Positions 1-64,000 of a stretch of DNA of 64,000 nucleotides are shown here, one piece after another. Within the stretch, counting starts at the first letter, position 1; every line of letters begins with the position of its first letter. Location of the stretch: NCBI GenBank assembly GCA_963662655.2, contig CAXXTU010000002.1, positions 992,001 to 1,056,000 on the forward strand. Direction: 5' to 3'. The notes under the pieces are model-generated. The model saw only the letters and a program-made list of their open reading frames with translations, was not told the DNA's origin and ran no database searches. Both the position numbers and the translations under genes were made by a program. This DNA is from Candidatus Cloacimonadales bacterium (GTDB lineage: Bacteria; Cloacimonadota; Cloacimonadia; Cloacimonadales; JAIOQZ01).

Positions 1-349
1 TACAGGTCGAGCGAATGATGGCGAAGACTTCCGGCAGGAAATCGTCCAGGACATCCTGTGTGGCCTGTTTCAGCTTCTCTTTGTGCACGTCGATCTTATT
101 GCCGATGCGGTCCTTCTCGTCCTCATTGGCTTCCAGGTGGTATTGCTGATTCAGGTTCTCGAGTTCTTCTTCAAGCGGCTGCAATCTCTCGCGGATTTCC
201 ACTTTGATATCCTGAACACGCTTCTTGATACCATCGTCGGTGAGTTTTTCTATATCAGGCTCGTGGCTTTTAATCGCATCCAGAAGAGGATTCACCTTCT
301 TCATGTCTCTAGAATGGCGATCGCCAAATAACTTTTCCAGAAATTTCAT
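1..349 (-). CDS. secA: Preprotein translocase subunit SecA, N-terminal part (runs off the window start)
   Basis: Manual minus-strand translation from ATG 349: MKFLEKLFGDRHSRDMKKVNPLLDAIKSHEPDIEKLTDD...QDVLDDFLPEVFAIIRSTC, matching the SecA N-terminus (LDDxLPExFA motif). Not in the ORF track. Confidence 0.85.
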   Translation of the reverse strand, partial: MKFLEKLFGDRHSRDMKKVNPLLDAIKSHEPDIEKLTDDGIKKRVQDIKVEIRERLQPLEEELENLNQQYHLEANEDEKDRIGNKIDVHKEKLKQATQDVLDDFLPEVFAIIRSTC

Positions 350-457
350 CGTAAGCATCCTATGCTATTTTTGTGTCATTGTTTGCGGACAGGTGGGGGT
401 GTCAAGCAAAGAGATTGCCCCGGGAGCCAACAGCAGACTTTTGTGCGAGCACCAACC

Positions 458-647
458 GCGCGGCGGGGACGGCGCTGAAGCCCGGTCACATCTACTTGAT
501 TCCCACAGCGTTGATTCAATTAATGTATTAATTTTTAAGAATCGCGTTCATTCCTCCAGGGCTTCTACACCCTTTTGAAACGCATTCGGTCGAATTCGTT
601 TCAAAAAGGTGTCAGTGCGCGGAGCGCACGCGCCGTCCCCGCCGCGC
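458..647. repeat. Nested inverted-repeat element
   Basis: Perfect 18-bp IR gcgcggcggggacggcgc (458-475) / gcgccgtccccgccgcgc (630-647), enclosing a 22-bp-arm hairpin with 2 mismatches (567-612) and a small hairpin (615-629). Confidence 0.75.
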
Positions 648-681
648 TGGTCTGACGAGCGGATTCGAGTCGGAGCTTCTC

Positions 682-1437
682 TCAGGAGAGCTGGATATGC
701 TCGAATCCAGTCAATACGTTGAACGACTTTCCCTGAGCCATGGCGATCAGATACAGCCTGTGCTTCCAGGCGAGGTGAATCGCTTCGGACGTTGCCGAGG
801 ACTGCGAGATAATCGCCGGAAAACCGATTCTTATTGCCTTCATGACGATGTCGGACGTGATTCTACCACTGCAAAGGATCGCGCATTTTGAAATGGGGAC
901 ATCCTCCAGAATCACCAGTCCGCAGACTTTGTCCAGGGCGTTCTGGCGCCTGATATCCTCGGCGAAATAGAGCTGCGTGCCTTCGAGCAGAACGGCCGCG
1001 CTGTGTATCCCGCCAATCTCGTTGAAAAGGATAGATTGCCCGGAAAACTTGTCCAGCTCCCCGAAGAACACGGAGGTATCAAACTCGTAGAATGGGAAAT
1101 CGAATCGACTCGGCGTGATCTCTCTTTGCAAGGTAGATGCGGAAGAGATTTGCCTGAGAATCGCTTTGGGATCGATGGACGAGGCGATATCTACGCGGAG
1201 CGGATCGTAGGAGATATCGAGTCCCATGTATTCTTCAATATCGGTGAGATAACCCTCCGAGAAAACAAACCCCACAGCCATTTCTTCCAGCATATCTGCC
1301 AAAGCGGGTATTGCACTGACCATGGTTCCGTTTATCATGATCTCGAGCGTCTGCTCGCGAATGCTCAAACCGGTCTTGAACTCGTATTTGCCATTCCTGA
1401 AAACACCCAACTCGTGAAGAAATCGTTGATCATCCAT
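682..1437 (-). CDS. fdhD: Formate dehydrogenase accessory sulfurtransferase FdhD family protein
   Basis: Motifs EEMAVGFVFSEG, GGIHSAA, EDIRRQNALDKVCG and SGRITSDIVMKA. The usual CGxC loop is absent. Confidence 0.85.
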   Translation of the reverse strand: MDDQRFLHELGVFRNGKYEFKTGLSIREQTLEIMINGTMVSAIPALADMLEEMAVGFVFSEGYLTDIEEYMGLDISYDPLRVDIASSIDPKAILRQISSASTLQREITPSRFDFPFYEFDTSVFFGELDKFSGQSILFNEIGGIHSAAVLLEGTQLYFAEDIRRQNALDKVCGLVILEDVPISKCAILCSGRITSDIVMKAIRIGFPAIISQSSATSEAIHLAWKHRLYLIAMAQGKSFNVLTGFEHIQLS

Positions 1438-1554
1438 GCTTGACCTGCCATATATTAATCATCTTGATGCGCAAAACACCTTAAAATACAGAATAGAACT
1501 TGTCAAAAGAAATACACGTTGCTTCTTTGAGAAAAAAAGTTTCAGGAGAACCGC

Positions 1555-3747
1555 ATGAAGCCTGTTTACCTCGATTTCAACGCCACAACGCCGATCGCAC
1601 CGGAAGTTGCAAACACCATGAAACCTTTTCTCGAAGAATTCTTCGGGAATCCATCCAGCAGTCACTGGTTTGGCATTCAGACACGCAAAGCGGTTGAAGA
1701 AGCCCGTAAACAGGTCGCCGATCTCCTCGGCGCGTATCCCGACGAGATCATTTTCACCAGCGGCGGAACGGAATCGAACAACTACGCGATCAAAGGCATC
1801 GCGTTCGCACGCAGGGATCGCGGGAACCATATCGTCACTTCCTCCATCGAACACCCCGCGGTCATCGAAGTGTGCCGCTTCCTGGAGAAGCACGACTTCC
1901 GGATCACGTACCTTCCGGTTGACGAGTTCGGCCTCGTGAATCCAGCCGATCTAGAAGAGGCCATCACCTCTCAAACGATCCTCGTGTCGATCATGCACGC
2001 CAACAACGAAGTCGGCACGATCCAGCCAATCTCCGAACTCGCCTCGATCGCACACCGGCACGATGCCGTCTTCCACTGCGATGCGGCTCAATCCGTGGGA
2101 AAAATCCCCGTCATCGTCAACGATTTGGGCGTTGACCTCCTCTCGATCGCCGGGCACAAGCTCTACGCCCCGAAAGGAATCGGCGCACTCTACATCCGTA
2201 GAGGCATCACACTCGAGAAGATGATTCACGGAGCGGACCACGAGCAGAACCTTCGCGCCGGCACGGAGAACATCCTTGAGATCGCCGGACTGGGCAAAGC
2301 CTGCGAGATAGCCGCTCGCGACCTCGACAAAAACATGCGCCACATGAAATCCATGCGGGACCGCCTGCATGATAAACTCAGTGAATCCGGGCTCGATTTC
2401 CGTCTGAACGGACATCCGGAAAATCGGCTTCCCAACACGTTGAGCCTTTCGTTTTACAAAGTGGAAGCAAACACGGTTCTTTCGGAGTTGGACGACGTCG
2501 CAGCCTCCGCAGGAGCAGCCTGCCACTCGGATCAGGTCGATGTCTCCGCGGTCCTGGAAGCGATGCAGGTCCCGATCGAGTACGCGATGGGAACCATTCG
2601 CCTGTCGACGGGACGTTCTACAACGGACGAGGATATCGATTTCGCCGCCAAAAGAATTGTCGAAGTCGTTTCGCGATTCCAGGATCAGGGCGATGAACCG
2701 GCTTGCATTGTCCCGACAAGCGACATCAAGCTGACCCATTTTACGCATGGAATGGGATGCGCCTGCAAAATTGAGCCGGACGTCCTCGAGTCCATCTTGC
2801 GAAAGCTCCCACAGCCGATCCACGACAAAATCCTCGTCGGTACTTCCACTGCGGACGACGCGGCGGTTTACATGCTCAGCGACGATCAAGCTGTCGTTGT
2901 TACCCTCGATTTCTTCACCCCGATCGCGGACGATCCTTACACTTTCGGTCAAATCGCGGCTGCCAACGCCATGAGCGACCTCTACGCCATGGGCGCTACT
3001 CCTCTGTTCGGCCTGAACATCGTTGCATTCCCCACGAAACGCCTTCCGCTATCCGTGCTGGAAGACGTACTCAGGGGCGCGCAGTCCAAGGCGGATGAAG
3101 CAGGGATTTTCATCATCGGCGGTCACTCCATCGAGGATCCCGAGCTGAAATACGGAATGGTTGCCGTGGGAATCGTTCACCCGGATCGAATCTGGCGCAA
3201 CGCGGGAATCAAGCCTGGCGATGCCCTCGTTCTCACCAAACCGATCGGAACCGGAGTCCTCTCGACAGCCCTGAAGCGTGGATTGCTGGATGCTTCTCAG
3301 GAGCAAATGCTCAACCAAACGATGTCTGCGCTCAACGCTACCACCTACTCGGTACTAAAGGATTATCAGGTCAATGCCTGCACCGATGTCACCGGCTTCG
3401 GATTGCTGGGTCATTTGACGGAGATGAGCGTCCACAGCGGTATGGATGTCGATATCATCGCGGATCAAGTTCCCGCGCTTGACGGGGTTCTCGAGCTGAT
3501 TGCCGCAAATGTGGTTCCCGGCGGAACGCTGGCGAACTTGCGTCACGTTTCGGGAATGATCGAATGGAACCTGGCCAGACCTCTTCAGCTCCTTCTCTGC
3601 GATGCGCAGACCTCCGGCGGTTTACTCGCTTCCGTTCCGAAAGAAATGGCTGCGGAAATCCTGGCAAAGTTGAAAGCAAAGGGATTGACGGCAGCAATTA
3701 TCGGTCACGCGAAGGGAGAAGGATCAGGGAAAATCTTCGTCAGGTAG
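1555..3747 (+). CDS. selD: Fused cysteine desulfurase (IscS/NifS class) and selenide, water dikinase SelD
   Basis: N half: YLDFNATTP, FTSGGTESNN, HCDAAQ, AGHKLYAPKG (PLP Lys), SAGAACHS. C half: HGMGCACK, DDAAVY, DFFTP, GGHS, TDVTGFGLLGH, DAQTSGGLL. One continuous 730-aa ORF. Confidence 0.93.
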   Translation: MKPVYLDFNATTPIAPEVANTMKPFLEEFFGNPSSSHWFGIQTRKAVEEARKQVADLLGAYPDEIIFTSGGTESNNYAIKGIAFARRDRGNHIVTSSIEHPAVIEVCRFLEKHDFRITYLPVDEFGLVNPADLEEAITSQTILVSIMHANNEVGTIQPISELASIAHRHDAVFHCDAAQSVGKIPVIVNDLGVDLLSIAGHKLYAPKGIGALYIRRGITLEKMIHGADHEQNLRAGTENILEIAGLGKACEIAARDLDKNMRHMKSMRDRLHDKLSESGLDFRLNGHPENRLPNTLSLSFYKVEANTVLSELDDVAASAGAACHSDQVDVSAVLEAMQVPIEYAMGTIRLSTGRSTTDEDIDFAAKRIVEVVSRFQDQGDEPACIVPTSDIKLTHFTHGMGCACKIEPDVLESILRKLPQPIHDKILVGTSTADDAAVYMLSDDQAVVVTLDFFTPIADDPYTFGQIAAANAMSDLYAMGATPLFGLNIVAFPTKRLPLSVLEDVLRGAQSKADEAGIFIIGGHSIEDPELKYGMVAVGIVHPDRIWRNAGIKPGDALVLTKPIGTGVLSTALKRGLLDASQEQMLNQTMSALNATTYSVLKDYQVNACTDVTGFGLLGHLTEMSVHSGMDVDIIADQVPALDGVLELIAANVVPGGTLANLRHVSGMIEWNLARPLQLLLCDAQTSGGLLASVPKEMAAEILAKLKAKGLTAAIIGHAKGEGSGKIFVR

Positions 3748-4418
3748 TCCTCACGATTCTTGAAATCGAGCCAATCGCGATTGATCCAGGCCTCGCGTGT
3801 GGGTTCGATCTGGCGATACGCGAATCTCCGTCTGTCGAAACGCCTGATCCAGCTTTGCAGCAAACGATGCCAGCAGGTTTTATCAAATGAGTCCGGCGAG
3901 AACGTCTGCAAATAGTCCCGCGCGGCTTGCCGGAAAACTTCTTGCGGATAGTTCGAGGCGAGATGCAGCAAAAAGTGGATCGTATCCACCTGCGGTAAGT
4001 CCATGCGGCAGTCCGAGAAATCGATCATGTACCACCGGTTGTCCCTGCAAAGATAGTTCCGCGGATTCACATCGATGTGACACAACACCTTTTGTCCGTC
4101 CGTTTTAAGCGCATGAATCGCCTTATGCAGTTCGGCGATCGCCCTGAAGTCACGCCCGGAATCCGTACAGTCGATGAGTGTCACATCAGAAATGTACTCG
4201 ATAATCAGATTTTTGTGGTTGTCGTGATCAATGAGTTTGGGGGCAAACGCAGGCTGAAAACGGTATACTTCGAGTTCATTGTGGAAAGCCTGTGCCGAAG
4301 AAAATTTCTTGGTTACCGTCCGATGTTCGACATCGACAATGATGACCGACTTCGCTGTCTGAATGGTCTCAGTTGTCTTTTCTTCGTCCTTCAAGCTTCT
4401 TATCGATTGATTCATCAA
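3705..4418 (-). CDS. Protein-kinase-like (APH/choline kinase fold) phosphotransferase
   Basis: HIDVNPRN catalytic-loop-like and MIDFS metal-binding motifs. Start uncertain because it overlaps the upstream gene. Confidence 0.65.
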   Translation of the reverse strand: MMNQSIRSLKDEEKTTETIQTAKSVIIVDVEHRTVTKKFSSAQAFHNELEVYRFQPAFAPKLIDHDNHKNLIIEYISDVTLIDCTDSGRDFRAIAELHKAIHALKTDGQKVLCHIDVNPRNYLCRDNRWYMIDFSDCRMDLPQVDTIHFLLHLASNYPQEVFRQAARDYLQTFSPDSFDKTCWHRLLQSWIRRFDRRRFAYRQIEPTREAWINRDWLDFKNREDYLTKIFPDPSPFA

Positions 4419-5943
4419 AAATCACCATCTCGGTATCTTTCGCGTAGACTCCGAATGAAAGGCTGTTTGCCGATTTGAATTTTTCCAGGATTCGCGTCAT
4501 CTGATTGAAGGCTGACTTGATCCGGTCGAGGTATTTCGTCTGCTTCTCGCTCAGCGAGCTTGTTTCATTCAGCATCTCGAACATCTCGAGGTTGCCTCTC
4601 ATCACCATCAGCGGTTGATTCAATTCATGATGGGCGGTAACGGCGAGCGCGAGCGCGGAGTTGCGTTTTTCAAGCTGGATAACCTCTTGCTGGGTTTGCT
4701 TGAGCATGAGGTACGATTTCTCGAGTTCCTCATTCTTCTGGCGGTAAATCTCCGCTTCCTTTTCCTTCTTCTCCGTCTCGAAGCGCGTCTGCATCTCCGC
4801 AAGCTTCTTGTTGCTTTCCTCGTTGAACAGCTCGTCCTTCACGCGGGAGAATTTCAAGTGATACTGATATGCCTTCTCGAAATCGAGTTTCAGTTCATAC
4901 AGCTTGGAAAGCTCGTAGTAGCTGTCTTTGAGGTCGTACCGGAAGCTGGATTCAATGGCTTCTTCCACGCTTCTAATCAGGTATTTCTCGGCGCTATCGA
5001 GGTCGTTGAGCTTACGATGAATTCTTCCGAGATATCGCAACGCCATGACAGTGTTTTCCTTGAAGTCGATGCTTTCGCTGATCTCGAGCGCTTGATTAAG
5101 GCAATCGATCGCTTCCTTGTGGTTCCCGTTCGAGTAGTGTACCATCCCGATGCCACTCAGGCTACTGCTTATACCTTCAGCATGCCCGATCTCCCGGCTA
5201 AGCTCAAGCGCTTCCTGATAGCACAAAATCGCCTTGGGGTAGTCACCCAGCTTGTAGTATAGCTTTCCCAGATTGTTCATTGCGAAACCGCAGCGCTCTT
5301 TGATACCAAGCTCGCATACGAGTTCATAGCCTCGCTGGAAATATTCGAGCGCACGATCGTAATCTTCCAGAGCGTAATAGATTTCACCGATATTCATTAG
5401 CGGGTCTGCCGAAAGACTTGGGTCGTTCAATTCTTCCGCGAGCTGCAAGGCCTTCAACTGATAATCCAGCGCGATATCCTGAAGCCCCCAGTTCTGGTAA
5501 AGCTCGCCCATGTTGATGTAGCAAATCGCGATTCCATCCTTGGCCGATCTCTTCTGCTGGATTTCAAGCGCTTTCTTGTAGTACTCGAATGCAAGATCGT
5601 TCTGCCCGTAATTGGCGTAGTTAACGGCGATATTGTTATAGCAACTCGCGATGCCGTCCAGATAGTCGATTTCCAGCGACAACTGCAAGCTCTGATTGTA
5701 GTAGTCGATTGCCTGAGAGTAGTTACCGGCGATACCATACGATATCCCGATGAAACGGAGGGCGTTACACTCTTCCAACTTATTGCCGTACTGCTTCGAA
5801 AGCGTCAACGCTTTGAAGCCGAATTCTCGGCTCTTGTCCGTTGAGATTTGAGAGTATACCTTACTGATGCGATTGATATAAGGAATCTGGTCAGGCTCCG
5901 ACAAATCCCGCATTTCTTCCATCAGTTTTTCAATTAAATCCAT
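4369..5943 (-). CDS. TPR-repeat protein with a C-terminal HisKA-type phosphoacceptor helix and no ATPase domain
   Basis: Multiple TPRs (NNIAVNY...ALEYY pattern), a coiled coil, then H-box AHHELNQPL, ending about 75 aa later. Confidence 0.8.
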   Translation of the reverse strand: MDLIEKLMEEMRDLSEPDQIPYINRISKVYSQISTDKSREFGFKALTLSKQYGNKLEECNALRFIGISYGIAGNYSQAIDYYNQSLQLSLEIDYLDGIASCYNNIAVNYANYGQNDLAFEYYKKALEIQQKRSAKDGIAICYINMGELYQNWGLQDIALDYQLKALQLAEELNDPSLSADPLMNIGEIYYALEDYDRALEYFQRGYELVCELGIKERCGFAMNNLGKLYYKLGDYPKAILCYQEALELSREIGHAEGISSSLSGIGMVHYSNGNHKEAIDCLNQALEISESIDFKENTVMALRYLGRIHRKLNDLDSAEKYLIRSVEEAIESSFRYDLKDSYYELSKLYELKLDFEKAYQYHLKFSRVKDELFNEESNKKLAEMQTRFETEKKEKEAEIYRQKNEELEKSYLMLKQTQQEVIQLEKRNSALALAVTAHHELNQPLMVMRGNLEMFEMLNETSSLSEKQTKYLDRIKSAFNQMTRILEKFKSANSLSFGVYAKDTEMVIFDESIDKKLEGRRKDN

Positions 5944-5946
5944 ACA

Positions 5947-6705
5947 TCACCGTTCCGGTTTCATGAGGATCTCGATATCTTTGTCCGAAAATCCCTTCAG
6001 ATTTTTAACCATGCCGTAGATTGCATCGTAGATCATGTCTTGCACAAACGGTACCATTACGATGTTTTTACCGTCGATTCTCAGCGATAGTTTCTCGGCC
6101 CTGTCCGTTACGCAATCGTCACGGGCCATCTCGCCGCCCAGTATCTTTCCCACGGCAACGCGGCACGGAAAGCCGCATGCCGTGCAACACGCCTCATCAG
6201 CCATCGGCAATACTCTAAAGACCTTATCGATGACAATATCTGCGATTTCCCTTATATTTTTTTCAGGATGCAGGACGGGAAGTCCTTTGTATGTGTCATA
6301 ATTGTTTGACACCTTTCCCGAAATTGCGACAACCGTGTCGTCCAAGAGTTCATCAATCTGCTCCAGGCTTTCCGCGCACAGAATGCGTGGAAGCGGTTCT
6401 TCCTTCATTCCTTCCACGACGACATACTCCGCGTCCAGCTTCGCGAGCATTTGCTTGAGCGAGAGTTGCCGGTGCCAGATTTGATAGGTCTCCGTCAATC
6501 CTCGCGCAATGATGGTTTCACTACCTGCTTCCCAGTGGCGCCAGGTGTTCGAGCCCACCTTTTCCATGGTGAATTGCTCGTTGTGAATATCCTTGATGGA
6601 CTGCACGGAATGGCCCCGCCGCCTGAGCTCCGCGATGAGATTCTCCGCGACGGTTGTCTTTCCCGTGTGATGGTATCCCGCTATGCTGAGTACTTTCAAA
6701 ACCAC
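5947..6705 (-). CDS. mobB: Molybdopterin-guanine dinucleotide biosynthesis protein MobB with a C-terminal Fe-S motif
   Basis: P-loop GYHHTGKTT, SIKDIH, VVEGMK and CTACGFPC...C. The start may be TTG 6699. Confidence 0.85.
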   Translation of the reverse strand: MVLKVLSIAGYHHTGKTTVAENLIAELRRRGHSVQSIKDIHNEQFTMEKVGSNTWRHWEAGSETIIARGLTETYQIWHRQLSLKQMLAKLDAEYVVVEGMKEEPLPRILCAESLEQIDELLDDTVVAISGKVSNNYDTYKGLPVLHPEKNIREIADIVIDKVFRVLPMADEACCTACGFPCRVAVGKILGGEMARDDCVTDRAEKLSLRIDGKNIVMVPFVQDMIYDAIYGMVKNLKGFSDKDIEILMKPER

Positions 6706-6708
6706 CTC

Positions 6709-7347
6709 CTACGGCAGGATGTTCGGCGCCCACTCGAAGAGCAGGAACTGCAATCTGCCGATCAGTAAAGAGATACGCGCCATCGCCGTGTAGCCGAACG
6801 CCGCGCCGAAGCTGACCATGAGGAAGTAGATACCGACCTTAGCGCCGACGCCGAAGGCACCCTCGTGCTTCTTGCTGAAAAAGAAGTAGATCACTCCGCA
6901 GATGGTCCCGACAACCAGAAGAAGCTGCCCCACGATTTCCACCGCCGATCCGTTGAACGGATTGATCATGGTGGCGGTAATCTGGGAGAGCACATCCGAC
7001 TTCATGTATCGCATGAAAGAGATGCCCGCAGTTGTACCAATCATCAATGCGATAGGATACCTGCTGAGCCATGCGACTTTCGGAACGAGTTGGGTTAACA
7101 TCAGGATGCCGAGGATCCCCGGGACGATCAACAGCCAGTGCGCTCCGAAATCGGCGCTGAGCTTGTTGAACAGGTTGGGAATCAGGATGAAATAGATGGT
7201 GTAAACAAACCAGTATCCCGCGGAGAGCCCCACGAATATCTGCTCTGCGACTTTATAGAATGGATTGTCCTTGTAAAGAAAACTGTAGATGCCAAACGTG
7301 AGGAGAGCGCCGATCCACAATCCAAGCCAATTCATGAAGTGTACCAT
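6709..7347 (-). CDS. Uncharacterised multi-pass membrane protein (gene 4 of membrane cluster)
   Basis: About 6 hydrophobic segments; motifs SFLYKDNPFYKxAE and FGAAFGYTxMARISLLIGR. Confidence 0.8.
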   Translation of the reverse strand: MVHFMNWLGLWIGALLTFGIYSFLYKDNPFYKVAEQIFVGLSAGYWFVYTIYFILIPNLFNKLSADFGAHWLLIVPGILGILMLTQLVPKVAWLSRYPIALMIGTTAGISFMRYMKSDVLSQITATMINPFNGSAVEIVGQLLLVVGTICGVIYFFFSKKHEGAFGVGAKVGIYFLMVSFGAAFGYTAMARISLLIGRLQFLLFEWAPNILP

Positions 7348-8177
7348 TATTCCCCCCTTTTCCGCTTGCGAATTAGATGATACTGTATATTTCCGACCGC
7401 GATGAATAGAATGATGATTAAATGGGCGATCGATTGAGCGTCCATACCGCTTGTGGCGATATCGATGTGGCCGCTGAGCTTTTCGTATTCCGCGGCAGCC
7501 TTCAAGCCGCCGAGGAGTCCGTGCAACTGCTTCTGTTCATTGATATAAGGAAGGATCGCGGGAGCGCTGACAGCGGTTGCACCGCCGGTGGTTATCACCT
7601 TGTTCTTGTCATGTGCGACCATCACCCACTCCTTGATGCCGGGCGCGCCGGCGGAGAAGCTGTACACAAACGCGAAGTCCGTCAGGTTGCGAATGCCGTC
7701 CATGATGGGAAGCTCGCCGATGGGCGTTCCGCTCATATCGGCAGGGTAAACGTCCCGGATATCCGATCCCATCTTCTGAATGGTGACGATTCCTCCGGCC
7801 TTGAAGCCGAGGTTAACATAGTCGACACCATCTTCGATCCCGGGCATCTCTTCTTTCAAGCGCTTGAATGTATCCGCGCAAAGACTCGCCCCCATCGGCC
7901 AGAGCGCAGTGCAGACGATCTTGTATTTTCGTTCCAGGGCGTTCCGCGCCACGGCGTACGCCATGGGATGGAGCTCCGGCTTGCTGGCGGGATCGTAATC
8001 GAATGACAGAAGAATGTGGGAGCCTTCCGGTTGGCCGTTGACCAGGTCATACACCATCTGCACATTCTCGGACGACTCGATGGGCAACCCGAGCTTGAAG
8101 ATCAACGGGAGAGCGACGCCGATCAGGATCAGCGTAAAGAGGGTTCTGCGTGTGTTTTCCGGACTCATCTTCATCAT
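7347..8177 (-). CDS. Uncharacterised membrane-anchored protein (gene 3 of cluster)
   Basis: N- and C-terminal TM helices around a soluble domain (DYVNLGFKAG, GGLKAAAEYE, GMDAQS); overlaps both neighbours. Confidence 0.8.
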   Translation of the reverse strand: MMKMSPENTRRTLFTLILIGVALPLIFKLGLPIESSENVQMVYDLVNGQPEGSHILLSFDYDPASKPELHPMAYAVARNALERKYKIVCTALWPMGASLCADTFKRLKEEMPGIEDGVDYVNLGFKAGGIVTIQKMGSDIRDVYPADMSGTPIGELPIMDGIRNLTDFAFVYSFSAGAPGIKEWVMVAHDKNKVITTGGATAVSAPAILPYINEQKQLHGLLGGLKAAAEYEKLSGHIDIATSGMDAQSIAHLIIILFIAVGNIQYHLIRKRKRGE

Positions 8178-8869
8178 TCACCTCCCAGGTAGGAGCGTTC
8201 GATGCCCAGGATGATCCGCAGGCTGCTTCCGATGATTCCCAGCCCCGCGCATATCATGATCGCTCGCTGACCGGCGGTGTTGGGGTATTTCATGATGAAC
8301 TCGGCCAGGTTGGGCAGGTGCAGGAAGCTGAGCGCGTCGGGGAGCCAGCCGGTCAGGAAGCTTCCCAGGCTCGTGCGTCCCAACATGACCAGAACCGCGG
8401 CGATCAGGAGCAGGTTCGATTCCGTGGTCCTGCCGATGAACGCCCTGTACGCTGCCGAAGCGATAAAGAACGCCAGCAGGGAGAACATCGACGCCGAAAG
8501 GTGCTGGTACACGTTGTTGAACATGTAATCGAACGGCTTGGAGCCTATCGACTGTACCAGGCTTGTGCCTGCGCCGAGGATCCCGGCGTTGTCTTCCGTT
8601 CCCCAGAAGAGTCCGAAGATCACCATGACGGCGAAGCTGACGATCGTGACGATAAAGTATTGCCAGTTCGGCAATTTGTGCTTGATCTTGAGCACATGCA
8701 CCTTGATGAGGTTCATCTGCCCCAAAATAATGGCAAATCCGGCGATGATCATAAACCAGTCTTCCAGACCGCCGGTCAGTGTTCCGAACGGCTTGTGGGG
8801 AATGAACTCGGCTACGATCACGAGGATTCCGACGAAAAAAGCGATAAGTAGTGGTATTCTTCTTTTCAT
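8174..8869 (-). CDS. Uncharacterised multi-pass membrane protein (gene 2 of cluster)
   Basis: About 6 TM segments; MFSLLAFFIASAAYRAF, PNTAGQRAI and LRIILGIERSYLG. Confidence 0.8.
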   Translation of the reverse strand: MKRRIPLLIAFFVGILVIVAEFIPHKPFGTLTGGLEDWFMIIAGFAIILGQMNLIKVHVLKIKHKLPNWQYFIVTIVSFAVMVIFGLFWGTEDNAGILGAGTSLVQSIGSKPFDYMFNNVYQHLSASMFSLLAFFIASAAYRAFIGRTTESNLLLIAAVLVMLGRTSLGSFLTGWLPDALSFLHLPNLAEFIMKYPNTAGQRAIMICAGLGIIGSSLRIILGIERSYLGGE

Positions 8870-8880
8870 ACTTCAATCCA

Positions 8881-9987
8881 TCAATGTGCAATCAGGAAAT
8901 CTTTCAGAAAATGGACGCCGGCGATTTCCAGGATGATGCCGACGGCTAGAACAATCACAAACAGCGCTTTTCCGACGTCCTGCCCCTTCAAGCTCCCCAA
9001 CTGATGCGGATCCTTGGAAAGGTAGGCGGACGCGGCGAAAAGCTCTTCACCGATCAGTGTATAATCACATGCTGCAACAAAGAAAGGCAACTGGCTGGGC
9101 ATCGCGGTTCCAGCGGTCTGGATCGCGCCGCTGGTGAAGCCCGTCTCGGCCAGGATGAGCGATTCCGCGTAAAATGCCCCCATCAGGAAGATGGCTGCGG
9201 GTTTTTCGCGAATGATGATGCCATCGACGCCGGCAACAAAGCCGAACTGGTCGTCCGTGAGATAGAACACGGAATCCGGGAGGTATGAATCCGGCCGCCC
9301 CGCCTTCATGTAGGATTCCTTGACCGTTTCACGGGCGGCGGAAAGTACCATGGAGCGCGACACGGGCACCAGAAGCTTGGTGTCGTACTCTGCGGTGCGT
9401 TGCGCCAGCTTCCCTAGGATGGTCAGGCCGGCGATGGTTTGCATGTCGTCGAGGTCCATGATTCCCGGAACGAAGAGGATCGGTTTGCCCATTTCCGTTG
9501 CGCGACCAACGGCTTCCTCCATCGAGTCGAGTCCGCTGATGCGCCGGATGTAGAGGTCTTTGCCACTACGGGCCGAGGCGATGTAGAAGATGATTGCGCC
9601 CGAGAGGATGATCGCCATGATGAGCAGGGAAATCTTGTCGGTGTTGAACCACTGGGCCTTGGCGATAGCCCTTCCAACCTCCTGAGCGAGCGATTGTCCG
9701 TCCGCATCGAGAATGGATATGCGATAGTCGTAGATCTCCCCCGCCGAGATGTTGTTCGTGTCCAGGAAGCTGTTCTTTCCGGAATCGACCGTGGCGATCA
9801 CCTGGAAATCTTCGTTTCCGGTTTTCCGTTCGATTTGTATGCTGTAGATGTCGGCTCCGGCGTACTCCCATTTTAGATCGATCCCCGAGCCATCGTCATT
9901 GGGATGATCAAAGACCTGGAAGCCGACTCCTGCCGCCCACGCAGAGCATAAACCTAACAGCATAAGCAAGTTAAGCAGCATTTTCAT
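8881..9987 (-). CDS. Signal peptide + fibronectin-III-like domain + DUF6754-like membrane domain (gene 1 of cluster)
   Basis: ATG 9987 with GGAG RBS; DHPNDDGSGIDLKW...YDYRI FN3-like region; IRRISGLDSMEEAVGRATEMG and ACDYTLIGEELFAASAYLS. Family name is from recall. Confidence 0.75.
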   Translation of the reverse strand: MKMLLNLLMLLGLCSAWAAGVGFQVFDHPNDDGSGIDLKWEYAGADIYSIQIERKTGNEDFQVIATVDSGKNSFLDTNNISAGEIYDYRISILDADGQSLAQEVGRAIAKAQWFNTDKISLLIMAIILSGAIIFYIASARSGKDLYIRRISGLDSMEEAVGRATEMGKPILFVPGIMDLDDMQTIAGLTILGKLAQRTAEYDTKLLVPVSRSMVLSAARETVKESYMKAGRPDSYLPDSVFYLTDDQFGFVAGVDGIIIREKPAAIFLMGAFYAESLILAETGFTSGAIQTAGTAMPSQLPFFVAACDYTLIGEELFAASAYLSKDPHQLGSLKGQDVGKALFVIVLAVGIILEIAGVHFLKDFLIAH

Positions 9988-10191
9988 AAATATCTCCAGA
10001 TTTTGGATTATATTTTTTAATTTCAATTCTTGATGAAAATTGTGTCAAGAAAAACAGTTTTTGCATGAAAACGGAAGAGCATTTCTTATGGTCCGGCAGT
10101 CATCTTGTGTCGTTGAGCGAGTGTTTTTTCGTATTCTTCACCACCTTTCATCTTGACACGGAAATCACAGGGATTTTCATGGCGTTGGCTG

Positions 10192-10268
10192 GCCCCCGTA
10201 GCTCAGGTGGATAGAGCAGTTCCCTCCTAAGGAAAAGGTCGCACGTTCGAGTCGTGCCGGGGGCGCCA
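10192..10268 (+). tRNA. tRNA-Arg(CCT)
   Basis: Acceptor stem GCCCCCG/CGGGGGC, D arm GCTC/GAGC, anticodon loop CT-CCT-AA, T arm GCACG-TTCGAGT-CGTGC, encoded CCA. Confidence 0.96.
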
Positions 10269-10412
10269 CTTTTGCATCTACAATAATTGCAGCAACTTGC
10301 TCTTCCCCTCCTGGCGCAGGTAGATACTCCCTACTATCTCTCGCGATAAAGTCCTTGCCATTTTCGCACGATTCTTAGGCTTGGTTCGTGAATCACAGGG
10401 GGTTAGCGCACC

Positions 10413-13400
10413 ATGCTTTATCAGAAGCTCAAACAATACTTCGAACAATCCGGTTTCTTCAAGGAGATCGATCAACGGTTGAGTAACCAATCCACCGGCG
10501 ATCTGCTGTTCAACATGAACAACTCGGCCAAAGCAGCCGTCGTGACGCATATCTTCCAGCAGACGGGCAAGAATATCCTGTTCGTCAGCGCAGACGATAA
10601 AATGGCCGAGGATTACCTGGATGATTTCCAATTGCTGGTCGGGCAGGAAAGCGCCTGCATCCTCCCCGATTTCGAGGTACTTCCCTACGAAGAACGTTCC
10701 CCTCACTACACCATCCGGGCGCAGCGCATCGAGACCCTCGCGAGAGCCGTGTCGGGGCAGCCGCAGATTTACAGCCTGCCCATCCGCTCGCTGCTCCGCA
10801 AGATCGTCCCCCAAGTCCATCTTCTCAGCCAACCTCGTACAGCTTGTCAAGGGAGAGGAACACAACCCGGATCACCTGATATCCAAATTGGTCGGCCTCG
10901 GCTACAGCAACGAGTACCAGGTTTCGCGCGTGGGTGAAGTGGCACGTCGCGGCGGTATCATCGACATCTTCAGTCCGAATCTCATGTATCCGGTGCGCGT
11001 GGAGTATTTCGGCGATGAAATCGACTCGATTCGCGAATTCAGCGTGACGTCCCAGCGATCGCTCGGCTCCGAGCTGGACGAAGTGACCATCATTCCTTCC
11101 CGTGAGTTCTCAATACATGATGTCGAGGCGGATGAGAAGCTTTGGGAGCGCATCCACGCTGAAGGTTTCTACGAGGGAATCGAGCTGGATGTATCGCTGC
11201 TCATGCCGTCCGTGCAGACCTTCTCCGAGTACTTCAAGCCCGAAGATGTTATTCTCTTCTTCGACGAATACCAGTTTTTCCATACCTATCTGGCAGAAAT
11301 CACGGACGAAACGCAAGACCTCTGGGTGAAGGCCCGTCAAAAGCAGAAGCGAAGAATCCTGCCGGAACCGCAGATGATCTTCGCGGACGACGTTTTTATC
11401 AAGAACCTCATGAATGCGAACCAGCATTTCTTCGTTTCGGGCTCGTATCAGACATTCGAGCAGGCGAAGGAGACCTTTGAAGCGCCGTTCATCTCGCAGA
11501 CCAACATGCATTCGGATCTGAACCTCCTCGAGCAAAGCCTGCACCAGAAACTCACGGACGGCTACAAGGTGATCATCCAGTCGGACAACCGCAGCCAGAG
11601 CAAGCGTATGCGCGATCTCCTGCCGAATTACGAGAAGCGGATCGAGTTCATGATCGGCGTTCTTCATCGCGGATGGAACCTCCAGGACGCGAAGCTTGCC
11701 ATCTTCACCGATCACGAGATATTCAGCCGTTACAAACGCAAGAAACACTTTACTCGCTTTTCCAAGGAAGAAGCGCTCGTCGATTACGAATCGATGAAGC
11801 CCGGCGATTTCATCGTCCATATCGATTACGGAATCGGCTCGTACCTGGGGCTCAAGAAAGTCCGCGTGGAAGGCAACGAGATCGAGTGCATGACCATCGC
11901 CTACGCGGGTAACGACACCGTTTACGTTCCCACCTATCAGCTCGACCTTGTCTCGCGTTACGTTTCCGAAGAAGGATTTGTTCCGCAGATCCACAAGCTG
12001 GGCTCGAAGAAATGGGAAAGCACCCGCTCTCGGGCGAAGAAGCAGATCGAACTCGTGGTGGAAGACCTCGTCAAGCTGTATGCGGAGCGCCGACTGCGCA
12101 AGGGCATCTCCTTCGATGTCGACAACGAGTGGCAGAAGGAGATGGAAGAGGCTTTCATCTACGAGGACACGCCGGATCAACGAAAATCCACCGACGATAT
12201 CAAAAAGGATATGGAATCCGACGCGCCTATGGAACGCCTTCTTTGCGGCGATGTGGGCTTCGGTAAGACAGAGGTCGCCATCCGCGCGGCATTCAAGGCT
12301 GTCTTGAGCGGATATCAGGTTGCGGTGCTGGTTCCGACCACGCTCCTTGCCGAGCAGCACTACAACGTTTTCCGCGAACGCCTTGCGCAATACCCGGTTC
12401 AGGTTGCGATGCTGAGTCGCTTCCGCACGCCTGCGAACGTGAAGAAGGATATCGTGAGAATGCATGAGGGTAAGGTCGATATCGCCATCGGAACCCACCG
12501 CCTACTCTCCGAGGATATCAAATTCAAGCGCCTGGGACTCTTGATCGTGGACGAAGAGCACCGCTTCGGCGTGAAGCATAAAGAAAAATTGCGCCGACTC
12601 AAGGCGAACGTCGATACGCTCTATATGTCGGCGACGCCGATCCCTCGCACCATGAACATGGCGCTATCCAAGCTTAAGGAGATGTCGCTCATTCAAACGT
12701 CGCCCAAAGCCAGGCTTCCCGTTCGAACCATCATCGTTCCTTTCGATGAAGAGATAATCAAGGATGCGATCAATCGCGAGGTGGACCGCGGCGGACAGGT
12801 TTTCTTCGTTCACAACCGCGTACAGACGATAGACAGCATGGCGACCGATCTGAAGAAGCTCATGCCTCAGATACGCTTCAAGGTCGCGCATGGCCAGATG
12901 CCGGAGAAGCAGCTCGAAGCCGTGATGCTCGAATTCGCGCATCACCAGTTTGACGTCCTCATCGCCTCCACCATCATCGAATCGGGAATCGACATCCCCA
13001 ACGCGAACACGATCATTGTCAATCGTGCGGATATGTTCGGGCTGGCCCAACTCTACCAGATCAGAGGACGTGTGGGGCGCAGCAATCGCCGAGCGTACTC
13101 GTACCTGGTCATTCCCAGAAAACTGAGCGAGGAAGCCCGTCACAGGCTCGAGACCCTCACCGAGTACGACTACCTCGGAGCAGGTTATCAGGTCGCAATG
13201 CGCGATCTCGAAATCCGCGGAGCAGGCACCCTTCTGGGAACCAAGCAAAGCGGCGTGATCAACTCGGTTGGATACAACTACTACAACCGACTCCTGGAAC
13301 AGGCTGTCGAAAACATGGAGAAGGAAAATCCCGCCGGACTGTGGGACGACGATCAGCCCAACGAGCAGACCCGCGTCCGCATGGAAGCCGATTTCTACTT

Positions 13401-13824
13401 CCCGGCCGGGTATATCGCCGACGAAGAAATCCGCCTTCAGATCTACAGAAGAATGCAGAATTTCAAGGAAATTACCGACTTCGATGCCCTTTCGACCGAA
13501 ATGGAAGACCGCTTCGGGAAGCTTCCCGCTCCGGCAAACCGGGCTCTGCGCTTTTATCGGCTGCGTCTGATGGCAAAGAAATGCGGACTGAGCACGCTGC
13601 ATTTCAAGCGGGACGATATCATCCTCGAATTCGATCAGAAGAGACTCCCTCCCCGCGAAAAGATCGGGCGAGTGGTCGGGAAATTCCCGCAGTATCCCGT
13701 TCGATTCGAGACAACCGGCAATCTCAAGATCATCTTCAGCGTGAAAACGGAGCCGGATTACCGTCAGGACCAGTTAACGGAAACGGGAGAAAAGATACTG
13801 GATTGCTTCAGCGCAACTTCGTGA
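10413..13824 (+). CDS. mfd: Transcription-repair coupling factor Mfd (one-base frameshift at C5 run 10808-10812)
   Basis: ORF 10413 gives the N-terminus (LPYEERSP...RIETL). ORF ending 13824 gives RGGIIDIF, GDVGFGKTEVA, DEEHRFG, QIRGRVGRS and the TRCF domain. Deleting one C joins them into about 1136 aa. Confidence 0.92.
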
Positions 13825-13934
13825 TCGAAACTCGCTAGATACATCCTCCGCGATCTGGCTCGACAGATTTTCTTTCTTGCAATTATTTAACGAATAATTT
13901 ATTCTATCACTATAAGTAATTTGCAGGAGGAAAT

Positions 13935-14870
13935 ATGAGATCGATCCTTTTTTTTATCATCCTTGCGCTGATTTGCTTACCGCTATACCTCAGTGCACAG
14001 AATATCGGAGTCATGTGGTACACCGAATCATCCATGTCCGACAGAGTTTTCAAAGGATTTACGGAACAATTCTCCAAGCTGGCTCCTGGTGTAAATATTG
14101 AAACCCATCTGGCCATCGAATCAACGGAGGAAGTGGATAAAATCTATCGTAAGTATGCGTCGGACAAAGACGGCATCCTCTTTCTACGGTCACACGGGGC
14201 CAAGTATCTCAAGGATCATCCGATCAAGGTTCCGGGGTTCATCGGCGCAGCCAACAATCCGGTGCAACTCGGGATTGTCCCGACCCTCGACGCTCCTCCG
14301 AAGCAAAATATTACAGGCGTAACCTACCATCTTCCTGTCGAATTTCAAATGAGGGTGTTCATGCAGATGATTAGTGGCATCAAGAAAATAGGGCTGATGC
14401 TGGAAGAGGGACACCCGGGGACACCGATCGACCGGGCGAACACGGAGAAGGCCTGTGAGGAGCTGGGCATCGCCTATACGGAATCGGTGTGTAAAACAAA
14501 AGACCAGCTTGCAGGGGGCGTGAAGAAGCTTCTCCAGCAGGGCGTCGATGTCATCATCATCGCGAATCCCAATCTTGTCACAGACAACACCGATATCATT
14601 GTCAGCGCTGCGGGGCAGACGCCTGTTGTGTCATACGCCGAGACTTCAATCAAAAAAGGCGCACTCGGTGGTCTGGTTCCCGATGACGAAAAACTTGGCC
14701 GTCTCCTGGCGAACGCCGTGTATAAAGTCGTGGTGGAAAAGATTCCGATTGAGGAAGTTCCGATACAGTTGGATAACGAACCGAAGCTTCTTATCAACCG
14801 TGATGCGCTGAAGAGATATCAGATTGAAATCCCCATGGATTTGCTCAAGCAAACGAAATTTGTTGACTGA
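13935..14870 (+). CDS. ABC transporter substrate-binding protein (orphan)
   Basis: Signal peptide; NPVQLGIV, NITGV, GALGG and LLIN pattern of the ABC_sub_bind family. Confidence 0.8.
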   Translation: MRSILFFIILALICLPLYLSAQNIGVMWYTESSMSDRVFKGFTEQFSKLAPGVNIETHLAIESTEEVDKIYRKYASDKDGILFLRSHGAKYLKDHPIKVPGFIGAANNPVQLGIVPTLDAPPKQNITGVTYHLPVEFQMRVFMQMISGIKKIGLMLEEGHPGTPIDRANTEKACEELGIAYTESVCKTKDQLAGGVKKLLQQGVDVIIIANPNLVTDNTDIIVSAAGQTPVVSYAETSIKKGALGGLVPDDEKLGRLLANAVYKVVVEKIPIEEVPIQLDNEPKLLINRDALKRYQIEIPMDLLKQTKFVD

Positions 14871-14897
14871 AATTAATAACTAACGGAAGTTAACCAT

Positions 14898-14938
14898 CGG
14901 CTTGTGATCTGTGCCGGCAGATTGTGAGCCGTTTTTTT
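14898..14938 (+). terminator. Probable intrinsic terminator
   Basis: Hairpin cggcttgtgatctg/cagattgtgagccg (with G-U pairs) followed by a T run, downstream of the substrate-binding gene. Confidence 0.6.
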
Positions 14939-14954
14939 CATATCGTCGCTTACC

Positions 14955-15079
14955 GGTGTGTCATCTTCGCCCGATCTGCGCTCCAACGTGGATATAACAC
15001 ATCCTTTGAACTATCGAGCATAATAATAGGACGTGTAACACCACGTTTCCGCTGCAGATCGAACGAACCTGATCACACC
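14955..15079 (-). repeat. Dispersed structured hairpin element, copy 1
   Basis: Minus strand: GGTGTG-ATCAGGTTCG...CGTGGTGTTACAC-loop-GTGTTATATCCACG...GCGAAGATGA-CACACC; homologous to the copies at 18001, 56768 and 61820. Confidence 0.8.
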
Positions 15080-15168
15080 TCTTCAGGAAAACGTCTCTGT
15101 ATCCATTCTCTTGACAAGCAACCTCACTTCGTAAATGTGGTTTGAAAATAATAATAAAGGGGTTGAGC

Positions 15169-15825
15169 TTGAAGTGGTTATCGCTGTTCCTGCTGATCAT
15201 GACGTGTATCATAGCGCTATCGGCAATAGAAAAACCGTCACTGGCGAGGCTGCATTACGATGGCGGCGGCGACTGGTATAACAACCCCGACATGCTTACC
15301 AATCTGGCGGAGTACGCCAATCAAACACTCGGTACCGATTTCAGTACCGAGCAGGCTGTTGTTAAACCGGACGAACCGAACCTGATGGATCATCCGTACA
15401 TTTTCATGACCGGGCACGGCAACGTGGCATTCTCCGGGAAAGACGCAGACAATCTCAGGGACTACCTCGAGCGCGGCGGATTCCTCTATGCAGACGACGA
15501 CTACGGCATGGACGAATCGTTCCGGCGGGAGATCAAGAAGCTTCTTCCAGAACTGGAGATGGTGGAGCTCCCTGCCAGCCACGAGATTTTCCACAGCTAC
15601 TTCGACTTCCCGAAGGGACTCCCAAAAACGCACGAGCACGACGCACATCGTCCACAGGCATTCGCCATTTTCGATGCAGACGGACGGATGCTTGTTTTAT
15701 ATACCTACGAATCGAACATCAGCGATGGCTGGGCATCCCCCCAGATCCATCACGACCCACCCGCGATTCGCGAAGCAGCGCTCCAGATGGGCGTTAACAT
15801 CCTGCACTATCTACTGACGAGATGA
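15169..15825 (+). CDS. DUF4159 family protein
   Basis: ARLHYDGGGDWY, FMTGHG, LRDYLERGGFLYADD, SDGW and ALQMGVNI. Start (TTG 15142, 15163 or 15169) uncertain. Confidence 0.85.
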   Translation: MKWLSLFLLIMTCIIALSAIEKPSLARLHYDGGGDWYNNPDMLTNLAEYANQTLGTDFSTEQAVVKPDEPNLMDHPYIFMTGHGNVAFSGKDADNLRDYLERGGFLYADDDYGMDESFRREIKKLLPELEMVELPASHEIFHSYFDFPKGLPKTHEHDAHRPQAFAIFDADGRMLVLYTYESNISDGWASPQIHHDPPAIREAALQMGVNILHYLLTR

Positions 15826-15829
15826 AGCG

Positions 15830-16567
15830 ATGAGAGTCTACATTGTTTCCGACATGCACCTTGGTTTCGATGACAGCGAATTCACTGCGCAGCAAATGGA
15901 AAAGGCGATCGCCTTTCTGAACCGCATCCGCGGGAAAGCCGACCTCCTGATCATGAACGGCGACATCTTCGATTTCTGGATGGAGTGGAAGGGCTCGATT
16001 ATCAGCAGCTATTTCCCTTTTCTCAAAGCGCTTGCCGACTTGAAGGAAAGCGGCTGCCGTCCGGTATTCATCGCTGGAAACCACGACTTCTGGTTCCGCG
16101 ATTTCCTCACGAAAACCATCGGCGTAGAACTGTGCATGGAAAGCTTCAGCGGGAAAATGGACGGAAAAAACATCTTTGTGGCCCACGGAGATCGCTACAC
16201 ATCCAATGATATGCGCTACCACTTCTATCGATCCATCATCCGATTCCCCTTGATGAAGCAAATTGCCGGATTGTTCCACCCGAACTTCGTGCTGTGGCTC
16301 GTCAAACACATTTCGAACTCCAGCAGGGAACTCTCCCAAACAAGGCAGAGAACCGCGGAAACGGAGAACAAGGGGATGATCATTTCAGCGAAGAAGTTAC
16401 TGAATCAATTCGATATCGTGTGTTTCGCGCATTCCCACACCCCCCGCATCGTGGAGCTTGAGAACGGCATTTACGCCAACAGCGGGGACTGGCTAACGAA
16501 CAATACATACCTCAGCCTGATCGACGGCGAGTTGAATTTGAATTTCTGGAAGGAGGAAACATCTTGA
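15830..16567 (+). CDS. lpxH: UDP-2,3-diacylglucosamine diphosphatase (LpxH-like metallophosphoesterase)
   Basis: SDMHLG, GDIFDFW, GNHD, HGD, HSH and NSGDW motifs. Confidence 0.8.
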
Positions 16568-17352
16568 AACAATTTCTTATCATCATCGCAATCATCTCGA
16601 TGGTTGCAACATTAGGAGCTCAAAACATGCGTAAAATCATCATGAAAACCAACATGGGCGACATGGAAATCGAACTGTGGCCCGATGTTGCCCCAAAGAC
16701 AGTTGAAAACTTTATCGGCCTCGCTGACGGCACGAAGGAATGGACAGACCCGACAACCGGTGAAAAGGTGAAGAAACCCTTCTACAATGGACTGATCTTC
16801 CACCGCGTCATCAAAGACTTTATGATCCAGGGCGGATGTCCTCTCGGCAACGGAACCGGTGGCCCCGGCTACCGTTTCGAGGACGAATTCCCCCAAGAGC
16901 AGGTCACAGGCGATATTACATCCGAAGACGTCGCGATTCAGGTGTACATGAACATCCTTCGCCCGTACCTCATGCAGAACGAAAATCCGGACCCCGAAGT
17001 GCTCGCAGTAGCGGAAGAGGTGCAGAAGAAACAGAACGGTTCACCGCTCATGCAGCATACGATAGAGTGGTATCAGGAAAAGACCGGCGTCAACGAACCG
17101 ATTTACCGTATGACGCAAACCGTCGACTACGGTACGATCTGCATGGCCAACTCCGGCCCGAACACTAACGGATCGCAGTTCTTCATCGTTACCAAGAAAG
17201 AGGGTTGCAACTGGCTCAACGGCAAGCACACCGTCTTCGGGAAGGTAACCAAAGGCATGGATATTGCCCACAAGATAGAAAACGTGGAAAAACTCCCGGG
17301 CGACAAGCCCAAGAAAGACGTTGTCATCGAAGAGATCGTCATTGTAAAATGA
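16564..17352 (+). CDS. Cyclophilin-type peptidyl-prolyl cis-trans isomerase with an internal insertion
   Basis: Signal peptide; [36 protein letters not shown] and HTVFGKV. Confidence 0.92.
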
Positions 17353-17975
17353 GACGCCTCGCGTTTTCGCTGATTCTTTTGATCGCAGTCTGCACAACCA
17401 TGCAGGCTGCGATCGTCGATTTTGTTTGCGACGGCGATACCCTCTCCATCCGGATCGAAGAAAGCGTCGCTCCGGAAACCGCCGGATATTTTCTTCAAAT
17501 GATCGGCGACAACCTGTTCAATAACACGACCATCACCGTTGACTCCTCAGGCTTCGCCTGGATCGATATAGCCCCTGAAAGTCTGCGGCAAGTCGAAGCA
17601 ATGCCGTCCTTCTCAGACACCCTTTTCGTAGAGGTCTGCCCCGATTCGCTCGGATTGGATACGCTCATCGTTGCCAACAGCGAGTACCGCGATTTACTAC
17701 CAGCGACCAGTCCCATGCAAAATCAGTCGGTGAAAAACCTTCTCCTCGCGTTGAACTACGCCTTCTCCGACAGCCTCTCGTCGATCCAGCCCGATTACGG
17801 AACACTCGCCTTCACTCCCCTTCAGCCACGACCATTTTTCATCGTTACAAGACCCGAAGGAGCTCCCTGGCTCACCGGAAGATGCGTGGTCTTGGGAATC
17901 GTTGTGAAGGGGATGGAGATTGTTTCAAAGCCTCAGGCATCCAAGCTGAAAATCTCCTCTGCTACCATTCGATAG
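17349..17975 (+). CDS. Degenerate cyclophilin-fold protein
   Basis: ATG 17349 overlaps the upstream stop (ATGA); signal peptide; [29 protein letters not shown] and [10 protein letters not shown] align with the upstream PPIase. Confidence 0.7.
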
Positions 17976-18000
17976 CACACCACCCCGATCTTGTCCGACA

Positions 18001-18124
18001 GGCGCGAGCAGATTCGATCGATCTCCCCTTCTACGTGGTGTTCCACATCATTATATTGCGTTCGATAGTCCCGATGATGTGGTATATCCACGTTGAAGGA
18101 GAGATCGGGCGAAGGTACCGCGCC
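18001..18124 (+). repeat. Dispersed structured hairpin element, copy 2
   Basis: GGCGCG-AGCAGATTCG...CGTGGTGTTCCAC-loop-GTGGTATATCCACG...GCGAAGGTAC-CGCGCC, between convergent genes. Confidence 0.8.
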
Positions 18125-18142
18125 GTTCGCACATTGCTCTGC

Positions 18143-19556
18143 TTACATCGATTTCTTCACCAGTGCGTAGTTACCGTAAAATTCCTCTGCGCCGTTGAGT
18201 CGAGCCTGCATGGAATTGCCATCAATCCTGCACACGGCCTCCACAATCGCCCCACGCTTGGTGAAGAACGTGAACTTCATCACCCCGTTCAACAGCGATA
18301 TATGATCGAGTTTCAGCTCTTCCCCATTATCCTTGATAATCGCTTCGCCTGTAATTGCCGCATCATCGGCCTTCAGCACAAATTCCAGCGCCATCGTCTT
18401 CTCGTCCTTGCTGACGAGATTACTCCAGGTTCCAGCAATATTCGCCTTTGCAAACTCGATATCCTTATTTGTATGAATGGCGATGTTCTCGATGCAGGCC
18501 TCAGCGCTCATTTCTACCGAGAAAAAGTTCTCCGGCAAAATGGGATTCAGCTTATTCAGGATAAACTGCCTGTCGGCATCCTGCGTGAAAGATACAAAAT
18601 ACCCCGGCGAGGTTGCCCGGCTTCACTTCATCCATGTCGAGAATCTGCGTAGGCGAATCATTGGAGAAATCGATATCAGAAAGCGAGAACGTCTTTACCT
18701 CTGGATTCAATCGTGTGAAAAAACAGACCTCGCGCGTTTTCTCGTTATACAGCACCGACCACTCGGGTTCATCGTGAACTTTCAGCGTTCTCAGCATCAT
18801 CAAACCGTACTTTGTCACGTCGTCGGATGGCTTCATTTCACGCATGAGTCGCTGATAGCGCACGAAACGCGGTACGCGGGGATCATCCACCTCGCACGAA
18901 TACTGTCCGCCGAAACCATCGTAGTAGCGCATGAGCTCCATCTCCCAGTCGTACGGCGAATTGAACATCGCGGGAACCGGCATGGCGTCTCCGCTGTGAA
19001 CCAGAGGCTTTCCGTCGATAAACGCGATGCTGGCTGTCTTGCCAGAGGCATCCCCAACGAAGTAGTGCCAGCCCCATCCATCGATGGAGACCTCACCCGC
19101 GCGTTGGATCGCATCTTCGACAGTCTGGCAGGTGTCCAGCACGTACTGCATCCAGTTCACCTGACTCAGCGCCGGTTTCTCTGGATCGTTGGGATACTCG
19201 GCGTCCTCACCCATCTCCCAGATAAACAAACCGGCCTCGTTTACGCCGCCATCGATGAAATCGAGCCCGAATCCGTTGAAGGTCACCGAACCGTAGCGTG
19301 ATATCCACGTGAGTTCGGATGCTCTCTCAGGATTCAATGTAGTGATTTCCTCCCAGGTTCGCCCAACCTTGAACATCCCGCGCTTGTTGATATAAACCAT
19401 CCCGGGAATCCCCAAATCACCCTGATTCAGATTGTGCGCATAGGCAATTTCATCTCCCTGACGTACCTGAAACGTTGAACAACTCTCGACATGAGAAGGG
19501 ATAAAAACCATGAGTAGTGCGGCCAGAGCCACCAAAAGAATACGAATTGAAAACAT
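18143..19556 (-). CDS. Ntn-hydrolase (linear amide C-N hydrolase / penicillin V acylase family), split by a one-base frameshift at 18602-18605
   Basis: Signal peptide then CSTF nucleophile; WISRYGSVTFN, DGGVNEAGL, QYVLD and HYFVGD. Removing one G joins ORFs 18552-19568 and 18143-18538 into about 470 aa. Confidence 0.75.
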
Positions 19557-20016
19557 TATATCCTCCATAACCGTTTCTTGCAGTAGATAATCGCAAGAGT
19601 AGTGCCAGAGGATTTTTCTATTACGTTACATAGAGTTACGCGGTTGTGTGTTTACCTAAAACCATCATATCCATATACATTTCATGCGAAAATGATATGG
19701 CTATCGAATCACCTTGCGCATGAACCTCACTCGATGCACTCCCCGACTTTGTCCTCCAAGTCCAGGTAATGCTGTCTCGCAAGCACACCTCCGACCTGAC
19801 ACAAATCCTTGAACTTGTGCACATTTCTCTCGACGGCCTCTCGGGGCTCATCCCAGCTTGGGAAAGATATCGAACGGACTCGCGGCGAGATCGATGGCGT
19901 TCAAGCCCGATCTCCTCGCCACAGACGAGTTGATGGTTTCCACTGACGCGATTAATCTTCAGAACGGTGTCATCGGAGCCGGCAGCCTTGTTGACCATGT
20001 CCAGGCATGCCTTGTC

Positions 20017-20256
20017 CAGCATCTGCTGCTTCCAGTCCGATATCTGGTTGGGATGAACGTCGAATTGTACTGCAAGTTCGGCAAGCGTCCGGTCGCCCTT
20101 GAGCGCAGCCAGAGCCACCTTTGCCTTGAATGTCGCCGAGTGATTCCGTCGTGGTCTTCTCATTCGCTTACTCCTTAATTACTCTCTCTTTCTCTCTGAT
20201 CAATCGGAGCAAGATTTCCACTTATACGCAAGTCCTAATTTCCGGGGCCACTTCTT
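20017..20256 (-). mobile_element. IS3-family remnant: probable left end and truncated OrfA
   Basis: MRRPRRNHSATFKAKVALAALKGDRTLAELAVQFDVHPNQISDWKQQ is the IS3 OrfA HTH. Upstream gaagtggccccggaaattaggac resembles an IS3 terminal IR. No OrfB/DDE domain. Confidence 0.75.
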
Positions 20257-20293
20257 CTTTCCGCCCGATGTCCTGCGACGATGAGACAACAAT

Positions 20294-22087
20294 CTACTTC
20301 AACAGCAGCATCTTGCGTGTCATCTGACAATCGCTTGTTTGCATGCGATAGAAATAGACTCCACTCGATGATTGTTTTCCGTAAGAATCCTCTCCATCCC
20401 ATACCGCTTCGTGGAAACCGGCAGGCATCTTCGCGTCGACCAACGTGCAAACTTTCTGTCCCTTCAGGTTGTAGACTGTTATCTCGACAGCGCCACCCTG
20501 GTTGAGTGAATACCCGATCGTCGTCGACGGGTTGAAGGGATTGGGATAATTCTGATGAAGCTGAGCGGCAGCAAGTTCTGGCGCAATATTCTGATCGTCA
20601 TCGGCAGCAACCGTGTAAAGCAGTACCGGGTATCCGTTGTTCAGCTCGAACCCGGTATCAGCGCACCAGATGCTGTCGAAATCCCAGCCCAAATAGGTGA
20701 TATCCCCATGGGGCCAGGTCATTTCCTCCGTGGTGCGTCCCTCGCCAGCGCTACTGGTAGCAATTCCGCTGGTTTCAACATCCCAGTAGCTGAATTCGAC
20801 AGGCGACAACTCTACGAACCCGACCAGGCCTCCCAGATTGTCCTCGCCCGTTACGCTTCCGACCGAATAACAGTTTCCAATCCGCACATTGTAAGCAGAG
20901 CCAATAAAACCGGCGACAGAATTATTGCCCTGCACATTGCCGATCGAGTAGCAGTCCTGCACGTCACAATAGCTGGCCGATCCGATGAATCCACCGGAGT
21001 AATTATAGCCGCTGACATCCGGTGTACTGTAGCACTGAGTAAAATTTGAAGATATTGAATAACCGACCATACCGCCGGCTCTTTCAATCGATGAAGATAC
21101 GGAGCCATCGCTGTGGCAGAATTCTACGCTGGCATTCGAGCAATACCCGACCATGCCCCCGATCGAGGTTCCCCCCTCGACTTGCGAGAGGCAGTAACAG
21201 TTAATAATATCGCTCGATCGAGCATCCCCGAAAAGTCCCCCGGAACAGGTTTCGCAATCCACTGTACTTGTAGAGGAACAATCCGTAAACAAACCGTTGT
21301 CGTCATACCCGATCATTCCTCCGCCTCGGTTGCTCCCGTTAACCTGGGCATCGGTAACGCATTTGTCGAATACGCTATCTATCTCGTATCCAATCAAACC
21401 GCCTATGTTATCCACACCCGTGACAGTGCATGTTGTACTGCAACCGTTGATGTCTGAGTTCAAGGCGAATCCTGCGAGCCCACCGACCGAATCGTTGGCG
21501 GAAACCTCACAATCTGCGGAGCAATCCGTAATCGTCGCGTTCGCTGCCCAGCCGATGATCCCGCCGACATAGTCATAGCCGCTAACGTAGCCGCTGACAC
21601 GACAGTTCTCCATCACGGAACCGGAGAAGAGAATCCCGGCGATCGCTCCCACACACCGGTACGCGGAAACGGATACTCCCGTGAGAACGACATTCCGTAT
21701 CCCGGCGTTCTCCGTGTAGCCGAACAATCCCGTGTAGTTCTCCTCAGGCTGGTTGAGATGAAGATTCGAGATGGTGTACCCCTGCCCGTCGTAGCTACCG
21801 GTAAAGGGCATGTTATCCGGGCTCTGTGCTCCGACATACACTCCGATCGCAAGCCAGCCGATACCGACAAACCAGTTTTTCGTTTCACCTGCGTCGATAT
21901 CCTCTGTCTGTATAAATTCCTTATCCCAGTGTTCATCCGAACAGTAAATCCAAAAGAGGTTTTCCAGCGATTCGATTTGATAAGGATTGGCTTGTGAACC
22001 GTCTCCTGCCGTGGGAGGTATGGAATTCTGGCAGCGGAGAGCGATCGTAGTAATCAGTATAAGCAAGAACAAAAACGAGCGTTTCAT
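20294..22087 (-). CDS. Secreted GLUG-repeat protein with C-terminal sorting (FlgD-Ig/Por-type) tail
   Basis: Signal peptide, FTGSYDGQG, repeated VGGLxG units, NYPNPFNPST...KMLLLK. Confidence 0.85.
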   Translation of the reverse strand: MKRSFLFLLILITTIALRCQNSIPPTAGDGSQANPYQIESLENLFWIYCSDEHWDKEFIQTEDIDAGETKNWFVGIGWLAIGVYVGAQSPDNMPFTGSYDGQGYTISNLHLNQPEENYTGLFGYTENAGIRNVVLTGVSVSAYRCVGAIAGILFSGSVMENCRVSGYVSGYDYVGGIIGWAANATITDCSADCEVSANDSVGGLAGFALNSDINGCSTTCTVTGVDNIGGLIGYEIDSVFDKCVTDAQVNGSNRGGGMIGYDDNGLFTDCSSTSTVDCETCSGGLFGDARSSDIINCYCLSQVEGGTSIGGMVGYCSNASVEFCHSDGSVSSSIERAGGMVGYSISSNFTQCYSTPDVSGYNYSGGFIGSASYCDVQDCYSIGNVQGNNSVAGFIGSAYNVRIGNCYSVGSVTGEDNLGGLVGFVELSPVEFSYWDVETSGIATSSAGEGRTTEEMTWPHGDITYLGWDFDSIWCADTGFELNNGYPVLLYTVAADDDQNIAPELAAAQLHQNYPNPFNPSTTIGYSLNQGGAVEITVYNLKGQKVCTLVDAKMPAGFHEAVWDGEDSYGKQSSSGVYFYRMQTSDCQMTRKMLLLK

Positions 22088-22107
22088 GATAACCTCGGTA
22101 TGTGGTG

Positions 22108-23685
22108 TTATTTCATTAGCGTTATTTTCTTACGGGAAATCTCTTTGCCGTCGGCTTTCAGCCGGCACATGTAGATCCCCGTAGCGAGCTTCTCAGGTTT
22201 CCATGTTACCGTTGACTCTTGAGAATCCAACTTGATAGCATCCACCTTCTGGCCGCGGACATTGAAAAACTCCAGTTGCATCTCGTGGCATCCTGGAACC
22301 TGGATATCGAAACATATCTCCGGGTTGAATGGATTCGGGAAAGCCTGGAAGGTAACAGAAGGCTGCGGAGCGCTCTGGTCGTCGATGGGATACGGATCCT
22401 GTTCCATTAGTCCTTCCCTTCCTGCGAAGACGAGCGCTGAGCCATAGTAATGATCGGAGCTACCGGCGTCCCCATCTGCCCCGATCGCCACGTCATCGTA
22501 GCCATCGCCGTTGAAGTCGCCGATGTCGGTTCTCGGGAAGAAGTCCTCATGATCCTGAAAGAGCTGATAGATGTCTTCCGTACCATTTCGACCTCCCAGA
22601 AAACCCCAGAATCGTTCTGCCGAAGCGATGATGAGGTCTGAATAACCGTCACCGTTCAGATCGCCGATGCTCGGATAAAAACGACTCCGATCACATTCGA
22701 GATAGCCGATCCAGTCCCAGTGAATCGTCTCACCGCCTCGCCAAATGGGTTTTCCCAGTTCATCGCCATCTTCATAGCAAGTTTCAGAACCGATGAAATC
22801 GTCATAGCCGTCCCCATTGAAATCGCCAAGCGGACGGAACTCCTGTCCGGAAGTAGTTCTCATGAAATCGAGCAGATGAATATCCGGCAGCGTATCTTGC
22901 ACGGCAGAACCGTAGAATAAACAATGATGATGCGGATAAAGCGACGATCCGTCCGGCTGGGGCACGCCTTCTCCGATATAATGGTAATAGAAATCGGCGA
23001 ATCCGTCCGCATTGAGATCGCCCAATCCGTTGATGTTTATGTGACCGTGTTGATAACGATTTTCAACCAGTGTAATGGTCTCGAATGTGTTACCCATGAT
23101 GACATAGTACGAAACACGATAAGAGCCTTCATTCATTACAGCCATATCGTCATAATTGTCGCCATTGATATCTCCGAGGGAAAATACCTCAGGCAATGAA
23201 TTGCTTGTCTGGAACTGAAAATCCGGGATGGTGTCGTTGACGGTGTTTCCGAAAAGCACGCTAATGTAGTAAAAGGACTGATAGGATCCGGCCTCGCCAT
23301 AGGACATCGAATACCCGAGGTCTTCGCATCCGTCGCCGTTCATATCGCCAAGGTTGATGATGTTGCGCCAGGAATTCATAGTCCTTTTCGTCGAATCGAC
23401 GACCGTGGAGATGGAAAGGCTGCATGTTTCGCTCAGTCCGTTGGGGCTTCCCCAATAGAGATAGAGCTTCCCGCGAAACTGCGGAACTTCGACATCGACC
23501 ATGTAGCTTGGCGCCGATACGGCCAGATCGTCGTAACCGTCGCCATTGAAATCCAGCGCAGCGATCGTGTATCCGTAATTGTCGCATTCCTGAACCCCAG
23601 CGTCAGACCACACAAGCTCCATTGTCTGTTGAGAAAACAGGTTCAGAAAGCAGACCAACATGGATAGCAATATGATGTTTCGCAT
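22108..23685 (-). CDS. Secreted FG-GAP-repeat protein with C-terminal sorting tail
   Basis: Repeated GDxNGDGYDD motifs; FPNPFNP...KKITLMK. Confidence 0.85.
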   Translation of the reverse strand: MRNIILLSMLVCFLNLFSQQTMELVWSDAGVQECDNYGYTIAALDFNGDGYDDLAVSAPSYMVDVEVPQFRGKLYLYWGSPNGLSETCSLSISTVVDSTKRTMNSWRNIINLGDMNGDGCEDLGYSMSYGEAGSYQSFYYISVLFGNTVNDTIPDFQFQTSNSLPEVFSLGDINGDNYDDMAVMNEGSYRVSYYVIMGNTFETITLVENRYQHGHININGLGDLNADGFADFYYHYIGEGVPQPDGSSLYPHHHCLFYGSAVQDTLPDIHLLDFMRTTSGQEFRPLGDFNGDGYDDFIGSETCYEDGDELGKPIWRGGETIHWDWIGYLECDRSRFYPSIGDLNGDGYSDLIIASAERFWGFLGGRNGTEDIYQLFQDHEDFFPRTDIGDFNGDGYDDVAIGADGDAGSSDHYYGSALVFAGREGLMEQDPYPIDDQSAPQPSVTFQAFPNPFNPEICFDIQVPGCHEMQLEFFNVRGQKVDAIKLDSQESTVTWKPEKLATGIYMCRLKADGKEISRKKITLMK

Positions 23686-23712
23686 CGTGATTCTCCTTGC
23701 ACGCGTTTTCGG

Positions 23713-26700
23713 TTACTGCAACAGCAACATTTTTCTTATCTGGCTCGTCTTGCGATCCGTGAGCCTGTAGAGATAGACGCCGGACGCAACCGGTTTTCCG
23801 GTATCGTTGTTTCCCCGCCAGACAACCTGGTGGCTTCCCGCTTTAAATTCGGGATAGGTCTTCACCCGTTGTCCTTTGACATTGTAGATTTCAAGCTTTG
23901 CCGATTCGCCCTGCTTGACGCTGAACGAGATCGTCGTGGTGGGATTGAATGGATTCGGGTAGTTTGCATGAAGAACCGTCCTCGATACATCCGGGACTAA
24001 CGTGTCGTCCGTATCGACATACCCTTCCCAGGCCAGGAACGGGTAGCCCGAATTCTCCGAGGGATTGATCCCCCAGATATCCTCATCGCCGTTGAAGGAC
24101 TCCTCCATGAAATCCCAACCGGCTTGAATATATGTGTCCTGAACGTGCATTTCGATCGTCGAAAGGCCGGTTCCCCCGTAACTTTCATCCTGCCCGGAGG
24201 TCTCGATGTCCCAGAAGCAATCTTCCACCTGACTGTTCTCCCGACATCCGGCAAAACCACCAGTCTGCGTTTCGCCCGTGACGATTCCGCATGAATAGCA
24301 ATGCGTTACATCGACGTGCTCCGCGAGTTTCCCTACAAATCCACCGATACAATCATCGCCGGATACATTTCCCATTGCGTACGAATTCTCAATCCCCGAC
24401 AGCACGGAGTATCCAATCAACCCTCCGATGAATCGGGAACCTTCGACATCTGCGTTCGAATAGCTCTGTTGAATTGTGTTCCCGTAGTACGTCGCTCCGC
24501 ATATACCGCCTGCAAACAAATCGCAGACGATTGTTCCCGAACTGGAGCAATTTTCGATGGTGCAATCATCGATCGCGTACCCGGCAATCGCTCCCGCATA
24601 CTGCTGCGCAGTGATAGAAACGTTTGTCATGGCTAGATTTCGGATGGTTGCGTTCTGGATGTATCCGAACAAACCTTTCGGGCTGGCATCTTCATTGTCG
24701 ATGAACAGGCTGTCGATGGCATGACCTTGCCCGTCGAAAGTACCCGTGAAAGGAGTCTGGAATGTACCGAAAGTCATAAAACCTCGATTGGAGAACCACC
24801 GTGAAGTCGCGGAGGCATTTACATCCGCGATCAGCTCGATGGACGAGTCCCAAGCGCTATCATTCAATTCCAGCCAGTAAAGTTCGCAGGTGCTCTCGAC
24901 TCTGTATGGATCGCTTTCGGTTCCGGCGCCCTGAGGTTGCAGCGGAGGTTTGTATTCGGCTCCCCTCCATGCGAAATACGGGTAACCGCCGTTGCTTGCG
25001 GGATCGATCCCCCAGATATCCACGGTTCCATTCTCCGTTTCTTCGAGGAAGTCCCATCCGGCGTCGATATAAGGGGCCGGATACATCATCTGAGTCCAGG
25101 TCAATCCGGTTCCACCGTCACTTTCGGCTTGTTGCGAAGTCGTTGTGTCCCAGAAACAATTAACGATGCTTGCTTCGCCCTGGGTACCGATCAGACCGCC
25201 GGTATTGCTTTCTCCTTCAACCACGGCATAGCTGTATGAATCCGAAACTACCCCGCCGTCGCATCCTCCGACCAAACCGCCTGCGCGATCGACGCCGGTA
25301 ACGGTTCCGGAGCTGAAGCACTGGCTTATCTCTCCCGAGACCAGTTGCCCGATCAACCCGCCCGTGTTGCCGCTGCCGCTCACGGCATCAGTACTGTACG
25401 ATTGCTCGATCGTCCCCGATTCCATGTAGCCCACCAGGCCTCCGACGCTCGTGCTCCCGGGAATTTCTCCCGTGTTGTACGATTGGACAATGGTTCCCGA
25501 TTCGAAATAGCCGAATAAACCACCGGCTTGATCGCTTCCATAAACACGGCCATTATTGACAAGCATCGAAGCCGTACCGCTGAAGTGTCCGCAGATTCCG
25601 CCGGCTTCTTCCGGTCCGTGGTTCAGTTGGCTTTCGTTGGTACAATTGGAAATGGTGCAGGAATCGGCATATCCGACGATTCCCCCCACATATAACTCAC
25701 TGAAGGCGATACTCCCGTCGGAGGTGCAATCCGTAATCGATCCGTTGAGATGTTTGCCGATCAAACCGCCTACGCATTCACCGCCGTAAACATTACATAA
25801 CTCCCGGTGGCAGTTGTGCATATTGCCGTTTTCCAGCGCACCCGCGATTCCCCCTGAATAATCGCCGCCGCGAACAGTAAGGTATGAAACGTCGCAGTCC
25901 GTTATATCCATCCCCTCGAGGTATCCCACTACCCCTCCGGTATAGGTATCGCCGTTTATCTCTCCTTCCACGGAGCACTCGGATATCGAGGATCCATCGA
26001 CGGCTTTCCCGGCAATCCCGCCAACATAGTTTGTTCCGTCTATATCGCATTCCGATAAGACGATATTACTGATCTGCGCGCCGGAAATATATCCGAACAA
26101 TCCCACGTAATCATCATTCGGGTACGAGCAGTGAAGATTCGATATCGTGAACCCCTGCCCGTTATAGCTCCCGGTGAAGGGGATATACTCGTTTGTGCCA
26201 ATCGGAAGGAATTGATTCAGACTATAGACCGATGAACTGGTGAGATGCGCATCGATATCGACCAATTGCTTGTAATGCGCGTTCCATTGAGTGGAGTGTC
26301 GGCTGATCCAGATAAAAGTTTCGAAATTGTAGATGAGAAACGGATCCTCTTCCGTTCCGGTCCCTGCGGGATAGCCATCGTCCGGGCGGAAAACCGTATC
26401 GACAAACACATCGTCGATCATGAGCGTTTGGGCATGAGTGGTCGATTGTGTAACAAGGGCAAAACGGATGGTTTGACCGACATAAGACCTCAGGCTTTTT
26501 CGCACGAATTCCCAGGTCCTATTCGTTGCGGTTGTGTCCAGCAGGGTCGAGGTGAAGTCCTCGGGCTCAATGCCGCCTGTTGAAATCTTGATCTGATAGT
26601 CTGCCGGATACGAATTATCTGTATTGACCCAGAATTTCAGCCAGGAGATACGATCGATATCAATGGGTGGCGAGATCAGGTAGTTGACGTTTGAATTATC

Positions 26701-27789
26701 GCACGGACTGCTTACGCAAAACGCCCCCGAATGAGGTGTCTGAGAGTCGTCGGAAAGCTGCCAGTTAACTCCATTCCCATCCTGATCGACGATTGTCCAG
26801 CTCGAAGGAGGGAAGCCGTTCTCGAACCCTTCTTGCAGCAAGCGATATTCATCCAGGCCGGTGATGCAATAGACGCTGTTGGAGTATCCGGATTCCACGG
26901 TTTCGTCATACATGGCGCTTATCTTGTATTCATGCGTGATACCGGGAATCGGCGTTTCATCGTAGCACGTTAACGCAGTGCCAGGCAATTCGCTCATAAG
27001 CTCGTTGTCCTTGTAAACCCGATACCCCGTAATCATGCGTGTCAAAGGTCTGAAATCGCAGGGATCGGCCTGTCGACCACGCAGGGCCGGGCGAGGAATA
27101 TCTTGTGCAGAATGGGATTGATAAGGCGATACCTTCGTCAAACAACTTCCGCCCCTGTATTCGCCGGAGGTGATCCACAGGTTCATGAGAAAATCGCCCT
27201 CGGCGATGGAAGACAGGCTATACGTATCCTGGATATTGACGATCCGGGAGCTGGCATTCAACTGCTCATCGAAATCGATGACCGGGTACGCGTTTTCAGA
27301 CGTGTTTCCAAGAGGCTCCATCACGATGCAGACCCGGGTCGGCACTTCCAGACCACCGAGAGGAATCCCGCTTTCCCACCCATCGGTCAGGGTAGTCTCC
27401 AGGTCTTCGATGATCGCGATGGGCTGCGAGGGATTCTCCGGATCATAGATATGTAATCGGTACTCGAATAATCCCGAGACTCCCCAGGGACTGTGACGAA
27501 AATCGAGATACTGAAGAACGGGGCTGGCCCAGGCGGACAGTTCGAAAATCGTACCATAGCCTAGATTGAAGGTTTGATAGTAAGCGCTGTGCGGTGTATT
27601 GTCGTGGTAGTGGAGTTCCGCCAAGCCTTCCGGCATGGGTTCATCCCATTTCAGTTGAACGAAGTCGAGACCCTTCTCGTACGTCAGGTTCAGCGGAGGA
27701 TTCTGAGCGATGAGAAGCCCGGACGCCGCCAGCATTGCGAAGCATAATATCCATTGCGGAAAAAAGGATTGATTTCTATTCGCTTTCAT
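23713..27789 (-). CDS. Large secreted protein: FN3-like, cleaved-adhesin-like and two GLUG blocks, with sorting tail
   Basis: EGFENGFPPSSWTIVDQDG...YLISP...IDDV domain, GLUG repeats, NYPNPFNPTT...KMLLLQ. Confidence 0.85.
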   Translation of the reverse strand: MKANRNQSFFPQWILCFAMLAASGLLIAQNPPLNLTYEKGLDFVQLKWDEPMPEGLAELHYHDNTPHSAYYQTFNLGYGTIFELSAWASPVLQYLDFRHSPWGVSGLFEYRLHIYDPENPSQPIAIIEDLETTLTDGWESGIPLGGLEVPTRVCIVMEPLGNTSENAYPVIDFDEQLNASSRIVNIQDTYSLSSIAEGDFLMNLWITSGEYRGGSCLTKVSPYQSHSAQDIPRPALRGRQADPCDFRPLTRMITGYRVYKDNELMSELPGTALTCYDETPIPGITHEYKISAMYDETVESGYSNSVYCITGLDEYRLLQEGFENGFPPSSWTIVDQDGNGVNWQLSDDSQTPHSGAFCVSSPCDNSNVNYLISPPIDIDRISWLKFWVNTDNSYPADYQIKISTGGIEPEDFTSTLLDTTATNRTWEFVRKSLRSYVGQTIRFALVTQSTTHAQTLMIDDVFVDTVFRPDDGYPAGTGTEEDPFLIYNFETFIWISRHSTQWNAHYKQLVDIDAHLTSSSVYSLNQFLPIGTNEYIPFTGSYNGQGFTISNLHCSYPNDDYVGLFGYISGAQISNIVLSECDIDGTNYVGGIAGKAVDGSSISECSVEGEINGDTYTGGVVGYLEGMDITDCDVSYLTVRGGDYSGGIAGALENGNMHNCHRELCNVYGGECVGGLIGKHLNGSITDCTSDGSIAFSELYVGGIVGYADSCTISNCTNESQLNHGPEEAGGICGHFSGTASMLVNNGRVYGSDQAGGLFGYFESGTIVQSYNTGEIPGSTSVGGLVGYMESGTIEQSYSTDAVSGSGNTGGLIGQLVSGEISQCFSSGTVTGVDRAGGLVGGCDGGVVSDSYSYAVVEGESNTGGLIGTQGEASIVNCFWDTTTSQQAESDGGTGLTWTQMMYPAPYIDAGWDFLEETENGTVDIWGIDPASNGGYPYFAWRGAEYKPPLQPQGAGTESDPYRVESTCELYWLELNDSAWDSSIELIADVNASATSRWFSNRGFMTFGTFQTPFTGTFDGQGHAIDSLFIDNEDASPKGLFGYIQNATIRNLAMTNVSITAQQYAGAIAGYAIDDCTIENCSSSGTIVCDLFAGGICGATYYGNTIQQSYSNADVEGSRFIGGLIGYSVLSGIENSYAMGNVSGDDCIGGFVGKLAEHVDVTHCYSCGIVTGETQTGGFAGCRENSQVEDCFWDIETSGQDESYGGTGLSTIEMHVQDTYIQAGWDFMEESFNGDEDIWGINPSENSGYPFLAWEGYVDTDDTLVPDVSRTVLHANYPNPFNPTTTISFSVKQGESAKLEIYNVKGQRVKTYPEFKAGSHQVVWRGNNDTGKPVASGVYLYRLTDRKTSQIRKMLLLQ

Positions 27790-27841
27790 ACCAACTCCTG
27801 TTCTTTCAATTTCATGAAGACCGTTGAACGAATTCCCGTCT

Positions 27842-30013
27842 TTATTTGATCATCAGCATTTTTTGCATCACCGCATGCTTCCCTGCCTGCATGCGATACA
27901 GGTACACGCCACTCGATACCGGCTCTCCCCGATCGTCGTCGCCATTCCATTGCAAGCCATGTTCGCCTTTCTTCAATCTCTCACGTACCAGCGTCTTGAC
28001 ACGCTGTCCCTTGATGTTGAAGATTTCAAGGATAACATCGCTGTCTTCTTTCAGGGAAAAACGTATCGTGGTGGACGGATTGAAGGGGTTCGGATAGTTA
28101 TTCAACACAATTTCAGGTTCTTCAATCGCAAGCTCGTGCGTCCCAACGGCCTCGATCTCGAGGACATTGATTCCGCCGTATCTATTGTTCAAGACCAGGC
28201 AGCCGTCGCAATGAATGATCTGGCTCGTGATCTGATTCCAGTAATAGACGCCGGTCTGTTCGGGCTGTATCGGGTTGGCGATATCGAACAACAACAAACG
28301 GTTCCACATGTTATCGGCCACGATGAGGTTATTCTCCACGATGCACGATGCACTGAAGAGATTTCCATCGTCCATGCGAACGGTTCCAACAAGCTGCGGC
28401 GTGGCAGGTTCGATCAGATCATAGATCTTTATCGCTGTTTCCGTAATGATATAGAGATCATTCAGATAAAACTGAACATCCTGGATAACGCCCGGGAAAA
28501 TGGTGCTGAGGCATTGCAAGTCCCCGTCTTCTTCGATATCGTAGATTTGCAGGATATTCTCTTCTGTCCATGCGTAAAGAAAGCCGTTGGCCGCCCGGAT
28601 ATCTTCGAAAAGCAATGGAGCATCAGTTGCCCCCAGGTAAATCGGATAATCAAGATCGGAAACGCTGCTTCGCACAATATGCCCTGGCTCCGTCATATAC
28701 ATGGTTTCATCTGCGATCTCCAGGCCATACAGTCGGTCGTGACTGAAGGGCGTATGCTCGCGAATCTGGATTGGTTGGGTCGGGTCGCTGACATCATACA
28801 GCCTTACCCCATGATTCAGCTCGGACAGAAACAGGACGTCGTCCACGAGGAGGATATCCTGTGGCCAGCTTAACCAGTCGAGGGTGGCAATCGCTTCCGG
28901 ATTGTTGAGGTCGGAGAAGTCTGCAATAATCAAATCCTGCACCTGAACCAGGTAGAGAGTATCGTCGAATAGCTTGCAGAAATTTATTTCCACATGATCC
29001 GTATCGATATCGTAGCCTGCAAACGTACCGATAAGACGGTCGTTCCCCGGATTGGACAGGTCGAGGCAACGGGCGAATCCGTTATCGATAACCATGATTC
29101 TTTGATCGCCCAGATCGATCGGGCAATTCGTTACCGCAGCGAAGTCATCCAGACGCTCCAGATGCGCGGGGTCGGATACATCGATAAAATGGATGATGGA
29201 TTCCGCCCGATAGCTGATTGCAATATCCCCTACGAAATCAATATGACCGGCTCTGCTTTGGACATCGTCCAATCGTTGCATGTTTCCCGGGTCCGAAACA
29301 TCGATGGAGATCAGCTTTCCCTCATCCCAACTCGAGACGTAGAGGCAATCGCCGTGTGCACCCAAATAACCGTCAGCAGCAACTTGAGACAGTTGCGGCC
29401 AGGAGTCGGAATTGCTTGCATCATACGCCGTGACGACATCGTTTCTCGCGATGAACACGATATCTCCTTTGATCTCGACATCGCTCATGTACCCGCCAAC
29501 GCTTACCGGAAGATGTTGTGGATTCAGCGGGTCGCTGACGTCCCAGCAGTCACTGCAATAGATATAGTCTTCATAGTCCTCGTCGTAGTAGTACCAACTG
29601 TACACAATGAGCGTATCCGACGCGTCCAACGTGTTGGTCGAAGCCCCGTAGAAGGGGTGGCAAGTGGGAGCAAGTGATGTTTCGACTACCAGTTCCGGAG
29701 AGTTCGGATTGCTGATATCGAATACTTCCAGGTTGCCGTATGCTGCGATCAGGTAGTCTCCGCTTATGACTGCATCGAATTTGTAAGGGTAATAAACCTC
29801 GAAGGGCAACGCGCTGAGCAGCTCGATATTGTATGGATCGGACACGTCGAAAAGGAACGCATCGTCATACAAACCCATTGTTGCGATCATCAAATCGCCT
29901 TCTCGAAACAGAACCTGTTCAATGTCCGTCTCGAAACACCTGTATTGGCGGAATACCGCAAACATGTTCACCGACAGCATGATAATCACGATCGATACAA
30001 AGACCTTTTTCAT
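27842..30013 (-). CDS. Secreted LVIVD-repeat (beta-propeller) protein with sorting tail
   Basis: Repeated DVSDPxNP units; NYPNPFNPST...KMLMIK. Confidence 0.85.
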   Translation of the reverse strand: MKKVFVSIVIIMLSVNMFAVFRQYRCFETDIEQVLFREGDLMIATMGLYDDAFLFDVSDPYNIELLSALPFEVYYPYKFDAVISGDYLIAAYGNLEVFDISNPNSPELVVETSLAPTCHPFYGASTNTLDASDTLIVYSWYYYDEDYEDYIYCSDCWDVSDPLNPQHLPVSVGGYMSDVEIKGDIVFIARNDVVTAYDASNSDSWPQLSQVAADGYLGAHGDCLYVSSWDEGKLISIDVSDPGNMQRLDDVQSRAGHIDFVGDIAISYRAESIIHFIDVSDPAHLERLDDFAAVTNCPIDLGDQRIMVIDNGFARCLDLSNPGNDRLIGTFAGYDIDTDHVEINFCKLFDDTLYLVQVQDLIIADFSDLNNPEAIATLDWLSWPQDILLVDDVLFLSELNHGVRLYDVSDPTQPIQIREHTPFSHDRLYGLEIADETMYMTEPGHIVRSSVSDLDYPIYLGATDAPLLFEDIRAANGFLYAWTEENILQIYDIEEDGDLQCLSTIFPGVIQDVQFYLNDLYIITETAIKIYDLIEPATPQLVGTVRMDDGNLFSASCIVENNLIVADNMWNRLLLFDIANPIQPEQTGVYYWNQITSQIIHCDGCLVLNNRYGGINVLEIEAVGTHELAIEEPEIVLNNYPNPFNPSTTIRFSLKEDSDVILEIFNIKGQRVKTLVRERLKKGEHGLQWNGDDDRGEPVSSGVYLYRMQAGKHAVMQKMLMIK

Positions 30014-30029
30014 CGCTCTTCCCTCCCCG

Positions 30030-32207
30030 TTACTTGATCAGGATCATTTTACGGCTTCGATCCAGTTCACCGGATTTGACTCGATACAAATAAACGCCGG
30101 AAGCCTGCCTGTTCCCATTGTCGTCCGTTCCGTCCCAGAGAATCAGATGCTTCCCAGCCTTCATTCTTTCGTCGACAAGGGTTCTTACCTTCTGGCCCCT
30201 GACATTATATATTGTGAGCTCCGTGTTGCTCTCGTTCGGTATTTCCAACGAGATCGTGGTGCACGGATTGAATGGGTTGGGATAGTTGGACATGAGCAAT
30301 TCGGGGCGGGGCATGTATTGCGGATCGTTATCGATCGCGCTGCAATCGAGAACTTCTATATAGGGATATCCGTTGGAGGCGTAAAGGAAATCACCCTGGC
30401 GCTGCATCTGCTCTACCGGATGACTCCGGCTGTATGTCTTGGTCAAGGCAGGCTCTTGAAGATTTGAAAGATCGTATGTAAGAATCCGATACCATTGATT
30501 ATCTGCCAGCATCAACCTGCTGCCGTCGAAGAGACCGGTATGTAGCGAACTGTCGTCATCAACAGTAATTGTGCTCATCCACACGGGAAATCCCGGATTC
30601 GAGTGGTCGTATAGATCGACAGACGTTTCACCAATGATCGCGAAAACAGCTTCTCCGAACACAACATCCCTGATGTTATCCGCCTGAATGGACGCCATGA
30701 GCTGAGGAACCACCACCCCGGAAAGATTGTAGATGTCCAGACCGTTCGCTTCGTCCCACAGGAAAAGCATGTCATTGTCGATTTTCATGTGATCGTTTGG
30801 GCCACTCATGGGCATTTCCGTGTGCAAGAGAGGATTTTCGGGATCATTGATGAAGACGATACTCAGGACGTTATCGTACGTGAAATAGATGTAATCGCCC
30901 CGGATGACGATCTCTTTCGCCTCGTCAATTACTTCAGGTGTATAAGTTGCCACTTCTTGGGGACTGCTTACGTCGCTGATATCGAAGATTCGCAGTCCTT
31001 CTGCCCCGTCACAAAGAACCACAAGGTCCTCGAAAACATCGAAATCGGAAGCAGTGGAGTAGTCGTATACCCAGGATAATAAACACGGGCTTCCGGGATT
31101 GCTTATGTCGTGAATCGAAAAATGACCGTATATGCTCACTGACCAGCTAGAATCAAGCGAGAACAAGAGATTGTCCCTGATTTCAAAGAAATAGGTCCTG
31201 GCAGAATAATTAAACAATCCTGTAATCACATCGACAGCAACAGGATCGGATGGATCGGAGAAATCGAAGCGAGTCCAGCAGTTATCCATCAATATGTATA
31301 GCTCGTCATTTTCCACGACGCACTTGTTCTCCGGTGCGGTGAAGCATCCGAGCAATTCCAGCGCAGCCGGGTCTTCCACATCGACGATATTAATGGGATC
31401 ATCGTTATATGACAGTCTCTGAATAATTGCCGTATTGTTTTCTATCGATATGTTGCCGTACGTAACTGCTATCTGATCAAGCAGATTCGGGGTGTTGTTT
31501 TGTGAGATTTCGTATGTTCTTAATCCGTTCGAGTACGATGCAGTATAGAGAATTCCATCTTGCAGGAAGATGTCGTAAGCCGAGAAGCCTAATTCAATGA
31601 CATCATGCTGTACCCATCCCGGCTGGGTGTTGTCGTATACATAAATGCTATATCCATCCAGCGCGTACGTGTAATCTCCATACAGCCTGACGGAATCCGG
31701 AGATATCAGCCCTTCGGCAAACCCGTGCAGCGTTGGTTGAACCGGATCGGAAACATCCCATCGAAGCCATCGCATGTGGTAATCCCCATCGGAGGAGTAT
31801 TGATACACAAGGACAAGCCGATCGTCGAGAACATCAAACGCCTTGAGAGAGGTAGAGCCCGAATGCCCTCCGATGTCGATCGTCTGTGAAATGACAGGCG
31901 TCTCGGGATGCTCAATATTTACGATGTAGATTTGCGTCGGCATTGTCAACGCGTACAGATAGCTCCCCTCAATCACAGCAGCGGAGCAATCGTCGATTTC
32001 AGGTATCGTTGAAATCGGGGTGGGATTCATCAGGTCCGTGACATCGTAGAGGATTAATGCTCCATCAAGGTTGTTTGCCACCAGCAAATCGCCACTTCTT
32101 GAAAGCAACGTCATCATTTCCGTTTCGGAACTGCCGGAGATATGGATTACCCCCAGCAAGCAATAACAAAACGACACCAGTAATACGATTAACAATGCCC
32201 TTCTCAT
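30030..32207 (-). CDS. Secreted LVIVD-repeat protein with sorting tail (paralog of the neighbour)
   Basis: Repeated DISxPxxP units; nearly the same length (725 vs 723 aa) and architecture as 27842-30013. Confidence 0.85.
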   Translation of the reverse strand: MRRALLIVLLVSFCYCLLGVIHISGSSETEMMTLLSRSGDLLVANNLDGALILYDVTDLMNPTPISTIPEIDDCSAAVIEGSYLYALTMPTQIYIVNIEHPETPVISQTIDIGGHSGSTSLKAFDVLDDRLVLVYQYSSDGDYHMRWLRWDVSDPVQPTLHGFAEGLISPDSVRLYGDYTYALDGYSIYVYDNTQPGWVQHDVIELGFSAYDIFLQDGILYTASYSNGLRTYEISQNNTPNLLDQIAVTYGNISIENNTAIIQRLSYNDDPINIVDVEDPAALELLGCFTAPENKCVVENDELYILMDNCWTRFDFSDPSDPVAVDVITGLFNYSARTYFFEIRDNLLFSLDSSWSVSIYGHFSIHDISNPGSPCLLSWVYDYSTASDFDVFEDLVVLCDGAEGLRIFDISDVSSPQEVATYTPEVIDEAKEIVIRGDYIYFTYDNVLSIVFINDPENPLLHTEMPMSGPNDHMKIDNDMLFLWDEANGLDIYNLSGVVVPQLMASIQADNIRDVVFGEAVFAIIGETSVDLYDHSNPGFPVWMSTITVDDDSSLHTGLFDGSRLMLADNQWYRILTYDLSNLQEPALTKTYSRSHPVEQMQRQGDFLYASNGYPYIEVLDCSAIDNDPQYMPRPELLMSNYPNPFNPCTTISLEIPNESNTELTIYNVRGQKVRTLVDERMKAGKHLILWDGTDDNGNRQASGVYLYRVKSGELDRSRKMILIK

Positions 32208-32430
32208 CGCCTATCTCCTGAATGATTGTGTAAGTAGTATGAGATGGCGTTAAAAGCTGTCAAGATTTTAATTATAAAATATCTGGAATCATTCGATTCT
32301 TTAGATTTCATACGTCTTGTTTCCCTAACTTGATCCAGCACGGAATCGATTGCAGACTGTGTGGATCGTGTAGAAACCGCAAAATCATTCCTTCATTGAC
32401 ACAAATGAATCCGATTCTCATTCTCGGAGC

Positions 32431-34644
32431 ATGAACAACCAGACATGGCATCGAATTACCGTTTGCGGCATCGTGCAGGGGGTGGGATTCCGTCCGTTCG
32501 TCTATCGGATTGCGCACGAGATGGGGCTTCACGGGGAGGTGAAGAACTCTCCCGGCGGCGTCATCATCCATGTGCAGTGTACGCCAGGCGAGGTGGAGAG
32601 ATTTATAGCGCGTATCCGGTCGGAAGCGCCGGTGGCGTCCCGTGTGGAGGATGTTCGCATCGAGCCGGCTGAAGCTCGCGACGCGGCGGGATTTCGCATA
32701 GTTCCCAGCGGCAATGACCACGGGATTACGCTCATCTCGCCCGATCTGGCCACGTGCGATGCCTGCCTGAAAGAGATGCTTGATCCCAAGGATCCCCGCT
32801 ATCGATACGCATTCATCAACTGCACCCACTGTGGCCCGCGCTATTCCATCATCCGCGATATCCCCTACGACAGACCGCTCACGACCATGCAGCCATTCGC
32901 TATGTGCGATTACTGCAACAGTGAGTACACCGATCCGCTCAACCGCAGATTCCACGCGCAGCCTGTGGCGTGCCCGGAGTGCGGCCCCGCGCTACAACTG
33001 ATAAGCGAGGATGGAGATAAAATCGACGGAGATCCCGTCGAGAAAACGATCGAGCTGATTCTGGAGGGGAGAATCGTCGCGATCAAGGGAATCGGGGGCT
33101 TCCACCTTGCGTGCGATGCGCGCAACGAGCATGCTGTCAGGCGACTCCGCACGATGAAGCAGCGTCCCCACAAACCTTTTGCGGTGATGGCTCTGCCGGA
33201 ATGGGCGGGTAACGTCGCTGTGATCGATGAAGAGGCCGACAAACTGCTTCGCTCGACGCCTGCTCCAATTGTCATTCTCCCCAAGACGGATCGCTGCAAG
33301 CTGGCGGTAACGGTGGCGCCCGGATATCCCAACGTGGCTTTACTCTTTCCTTACGCTCCGGTTCACTGGCTGCTGCTGAACGACGACAATCCCTGCATGG
33401 TGATGACATCCGCCAACCGTAAGGGAGAACCCATCGCGAAAGAGGAGCGGGAAATCGCGGGTCTCTACGACGCATGCCTGACGCACGACCGCGCCATCCT
33501 AAATCCCTGCGACGACTCGGTTGTACGCCCCTATTCGAGTGGAACAACGCTCTTGAGAAGATCACGCGGCTATATTCCCGAACCGCTCGACATCCCCTTC
33601 GACATCCCGCCTGCCCTCGCCGTTGGCGCGGAGTTGAAAGCCGCCTTCGCGATTGGCAGCGGAAGGCGAGTTTTTCTGTCACCTTATCTGGGGAATGGGG
33701 CCAGTCGCGGTATGGAAAGATTTTTTGTGGAAACGCTGGAGAATTACAAACGCTGGTTTCGCGTGGTGCCGGAGATTGTCGTTTGCGACCGCCACCCTGA
33801 CTATTTCAGCAGTCGCTTTGCGCGCGAGACGGGACTACCGCACATCGAGGTGCAGCATCACCATGCCCATATCGCGGCAGTCATGGCGGAGCACGGTCTG
33901 GACGAATCGGTGATTGGCGTCGTTTACGACGGCACCGGCCTCGGTGACGACGGAACGATCTGGGGCGGCGAGATCATGCTGGCCGATTATTCGCAGTGCG
34001 AGAGGAAGTTTCACTTGATTCCCATGCCCCTCCCCGGGGGCGACGCTTCGGTCTTACGCCCTCAGCGAGCCGCGTTCGCCTGGCTGGATGGAGCGGATGA
34101 TTTCGGGCTGAGCGAAACGGAACGCAGAGTCGTCGAGCGACAGATCGCATCTGGATTCAACACGCCGCTATCCAGCGGAATGGGCAGGCTCTTCGATGTG
34201 GCCTCCGTTCTTCTGGGCTTTCGCGAGGCGATAACATTCGAAGCGCAGGCGGCAATGCAGTTGGAGAACCTCTGCAACAATGCCCTGCTCGAAACGGAGC
34301 CATACGACTACGGAATCGATTCGGGCGTTATCGATCATCGCAACATGCTTCATCAAATCCAGGTCGATGCTCGGGAGGGAGTCGCTAAAAACGTCATCGC
34401 CAGCCGGATGCATCGCACGATCGTTCACTGGACGCTCGAAGCGGTGAAACGTGTATACGTCGAATCGAGCGTACGGAAGATCGTCCTCTGCGGAGGCGTG
34501 ATGCAGAACAGGATTTTAATGGAAGGCTTGACAACTGAATTGTTTTCAGCAGGATTTGACGTATATCGCTCAGAGAAATATCCTTCGAACGATGGCGCGA
34601 TCGCCTTGGGGCAGATCGCCATCGCTGGAAAAGCAAAGAGGTAA
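32431..34644 (+). CDS. hypF: Carbamoyltransferase HypF
   Basis: GIVQGVGFRPF, two CxxC-x18-CxxC zinc fingers, KGIGGFHL, QHHHAH, DGTGLG and NDGAIALGQ. Confidence 0.96.
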   Translation: MNNQTWHRITVCGIVQGVGFRPFVYRIAHEMGLHGEVKNSPGGVIIHVQCTPGEVERFIARIRSEAPVASRVEDVRIEPAEARDAAGFRIVPSGNDHGITLISPDLATCDACLKEMLDPKDPRYRYAFINCTHCGPRYSIIRDIPYDRPLTTMQPFAMCDYCNSEYTDPLNRRFHAQPVACPECGPALQLISEDGDKIDGDPVEKTIELILEGRIVAIKGIGGFHLACDARNEHAVRRLRTMKQRPHKPFAVMALPEWAGNVAVIDEEADKLLRSTPAPIVILPKTDRCKLAVTVAPGYPNVALLFPYAPVHWLLLNDDNPCMVMTSANRKGEPIAKEEREIAGLYDACLTHDRAILNPCDDSVVRPYSSGTTLLRRSRGYIPEPLDIPFDIPPALAVGAELKAAFAIGSGRRVFLSPYLGNGASRGMERFFVETLENYKRWFRVVPEIVVCDRHPDYFSSRFARETGLPHIEVQHHHAHIAAVMAEHGLDESVIGVVYDGTGLGDDGTIWGGEIMLADYSQCERKFHLIPMPLPGGDASVLRPQRAAFAWLDGADDFGLSETERRVVERQIASGFNTPLSSGMGRLFDVASVLLGFREAITFEAQAAMQLENLCNNALLETEPYDYGIDSGVIDHRNMLHQIQVDAREGVAKNVIASRMHRTIVHWTLEAVKRVYVESSVRKIVLCGGVMQNRILMEGLTTELFSAGFDVYRSEKYPSNDGAIALGQIAIAGKAKR

Positions 34645-34646
34645 CC

Positions 34647-34874
34647 ATGTGTCTGGCAATTCCAGGTAAAATCGTCGCAACCGGTGCCGAAAGCGGCACC
34701 GTAGATTTCGGAGGCGTTCATCGCGAAATCTCGCTGGTCTTCGTCCCGGAAGCAGTAACCGGCGACTGGGTGCTGGTGCACACCGGCTACGCCATGAGCA
34801 TCCTCTCCGAGCAGGAGGCCCTCGAAACCATTAGCCTGATCGAAGCGCGCTATGGAACAGCCTCCCTTTCCTGA
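34647..34874 (+). CDS. hypC: Hydrogenase chaperone HypC
   Basis: MCLAIPG...GDWVLVHTGYA. Confidence 0.95.
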   Translation: MCLAIPGKIVATGAESGTVDFGGVHREISLVFVPEAVTGDWVLVHTGYAMSILSEQEALETISLIEARYGTASLS

Positions 34875-35919
34875 GAAAGCATTCCGCGATCCCGCGAAGG
34901 TACGTGCTGTTGTAAATCAGCTTCACAAGAATCAAGTTTCCGCGCGCATCATGGAAGTGTGCGGAACGCATACCATGTCAATAGGCAAATGGGGGTTACG
35001 TAAAATGCTCCCCGATTCGATCCGGCTCATCTCCGGCCCGGGCTGCCCCGTCTGCGTTACACCATCATCTTTTATCGACGCGCTGGCCGGAATATCGGGG
35101 GCGACAATATGCGTGTTCGGCGACCTGATGCGCGTGCCGGGTAACCTTGGAACGATCGAGGACGCGCGCTCCCGTGGAAGAGACATCCGTATGATCTATT
35201 CTCCGCTGCAAGCGCTCGAGATCGCCCGTGAAAGGGAGGTCATGCTGGCTGCCATTGGATTCGAGACAACCATTCCCGGAATCGCCCACACGATTGTCTC
35301 CGCTGCGGAAGAGGGGATCGAAAACTTCTCCGTGCTGTGCTCGCTCAAGCAGATTCCACCGGCGTTGAATGCCTTGCTGCGAAGCGAGGAGGTCCGGGTG
35401 GACGGATTCATTCTGCCCGGTCATGTCTGCACCGTCCTGGGCGTTGAGCCTTTTGAATTCCTACCCGAGGAGTTCGGCGTGGGGGGCGTTATCACCGGCT
35501 TCGAGCCGCTGGATATTCTCGATTCGATTTCCCTAATCATCGGCATGCGAGAATCTCCCGGGATTCACAACCGATATACAAGAGTCGTTTCGTCGGCTGG
35601 AAATCCCCACGCGAGGAGGATGATCGACGAGGTCTTCGAGACGGACGACGCGCTCTGGCGCGGCTTGGGGATGATTGAGAATTCAGGCTACTCGCTCCGA
35701 GAGAAGTACAGCAGATTCGATGCACGACGCAAGTACAACATCGCGATTACCGAAGCAAGCGAACCCGTTGGCTGCCGTTGCGCCGATGTCCTGAAGGGAA
35801 TCATAACACCGGAGCAATGCCCGTTGTTCGCGAAAACCTGCTCGCCGCAAAATCCGGTGGGACCGTGCATGGTCTCCTCCGAAGGAAGCTGCGCAGCCTA
35901 TTACCGCTATGAAAGATGA
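34852..35919 (+). CDS. hypD: Hydrogenase formation protein HypD
   Basis: MEVCGTHT, GPGCPVCV, GFETT, PGHV and GPCMVSSEGSCAAYY. Confidence 0.96.
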   Translation: MEQPPFPEKAFRDPAKVRAVVNQLHKNQVSARIMEVCGTHTMSIGKWGLRKMLPDSIRLISGPGCPVCVTPSSFIDALAGISGATICVFGDLMRVPGNLGTIEDARSRGRDIRMIYSPLQALEIAREREVMLAAIGFETTIPGIAHTIVSAAEEGIENFSVLCSLKQIPPALNALLRSEEVRVDGFILPGHVCTVLGVEPFEFLPEEFGVGGVITGFEPLDILDSISLIIGMRESPGIHNRYTRVVSSAGNPHARRMIDEVFETDDALWRGLGMIENSGYSLREKYSRFDARRKYNIAITEASEPVGCRCADVLKGIITPEQCPLFAKTCSPQNPVGPCMVSSEGSCAAYYRYER

Positions 35920-36892
35920 TACGATAAAACTCAGCCACGGAAGCGGCGGCAACATGACGCGTCGGCTGATCGACGAAGTGATGAACGACCGCTTTCAGAT
36001 GCCGTCCCTCAGCGATTCCGCGCTGATCGGCGGAAGAATGGTCTCCACCATTGACGCCCATGTCGTCAAACCGCTCTTCTTCCCCGGAGGCGATATTGGC
36101 CGCCTCAGCGTGACCGGAACCGTTAACGACCTCGCCGTTGCAGGCGCAAAACCGCTCTCGATCTTCATCGCGTACATCATCGAGGAAGGATTTCCCATCG
36201 AGCAGCTCCGTAGGATCACCGATTCGGTACAAAGAGCCGCACTGGAGGCCGGTGTCAAAATACTCGGCGGAGACACCAAGGTGGTGGAACACGGCAAGGC
36301 GGACGGGCTCTATCTCATCACCTCCGGAATCGGAATGCTACACGAAGGCTACCACCCGAACGGTTGCACGATTCGCGATGGCGACCACGTCATCGTCAGC
36401 GGAACGCTGGGCGACCACGCGATTGCGGTAATCAACGAGCGGGAATCCCTCGGACTAACCCCACCGCCCGAGAGCGATTGCGCGCCGCTCAATCACCTGA
36501 TATCCACGATGCTTGAATGCGCCGACATCCGGTTCATGCGAGATCCCACGCGCGGTGGACTCGCCACCGTACTCAACGAAATCGCTCAAGACCAGCATCA
36601 GGGATTCCTACTGCGAGAGGACGCCATTCCCTTCAAACCATCGATCCGAGCAGCCTCGGGACTCCTGGGCATCGATCCGCTCTACCTGGCCAACGAGGGC
36701 AAGGTCGTCGCGATCGTTCGCGGCGAGGTGGACAAGCTCATCGCCCGGATGCGCAAGCACCCATTGGGGAAAGACGCCGCGGTCATCGGGGCGGTGACCG
36801 GCGAGGCCGGGAGAGTGTATCTCGAAACGGCGATCGGGAGCGTTCGTCAGCTCCCCATGCTGGAATCGGATCCCCTGCCGAGGATTTGCTGA
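35909..36892 (+). CDS. hypE: Hydrogenase expression/formation protein HypE
   Basis: SHGSGG, GTVNDL, GDTKVV, RDPTRGG and C-terminal LPRIC. Confidence 0.96.
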   Translation: MKDDTIKLSHGSGGNMTRRLIDEVMNDRFQMPSLSDSALIGGRMVSTIDAHVVKPLFFPGGDIGRLSVTGTVNDLAVAGAKPLSIFIAYIIEEGFPIEQLRRITDSVQRAALEAGVKILGGDTKVVEHGKADGLYLITSGIGMLHEGYHPNGCTIRDGDHVIVSGTLGDHAIAVINERESLGLTPPPESDCAPLNHLISTMLECADIRFMRDPTRGGLATVLNEIAQDQHQGFLLREDAIPFKPSIRAASGLLGIDPLYLANEGKVVAIVRGEVDKLIARMRKHPLGKDAAVIGAVTGEAGRVYLETAIGSVRQLPMLESDPLPRIC

Positions 36893-37242
36893 TGCACGAG
36901 GCTTCCATCGTTCAATCCATCTTCGAATCGACTGCCGAAAGCATGAGGAAGGAGGGATTATCCCGCGTGACACGCATCAAAATCGCTGTCGGCGGAATGC
37001 ACCACCTCGTGCCGGAGGTCATGAACCACTACTTTGACCTGATGAAGCAGGAGTGGAGCGGCTTCGAAACCGCAATACTGGTTATGGATATCATCGATGT
37101 GAAGGTGCGTTGCAGAAAATGCGGATGGTTTGGCCCGGTGGAACCTCCCATCTTCATGTGCGAACATTGCAATTCATTCGAAACAGACATGATACAGGGG
37201 AAGGAGCTGCTCATCGAGTCCATCCGGGGCGAGGCAGACTAA
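36892..37242 (+). CDS. hypA: Hydrogenase nickel metallochaperone HypA
   Basis: True start MHEASI at ATG 36892 (TGATG overlap with hypE); CRKC...CEHC; GKELLIESI. Confidence 0.92.
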   Translation: MHEASIVQSIFESTAESMRKEGLSRVTRIKIAVGGMHHLVPEVMNHYFDLMKQEWSGFETAILVMDIIDVKVRCRKCGWFGPVEPPIFMCEHCNSFETDMIQGKELLIESIRGEAD

Positions 37243-37344
37243 CATCTTTTTAACTTTTGCGCAATTCGCTCAAATAACTTTACAACTCTGCGTCGTTTGC
37301 CAATATGGCATTCTTGAGTAAATCAAAATCAAATGGAGGTACTT

Positions 37345-38814
37345 GTGAAATACCATTGGTCAGATACCTATAAGGATCAGGAAGTCATGGTTGTTTTCGG
37401 GTTTAACGATTACCGCCTGGATACAACGAACTTTCCCGAATCTCTCATGAAAGCCATCAATCGTCTCGCGGCAGATAAGGACTGGAAGTGGGACGCAGGC
37501 GAAACGAAAACGTTCAATCTTATCGATCCGGCAATAACCATCCATGCGATCGGCTTGGGTAAAAAGGAAGAAACAAACGGTTTCAAGCTCCGTAAAGCCG
37601 CGGCCCATCTCGCGAAGAGACTGAAGAAAGAGCGGAACGCGTCCGCAGCGATTTTCCTCAATAATCTCTCAGTGAAAAGCCCGGCAGCCGAAGCAGCACG
37701 TCTGATCGCCGAGTCGATGGGAATCGCCGTATATGAGTTCAAGAAATACAAGACCAAGAAAGATGACGAAAAGAAAGCCAAGGCTTGCGATGTCACCTTC
37801 GTCAGCAGTGAGAAGATTCCAGCGACTGTTCTGAAGGAAGCCGAGATCGCTGTCAAGGCGACCAATCTTGCTCGCGATCTCGTGAACGAACCCGCGAATG
37901 AACTTCTGCCGGTCGAGCTGGCGGATCGCGCTGTGAAAGCGGGAAAGGATCACGGATTCGAGGTTGCTGTTTTCGACGAAAAGGAAATCCGGAAAATGAA
38001 GATGGACGCCTTCTGGTCGGTAGCGATGGGCTCGGACAATCCCCCGCGCCTCATCGTCATGCGCTGGCTGGGCAACGACAAGGATAAAGAAAACATCACC
38101 GCGCTGGTGGGAAAAGGTCTCACCTACGATAGCGGCGGATACGCGTTGAAGCCTGCTACCGGAATGGTCACGATGAAAGGCGACATGGGCGGATCGGCCT
38201 CGGTCATCGGCGCGATGTGCATGATCGCCAAGCTCAAGCTCAAGATTAACGTCGTCGGCGTTGTCGCAGCATGCGAGAACATGGTTTCGGGCCGCGCATA
38301 CCGCAATGGCGACATCATCGGCTCCATGGCAGGGAAGACAATCGAAGTCGGCAACACGGACGCCGAAGGGCGCCTCACGCTGGTTGATGCCGTTACGTAC
38401 GCCATCGAGAAAGAGAAGGCCACGCGCGTTGTTGACATCGCGACCCTCACCGGCGCTGCCGTCATCGCGTTGGGCAACATTCGCATCGGCGTTCTCAGCA
38501 ACAACGACGAGCTCTACCAGACGCTCGAAAAAGCCTCCGATTTCAGTGGAGAACGCATCTGGCGTCTCCCCCACGACGACGAATATCGCGATCAGCTCAA
38601 GTCCGATATCGCCGACCTCAAGAACGTCGGAGGTCGCGGAGCAGGAACCGTCACCGCGGGGCTCTTCATCCGCGATTTCGTGCAGGACAAGCCCTGGCTC
38701 CATCTGGATATCGCCGGGAAAGCCTTCGCCGACAACGATAACACGTTCGGACCCGCCGGCGGAACAGGAAGCGGCGTGCGCTTGCTGTATTCCCTGGTGA
38801 AAAATCTCGTATAA
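37345..38814 (+). CDS. pepA: Leucyl aminopeptidase (M17)
   Basis: GKGLTYDSGG, MKGDMGG, NTDAEGRL and HLDIAG. GTG start after GGAGG (alternative ATG 37333). Confidence 0.95.
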   Translation: MKYHWSDTYKDQEVMVVFGFNDYRLDTTNFPESLMKAINRLAADKDWKWDAGETKTFNLIDPAITIHAIGLGKKEETNGFKLRKAAAHLAKRLKKERNASAAIFLNNLSVKSPAAEAARLIAESMGIAVYEFKKYKTKKDDEKKAKACDVTFVSSEKIPATVLKEAEIAVKATNLARDLVNEPANELLPVELADRAVKAGKDHGFEVAVFDEKEIRKMKMDAFWSVAMGSDNPPRLIVMRWLGNDKDKENITALVGKGLTYDSGGYALKPATGMVTMKGDMGGSASVIGAMCMIAKLKLKINVVGVVAACENMVSGRAYRNGDIIGSMAGKTIEVGNTDAEGRLTLVDAVTYAIEKEKATRVVDIATLTGAAVIALGNIRIGVLSNNDELYQTLEKASDFSGERIWRLPHDDEYRDQLKSDIADLKNVGGRGAGTVTAGLFIRDFVQDKPWLHLDIAGKAFADNDNTFGPAGGTGSGVRLLYSLVKNLV

Positions 38815-38875
38815 TCTACAATAACTTAAATATATTAAAACCTGCCGTAGTTGCTGCGGCAGGTTTTTTCAATCT
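38775..38875 (+). repeat. Direct repeat copy A (pepA 3' end plus terminator)
   Basis: cttgctgtattccctggt...aatctcgtataatctacaataact...cctgccgtagttgctgcggcaggttttt recurs at 43516-43612. Confidence 0.9.
38837..38869 (+). terminator. pepA intrinsic terminator (possibly bidirectional)
   Basis: aaaacctgccgtag-ttg-ctgcggcaggtttttt. Confidence 0.85.
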
Positions 38876-38919
38876 ATTGATGTCCCTGAACAGTTAGCAT
38901 CGAGTTTCGTCAACGAGTG

Positions 38920-38948
38920 AAAAGGCTCCGAGTCACTTCGGAGCCTTT
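38920..38948 (-). terminator. Intrinsic terminator for the minus-strand sorting-tail gene
   Basis: aaaggctccga...tcggagccttt hairpin just past stop 38985. Confidence 0.7.
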
Positions 38949-38984
38949 CATTATGTCCAGGTTATCGATGAAGATATCCTGGGT

Positions 38985-41077
38985 CTATTTCAATAGCAGC
39001 ATCTTCTGTGCCTTCGATTTTCCGCAGGACTCCAGCCGGTACAGATAGATGCCCGACGACACGTTTTTGCCGCACTCGTTGTCGCCGTTCCAGATGGCCT
39101 TGTGCGATCCGGCTTCGAGGTGATCGTTCACCAACGTTTTCACCAATTGACCTTTGATGTTATACACCTTCAACACGACTTTGTCGTCCTTCGGGATCGA
39201 GAACGAGATCGTCGTGGTAGGATTGAAGGGGTTGGGGAAATTCTGCGCCATGGTGATGGTGTATTGCTGGATGAGGTTGTCGTAGTCGTGCGCGTCAAGG
39301 CTTTGCATGGCGATGTCGCGGTAGGTCGGAGAACCTTGTTCGACCACGATGCCGCTGAACTGCTGGTCTTCGTAATAAAAGCGTTCAACGTTGAGCGTGA
39401 AGACGCCCGGCCCGGTCAGGATTCGGAACCAGCCGGTGCTGTCGCTCCACTCGGGGAACTGCACGCCATCGACGGTGATCTTCGCGATATCCAGCGGCGT
39501 AACGCCGTCTTCCTCGTACACGTAGCCTTCGATACCGCCCCAGAAGGGTGCGCCGTACTCGTAAGCGCCAATATCGATGGTGGCCACGCCGTCGCCGTCG
39601 CCGTCCCATACGCGCACGTTGCCCAGAATATCCGTGGGCGGATAATTCCCGTCCGGCATACCGGCGTCGATGCACGGACTGCCCTCCGCCAGGCTGTAGT
39701 CGCCGTTCAGCGTATCCGCGAACATCGGATCGTCCCCGATGATGTTGCCGCCGCCGTCGGTGACGAAATCAGGGAATGGATGGTTCATGAAATTATAGCT
39801 CAGGATCGTCTCTGGACCACCCCACGCCATTGTTTCTGCTGTGGCGCATAGAATATTATTGTACACTAAGTAATCGTAGGACTCGGTTCCGAAACAGGAT
39901 GTATAATTGGTGTTATATGTGTTATTAAACATAGTGCAGTCGGCAAAAGTTGGATACAAAAACGAATAACCGGTGAACAGATTATTGTATATAACATTGG
40001 GATTTTCTGGTTGATAAAATGTATCGCTGGACGATGTATACACCACATTGTTACACACAATCGTCGAATCGGCATTGCGATCGTTAATATCGACATTTCC
40101 ATAGAAGATATTGTCGGAAATGACGTGATTATCTGTACATGAAGTCGTCATGGGATTACCGGTAGATGTGTCGTAAATGTAATTCTTCCTGGAGTAGCTC
40201 ATATTATCTGGATACCCACCACCTCCACATGCGCTCCAGTTAATGAACACTCCGCCATATACGCACCTGAACGATTGATTTCTTTGGGAATCCTCCTCTT
40301 CCGGAAGAACCAAGTCGTAATCTTCGTAATTGTTGTGGTAATTAAAAACCAGCTGATTGATTAGCCCCCCCCCTGAAATGATCCTGCTCCAAAAGGAAAA
40401 GAAATGTTTACAAAGCGACACCTGGCAGCAATAAGTTGCGGTCTTATTTCGGTATCCGAAACGCCATTAGCAATGATTCCTAAATAACAGCTATCATCGG
40501 CGAATTGAGCTTCTTCGGTTGCCTCGAATGCACATCTATAAATCATGGTATCGTTGTGAAGATCATAACAATAAATACCTGTCTGGCAATTCGTGAAGGA
40601 GCAGTACTCAATTCGAGGGTCACCGGAATCGACACAAATTGCACCAACCGAATCCAAACCTCCAGGAACGACATTTTGGTAAGCGCTATAAAAATCACAA
40701 TACTTGAAAACAGGAGCTTCTGCGCCTTCAAGAATAAAGATACCGCCCCATGCATAACCTTCTGTATCGGGGTATCGTGTGAATGTTATCGGTTCTTCTT
40801 CGGTACCGATCGCTACGATCTTACCGGTGATATAGAATATCTTCGCTTCCGCCTCTCCGCTATTGTCAACTCTGAATTCTTGATAGTTTTGTGCCGGCCT
40901 GGCCCTCATTTGAATATCGCATCCAGGAAGAATTGTAAGGGTTGCGTTTGAATGGACATAGACGTTTTCTTCGAAGATATACGGATTGCTTCTGCGATCC
41001 CAAACGGTGTCCTCGTAGATGTGAAGCGCGTGCAGGAGTGTGATTGAGAGCAGGAAGAGTAGCAGTGTGCGTTTCAT
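38985..41077 (-). CDS. Secreted beta-helix / carboxypeptidase-regulatory-like protein with sorting tail, interrupted at a G9 tract
   Basis: ATG 41077 with GGAGG RBS and signal peptide; stop immediately after the G9 tract (40365-40373). The downstream frame continues through SPCIDAG...DIGAYEY to the tail. Confidence 0.75.
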
Positions 41078-41087
41078 TGGGGCCTCC

Positions 41088-41223
41088 AAACTCCCCCAAA
41101 CCCCCTCTTGGAATCAAGAGGGGGCTTAAGGAAGGTTTTCACGTCGTTAACAGTTTATCGTCAAACATCTTACCCTTGCCAAGTCCCTCTCTTCATTCGA
41201 AGAGAGGGATTTAGGGTGAGTTT
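41088..41223. repeat. Short two-hairpin intergenic element with imperfect terminal inverted repeats
   Basis: Hairpins ccccctcttg/caagaggggg (41101-41124) and tccctctcttc/gaagagaggga; 20-nt ends match at 16/20 as inverted repeats. Confidence 0.7.
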
Positions 41224-41225
41224 CT

Positions 41226-43238
41226 CTATTTCAATAGCAGCATCTTCTGTGCCTTCGATTTTCCGCAGGACTCCAGCCGGTACAGGTAGATGCCCGACGA
41301 TACGTTCTTGCCGGATTGGTTATCGCCATTCCAGACAGCCTTATGCGTTCCGGCTTCGAGGTGATCATTTACCAGTGTTTTCACGAGCTGCCCTTTGATG
41401 TTATAGACCTTCAAGACGACTTTGTCGTCCTTCGGGATCGAGAACGAGATCGTCGTAGATGGATTGAACGGATTGGGGACATTCGGGAAGAGCATGGAAA
41501 CCTCTGAAGGTTCGGGTATCACATCGGTCTTATTGTACGACACAAAGTCAATGTCCAGTGCCATATAACAGACCGTTCCACCCAAGGTGAGTGAGCCAGG
41601 ATAAACGTTTTCGTCGCGATACAGGATATGTAGTTTTCCGTGACCGTTGCCCATATCCTCGATCTTGTTTCCAAGATAGGCGTGCGACGGAATCTGCCCG
41701 TCGAGCTGTGCTACGTAATTGCTGTCCTGAGGATTTGCGTTCATGACGATGGGAGGTGACCATGTATCACCGTGATCATTTGAAATGCTGATCATGATCT
41801 CCGGGTGACCACTCCAGCCGGGCCATTGCGATCCTCCGTAATTCGAACATAAGTGTGCGTACAATCCTTCCGACCATATACTTGCCATCCATCCGAGTTC
41901 TTCGTTATTACATGAGCGGTTGTTGGCGGAGATGGAATAGCGTTCAGAGTGCATTGCGTAATAAAGTAGCGCCATTTGAGGCTCAACCTGTCCGGTCTCT
42001 TCGTCGAATCGATCCACTTCGCCATCTTCATCGATATCCCAAGGAAGAACGGGCAGCCCGTCATCGACCGTAAGGCTCTGAGGATACATGTCGGAGGTTG
42101 TGAATTCTTCGCTTTGAGGGTCGAAAACAACGTCCCTGAGTTGGGAATAGTAAGGAGAAGAATCAAATCCATCTTCGGTTGTCCAGCTAAAGGTTAAATG
42201 TATCGGTAGGTGCAGTCTGCCCTGCGAGTCCCTCAATAAATTCGGAAAACCTATGAAGCCACCTGAAAAATGTCCTTCGATCGCGCCAGTCGGCCAGTTG
42301 CTTCCATCCTGATTTTGGGAAACATCAACGGTGAACGATATTGGGTTGGTCGAAAAAGTCCACTCTCCTTCGCCGTAGTTCGTATTGGTCATTGCAAAAT
42401 AGTTAACGGCTCTTTGGTAGGTATATATACGCCCGAAAACAGAAAATACGCCATCCCAATTACAGTCGAATAGATAGGTGAAATTACCTAAATTTTGATC
42501 TGAATCGAGGACGATTTCATCCAGTTGAGGAATGGAGACATACTGCCACTCCACCGATTCGAATCCGTCTTCGATATCTGTAGTCGAAAAATCGCAGAAA
42601 GCGATACGCGGTTCTAAATAACTGCCGGATCCACCATTGAGCACGCTACACGTAGTTATATAGAGTCTTCTTTTACCATCGGATTCGTAAGAAGGAGCTT
42701 TGCTGATGAAAATATTCGGATTCATGTAGATTTCATCTTCGACGAGCGGTTCAAACGGCAAGTTCTCCGGATTGGCGTTGTCGAATACAGTTATGGGTGT
42801 TAGCAAATTCTCTTCGCTTTCTCCCTGGTGGTATGCCGCGATCCCCAGCTGGATGTTGACGAGTCCCCAGTTATCTTGAGCATCCTCCCATACGTAGAAG
42901 GGATCCTGCGTATCCGGATCGATGCAAATGCTTCCATCGTAGTGACCGATCTCGGCAGGCAAAATAGCTTCCATCGAAATCAGATTGCCATTTGAATCGA
43001 GATGAACGAGATGTTGGGTTCGCGTAGTGTTAATTGTATCACTAACGCAGAAGAACATGTAGCACTCGCCATTGTCCAACACCTGAAGAGGCGTATTGTT
43101 CAGGCCAGCGAAGTTAGTGGACAAATTCGAGCATACAATCGGTACGCTTTCCATGTTAAAAGTCCATTCCGGTGTCGTGCCGCTAAGTGATGCGACGACT
43201 CCCATGAAAACGACGCAGGAAAGTATCCATTTCCGCAT
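41226..43238 (-). CDS. Secreted protein with sorting tail and uncharacterised passenger domain
   Basis: Signal peptide; Asp-box-like SNDHGDTWS; NVPNPFNPST...KMLLLK. Confidence 0.85.
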   Translation of the reverse strand: MRKWILSCVVFMGVVASLSGTTPEWTFNMESVPIVCSNLSTNFAGLNNTPLQVLDNGECYMFFCVSDTINTTRTQHLVHLDSNGNLISMEAILPAEIGHYDGSICIDPDTQDPFYVWEDAQDNWGLVNIQLGIAAYHQGESEENLLTPITVFDNANPENLPFEPLVEDEIYMNPNIFISKAPSYESDGKRRLYITTCSVLNGGSGSYLEPRIAFCDFSTTDIEDGFESVEWQYVSIPQLDEIVLDSDQNLGNFTYLFDCNWDGVFSVFGRIYTYQRAVNYFAMTNTNYGEGEWTFSTNPISFTVDVSQNQDGSNWPTGAIEGHFSGGFIGFPNLLRDSQGRLHLPIHLTFSWTTEDGFDSSPYYSQLRDVVFDPQSEEFTTSDMYPQSLTVDDGLPVLPWDIDEDGEVDRFDEETGQVEPQMALLYYAMHSERYSISANNRSCNNEELGWMASIWSEGLYAHLCSNYGGSQWPGWSGHPEIMISISNDHGDTWSPPIVMNANPQDSNYVAQLDGQIPSHAYLGNKIEDMGNGHGKLHILYRDENVYPGSLTLGGTVCYMALDIDFVSYNKTDVIPEPSEVSMLFPNVPNPFNPSTTISFSIPKDDKVVLKVYNIKGQLVKTLVNDHLEAGTHKAVWNGDNQSGKNVSSGIYLYRLESCGKSKAQKMLLLK

Positions 43239-43414
43239 AAGCTCCTCCCAATATTGAGGTGATACATATTATTGTTAATAAGAGTGTAACGTCAACCAGA
43301 AAAGTGTCAATCATTGGATTTTTGTAATACTCGACTCAAAATCATTCTATTGCGCCATTCACACAGAAACGGGAGAGCGTTATCGCTCTCCCGTAAAATC
43401 GTGAAAATCGGAAT

Positions 43415-43519
43415 CTACTTCAGCAGAAGCATTTTCTTCACGGAGGTCTGCTCTCCGGCTTTCAGGCGATAGAAATACACTCCGGACGCCACCGGTTTTC
43501 CGTTTGCATCATCGCCGTG
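43415..43519 (-). pseudogene. 3' remnant of a further sorting-tail gene
   Basis: Translates as HGDDANGKPVASGVYFYRLKAGEQTSVKKMLLLK*; followed by hairpin cgggagagcg/cgctctcccg (43370-43393); truncated at the repeat junction. Confidence 0.85.
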
Positions 43520-43612
43520 CACTTGCTGTATTCCCTGGTAAAAATCTCGTATAATCTACAATAACTAATGTATAAAAACCTGCCGTAGTTGCTGCGGCAG
43601 GTTTTTCAATCT
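43516..43612 (+). repeat. Direct repeat copy B (pepA 3' end plus terminator)
   Basis: Near-identical to 38775-38875 with a few substitutions and small indels. Confidence 0.9.
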
Positions 43613-43687
43613 GTTATCAAACCTGATCGAGCGAATCGGTCAGGTTCTTTTTTTGACTCCACGGCAGGTTTCCTTACCGCAGAATCC

Positions 43688-45037
43688 TCAAGGTTCGATC
43701 AGCAATAGCTGGATGTCCCCCACATTGGTGCGCGTTGGTCCGGTTTTGTATAACTCGCCGATTTTATCGAAGAAGTGGTAAGCGTCATGGCGAGCGATGT
43801 ACTGAACCGGTGAGATTTGAGCTTCCTCCGCCTTCTTCAGGATGTTGAGCGACGCCCATGCACCCGCCGCGTCGGTGGGGCCGTCGTTGCCGTCGGTGGA
43901 AGCTGCCAGAAGGATAACGTTCTCCATTCCCTTTCCGGCCCGTTTAAGCTCATTGAGGAATGCAAGCGCTATCTCCTGATTTCGTCCGCCCTTGCCGTGA
44001 TCCTGCGAAAGCGTAACCGTCGTCTCCCCACCAAAGATGAGCAGCGTCGGTTTTTCCACACCATACCGGCTTCGGAACCGCGCCATCGAGAAGAGCGAAC
44101 GCGCGGTTTCCTTCGCCTCTCCCTCGAGGCAGTCAGTGTGAATGAACGGCTCCATGCCCAATTCGCGTGCCTTTCGCGCCGCCGCAAGCAATGACTGGTA
44201 ATTCGTGCCGATCAGGAAATTATAGACCTTCGCGAAGGCCTCGCTGTCCGGCGAAGGCGTATCGGGGGCGTCGCCGGCGAGTCCTCGCTCGAGGAGCAAG
44301 CGAACGGGTGACGGGAGCTCCTCGCGGATGTCGTACTTTCGAATGATCGCGTCCGCAAGCTCGAAGGTCGATTGATCCGGCGCGGTGGGTCCGGAAGCGA
44401 TCGAATCGAGACTGTCCCCCACGACGTCGGACAGTATCAGGCAGATTGTCGTAGCAGGATACAACAATCCCGCCAGCCTCCCGCCCTTTATCAGCGAGAG
44501 GTGCTTCCGGAGACAATTGATCTCCGTGATGTCAGTGCCGCAAGCCAAAAGCGTCCTGGTCACGTTCTGCTTGTCCGCAAGCGTGAGTCGTGTACGTTCA
44601 TCCTCGTAGGGGGCAGCCATCAGGGCGGAACCGCCGCCGGAGATTAGGCAGATCACTAACGTCTTTGCATCCGCCTGCCTGGCAAGCCGGGCGATTTGCT
44701 GCGCTGCCTTGACGCTGTTGTCGTCCGGAACCGGATGCCCGGCCTCGATGATCTCGATCTTGCGAAGCTCCTGCCCGAATCCGTACTTTGTGCTGATGAC
44801 ACCCTCGGTGAGTCGATCTCCGAGAACATCCTCCATCGCGTGCGCCATCACGGCAGAGGCTTTCCCCGTGCCGATGACCGCAATCCGATCGAAGTCCCTC
44901 AGATCAAACGTTTTCTCACTGTGTTCCGTAGAAACGCAGAGCGTGTTGTCTTCTATCGTCAAGCCGCGTTTCAGCATGAGATACGGGTCCACGCGATCCA
45001 GTGCGGCCCGGAATACGGCATCGAGTTTCGTGTTCAT
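43688..45037 (-). CDS. Glycerate 2-kinase (DUF4147 + MOFRL family)
   Basis: GKAS, GHPVPD, SGGGSAL, SDVVGD...IASGPT, GGETTV, GGRNQE, TDGNDG and TGPTRTNVGD. Confidence 0.92.
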   Translation of the reverse strand: MNTKLDAVFRAALDRVDPYLMLKRGLTIEDNTLCVSTEHSEKTFDLRDFDRIAVIGTGKASAVMAHAMEDVLGDRLTEGVISTKYGFGQELRKIEIIEAGHPVPDDNSVKAAQQIARLARQADAKTLVICLISGGGSALMAAPYEDERTRLTLADKQNVTRTLLACGTDITEINCLRKHLSLIKGGRLAGLLYPATTICLILSDVVGDSLDSIASGPTAPDQSTFELADAIIRKYDIREELPSPVRLLLERGLAGDAPDTPSPDSEAFAKVYNFLIGTNYQSLLAAARKARELGMEPFIHTDCLEGEAKETARSLFSMARFRSRYGVEKPTLLIFGGETTVTLSQDHGKGGRNQEIALAFLNELKRAGKGMENVILLAASTDGNDGPTDAAGAWASLNILKKAEEAQISPVQYIARHDAYHFFDKIGELYKTGPTRTNVGDIQLLLIEP

Positions 45038-45690
45038 GATTTCTCCAATATTTGTTGCAGTTTGTGAATGTTAGCCCTTACAACCGGATGCTCGGCCAGC
45101 TTGTCGGCCTGTTTGAAAAATCGTAGCGCCCGGTTGTAATCGCCCTTCACATTCATGAGGTAACCACCGAGATTGTTCGCTGCGATGAAATTTGTATTGT
45201 CCAGCGAAAACGCCTGTTCGTAGACTTTTGCCGCCGAATCGTGATCCCTTTCCCGCTCCAGTTGCAGCGCTGTATCCAATAGCCGCCACGACTGCATCGC
45301 CGTGCTGTAGTCTGTGTCGTTCGAGCAAATTTCGAGACGCCGCAGAATCACGTTCTTGTCCCGAATCGCCGGGGCGTCTTCCAGCGCTTGCTTGTACGAA
45401 TTCCGGGCGTCCTCGATCCGACCCGCCAGATAGAACGTATCGGCAAGCGCACGCCGTATCGGGTAGGAGGAATCGTAAACCAGCGCGCATCGCAGGAAAT
45501 TCTCGGCTTCGTTGTAGCGTTTGAGCGCAAGGGCGGTGAGGCCGAGATTGTAGTCGATCCCGGGGAAATCCTGCCAGCGCTGCTTGATTCGCGAAAAGCA
45601 GCTATACGCCGTTTCGAACTGGCCGCTTACAAAGGCGTTCAGCGCGCGCCGCTTCCAGAAGAAGAGACGGATTCGGTCAAGAATGTTCAT
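45034..45690 (-). CDS. TPR-repeat protein
   Basis: YNLGLTAL, ALADTFY and ANNLGGY TPR patterns; start uncertain. Confidence 0.75.
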   Translation of the reverse strand: MNILDRIRLFFWKRRALNAFVSGQFETAYSCFSRIKQRWQDFPGIDYNLGLTALALKRYNEAENFLRCALVYDSSYPIRRALADTFYLAGRIEDARNSYKQALEDAPAIRDKNVILRRLEICSNDTDYSTAMQSWRLLDTALQLERERDHDSAAKVYEQAFSLDNTNFIAANNLGGYLMNVKGDYNRALRFFKQADKLAEHPVVRANIHKLQQILEKS

Positions 45691-45735
45691 GATGAAAAGG
45701 AAGCCCCGCAAACAAACGCCTGCGGGGCCAATCGA

Positions 45736-47070
45736 TTAGTGAATGAATATGGAAAGGATCGCAACAACGATGATGGAGACCAGTCCCAACACAAGCGTTG
45801 CGGACGTATAAGCCCGATAGGCGACGGAGACTTTCATATCGCTGAACTGGCTTACGACCCAGAAGTAAGAGTCATTCGCGTGGCTGACGGTCATCGCGCC
45901 GGCGCCGATCGCCAGAACGGTCAGTGCCGGATGCAGCCCCAGGCTTGCCATCAGCGGAGCCATGATGGAGGAGGTGGTAATGATCGCCACAGTCGATGAT
46001 CCTTGCGCGGTCTTGAGCGCCGCGGCGATGATAAACGGCAGGAAAATGCCCAGATTCCACCCCGACATGGTGTCGCCGAGGAAACCGGCCATAGGCGACG
46101 CCTTGAGAATCGCGCCGAAGGCTCCGCCTGCGCCGGTAATCGCAAGGATAAGCGCGGCATTCTTGACACCTGTACCCATCCATTCGTTTACAGCAGCGCC
46201 CAAATCTTCCTTCTTCACCAGGAGAAGAGCCAGGAACACGCCGATCAACAGCGCTGTCACCGGATCGCCGATGAAGTTGAGAAAATTGGAGAAAGCACCC
46301 TCTTCCATGATGCCCAGCTTGGGATTTGCAAGCGACTTGAGAAGGATCAGAATGATGGGTATCAATAGCGGCATGAACGAGAGGAACGCGTTCGGGAGTT
46401 TGCCGTATTTGGTCATCAGGCTATCGTAGGATTCCTCGAGCACGGGCTCGATCTCGAAACGTTTTGCCACGGTTATCGCCCAGATGTAACCGGCGATCAT
46501 GCCCGGAATGGAGACAACCAGTCCCCACAGAATCACCTGGCCGAGTTCAGCGCCGAGAATACCCGCCGCGGCGATCGGTCCCGGCGTGGGAGGCACCAGG
46601 CAATGCGTTGCGTAAAGCCCAGTAGAAAGCGCTACCGCCATGACAGCCATCGAGCGGCCTGTCTTCTGCGCTAGCGCTTTATTCAGTGGCGTTAGAATAA
46701 CATACCCCGAGTCGCAGAATACAGGAATGGAGACAACGTATCCCGCGATGCTCATAGCCAGGGGAGAATTTTTTTTACCGACAACCTTCAAAATGGCGTT
46801 TGTCATCGAAATTGCAGCGCCGGTTTTCTCCAGAATCGTACCGATAATCGTGCCTGCAACGATGACAATACCGATGTAGCCCAGCGTTCCGCCGAACCCA
46901 TTTCGAACTTGCGATATGATGTCCGAAAGCGGCATGCCCACGAACAAACCGTACAGTATTGCGACAAGAAGCAGCACAACAAACGCATTCATTTTCGCTG
47001 TGCTGGTCAGTACAATGATCAAAATAATGGCGACGAGTAAAAAAAGTAGTGCGAGTCCGCCTGAGACCAT
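45736..47070 (-). CDS. GntP-family (gluconate/glycerate) permease
   Basis: ATG 47070 after GGAGG; IPVFCDSG, VPPTPGP, AQGSSTVA and SHANDSYFW. Confidence 0.92.
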   Translation of the reverse strand: MVSGGLALLFLLVAIILIIVLTSTAKMNAFVVLLLVAILYGLFVGMPLSDIISQVRNGFGGTLGYIGIVIVAGTIIGTILEKTGAAISMTNAILKVVGKKNSPLAMSIAGYVVSIPVFCDSGYVILTPLNKALAQKTGRSMAVMAVALSTGLYATHCLVPPTPGPIAAAGILGAELGQVILWGLVVSIPGMIAGYIWAITVAKRFEIEPVLEESYDSLMTKYGKLPNAFLSFMPLLIPIILILLKSLANPKLGIMEEGAFSNFLNFIGDPVTALLIGVFLALLLVKKEDLGAAVNEWMGTGVKNAALILAITGAGGAFGAILKASPMAGFLGDTMSGWNLGIFLPFIIAAALKTAQGSSTVAIITTSSIMAPLMASLGLHPALTVLAIGAGAMTVSHANDSYFWVVSQFSDMKVSVAYRAYTSATLVLGLVSIIVVAILSIFIH

Positions 47071-47384
47071 GACAACCTCCTTGTAATTGATAAAGATAAC
47101 GTAAAATCTAATCATAAGAATGAGATACGTCAAGAAAAACATTATTCGGGATCGTGTCGCTCCGGGAATTGCAGATTTGTTTGTTAAACATGATAAAATC
47201 ATTAAAAAATCTTGCAATATTGGAACTGAACTTGCAATAATGCGTCGTAGCGAGGGATCGACAATGAAGAACAATGACTTTGGTAGATTTTTTGTGCATT
47301 TCATTCCCGGAAGACGGAATAAGACAGGCATCGACTACTTACAATGCTTTGACAGCCTCCGGATAACCGGAAAGAAGTGACGCT

Positions 47385-48680
47385 ATGGAAAAATCGATTT
47401 TACAACTCCCCCTGCGCGTTCTGAAATGCTGGTTGTTCTACCGAAAATCACAGTTCTTCACTCGTGAAGCGTTGTACGGGTGGCAGAACGAGCGGATCAA
47501 GCACCTGGTTCGATATGCCGGAACGCATGTTCCATACTACCGCAACCTCTTCAGGGAAATCGGCCTGGATACGGCTTCCTTCCGGGGAATCGAGGATCTG
47601 CAAAAGATACCGCTTCTCGATAAGGAAATCGTGCGCACAAAGCGCGAGGAACTGATGTCCGATCAAGCGCTGGGATACGGCATTACCTGGGATTCGACCA
47701 GCGGTTCCACGGGTACGCCGCTCCATTTCGCCCTCAGCGACGAAGTCCAGGCCAACAAGATCGCCGCGTTCCTGCGCAGCCTGGGATGGGCCGGATATCG
47801 CTTGGGTGCGAGATCGCTCCTGGTGCAGAGCTACTATTTCAAGGATTACGATTTCATATACAAACCCATATACAATATCGTACGCTTCGATTCAAACCGT
47901 CTCAGGAAGGAATCCGCGCTCAAGCTTGCCGAATACCTGATCGAGAAACCGGTCAAGGTTATCATTGGGTTTCCGTTCGACATCATGATGATCGGACGGT
48001 TCGCGCAGGACGCAGGGCTGAAAATCCCCTCGCCCAATACGATAATCTCCTACGGCGAGAAGCTGTCGCGGCACAGGCGCGAGCAAATCGAAGCCATATA
48101 CGGCTGCAAGGTGTACGATTACCACTCCATGCACGAGTTGAGCGCAATGGTTGCCGAGTGCGAGCACGGATCGTTGCACCTGGTGGAAGACTCGGCCTAC
48201 ATGGAGGTCCTTGACGAAAACGGAACCCCCGCCCGGGAAGGCTCCATGATAGGAACCAGCTACTACAATTACACCATGCCCCTGATTCGCTACAACACGC
48301 GCGACCTGGTTTCCCTTTCGGGAGACGAATGTCCATGCGGGAGGCGCTTCCGGCGCGTGGAAGAGATTCACGGCAAGGCCTGCGATCACATCGTTACACC
48401 GGATGGCCGCATTCTCGGCGCGGTGATGTCTCACTCCGTGGACCAGGCGAAGGGTGTTATCGTATCGCAGTGCGTTCAAGACGAGCTGGATCACATCACA
48501 TTCCGCATCGTTGTCGACTCGGAGTACAACAATCACTCGCAGATCGAGCTGGAGAAGGGACTTCGCAAAAGACTCGGGCATGAGATGAAAATCGATTTTG
48601 AGATCGTGGAAGAGCTGGAAAAAGCGCGCGGCGGAAAAACGCCTTTCATACGATCGACAATAGGAAATCAATTTGAATAA
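47385..48680 (+). CDS. Phenylacetate-CoA ligase / CapK-like adenylate-forming enzyme
   Basis: VPYYR, STSGSTGTP P-loop, AECEHG, MPLIRY and C-terminal GGK. Confidence 0.85.
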   Translation: MEKSILQLPLRVLKCWLFYRKSQFFTREALYGWQNERIKHLVRYAGTHVPYYRNLFREIGLDTASFRGIEDLQKIPLLDKEIVRTKREELMSDQALGYGITWDSTSGSTGTPLHFALSDEVQANKIAAFLRSLGWAGYRLGARSLLVQSYYFKDYDFIYKPIYNIVRFDSNRLRKESALKLAEYLIEKPVKVIIGFPFDIMMIGRFAQDAGLKIPSPNTIISYGEKLSRHRREQIEAIYGCKVYDYHSMHELSAMVAECEHGSLHLVEDSAYMEVLDENGTPAREGSMIGTSYYNYTMPLIRYNTRDLVSLSGDECPCGRRFRRVEEIHGKACDHIVTPDGRILGAVMSHSVDQAKGVIVSQCVQDELDHITFRIVVDSEYNNHSQIELEKGLRKRLGHEMKIDFEIVEELEKARGGKTPFIRSTIGNQFE

Positions 48681-48685
48681 TAAAG

Positions 48686-49612
48686 GTGGATACGAAGATG
48701 AAAAGAGACAAGCAATACTACCAACAACGAATCCTGGAACTGAAGAAAGAGAAAGACTGCTTCGTCATGTCGCACAACTACGTGGACTATGACCTGCAGG
48801 AAGTATCCGACTACGTGGGCGATTCCCTCCAAATGGCAAAAGTGGCGGCTACGAAGGATCACAAGATGCTGCTCGTGTGCAGCATACGCATCATGGGCGA
48901 AACCGCCAAGCTGCTCAATCCCGAAAAGAAAGTCCTCATGGCGCACCCGACTGCCGATTGTCGCCTGGCGAACATGCAGAATCCACAAAGCTTACGTGAT
49001 TTGCGCCAGGAACATCCCGACGCCGAGGTCGTCTGCTACGTCAACTCACCCGCCTCGCTGAAAGCGGAGAGCACCATCACCTGTACCTCCGCCAACTGCA
49101 TCGACGTGGTCAATTCAATATCCGAGGACAGGGAAGTCATCTTCGTGCCCGACTGCAACATTGGGAAATGGGTCGAATTCAAGACGGGTAGAAAGCTGAT
49201 CATGTTCGATAGCTACTGCTATGTTCATCACAAAATCGAGTTGGAAGAAGCGCAGGCGATCAAGAAGAAGTACCCGAACTATACCCTGCTCGTTCATCCC
49301 GAGTGCGGTCTCGAAGTGTGCAAATTCGCCGATAAGGTATGCTCGACAAGCCAGATGATCGATTTCACGAGGGAGAACGACAAGGTTATCATCGGTACGG
49401 AGACGGGATTATTCGAACAACTGCGTCATCGCTTCCCCGAGAAGAAGCTGGTGGCGATGAGTCCGCGCATGGTTTGCGAGGACATGAAGCTGAACACGCT
49501 CGAACTGGCGTGCCACGCGCTGGAGAACGAACATAACGAAGTCGTGCTCGACGATGATACCACTGAAAGGATGGGGAAATCTCTGGAGCGCATGATGGAG
49601 CTCTTCCGATAA
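48686..49612 (+). CDS. nadA: Quinolinate synthase NadA
   Basis: SHNY, GDS, CRLA, YVNS, CYVH, HPEC, STS, GTE and CEDMK (three 4Fe-4S cysteines). Confidence 0.9.
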   Translation: MDTKMKRDKQYYQQRILELKKEKDCFVMSHNYVDYDLQEVSDYVGDSLQMAKVAATKDHKMLLVCSIRIMGETAKLLNPEKKVLMAHPTADCRLANMQNPQSLRDLRQEHPDAEVVCYVNSPASLKAESTITCTSANCIDVVNSISEDREVIFVPDCNIGKWVEFKTGRKLIMFDSYCYVHHKIELEEAQAIKKKYPNYTLLVHPECGLEVCKFADKVCSTSQMIDFTRENDKVIIGTETGLFEQLRHRFPEKKLVAMSPRMVCEDMKLNTLELACHALENEHNEVVLDDDTTERMGKSLERMMELFR

Positions 49613-50601
49613 TGACTCGCCTTAGAAAGGGATTCAAGGTTTTACAGCTTGTGATCTCTATCGCTTTGCTGGGGTATCTGCTCAGGAAATACCATTATTC
49701 GCTACACTCGCTCGAGTTCAGGCATGAAAGCGCGTACTGGTTCATCCCTTGCGTGCTGATCGCGGTTGCACTGATCCCGCTCCTGGCGGGGCTACGCTGG
49801 AGGATGATGCTGCAATCCCTGGGTAAAACCTACCCGGTCAAATCATTGATCCACATCAATTTCGTTTCCATCTTCTGGGGCGTTTTTCTGCCCTCGGCTG
49901 ATGGGTTCGCTATCATCCGCGCGATTCTCCTGATGCGGAAGATCGACCGGAAGATCGCCGTCAGCTCGGTGCTTCTCGAGAAATTCATCGGGATTTTCTG
50001 CCTCTTCACCATCGCACTGGCAGCGAGCTATTCGTTCGAGGCAACGCCTTCAATCAAAACCCTGCGGCTGATTCTGGTGGGAGTCATCATTCTGCTGGCA
50101 GGCGTCACACTGGTTGTCAGGAAAATACCGCCGAAAGAAGGTAATCGAGCTTCCATCATCGCCAAACTGCTCCAGAAAATGCGCGAAGTTGCGGTTATTC
50201 TGGCAAATTCGCGGAAGAATCCCCTGATGTTGGGGATTCTGCTGGTGCTGGCGGTGCAGATGATGAGCATTCTCAATATCCATTTCCTGTTCAGGGTGCT
50301 GGGATATCAGATTCCGCTGCTGAATCACATCTGCTTTGTGCCGGTGATACAGACGATCTCGCTCATCCCGCTCACCATCAGTGGATTCGGAATTCGCGAA
50401 GGCGCGTTTGTTTATTTCTATCAGCATCTTGGCGTTCACGCGGACGATGCGATCACGGTATCGATCTTGCATTTCATTATTATAACCGGCATTCAAGCCC
50501 TCATCGGGGGAATCCTCTCGATCTATTCCCACATCGGGAGAGCGGATGTCTCCCTAGAAAACGAGAACTCACCCCGGTTACCCGAAGGAGTGGTATCATG
50601 A
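49612..50601 (+). CDS. Lysylphosphatidylglycerol-synthase TM / flippase-like protein
   Basis: LRW, FLPS, SVLLEK and IPLTISGFGIREGAF; about 8 TM segments. Confidence 0.85.
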   Translation: MTRLRKGFKVLQLVISIALLGYLLRKYHYSLHSLEFRHESAYWFIPCVLIAVALIPLLAGLRWRMMLQSLGKTYPVKSLIHINFVSIFWGVFLPSADGFAIIRAILLMRKIDRKIAVSSVLLEKFIGIFCLFTIALAASYSFEATPSIKTLRLILVGVIILLAGVTLVVRKIPPKEGNRASIIAKLLQKMREVAVILANSRKNPLMLGILLVLAVQMMSILNIHFLFRVLGYQIPLLNHICFVPVIQTISLIPLTISGFGIREGAFVYFYQHLGVHADDAITVSILHFIIITGIQALIGGILSIYSHIGRADVSLENENSPRLPEGVVS

Positions 50602-51488
50602 CACGTCCAATGATATCTGTCGTCGCTCCGGTCTTCAACGGCTCGGACACGATTATCGAATACATGCACAGAACCTGGGACACGCTCCAAGCGTTGAACG
50701 TTCCCTTTGAAGTCCTCCTCGTCGACGATGGCAGCACGGATGGCTCACTGATCGCCATGAAGCGCTCGCTCGAACGCTACCCGGGCTCGAAGATCGTCAT
50801 GCTGGATAAGAACTACGGGCAGTCGAACGCCATTGCCGCTGGACTTTCACAAGCCAGAGGCGAGTTCTGCGTCGTGATGGACAGCGACCTCCAGGACAAG
50901 CCGGAGGACATCCCCACCCTTTATCAAAACATACTCGAATCGGACCTGGACATGGTGATTGCCTCGCGCTCGCAGTCGAATTCGAGCGCTAAGCGCAATT
51001 TATTATCGATCGCGTTCTATCTTGCCGCCAACCGCCTGACGACCATCAAGAATCCGCCTTGCGCAGGCGTGTTTCGCATCATTCGAAGCAGGTGTATGAA
51101 GCCTATATTTTCCATGCCCCGGCAACCCGGGACGTTGCTGAGCCAGCTTCATGCCCGTGGATGCTCGTGGAAAACCGTTCACCTCGAAAGGGAAAACCGT
51201 GTCGAACACCAGAGCAGCTATACGCTCTGCAAGCTCCTCACGCTCGCCTTCACGCGAATTCTCGTGTTCGGTAAAATCCCTGCGGGACAAATGGGAAACA
51301 TCGGGATCCTCAAAGCGCTGTTTTTCTACGGAGCGGGAGTGAAGCGCAACAGCTTCTGCCTGAAACTGTTTGCCGGCTTCATCCTGATTGTGTCGCTCCT
51401 GATGAGGGATAAAAATTTTCTGTACCGTTTCAAGCCGAAGTTCAAAATCCAGAGCGTCATCACGGAGAACACATGCAACGGAGAGTGA
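50598..51488 (+). CDS. GT2 glycosyltransferase (polyprenol-phosphate, GtrB/ArnC-like)
   Basis: VVAPVFN, VDDGSTD, NYGQSNAI.AGL and MDSDLQDKP. Confidence 0.88.
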   Translation: MTRPMISVVAPVFNGSDTIIEYMHRTWDTLQALNVPFEVLLVDDGSTDGSLIAMKRSLERYPGSKIVMLDKNYGQSNAIAAGLSQARGEFCVVMDSDLQDKPEDIPTLYQNILESDLDMVIASRSQSNSSAKRNLLSIAFYLAANRLTTIKNPPCAGVFRIIRSRCMKPIFSMPRQPGTLLSQLHARGCSWKTVHLERENRVEHQSSYTLCKLLTLAFTRILVFGKIPAGQMGNIGILKALFFYGAGVKRNSFCLKLFAGFILIVSLLMRDKNFLYRFKPKFKIQSVITENTCNGE

Positions 51489-52129
51489 TCATCATTGGCG
51501 GTCTCGGGAACGGTACCGTCATCGCGGATGCGATTGCGCATGCCGCGGGATCGGATCGCGATCCACTTGTTGCGGGATTCCTCAACGATCACACACTGGT
51601 GGGAGACATGATCGGTTCCTACCCCGTGCTCGGCGGAACATGCGACATCGCCGGATTCATAAAAGATAACTACAGTTTTGTCTATACCATCCTGCGCATC
51701 GATGGACAGGACGAGCGCCTGCGGTTGTTTGACAGCCTGAATATACCAGACGAGCAGCTTTTTACCTTCGTGCATCCCAAGGCTTACGTCGCGCCAGGCG
51801 TGAAAATCGGCTGTGGAACGGTTATAATGCCGAACGCGTCCATCTCCTCCGATACAATCCTCGGCAAAGGGTGCCTGGTGATGGTCAATGCAAGCATCGG
51901 GCATAACACGCACATCGGCGATTTCTGCCACTTCGCGGCCCAAAGTTGCATCAGCTCGTGCGTGAAGATCGAGACTGGCGTGCACATCGGACTCAATGCC
52001 ACCGTGCGCGAAGGCCTCCACCTGAAAGCCTTCTCGACGCTCGGAATGGGTTCGGTTCTGCTTAAAAACATGGACGAGCGCGAAATCTGGGTGGGATATC
52101 CGGCAAAGTTCCTCCGCGAAGCGGAATGA
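51473..52129 (+). CDS. NeuD/PglD-family sugar acyltransferase (hexapeptide repeats)
   Basis: IIGGLG, VHPKA, left-handed beta-helix repeats with SIGHN, WVGYPAK. Confidence 0.85.
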   Translation: MQRRVIIIGGLGNGTVIADAIAHAAGSDRDPLVAGFLNDHTLVGDMIGSYPVLGGTCDIAGFIKDNYSFVYTILRIDGQDERLRLFDSLNIPDEQLFTFVHPKAYVAPGVKIGCGTVIMPNASISSDTILGKGCLVMVNASIGHNTHIGDFCHFAAQSCISSCVKIETGVHIGLNATVREGLHLKAFSTLGMGSVLLKNMDEREIWVGYPAKFLREAE

Positions 52130-52141
52130 TCGGAGACTTTC

Positions 52142-52831
52142 ATGAGCAGCGCGGCAATCATTCAGTCCAATTACATCTCGTGGAAGGGATACTTCCACAT
52201 CATCCAGTCGGTGGACCACTTTGTATTCCTCGATTCGGTGCAATACACGTCAAGGGACTGGCGGAACCGAAATCGCATCAAGACCCAGAGCGGACTCCGG
52301 TGGCTCACCGTACCGGTCATATCAAAACGCAACACATTGATCAAAGACGTTCGCATCGACGGAACATGCTGGCAGAAGAAGCACCTGGAAAGCCTGCGAC
52401 ACGCCTACGGGAAGTGCCCCCATTTCGAGAAGTACCACGATCTGCTAAGCGATATCTACGAGAAGCGGCACTGGACGTATCTCTCGGAATTGAACCACTT
52501 CATCACGGCGCTAATCTGCGAGAACCTATCCATCGAGACAAAGCTCCACGCGGATACGGAATTCTCGGCCCCTATCGGGAAAAACACGCGTCTGCTGCAC
52601 ATCCTCAAGGAACTGGATGTGAAGAAATACGTCACCGGGCCTTCCGCAAAGGCGTATATGGATATCGATCTATATCGCAACACGGGAATCGACGTGGAGT
52701 TCTTCGACTACCCCGACTACCCGCAATATCAGCAACTCCACGGTGATTTCTATCAAAAAGTCACCATACTCGATCTACTATTCCATACGGGAGAAGACAG
52801 CGCAAAATTCATCTGGGATAACGAGAAATGA
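52142..52831 (+). CDS. WbqC-like protein
   Basis: IIQSNYISWKGYF, DSVQY...WRNRNRIKT, WLTVPV, YQQLHG.F and TILDLLF. Confidence 0.9.
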   Translation: MSSAAIIQSNYISWKGYFHIIQSVDHFVFLDSVQYTSRDWRNRNRIKTQSGLRWLTVPVISKRNTLIKDVRIDGTCWQKKHLESLRHAYGKCPHFEKYHDLLSDIYEKRHWTYLSELNHFITALICENLSIETKLHADTEFSAPIGKNTRLLHILKELDVKKYVTGPSAKAYMDIDLYRNTGIDVEFFDYPDYPQYQQLHGDFYQKVTILDLLFHTGEDSAKFIWDNEK

Positions 52832-52901
52832 ACCGGATAGACACTTGAATTGTCACTGAAACGCATGGGGATTGATCCCCCGCTCAACCCAAGGAGATGC
52901 C

Positions 52902-54608
52902 ATGACCGATTACTCGAAAGACAAACTACTGAGCCGCCTCGACTCCCCGCGCATCGTTTTTATCTTTGTCACAATCATGTTTCTTCTGTTCGTATCGCCC
53001 TACATCATCAAGGGATGGGACGTGTGGATCAACCAGTTCGACAACCTCGATCAAATCAGCTACATCGGCATTTTCGACGGCGCTTTTCGCGGACAATTCA
53101 CGCCCAGCGACGACATGCCCGAGAATTTCCTGCCCGGAATGGAGCCCATCTTCCGCGTCTCGATTCTATCGGTGCAAAAGCTGTTCTGGCAGTTCGGATT
53201 CTTCCCCGGGTTCGTCATCAACGAGATGGTTTACCGGATCCTCGGATTCATCGGCTTCTACCTGCTTCTTCGCCGACTCTTCATGCGGGACATGCCACGC
53301 ATCTTCCCCGCAATCCTGGCGCTCTCCTACAGCTTCCTGCCCTTCTGGCCGCAGGGCGGGTTATCTATCGCCGGGCTTCCGCTCCTTACCTGGACGCTTC
53401 TGCTCATCGTGAATAAAGAGCGACTTCCGCTCGCATACTTCTTGATCGTCCTGTACACACTCTACTCGGGATTCTTCCTTACCGGGATATTCGTCATCAT
53501 GGCGCTGTTCGTGATCACCATGCTTATGATGATCAGGCGAAAACCGTTCTGGCGGCTGGCGATCCCGATGATTCTCATGACGGCCATCTACGTGGCGGTT
53601 TATTACTCGTTCTTCGTAATCGTCTTCATCGAGAAGATACCCACCAACCGCTCGCAGATTCTACTCGCCTCCGAGAATCTGGTGAAAATCCTGAACGAGT
53701 TCTTCCTCGCTTTTTTCACGAAATCCCACCTGCACGCCCACTCGTACCAGAAGTACCTGTTACTGCCGGTTTCGATCATCGGGCTTATCGCGATGTTTCG
53801 CAGGAGGGATTATCCCTGGCGCTGGCTGATGTTCCTCTTGGCCGGCTTCATCCTGTTCTGCGCGACAATCTTCTCGCTGTATCGCTACCAGCCGTTCAAC
53901 GACTTTTATGCCAGCCTTAACTTCGGATTCGACTACTCCCGCTTCTATTTCCTTACCCCGCCCGTATGGTACATGATGGCCGGTATTACCGTGGCCTTTT
54001 TTATCGGGACATTACGCTGGAAAAGAACCGTTACAATCATCTGCCTGACGCTGCTGCTGGCGCAACTCGGGATCAATTACTCGAAATCGAGCTGGAAAGC
54101 CTGGGTGAAGAAGCCCTCGCTTCGGGAAGTGATGTCGACCGAACAATTCGACCGCATCACAAGCTTTCTGGAGGAGAACGAGCCCGGCTTCAGCAAGGAA
54201 TCCTCGCGCATCGGCTGCGTGGGTTTCGCCCCGGCGATCGCGAATTTCAACGGCTTCAAGACGCTGGGGGCCTACTGCCCGTCATATCCCCTGCATCTCA
54301 AAGACGATTTTCTGGAAATACTCGCCGGGGACATGGAGAAGAACAAGATTCTGAAGCAGTACATGGAAAAATGGGGCTCGCAGTTGTATCTGTTCGATCA
54401 CAGGATTTTCATCAACATGATCGATCAGCGTGCCTTGAGGAAACGTTATCCCTTTACCACCTGTGAATGGAATCTGGAGATATTGAGGGAAAAGGGCGTC
54501 GATCTTCTCTTCAGCACAACGCCGATCACGAACGCCCGGGAAGCGGGATTAACTCCGGTGGCGAAAGATGTCGACGATTACTACCATTTCTATATCTATC
54601 GCCTGTAA
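52902..54608 (+). CDS. Multi-pass membrane protein, DUF6044-like (putative GT-C type glycosyltransferase)
   Basis: ATG 52902 after AGGAG; FDNLD, LPFWP.GGLSIAG.P, FDYSRF and NGFKTL; about 10 TM segments. Family name is from recall. Confidence 0.7.
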   Translation: MTDYSKDKLLSRLDSPRIVFIFVTIMFLLFVSPYIIKGWDVWINQFDNLDQISYIGIFDGAFRGQFTPSDDMPENFLPGMEPIFRVSILSVQKLFWQFGFFPGFVINEMVYRILGFIGFYLLLRRLFMRDMPRIFPAILALSYSFLPFWPQGGLSIAGLPLLTWTLLLIVNKERLPLAYFLIVLYTLYSGFFLTGIFVIMALFVITMLMMIRRKPFWRLAIPMILMTAIYVAVYYSFFVIVFIEKIPTNRSQILLASENLVKILNEFFLAFFTKSHLHAHSYQKYLLLPVSIIGLIAMFRRRDYPWRWLMFLLAGFILFCATIFSLYRYQPFNDFYASLNFGFDYSRFYFLTPPVWYMMAGITVAFFIGTLRWKRTVTIICLTLLLAQLGINYSKSSWKAWVKKPSLREVMSTEQFDRITSFLEENEPGFSKESSRIGCVGFAPAIANFNGFKTLGAYCPSYPLHLKDDFLEILAGDMEKNKILKQYMEKWGSQLYLFDHRIFINMIDQRALRKRYPFTTCEWNLEILREKGVDLLFSTTPITNAREAGLTPVAKDVDDYYHFYIYRL

Positions 54609-54610
54609 GG

Positions 54611-55336
54611 TTATAAATTGCATCTGTGGGAGATGATCTCCATCTGGTCGTGATAGGTTCCCGAGATAACCTCCGCGTTGATCTCAGAGGTCTCGTGAAC
54701 CACGATTTTGCGGTTCAGGCAACCTACGCGATCCGAATACGAAGAAACGAAACCGATATCGTGCGTCACCAGCACGATCGTCTTCCCGATCTCCTTGAGC
54801 AGCTTGAAGATGCCAAGTTCCATCCGCATATCGACACTCGCGGTGGGCTCGTCGAGGAAGAGAATCTCCGGTTCCGTCATCAGCGCACGCGCAATGAGGG
54901 TTCGCTGCTTCTGTCCGCCGGAGAGATCGCCGTAACGCTGGTTGGCGAGATCGCCGATTTCCATTTTATCGAGCATCTCGGCAGCTTTCAACTTCTGCTG
55001 CTTTGGCCAGAAAGGAAGCATCGAACTCGCGCTCAGGCTCCCCATCAGGACAACCTCTCGTACACGCACCGGAAAATCTTCGTATTTCACGCCATACTGC
55101 GGCACGTAACCGATGTAGCGATGCGCCCGTGACGGTGCCACGCCCATGACGGATATCCTCCCCCTTCCAGGCTTGAGCAGGCCGAGCATCAACTTGAGCA
55201 GCGTCGTTTTCCCGCCGCCGTTGGGACCCACAATCGCGATGAACTCGCCGCGCCTCACCTGCAGGTCGATGCCGTCCAGCACAGGCTGGTTGTTGTACGC
55301 AAACGAGACATTCTCCACGCGGATCGCATCGTTCAT
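54611..55336 (-). CDS. znuC: Metal (Zn/Mn) ABC transporter ATP-binding protein
   Basis: GPNGGGKTT, GYVPQ, LSGGQKQR, LDEPT and VTHD. Confidence 0.88.
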   Translation of the reverse strand: MNDAIRVENVSFAYNNQPVLDGIDLQVRRGEFIAIVGPNGGGKTTLLKLMLGLLKPGRGRISVMGVAPSRAHRYIGYVPQYGVKYEDFPVRVREVVLMGSLSASSMLPFWPKQQKLKAAEMLDKMEIGDLANQRYGDLSGGQKQRTLIARALMTEPEILFLDEPTASVDMRMELGIFKLLKEIGKTIVLVTHDIGFVSSYSDRVGCLNRKIVVHETSEINAEVISGTYHDQMEIISHRCNL

Positions 55337-56295
55337 CGAAGACTCTCGGCCAATGATGTTGCAATGCTTTTCATGTTATTCATGTAATCCTCCGCGAGCG
55401 GGTCAATACCGACAACGCTCCCGCCGATCTCCTGCGCGATGCTTGTCGCGACATTCTCGTCAAATTGCTTTTGCACGAAGATCACCTTGATTCCCTTCTC
55501 CTTTGCAAAGCGTACGATCTCGACCGTGTGCTTTCCAAGGGGTTCCTTCCCTTCTACCTCGATGGGAATCTGCCGTAAACCGAATTGCTCGCAGAAATAG
55601 CCCCACGCGGGATGGAATACGAGGATGTCGCGCGTCTCGAGCGGCTCGAGAATCTCCTCCACCTGCTTCGAGAGCCCGTCCAGATCAAGGGAGAATTCAC
55701 GGAGGTTTTGCTCGATCTCGGCCGCGTGGTCCGGTAATATCTTCTTCATCGCATCGGCGATGGTTCCGGCCTGTTTCTTCACCAGATCGGGTGAGAGCCA
55801 GATATGCGGATCCTTACCCGTGTGTTCATGGTCGTGCCCATGATGCTCGTGTTCCTCTTCCATATCGTGGTGTTCGTGGTCGTGCTCCATATCCTGATGC
55901 CCCAATTCAAGCGCGATCTCGTCAAACGACTCCACGTCGCGTAGGGTAAGCCCCTTGCGTGTGTCGATGATGGTGACACCCGATGCGCTCTCCTGGATCG
56001 CCGGTAGAAACGATTCCTCGAACGGAACGCCGATCCTGAAATAGACCTGCGCGTCTTTCAGCTCGACCTGCTGCTTGATGGAGGGCTCGTACGTTACCGG
56101 ACTCGAGTTCGGTGGAAGCATCAGCCTTACATCGACGAAGTCACCCGCGATTCGCTCCACGAAATACTTTTGCGGCGCGATGCTCACGAAAACCACCGGC
56201 TTGTCCGACACCTTTTGCGCCTCTTTCGGCGCGCAGGACATCAAAAGTCCCGCAACAATAAATAATGCTATGATTGCTTTGCGCATTGTTTGCAT
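55333..56295 (-). CDS. znuA: Zinc ABC transporter substrate-binding lipoprotein
   Basis: Lipobox LMSC, His-rich loop, DPHIWLSP, FHPAWGYF and IDPL. Confidence 0.9.
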   Translation of the reverse strand: MQTMRKAIIALFIVAGLLMSCAPKEAQKVSDKPVVFVSIAPQKYFVERIAGDFVDVRLMLPPNSSPVTYEPSIKQQVELKDAQVYFRIGVPFEESFLPAIQESASGVTIIDTRKGLTLRDVESFDEIALELGHQDMEHDHEHHDMEEEHEHHGHDHEHTGKDPHIWLSPDLVKKQAGTIADAMKKILPDHAAEIEQNLREFSLDLDGLSKQVEEILEPLETRDILVFHPAWGYFCEQFGLRQIPIEVEGKEPLGKHTVEIVRFAKEKGIKVIFVQKQFDENVATSIAQEIGGSVVGIDPLAEDYMNNMKSIATSLAESLR

Positions 56296-56684
56296 ACTCC
56301 TTTCATGACCAGCGATATCTGGTCGATCCGGTGCATCTCGGCGTTGCGAATCAGAACGCTGCTCTGATCGAAATCGAGCGGCGCGAGGCAGAACAGCCGC
56401 TCGCAGTGCTCGCAGTAGAAATGCCCGTGCGGCGGATGATGCTCGCAGACGTACTCGTAGAACTGATGGCCGTCCAGAAACGCGATTTCGCGCACGATGC
56501 CCTTCTCGAGCAGCAAGTGGATGAATCGGTAGATGGTCGCAAGGTCAATGTCAGCCATCTCTTTCTGCAATTGCTTTGCAGAAAACGAAACCTCGTGGAT
56601 CATCTTCGAGAGCAACTCGATTCGCTGCCTTGTCTTCCTTATCTTGCTCCTCTGGAGCACATTTCCCGGATCGCATTTTTTCAT
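56268..56684 (-). CDS. Fur-family regulator, probably Zur
   Basis: TRQR, ATIYR and HGHFYCEHC...GVCKQC; heads the znuA-znuC operon. Confidence 0.85.
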   Translation of the reverse strand: MKKCDPGNVLQRSKIRKTRQRIELLSKMIHEVSFSAKQLQKEMADIDLATIYRFIHLLLEKGIVREIAFLDGHQFYEYVCEHHPPHGHFYCEHCERLFCLAPLDFDQSSVLIRNAEMHRIDQISLVMKGVCKQCAKQS

Positions 56685-56702
56685 GACACCAAGATACAAT
56701 AG

Positions 56703-56719
56703 TTGCAAATGATTTGCAA
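56703..56719. promoter_or_regulatory. Putative Zur/Fur operator
   Basis: Perfect 8-1-8 palindrome TTGCAAAT-G-ATTTGCAA, 19-35 bp upstream of the regulator's ATG. Confidence 0.7.
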
Positions 56720-56767
56720 GAAGAAAATACGATTCCCGTGACTTTTATTATCTCGAAGACTTGAAAC

Positions 56768-56901
56768 ATCGTGAGCAGATTCGCTTCTTTCCTGCCTGAA
56801 GCCGTGTTGTTACACGTTGAGCGCTTTCACGATACATTGACTCTTTGCGACAACGTGTTATATACACGGTGGAAGGCAGGATGGAGCGAAGATGCCACGA
56901 T
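56768..56901 (+). repeat. Dispersed structured hairpin element, copy 3
   Basis: ATCGTG-AGCAGATTCG...CGTGTTGTTACAC-loop-GTGTTATATACACG...GCGAAGATGC-CACGAT. Confidence 0.8.
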
Positions 56902-56917
56902 TGAGGAAGGGGAATCG

Positions 56918-57502
56918 CTATTCTTGAGAGGTCTGCGAAATCCTGATGGCGATGCGCCCCGTCGACTCCCAGGAGGATTCGAAATCGTCAAAGGGAATTC
57001 GCACCGGAAGTTCTCCGCCGGTGTGCGCGATCACATACCGGTGTACGCTCGAGTAACCCGTTACCAGCAGATAATGCCTTGGCGACTTGTAGTCCGAGAC
57101 AATCTTGCGCACCCCGTCAAACGGATTAGCCGAGTCCATCTCGACCATCGCAATCAGTGGGATTCCCGCATCGATGCATTGCTTCAAATCATCCAGTGAA
57201 CTCCGGTAGAGCCTCGCGTCCAGACCCCGGGATTTCGCGTAGACAACCATGTCCAGCGTCAGAGTTCCCTCGAGAGCGTCCCTGCGAACTGCCGTGGCGA
57301 CGGAATCCATTCTTACGGCTATCCCGTAATAGTTCAGAACGGAAGTCAACGTCGCGGGACCGCAATCCACTCCGTTTTGTGGGTTGACCGGAATTCCGTC
57401 GATCACATGCTCGACTTCGTAGTTGTACGAGAAGCGAACGCACGAAAAAAAAGCCAGCGAACACAGGCTGGCAAGTATCAGAAGCTTGGTTTTCACTTTC
57501 AT
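56918..57502 (-). CDS. C39-like cysteine peptidase, lipoprotein
   Basis: Lipobox FFSC; Q...DCGPATL..VLNYYG, GIPLI and HYLLVTGY. Confidence 0.85.
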   Translation of the reverse strand: MKVKTKLLILASLCSLAFFSCVRFSYNYEVEHVIDGIPVNPQNGVDCGPATLTSVLNYYGIAVRMDSVATAVRRDALEGTLTLDMVVYAKSRGLDARLYRSSLDDLKQCIDAGIPLIAMVEMDSANPFDGVRKIVSDYKSPRHYLLVTGYSSVHRYVIAHTGGELPVRIPFDDFESSWESTGRIAIRISQTSQE

Positions 57503-57858
57503 GGCGCAAATACGTTCGATTCGGTTCCGGTATCTTCCGCGAGCATGAGCGTTGCGGCGGCTGCGGCAGCCATCAAGCCGATAATGACGAACGTAACGAC
57601 ATACTTCCCGCGCATTCCGCCGGCGTCGATCAAGCCCTCGTCTTCCACCAGTCCTGCAACTTCCACATCACTCAGATCGGCCACCAGGTCGGCGGCTTCT
57701 TCGGCATCCAGACCCTTCTCGACAAGCGCTTCAACCAGTCGCGTGCGGTATTGAACAGCCTGGGCCGCATCCGTTTGGGCAGGAGAAATCCCACTCAGGG
57801 ATGTTCGTGCAAAAAGCAGAATCGCAATGAATAAAAGAAAGTAGCGAGATCGAGCCAT
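57499..57858 (-). CDS. Small secreted/membrane protein, PA2779-like
   Basis: ATG 57858 (TGATG overlap); signal peptide, acidic helical region LSDVEV, DAGG, then a hydrophobic helix. Confidence 0.7.
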   Translation of the reverse strand: MARSRYFLLFIAILLFARTSLSGISPAQTDAAQAVQYRTRLVEALVEKGLDAEEAADLVADLSDVEVAGLVEDEGLIDAGGMRGKYVVTFVIIGLMAAAAAATLMLAEDTGTESNVFAP

Positions 57859-58202
57859 CAGTTGTTCGCGTCCACGATCAGCCAGGCGATGATCCCCAGT
57901 GTGAGAGACCAGACAGCTACTTGCGTCCACATTCTTTTACTTCTGCGGCTTCCGGCCTCGTCGATCTGATCCAGATCCGCAGCGATGTCACCCAACTGCG
58001 TGTCATCGATGTTCTCGAGAAGCGCCGTGATCTCCTCATCGGTCAGTTGTTTGTCCTGCAGAGCGCAGCGAACAAACGCCTCGTTCTGTGCTCTCTCGAG
58101 TGTTACGGGACCTTCCGCTTTCGCGTTCGTTACGGTTTCGGCGAAGACAACTCCTACCGAAAGCAGCATGATGATGATTAAGATGCTGGCAATACGCCTC
58201 AT
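57858..58202 (-). CDS. Small secreted/membrane protein, PA2779-like paralog
   Basis: Signal peptide, acidic helical region IDDTQL, EAGS, then a hydrophobic helix. Confidence 0.7.
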   Translation of the reverse strand: MRRIASILIIIMLLSVGVVFAETVTNAKAEGPVTLERAQNEAFVRCALQDKQLTDEEITALLENIDDTQLGDIAADLDQIDEAGSRRSKRMWTQVAVWSLTLGIIAWLIVDANN

Positions 58203-58266
58203 ATTCGCTCTCCCATATTTTTTCTACGAAATTCACCGGTCAGGGCTTATTTGTCCAGCGATTTTT

Positions 58267-59130
58267 CTACCACTCGTAATCGGGATCGTACATGATGTCG
58301 CCGTAGCCCCATTGAGATTGATTTCCATTTGTATCGAGGATACGGTAGAAGATACGGTAGAGACCGGGAACAAATGAATAATCTCCCGCATTGAACTCGA
58401 TCGATGATTTCCCCGAAAGAACATCATCTGATAAAACTAAGAAATCATCTCCGGTGGCATTGTAAAGAACTACGTCAGCAGTGAATCCTTGCTTGATATT
58501 GTATAGAAATTCTCCCTTTCCATCGAATGGATTTGCGAAAAATCTAAATGCGTTTGTGTCGAGATCCGACAGATTCTCCGGACTGACTATAATTGACAGT
58601 GGGCCAGCAACGTGGACTACATCATTGTTGTGAACCATTTTAACAAAATAGAAGGACGTGGCATCAACGTATGGATAATAGTCATAATACTTATAATCCA
58701 TGTGGTTCGGAGTATTCGTCGCTGGGATAATCTCAAGATTAACATTCTCTGTTATAATATAATCAGGGTCTATACTTCTGAGACAGTAAAATCCCATGAC
58801 ATCTGTTTCAGTTTCTGTTGTCCATTCGATGCAAACGATTTCGAAACCGATGTCGGTAACTTTCAGTGAGGGAAACCAGTAATCGTTGAGTGTGTTTTTC
58901 GAAGTTCGATACGAATAGACTTGCCAGTCGCGCGTATCGACTTCTCCGATCTCACCTTCATCCGAAATAATCGTGTATCCATCGAAATCACCGACATAAA
59001 CAGGAAATTCCGCACCCTCAGGAGTTACCCAGTCTTCATTTCCCGATGACGGCGACGAAAAAAACGAATGGCAACCGCCTAAGAATAACGCGGCGAGAAC
59101 CAGCGCGGTAAGAATGATAAATCTGCCCAT
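58267..59130 (-). CDS. Hypothetical lipoprotein
   Basis: Lipobox LGGC; WTTETETDVMGF Ig-like segment; terminal GYGDI; AT-rich. Confidence 0.7.
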   Translation of the reverse strand: MGRFIILTALVLAALFLGGCHSFFSSPSSGNEDWVTPEGAEFPVYVGDFDGYTIISDEGEIGEVDTRDWQVYSYRTSKNTLNDYWFPSLKVTDIGFEIVCIEWTTETETDVMGFYCLRSIDPDYIITENVNLEIIPATNTPNHMDYKYYDYYPYVDATSFYFVKMVHNNDVVHVAGPLSIIVSPENLSDLDTNAFRFFANPFDGKGEFLYNIKQGFTADVVLYNATGDDFLVLSDDVLSGKSSIEFNAGDYSFVPGLYRIFYRILDTNGNQSQWGYGDIMYDPDYEW

Positions 59131-59437
59131 GAAACCCTCCTGCCGGAAAAATGATCTGGAGCACCTTCATTATCGTTATTTCATGCGGTTTGACGTCAAG
59201 TTTTTTCTCTTAACGAAATTACCGCACAAGAATGTACATATCACCATGATATATCCTGGATCGATACGGATATAATTGCATTGTCCAACAGGTTCCGGCG
59301 ATGTTCCGGAAAACATTTTTCACGCGGCGGATTCCGTGTTATGAGATACATCGCAACGACTTATGCTGAAAGTACAACTTTTTCGGCATAAATAATGTAA
59401 CCATAGCGAGGTAAATCCATTTATTCAGTGAAAGCGT

Positions 59438-59971
59438 ATGGAACGGGAAGAAGAAAAAATCAGGGATGCCCGAAAGGACATTAAGTGCTTCGATGCACTG
59501 TATAGCGAATATTATCCGCTCATTGACAGGTTTGTATTCCATAGAGTGAGTGATACGCAGACACGCCACGAGATTGTATCAGATGTCTTTTTCTGCGCAA
59601 TGAACAAGTTGAACATGTTCCGCTGGTTTGGTAAAGGATCATTCCAGGCCTGGTTGATACGAATCGCCATGAATGAGGTAAACGGCTATTATCGCCGGGC
59701 AAAGCGGGATAAAAGAATAATGGAGAAACTCGAGTGGGAGTCGGACGCCTGCAATGGGGATATGCAGGACGACGACGGCTTCGACTACGGGAAAATCCGC
59801 AGCGCGCTTGAAGAGCTTCCCTTGAAGGATCAGAACCTTATCAGTCTCAGGTTCTTCAACAAGCTCAAGCATCAGGAGATTGCGGAAGTTTTCAAGACGA
59901 CCGAGGGAGCTGTAAAAGTGAGGCTTCACAGAGCAATGGACAAGCTCCGCAAGATTGTCGAGGGGGATTAG
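59438..59971 (+). CDS. ECF RNA polymerase sigma factor
   Basis: Region 2 (SFQAWLIRIAMN) and region 4 (QEIAE...GAVKVRLHRA). Confidence 0.92.
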   Translation: MEREEEKIRDARKDIKCFDALYSEYYPLIDRFVFHRVSDTQTRHEIVSDVFFCAMNKLNMFRWFGKGSFQAWLIRIAMNEVNGYYRRAKRDKRIMEKLEWESDACNGDMQDDDGFDYGKIRSALEELPLKDQNLISLRFFNKLKHQEIAEVFKTTEGAVKVRLHRAMDKLRKIVEGD

Positions 59972-59973
59972 AA

Positions 59974-60441
59974 ATGGATTTTGAAAACAAATTGAACGCG
60001 ATGAATGTACCCGGGCCCGAAAACGACGGGTATGATATTCAGTTGAGAGCCGCTCTGAAAGAACATTACTTTGGACGTGAGAAAAAATACCAATACCGTT
60101 TTCGTCTATCGGTGGGATTTGCCTCAGCGCTTCTAATGATACTGTTCGTTTTTATCTGGAATCCCGAACTTGCCATCCGGGCGAACCAGATTGCATTCCG
60201 AAGTAATGCACCGGAGCGGCTCGATTCTTCAGCGGATAACGCGGACGAGGAATACGTGGATTATACATCACTGTACAATCCCGAGCTTTATCCGATTTTC
60301 CATGAAGAAAACTACGAAGAAGAAAAGGCATACGTGATTCGAAAGTACAAATCATCCGAAAAGGGTGAATTGATGATCGTATCCGAATTTGATCCGGTCG
60401 ATACCATACCTGTCGGGAAAAATCTGCCCGGCAGTATATAG
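59974..60441 (+). CDS. Putative single-pass anti-sigma factor
   Basis: Directly follows the ECF sigma gene; one TM helix. Confidence 0.65.
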   Translation: MDFENKLNAMNVPGPENDGYDIQLRAALKEHYFGREKKYQYRFRLSVGFASALLMILFVFIWNPELAIRANQIAFRSNAPERLDSSADNADEEYVDYTSLYNPELYPIFHEENYEEEKAYVIRKYKSSEKGELMIVSEFDPVDTIPVGKNLPGSI

Positions 60442-60480
60442 TAAAGCCTTTATAAGTTGAAGATCGTATAGGAGGTAACA

Positions 60481-61719
60481 ATGAAACGATTCATGCTGCT
60501 ACTGCTGATCCTTGCTGTCGCGGGATTCGCAACGCTTTCGGCGAAATCCTTTATGGGGGTATTCACGAGCACGCTCGATGAAGATGATTATGAGGAACTG
60601 GGCGTCAAGGGACAATACGGCATTCTCATCGAAGAGGTGATCGACGATACACCCGCCGACAAAGCTGGCTTCGAAGATGGAGACGTGCTGCTCGAAATGA
60701 ACGGCGACAAAATCTACACAAGCGATCAACTGACCAAGATGCTCACGATGATCGATCCGGGCACGAAGGTTAAATGCCAAATCGTCCGCGACAAGAAAGA
60801 ACAAACTCTCAAACTCGAGATCGGTGAACGCAGCGATTACACTGCCAAGAAGCCTTTCATCGGGATCAACATGAGCAATCTCAAGGCCTCAACGCTGGAG
60901 AAAAAAGGCGTCACAGAAGGCTACGGCATCCTTCTCACCGGCATCGTCGAAGACTCGGCGGCTGAAGAAGCCGGCCTCATGAAAGACGATGTCCTGCTCA
61001 AGATCGATGACAACAAGATATACACGATCGACCAGCTTGGAAAAATCGTCGACCAGATGAAGATCGGACAAAAATCGAAGTTTCAGGTCTACCGCGATGG
61101 CGACCGCAAGACGCTCGATGTTACCATTGGCGAGAAAGAGCTCGGATTCAGTCGCAAGAACCTGTGGTTCAATAACATCCCGAAATCCATCAAGATATTC
61201 AAGGATTTCGACAAGCACCCAAATGCGATCGGATTCACGCTGCAGAGCGAAAACGTGAAAGACGGTAAGGCCGAAAGCGTGACCATCACACGAATCGAGA
61301 AAGATTCCCCGGCGGATAAAGCTGGCCTGAAGGTCGATGACATGATTCTCAGCATCGAAGGCAAGTCCGTGAACGAAATCGACGATATCCACAACGTACT
61401 CGACGACAAGAAGCCCGGCGACATGGTCGAGCTGAAAATCAAGCGTGACGGAACTGAAATGACCCTGAAAGCTGAGGTGAAAACCCGCAAAGATATCTAC
61501 GGCGATGACGATATCCAGATTTTCTACGATGACGGCGAAATGATCATCGAGCGAAACGGTGAGAAGATCGAAGTTGATAGCTCCGAATATATCAAGAAGA
61601 TCCAGGGAATCGAAAACCTCGAAGGTAATCTCAAGAACCTCGAGAAGATTCAGAAATTTGAGAACATAGATTTCGATTTCGACTTTGATTTCGAGTATGT
61701 GGATTCCGGTGTTATATAA
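60481..61719 (+). CDS. Secreted triple-PDZ protein
   Basis: Signal peptide; three PADKAG/AAEEAG PDZ repeats; no protease domain. Confidence 0.88.
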   Translation: MKRFMLLLLILAVAGFATLSAKSFMGVFTSTLDEDDYEELGVKGQYGILIEEVIDDTPADKAGFEDGDVLLEMNGDKIYTSDQLTKMLTMIDPGTKVKCQIVRDKKEQTLKLEIGERSDYTAKKPFIGINMSNLKASTLEKKGVTEGYGILLTGIVEDSAAEEAGLMKDDVLLKIDDNKIYTIDQLGKIVDQMKIGQKSKFQVYRDGDRKTLDVTIGEKELGFSRKNLWFNNIPKSIKIFKDFDKHPNAIGFTLQSENVKDGKAESVTITRIEKDSPADKAGLKVDDMILSIEGKSVNEIDDIHNVLDDKKPGDMVELKIKRDGTEMTLKAEVKTRKDIYGDDDIQIFYDDGEMIIERNGEKIEVDSSEYIKKIQGIENLEGNLKNLEKIQKFENIDFDFDFDFEYVDSGVI

Positions 61720-61782
61720 CCGCCTGAAGGCTCTTTGGACGGTTGAATAAATCCTCCCTCTCCAAATGCATATCCAAATGAT

Positions 61783-61805
61783 AGCCGGCTCCCCGCCGGC
61801 TTTTT
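61783..61805 (+). terminator. Intrinsic terminator
   Basis: agccggc-tcccc-gccggc followed by a T run. Confidence 0.75.
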
Positions 61806-61819
61806 CTTTGCCCGTACAA

Positions 61820-62094
61820 ATTCGGAAGCAGATTCGCTCGCTCCGACGAGAAGACGTGGTGTTATACGGTTTTTCGTTTGAAGTGCCAAAAATTCTTCTG
61901 GCACTTCAAACGGAAAATCCTCTCTGAGAACAATTTCCGCCTCTACTGATTTTCAAGTTTGTGGTCCATCGAAGCGGAAATTGTATTACACATCGTGAAG
62001 CGCGTGTATGTTTATTTTCCTGAGTGAGAAAATGTCGCGCTGACCGATGTGTTATATCCACGGCGGAGCAAGGTCGGGCGAAGATGCGACGAAT
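61820..62094 (+). repeat. Dispersed structured element, copy 4 (expanded or composite)
   Basis: 5' arm AGCAGATTCG...CGTGGTGTTATAC at about 61827-61867 and 3' arm GTGTTATATCCACG...GCGAAGATGC at about 62049-62087; internal 14-bp IR at 61875-61912. Confidence 0.7.
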
Positions 62095-62126
62095 GCCAAG
62101 GCTTGGAAACGCCTTGCTTCAAGTAC

Positions 62127-64000
62127 CTAGCGGAAATCGCTACCGATCTGCACATACCACTCCATCTTTCCGGAGTCCGAAGTGCCGTCCATTATCATGA
62201 GTTCAACCGGCCCGATGGGCGTTTTCGCCCCGATGCTCAAGCCGTATCCCGCCAGATATCCATCCGCTTTGGTAAACAGGTGGGTGTATTCGTTACACGC
62301 CTTTCCGGCCCCAATACGTCCAGCAAGGAAAATATTCTTCCAAGCCTCGTAGCGGATGCCCATATCGTACGAAAGTGCGCACTTTCCCACCTTGTGCATC
62401 CAATCAAGACCGAGCATGGGAATGAAGCGCGACTCGTGGTAGTGCTGCCCACCCAGGAAGAAATCGAACTCGTCCGGAACCTGATCGCCAACTACGCCCC
62501 CGCTGTATGCGTTGAGCAGGAACGACCATTTCTCCTTGATCGGAAAGATGTTCCTCGTTCGCCCATAGTAACGCTTGAAATGGAACTGCTCATCTTCAGA
62601 ACCAGAGCCATAATCCATTATTCCATAGTATCCACGCGCTTCGATGTAAAACTCGATGCCATCGCGGGGAAAAACCGAACGATCATACGTATCCGCATTG
62701 AGGAATCCAAAGTAATCGATGAAAGACGACTTAATCTCGTCGGGGAAATACTCAACCGTCCTCGCCTTCAAATCCATCTCGGACTGAAACAGCTCGATTC
62801 CCAGTCCCGCAGTAATCCTGTTGTCGTTCACAGTTTGCACCGTAAACTGTTGGCCATACATCTCGTAATCGTAGAACGCGTATCGCTGCCCGTCCTCTCC
62901 ATACAGCCAGATATCAAACGATTCCCCGTTTATGGACCCCTTGAGGCCAAGTCCGGGCTCCCATCCAGGATAATAGAAATATTCCGTGTTCCAGGCGTAG
63001 TTGTCGCTCAGCTTCAGATCGAACGAAAGCCGCGATCCATCCAGCAATAGGTTCTTGAACGACAAATTCAGCATCAATGCCGCCTTCAGATCGCTGTTGT
63101 AATTGACCCCTGCGCGTAATTCACCACTCTTCTTCTCGATCGCCTTGATGATTAGCACCACTCCGTCCTCAGCAGGTGAAAGCCGGTAGTTCACCAGCTC
63201 GAAGTATCTCGTTCCATACAATCGATCGATCGCCTCCTCGATGTCCTTCGTCGTAACCCACGTATCCGGCTCAATCTGGAGACTCGCCAGCACGACCTTC
63301 TCCGATATCTGATCCAGCCCTTCCGAGGTTATCTCCGAGATGTAGATAGCGTCCGGCACCACGAGCTTTTCCTGCTCGGGGGGAGCGGGATACTTCTTCT
63401 GCTCTTCGACAATCGCCTTCAATTCGGAGTATTGCTCGAATACCGCATTGATGCCATGCGCGATCAGCGAATCGGACTTCTGGAAGTCCATGAAATTGTA
63501 TCCCGGTAGCTTGGGCTCGATATAAACATCGACGTATGGCAATTGCTCGTCCAGGCAGTTGATACTGTGAAAGGATATTGTTTGCGCAAGAATATTCAGG
63601 AACGAGTCCAACTCGTCCTCAGTCGCCATGTTGCCGCTCACATCCACGGCGATCACGATATCCGCTCCCATCGCGGAAACGTACTCGGCCGGAAGATTGC
63701 AAGAGAGCCCCCCATCCACCAAGGTTTTCCCGTTCAGCTTGATCGGTATGAACATGGATGGGATCGACATGCTGGCTCGCATCGCGTCGGGAAGGTATCC
63801 CTTGTCCAGGATCACCGGCTTGCCCGATTCAATGTCGGTCGCGATGCATAAAAACGGTATGGGGAGTTGATTGAAATCGCTGATATGGTGCGTCGCGACG
63901 GTTAGTCGAGTCAGGATTTCATATAGCTTTTGCCCGGTGAGGAGTCCCTGCGGAAGCTTGATACCGAAACCTTCGATCGGGAATACAAATGGAAACGCCG
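62127..64000 (-). CDS. Patatin-like phospholipase with POTRA and C-terminal beta-barrel (PlpD-like); 5' end beyond the window
   Basis: Frame is open to the window end (FNQLPIPFLCIATD); AMRASMSIP, LVDGG, IDRLYGTRYF and C-terminal TPIGPV...YVQIGSDF. Confidence 0.88.
   Translation of the reverse strand, partial: AFPFVFPIEGFGIKLPQGLLTGQKLYEILTRLTVATHHISDFNQLPIPFLCIATDIESGKPVILDKGYLPDAMRASMSIPSMFIPIKLNGKTLVDGGLSCNLPAEYVSAMGADIVIAVDVSGNMATEDELDSFLNILAQTISFHSINCLDEQLPYVDVYIEPKLPGYNFMDFQKSDSLIAHGINAVFEQYSELKAIVEEQKKYPAPPEQEKLVVPDAIYISEITSEGLDQISEKVVLASLQIEPDTWVTTKDIEEAIDRLYGTRYFELVNYRLSPAEDGVVLIIKAIEKKSGELRAGVNYNSDLKAALMLNLSFKNLLLDGSRLSFDLKLSDNYAWNTEYFYYPGWEPGLGLKGSINGESFDIWLYGEDGQRYAFYDYEMYGQQFTVQTVNDNRITAGLGIELFQSEMDLKARTVEYFPDEIKSSFIDYFGFLNADTYDRSVFPRDGIEFYIEARGYYGIMDYGSGSEDEQFHFKRYYGRTRNIFPIKEKWSFLLNAYSGGVVGDQVPDEFDFFLGGQHYHESRFIPMLGLDWMHKVGKCALSYDMGIRYEAWKNIFLAGRIGAGKACNEYTHLFTKADGYLAGYGLSIGAKTPIGPVELMIMDGTSDSGKMEWYVQIGSDFR

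Follow-up and report, generated by a model that had tools for sequence, protein, structure and literature searches.

Long covarying hairpins dispersed in a Candidatus Cloacimonadales genome share a folded core with two kinds of miniature transposon found elsewhere

Background

The window analysed here, i.e., the whole stretch of 64,000 nucleotides at C2:992001-1056000 of genome G000 (C1 and C2 being contigs of this genome), contains four intergenic elements for which a reading of the sequence alone had proposed one common hairpin architecture. The question raised by these elements is whether they represent an RNA motif or a single-stranded DNA element, to which kind of repeat they belong, and by what means such a repeat might spread.

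Results

The four copies in the window

Both the positions given by the sequence-only reading and the shared architecture were borne out on inspection of the sequence. Copy 1 (14955..15079; the minus strand is the well-folding one) and copy 2 (18001..18124, plus strand) belong to a subfamily with a TCGATAG loop, copy 3 (56768..56901, plus strand) has divergent inner boxes, and copy 4 (61820..62094, plus strand) carries an inner segment of 180 nt. In copy 1 the well-folding strand is the leading-strand sequence, which is the minority orientation of the family; in copies 2, 3 and 4 it is the lagging-strand sequence. Copies 1-3 each fold, on the strand named, as a single long hairpin (z of -10.0, -7.1 and -8.8), none of 200 shuffles folding as well, and the fold of copy 4 has a z of -7.4. 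Copy 4 owes its length to further hairpins nested in its loop, namely an inverted repeat at 61870..61917 (recognised by fold and sequence) and a second one at 61932..61982 (by fold); a repeat with the same ends as the latter is also nested in copies of the related genome G001. Contigs of one sequencing run span the 64-kb stretch and bridge copy 2.

That all four elements lie just 3' of genes held true, with the qualification that the nearest gene end is usually on the strand opposite to the well-folding one: a minus-strand ORF ends around 15 nt from the 3' foot of copy 2 and one around 13 nt from copy 3, and copy 4 has convergent genes on both sides. Elsewhere in the window are situated a tRNA gene (10192-10265), a fragment of an IS3-like element with several copies in the genome (20013-20256), and a hydrogenase maturation cluster (32431-36892; hypF, C, D, E-like by reading).

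The family across the genome

An absence of further copies, which had been named as evidence against a family, was not encountered: around 141 copies exist in this genome, the four of the window among them. HMM pairing of arms provided 127 copies, and a profile-plus-pairing scan gave 16 extra candidates, of which 14 were kept and two without inner boxes were dropped; the same scan yielded no match on a reversed C2 control. Exact matches to the motif pattern number 58 in the genome, vs none for the reversed control pattern. According to gene calls made with a crude custom caller, 126 of the 127 copies overlap no called gene, i.e., are intergenic and non-coding; 56 of the 127 lie between convergent genes, gaps of this kind being enriched, and in 96 of the 127 a gene of the opposite strand ends at the 3' foot.

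Most copies are single, but there are eight tail-to-tail doublets; in seven of the eight (by tally) a TCGATAG copy is on the leading strand and the lagging-strand partner comes from another subfamily. The loop, which measures at least 80 nt in 23 of 108 copies, can house repeats of other families, and the repeats nested in these long-loop copies belong mostly to one family that is also found free in the genome. Besides the hairpin itself, a second repeat family, consisting of short tandem hairpins (C2:606599, 772317, 863000, 184536 and 2346911; C1:35336), occurs free and is also nested in the loops of around 20 copies.

Equally to the first reading, in which no named family was recognised, Rfam (15) matches only a tRNA within the window; copies 1 and 2 have no match at E up to 10, and for 11 loci that represent every casing (i.e., with either kind of transposon ends or with none, see below) a limit of E 0.5 likewise gave no match over the element. 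The RPE1 model TIGR01045 is over its cut-off in none of five genomes, and none of 79 translated frames matches the NCBIfam RPE models, a comparison made at the protein level. In the published literature searched (mainly open-access papers), no description of the hairpin family was found.

Fold and covariation

The well-folding strand forms a rod of 100-140 nt, the apical loop and stem sequences of which are free to change. From the foot, an outer stem of 6-7 bp leads to a bulged A, which 3 bp separate from a tandem purine-purine mismatch; after another 4 bp come two T·G pairs, and after these 5 bp and a variable stem that often contains a GNA/GNA loop. Towards the apex, two facing GTR-N6/7-YAC boxes form a pyrimidine-rich internal loop, followed by an apical part of 3 to 180 nt. 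The inner boxes are found in either order, the inner loop being flipped, and one-box deletion forms exist. Resemblances to the hairpin ribozyme, a parS half-site, the DnaA box, the T-loop and SRP motifs were considered and dropped, the partner motifs being missing or variable.

Pairing was counted in the 108 of 127 copies that could be anchored, with anchor patterns that favour the consensus at the motif positions. The earlier observation that the stems differ in sequence and stay complementary extends to these copies: positions of the variable stem are paired in 77% within a copy vs 68% when crossed with the nearest sibling, and 261 double changes keep Watson-Crick pairs in the variable stems. 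The same is true of the proposed conservation of the imperfectly paired motifs, the tandem purine pair being Watson-Crick in just 0 and 1 of the 108 copies and the two T·G pairs being retained in 95 and 97; at one position, a left T stands opposite G 39 times and opposite A once. The tandem purine-purine mismatches and the T·G pairs are retained on just one of the two strands. Concerning covariation, 24 of 38 pairs show double changes in a 57-copy alignment that was fitted to the model and leans to it, a value reached by none of 500 shuffles, with slid controls giving 6-13, in statistics that ignore kinship. As DNA, the well-folding strand is more stable than its complement in 101 of 108 copies. 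Covariation, strand stability and the pairs exchanged between lineages (see below) together support the claim that selection acts on a folded single strand of fixed polarity.

Loops of the class C-GNA-G or C-GNNA-G are found on the well-folding strand in 73 of 108 copies and on the other strand in 23, with 20.9 expected; passages of PMC13037366 describe this class as far stabler in DNA than in RNA. In part, the GNA loop may have arisen incidentally, through duplication of the inner box.

Ends, siblings and mobility

Comparison of empty and filled sites, as had been suggested, revealed the gap orthologous to that of copy 1 without the element in all three relatives of the genus, which are too distant for exact empty sites. 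A palindromic repeat of the GTCATCCTGAG type, which occurs several times in the present genome (C2:448140, 1999050, 2077013 and 2656740), fills this gap in G002 (L019:480-590). Of 65 loci from relatives, six correspond to syntenic gaps, and three of these six are occupied here too, vs 130 of 964 gaps overall; therefore, some copies are old or sites have been reused. The copies in the three shared gaps look like different subfamilies.

Among siblings whose cores are at least 87% identical (22 pairs), identity amounts to around 0.26-0.33 just outside the foot. It reaches background level there within a few bases, which marks the foot as the boundary of the copied unit. The closest pair among the 108 copies compared is no more than 94.5% identical, so that current activity is putative at most. 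One tail-to-tail doublet was copied whole, being present at two loci. Two identical copies with shared flanks, situated 307 nt apart in another genome (L028:2998-3426, G003:C4), represent a recent tandem duplication.

Concerning target duplication, no excess of repeats of 2-4 nt was found at any of 144 offsets in 122 copies, and direct repeats of at least 10 nt occur in 7 of 141 flanks vs a shuffle rate of 2.4%, i.e., near background. Known transposon ends were searched for around the 141 copies, IS1182-like ends being found near one of them and GGG-type ends near none. The outer stem of 6-7 bp is freely variable, and conserved terminal inverted repeats of 15-30 bp are absent.

Strand orientation and replication

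With the replichores of C2 set by GC skew, 92 of 123 copies on this contig have the lagging-strand sequence, or leading-strand template, as their well-folding strand, a count that becomes 101 of 136 (p 1e-8) if the added copies are included. This bias holds between convergent genes too (39 of 54 copies), so that orientation tracks replication and not transcription; between divergent genes, all ten copies are oriented in this way. Among the relatives, the same orientation is shown by 32 of 33 copies in G001 and by 41 of 47 on contig 4 of G003, both counts being hand tallies against the skew of individual loci from which opposite-strand duplicates were removed and which comprise one copy near the boundary. 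The TCGATAG-loop subfamily is unbiased (21:16, vs 59:8 for the remaining copies). Leading and lagging copies exhibit no difference in an age proxy (p 0.98). In the related family f12 (see below), local skew gave 20 of 33 copies, a further run being noisy.

Replichore bias is described for DDE families as well in passages of PMC3971601, and bias alone is therefore no proof of a single-stranded step. IS200-type insertion, as treated in part of the same paper, targets the lagging-strand template; the hairpin has the opposite polarity, its well-folding strand being mostly on the leading-strand template, as is, according to a portion of PMC5371416, the folding strand of attC sites in sedentary integrons. 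With such a polarity, either incorporation into the lagging strand or purging of the exposed orientation is needed.

Relatives of the core in other lineages

Model R1 has matches in 4 of 61 genomes, all of this genus, model R2 (36 short and divergent copies) in 10 of 151, adding family f12 of the Cloacimonadales, and model R3 in 13 of 151. In its f12 form the core is AT-rich and has one inner box, every stem pair being exchanged; it is dispersed in 11 of 12 f12 genomes, two of them with weak matches alone, and its copies sit in rRNA, in a Mu-like prophage and in other gaps. The f12 unit of around 217 nt (205-219, one of 172 nt) possesses ends like those of co-resident IS1182-type elements. Such end pairs occur at 13 of 19 f12 loci, with flanking repeats of 11-20 nt in 7 of the 13, and similar ends are found on PF05598-bearing elements of G053 and G003. 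In genus g22, the f12 form lies antisense within an AT-rich insert of 200-240 nt in the 23S rRNA, at a site which we take to be helix 45; the 23S rRNA of the present genome is without an insert of this type. 23S inserts with a hairpin homolog are L266, L268, L269, L271 and L277 (G049, G057, G041, G026 and G031). In the g22 genomes inspected, the core persists in the insert, while the rest varies fast and includes short tandem AT-rich repeats.

A cross-family pattern led to 29 metagenome loci, which by eye comprise 19 of a 180-nt type, six of another, bare type, one of the f12 type, one further hairpin and two that do not fold. In the phylum to which a record labelled Deltaproteobacteria belongs, 19 of 301 genomes contain the 180-nt type, two of them with at least 40 matches. 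Its terminal repeats measure 20 nt, and the same TWA flanks the element at either end in 21 of 32 end pairs, or in 19 of 30 once two pairs spanning neighbouring elements are set aside; core-less forms of 37-93 nt exist as well. One ISAzo13 element (G391) exhibits similar 18-nt ends and TTA on both sides, a likeness seen by eye in a single element. For the bare type, the phylum of a Campylobacterales record yielded 2 positive genomes out of 251, one of them with tandem copies.

In 43 sequences from the various lineages, both partners have been exchanged in 13 of 16 core pairs, and in none of the 43 is the first column of the purine mismatch paired. An HMM made from 13 metagenome elements alone has known copies of the present genome in its top nine matches (E 0.008-0.07). 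The folded core is common to two unrelated kinds of miniature transposon elsewhere, and is bare here. Viral contigs gave no match in three strict scans, 53 loose viral matches together with 32 non-Cloacimonadales GTDB loci gave one weak model match (E 0.11), a first metagenome pattern gave none, and plasmids gave just two short matches at chance level.

Some further arrangements were seen in these genomes. Locus L437 (G066:C271), in a Cloacimonadota bin, contains a full element of the 180-nt type with TAA on both sides, for which transfer or mis-binning is possible. IS1182-type elements were seen inside REP-like hairpins with long flanking duplications (L489-L517; G003, G053, G002 and G031). 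The hairpins of G001-G003 often have a RAYT-type REP of the same orientation before them and CCCTC-type repeats behind them (L123, L125, L134 and L152-L169). One neighbouring RAYT-type REP matches Acido-Lenti-1 of Rfam, which suggests that Acido-Lenti-1 is a REP and not an RNA gene.

Of the two options left side by side at the outset, the DNA element fits better and an RNA role is less likely, because orientation tracks the replichore between convergent genes and a homolog lies antisense in 23S rRNA. The latter option is part of a wider explanation, in which the copies would go back to MITE insertions that have decayed except for the inner hairpin, which host selection retains, be it as a chromosomal DNA signal or as an RNA element (a 3' mRNA stabiliser, a processing site, a protein-binding RNA or a small RNA). 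Gene ends at the 3' foot of so many copies, the enrichment in convergent gaps, the gaps common to species (three of six) and the persistence of the core in the g22 insert while the rest varies all agree with retention by the host. RNA commonly contains G·U and tandem G·A pairs. Moreover, MITEs alter mRNA stability, as stated in passages of PMC3733652. Nevertheless, the strand transcribed together with a neighbouring gene or rRNA is mostly the poor folder, orientation follows replication even where genes converge, the occurrence of the inner module in both orders makes a fixed RNA tertiary fold unlikely, and siblings spread after the shell was lost, such that we hold retention by the host to be rather unlikely.

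Search for an enzyme

The search covered named Pfam and NCBIfam profiles, motif scans, multi-copy proteins and the genes beside copies. As had been noted before, there is no cognate enzyme in the window, and no dedicated gene was found beside copies genome-wide either. PF01797 (Y1/RAYT) is absent from this genome, and the idea that copies might lie beside Y1/RAYT genes found no confirmation in five relatives, where none of 17 Y1 loci has a full copy within around 1.5 kb and the Y1 genes are associated with other repeats. PF07592 (ISAzo13 transposase) is present in none of eight Cloacimonadota genomes, including this one, and in 2 of 10 others; PF05598 (IS1182-type) was not found in this genome or in G001, and one PF01609 gene exists here. 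Motif scans and multi-copy proteins revealed only IS and Mu-like elements, the genes between close copies and those beside copies in relatives are ordinary ones with no candidate enzyme among them, and no transposase is situated between ends of the 180-nt type in the loci inspected. A link to xerD, from which one copy is 6 nt away, was dropped, the position not being conserved.

As to mobile elements, the genome contains ISL3-like (12 near-identical) and IS3-like (8) elements, the family names being based on reading of the proteins, and three of the ISL3-like copies adjoin hairpin copies. There are three to four related Mu-like prophages (C2 around 475-510, 2730-2760, 3290-3323 and 0-10 kb; C1 11-21 kb), and a low-GC reverse transcriptase gene with an in-frame stop, defence-type by reading (G000:C2:981300-982450).

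These genes bear on three further explanations. The copies might be ordinary MITEs still mobilised by a DDE transposase, for which the short outer stem would serve as ends, with the strand bias arising from sliding-clamp coupling. Homologous cores do lie within ISAzo13-type and IS1182-type ends, the ISL3-like, IS3-like and Mu-like elements as well as the PF01609 gene could be sources of an enzyme, and ISL3 is lagging-biased according to passages of PMC3971601. However, an outer stem of this shortness changes freely and is accompanied by no target duplication, PF07592 is lacking here and in the seven other Cloacimonadota genomes just as PF05598 is lacking here and in G001, the ISL3-like ends do not match those of the hairpin, and such ends would leave the conserved inner mismatches unexplained; we consider an origin of this kind unlikely.

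Alternatively, the hairpins could be attC-like sites, i.e., folded single strands on which a tyrosine recombinase acts, with a pseudo-symmetric exchange region made up of the two inner boxes. Free stems, a variable loop, extrahelical bases and placement on the leading-strand template are features shared with attC as described in part of PMC5371416, to which the flippable inner loop and the one-box deletion forms may be added, whereas the integron integrase model TIGR02249 stays below its cut-off in five of five genomes, the two host tyrosine recombinases score best as XerD and XerC (others being prophage types), the foot lacks paired core-site boxes, and the flanking genes are largely housekeeping genes and not cassettes. 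This makes a function as recombination sites very unlikely.

Finally, spread through an RNA copy has been considered, in which the poor-folding strand would be transcribed with the upstream gene and reverse-transcribed, and the cDNA would enter the lagging strand. The transcribed strand is indeed mostly the complement of the lagging-strand copy, but the sole reverse transcriptase gene here is broken, of low GC and around 3 kb from the nearest copy, G001 has 33 copies and no PF00078 match, and the element ends carry neither tail nor duplication. We therefore regard this route as highly improbable.

Discussion

The explanation that we favour, and to which we give an even chance of being right, is that of a selfish hairpin derived from the interior of MITEs, which would have spread without ends, as folded single-stranded DNA near the replication fork, by means of a putative enzyme. 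The core may descend from MITE interiors, or MITEs may have captured it twice. A trans-acting nuclease or recombinase would recognise the mismatch pattern and copy the unit. The strand bias would arise in one of two ways, through incorporation of the donor strand into the nascent lagging strand or through loss of those copies whose well-folding strand is on the exposed lagging-strand template.

A bolder version, possible but on balance doubtful, sees the core as a structural module that acts autonomously, occurs in at least three phyla-level lineages and has been enclosed in ISAzo13 and IS1182 shells. Here it would move alone, by a replication-coupled single-strand pathway that reads the tandem G·A and T·G pairs and puts the folded strand into the nascent lagging strand. 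If so, it would constitute a new class of end-less prokaryotic mobile element together with a new enzyme, and might account for further orphan repeats of the long palindromic sort.

The family bears on how long palindromic repeats (bcr1, ERIC, RPE) spread and on why their interiors keep structure. It provides a natural experiment, with one structure-conserved core in three casings, i.e., two types of transposon ends and none, of which the insertion of a hairpin homolog into 23S rRNA is a further part. Additional assets are the near-absolute replichore polarity in complete genomes and the flipped and one-box variants, which delimit what is read. Should the bare form move by itself, a new enzyme that recognises folded single-stranded DNA by shape would be involved; should it not, selection by the host or at the level of the element would act on MITE cargo.

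Comparison with known systems

The hairpin family does not qualify as a MITE family in this genus. Like these, it is non-coding, dispersed and variable in position, but it has neither conserved terminal inverted repeats nor target-site duplication. The ISAzo13-type MITE, represented by the 180-nt homologs, possesses the same core and apical motif together with ISAzo13-like ends and TWA duplication, whereas the family of the window is without the outer 30-40 nt, the terminal repeats and TWA, has a duplicated inner box, and resides in a host without PF07592. In the IS1182-type MITE, represented by the f12 homologs, the ends match co-resident IS1182-type elements; such ends are absent from the copies of the window.

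The earlier comparison with REP/REPIN or attC hairpins did not amount to identity, since tests of membership failed for both. Concerning attC, the R-box consensus served for comparison of the foot: there is no R-box pair, nor are there an integrase or cassette arrays, and the foot flank columns are unpaired. Conservation of structure instead of sequence, strand asymmetry and placement on the leading-strand template are similar to what parts of PMC5371416 describe. A REP, as defined in PMC6006769, is a hairpin of 20-65 nt whose foot carries the tetranucleotide GT(A/G)G; in the present family the hairpin unit measures 100-140 nt, the foot is weakly (C/A)(G/A)A and has no GT(A/G)G, and the host has no Y1 gene. 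With REPs, REPINs and BIMEs, as portrayed in portions of PMC3733652 and PMC6006769, it shares intergenic position, high copy number, restriction to a lineage, heterodimeric inverted doublets and mosaics with other repeats; the inverted doublet moves as a unit, as in REP/REPIN, one doublet being present at two loci.

From RPE1 the family is set apart by the protein profile, which does not match. The bcr1 repeats of the Bacillus cereus group have a fixed orientation relative to replication. Size, dispersal and compensatory changes resemble those given for bcr1, ERIC and RPE in parts of PMC3184786 and PMC6199540; compared by description, bcr1 differs in its 5-bp flanking repeats and two-stem cruciform (passages of PMC3184786), the hairpin family being without duplication. 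Taken together, the family does not qualify as REP, attC or RPE1, and works most like REP/REPIN and bcr1-type repeats. As its core forms the interior of MITE-like elements elsewhere, it is more readily seen as a kind of interspersed palindromic repeat than as a new class of RNA.
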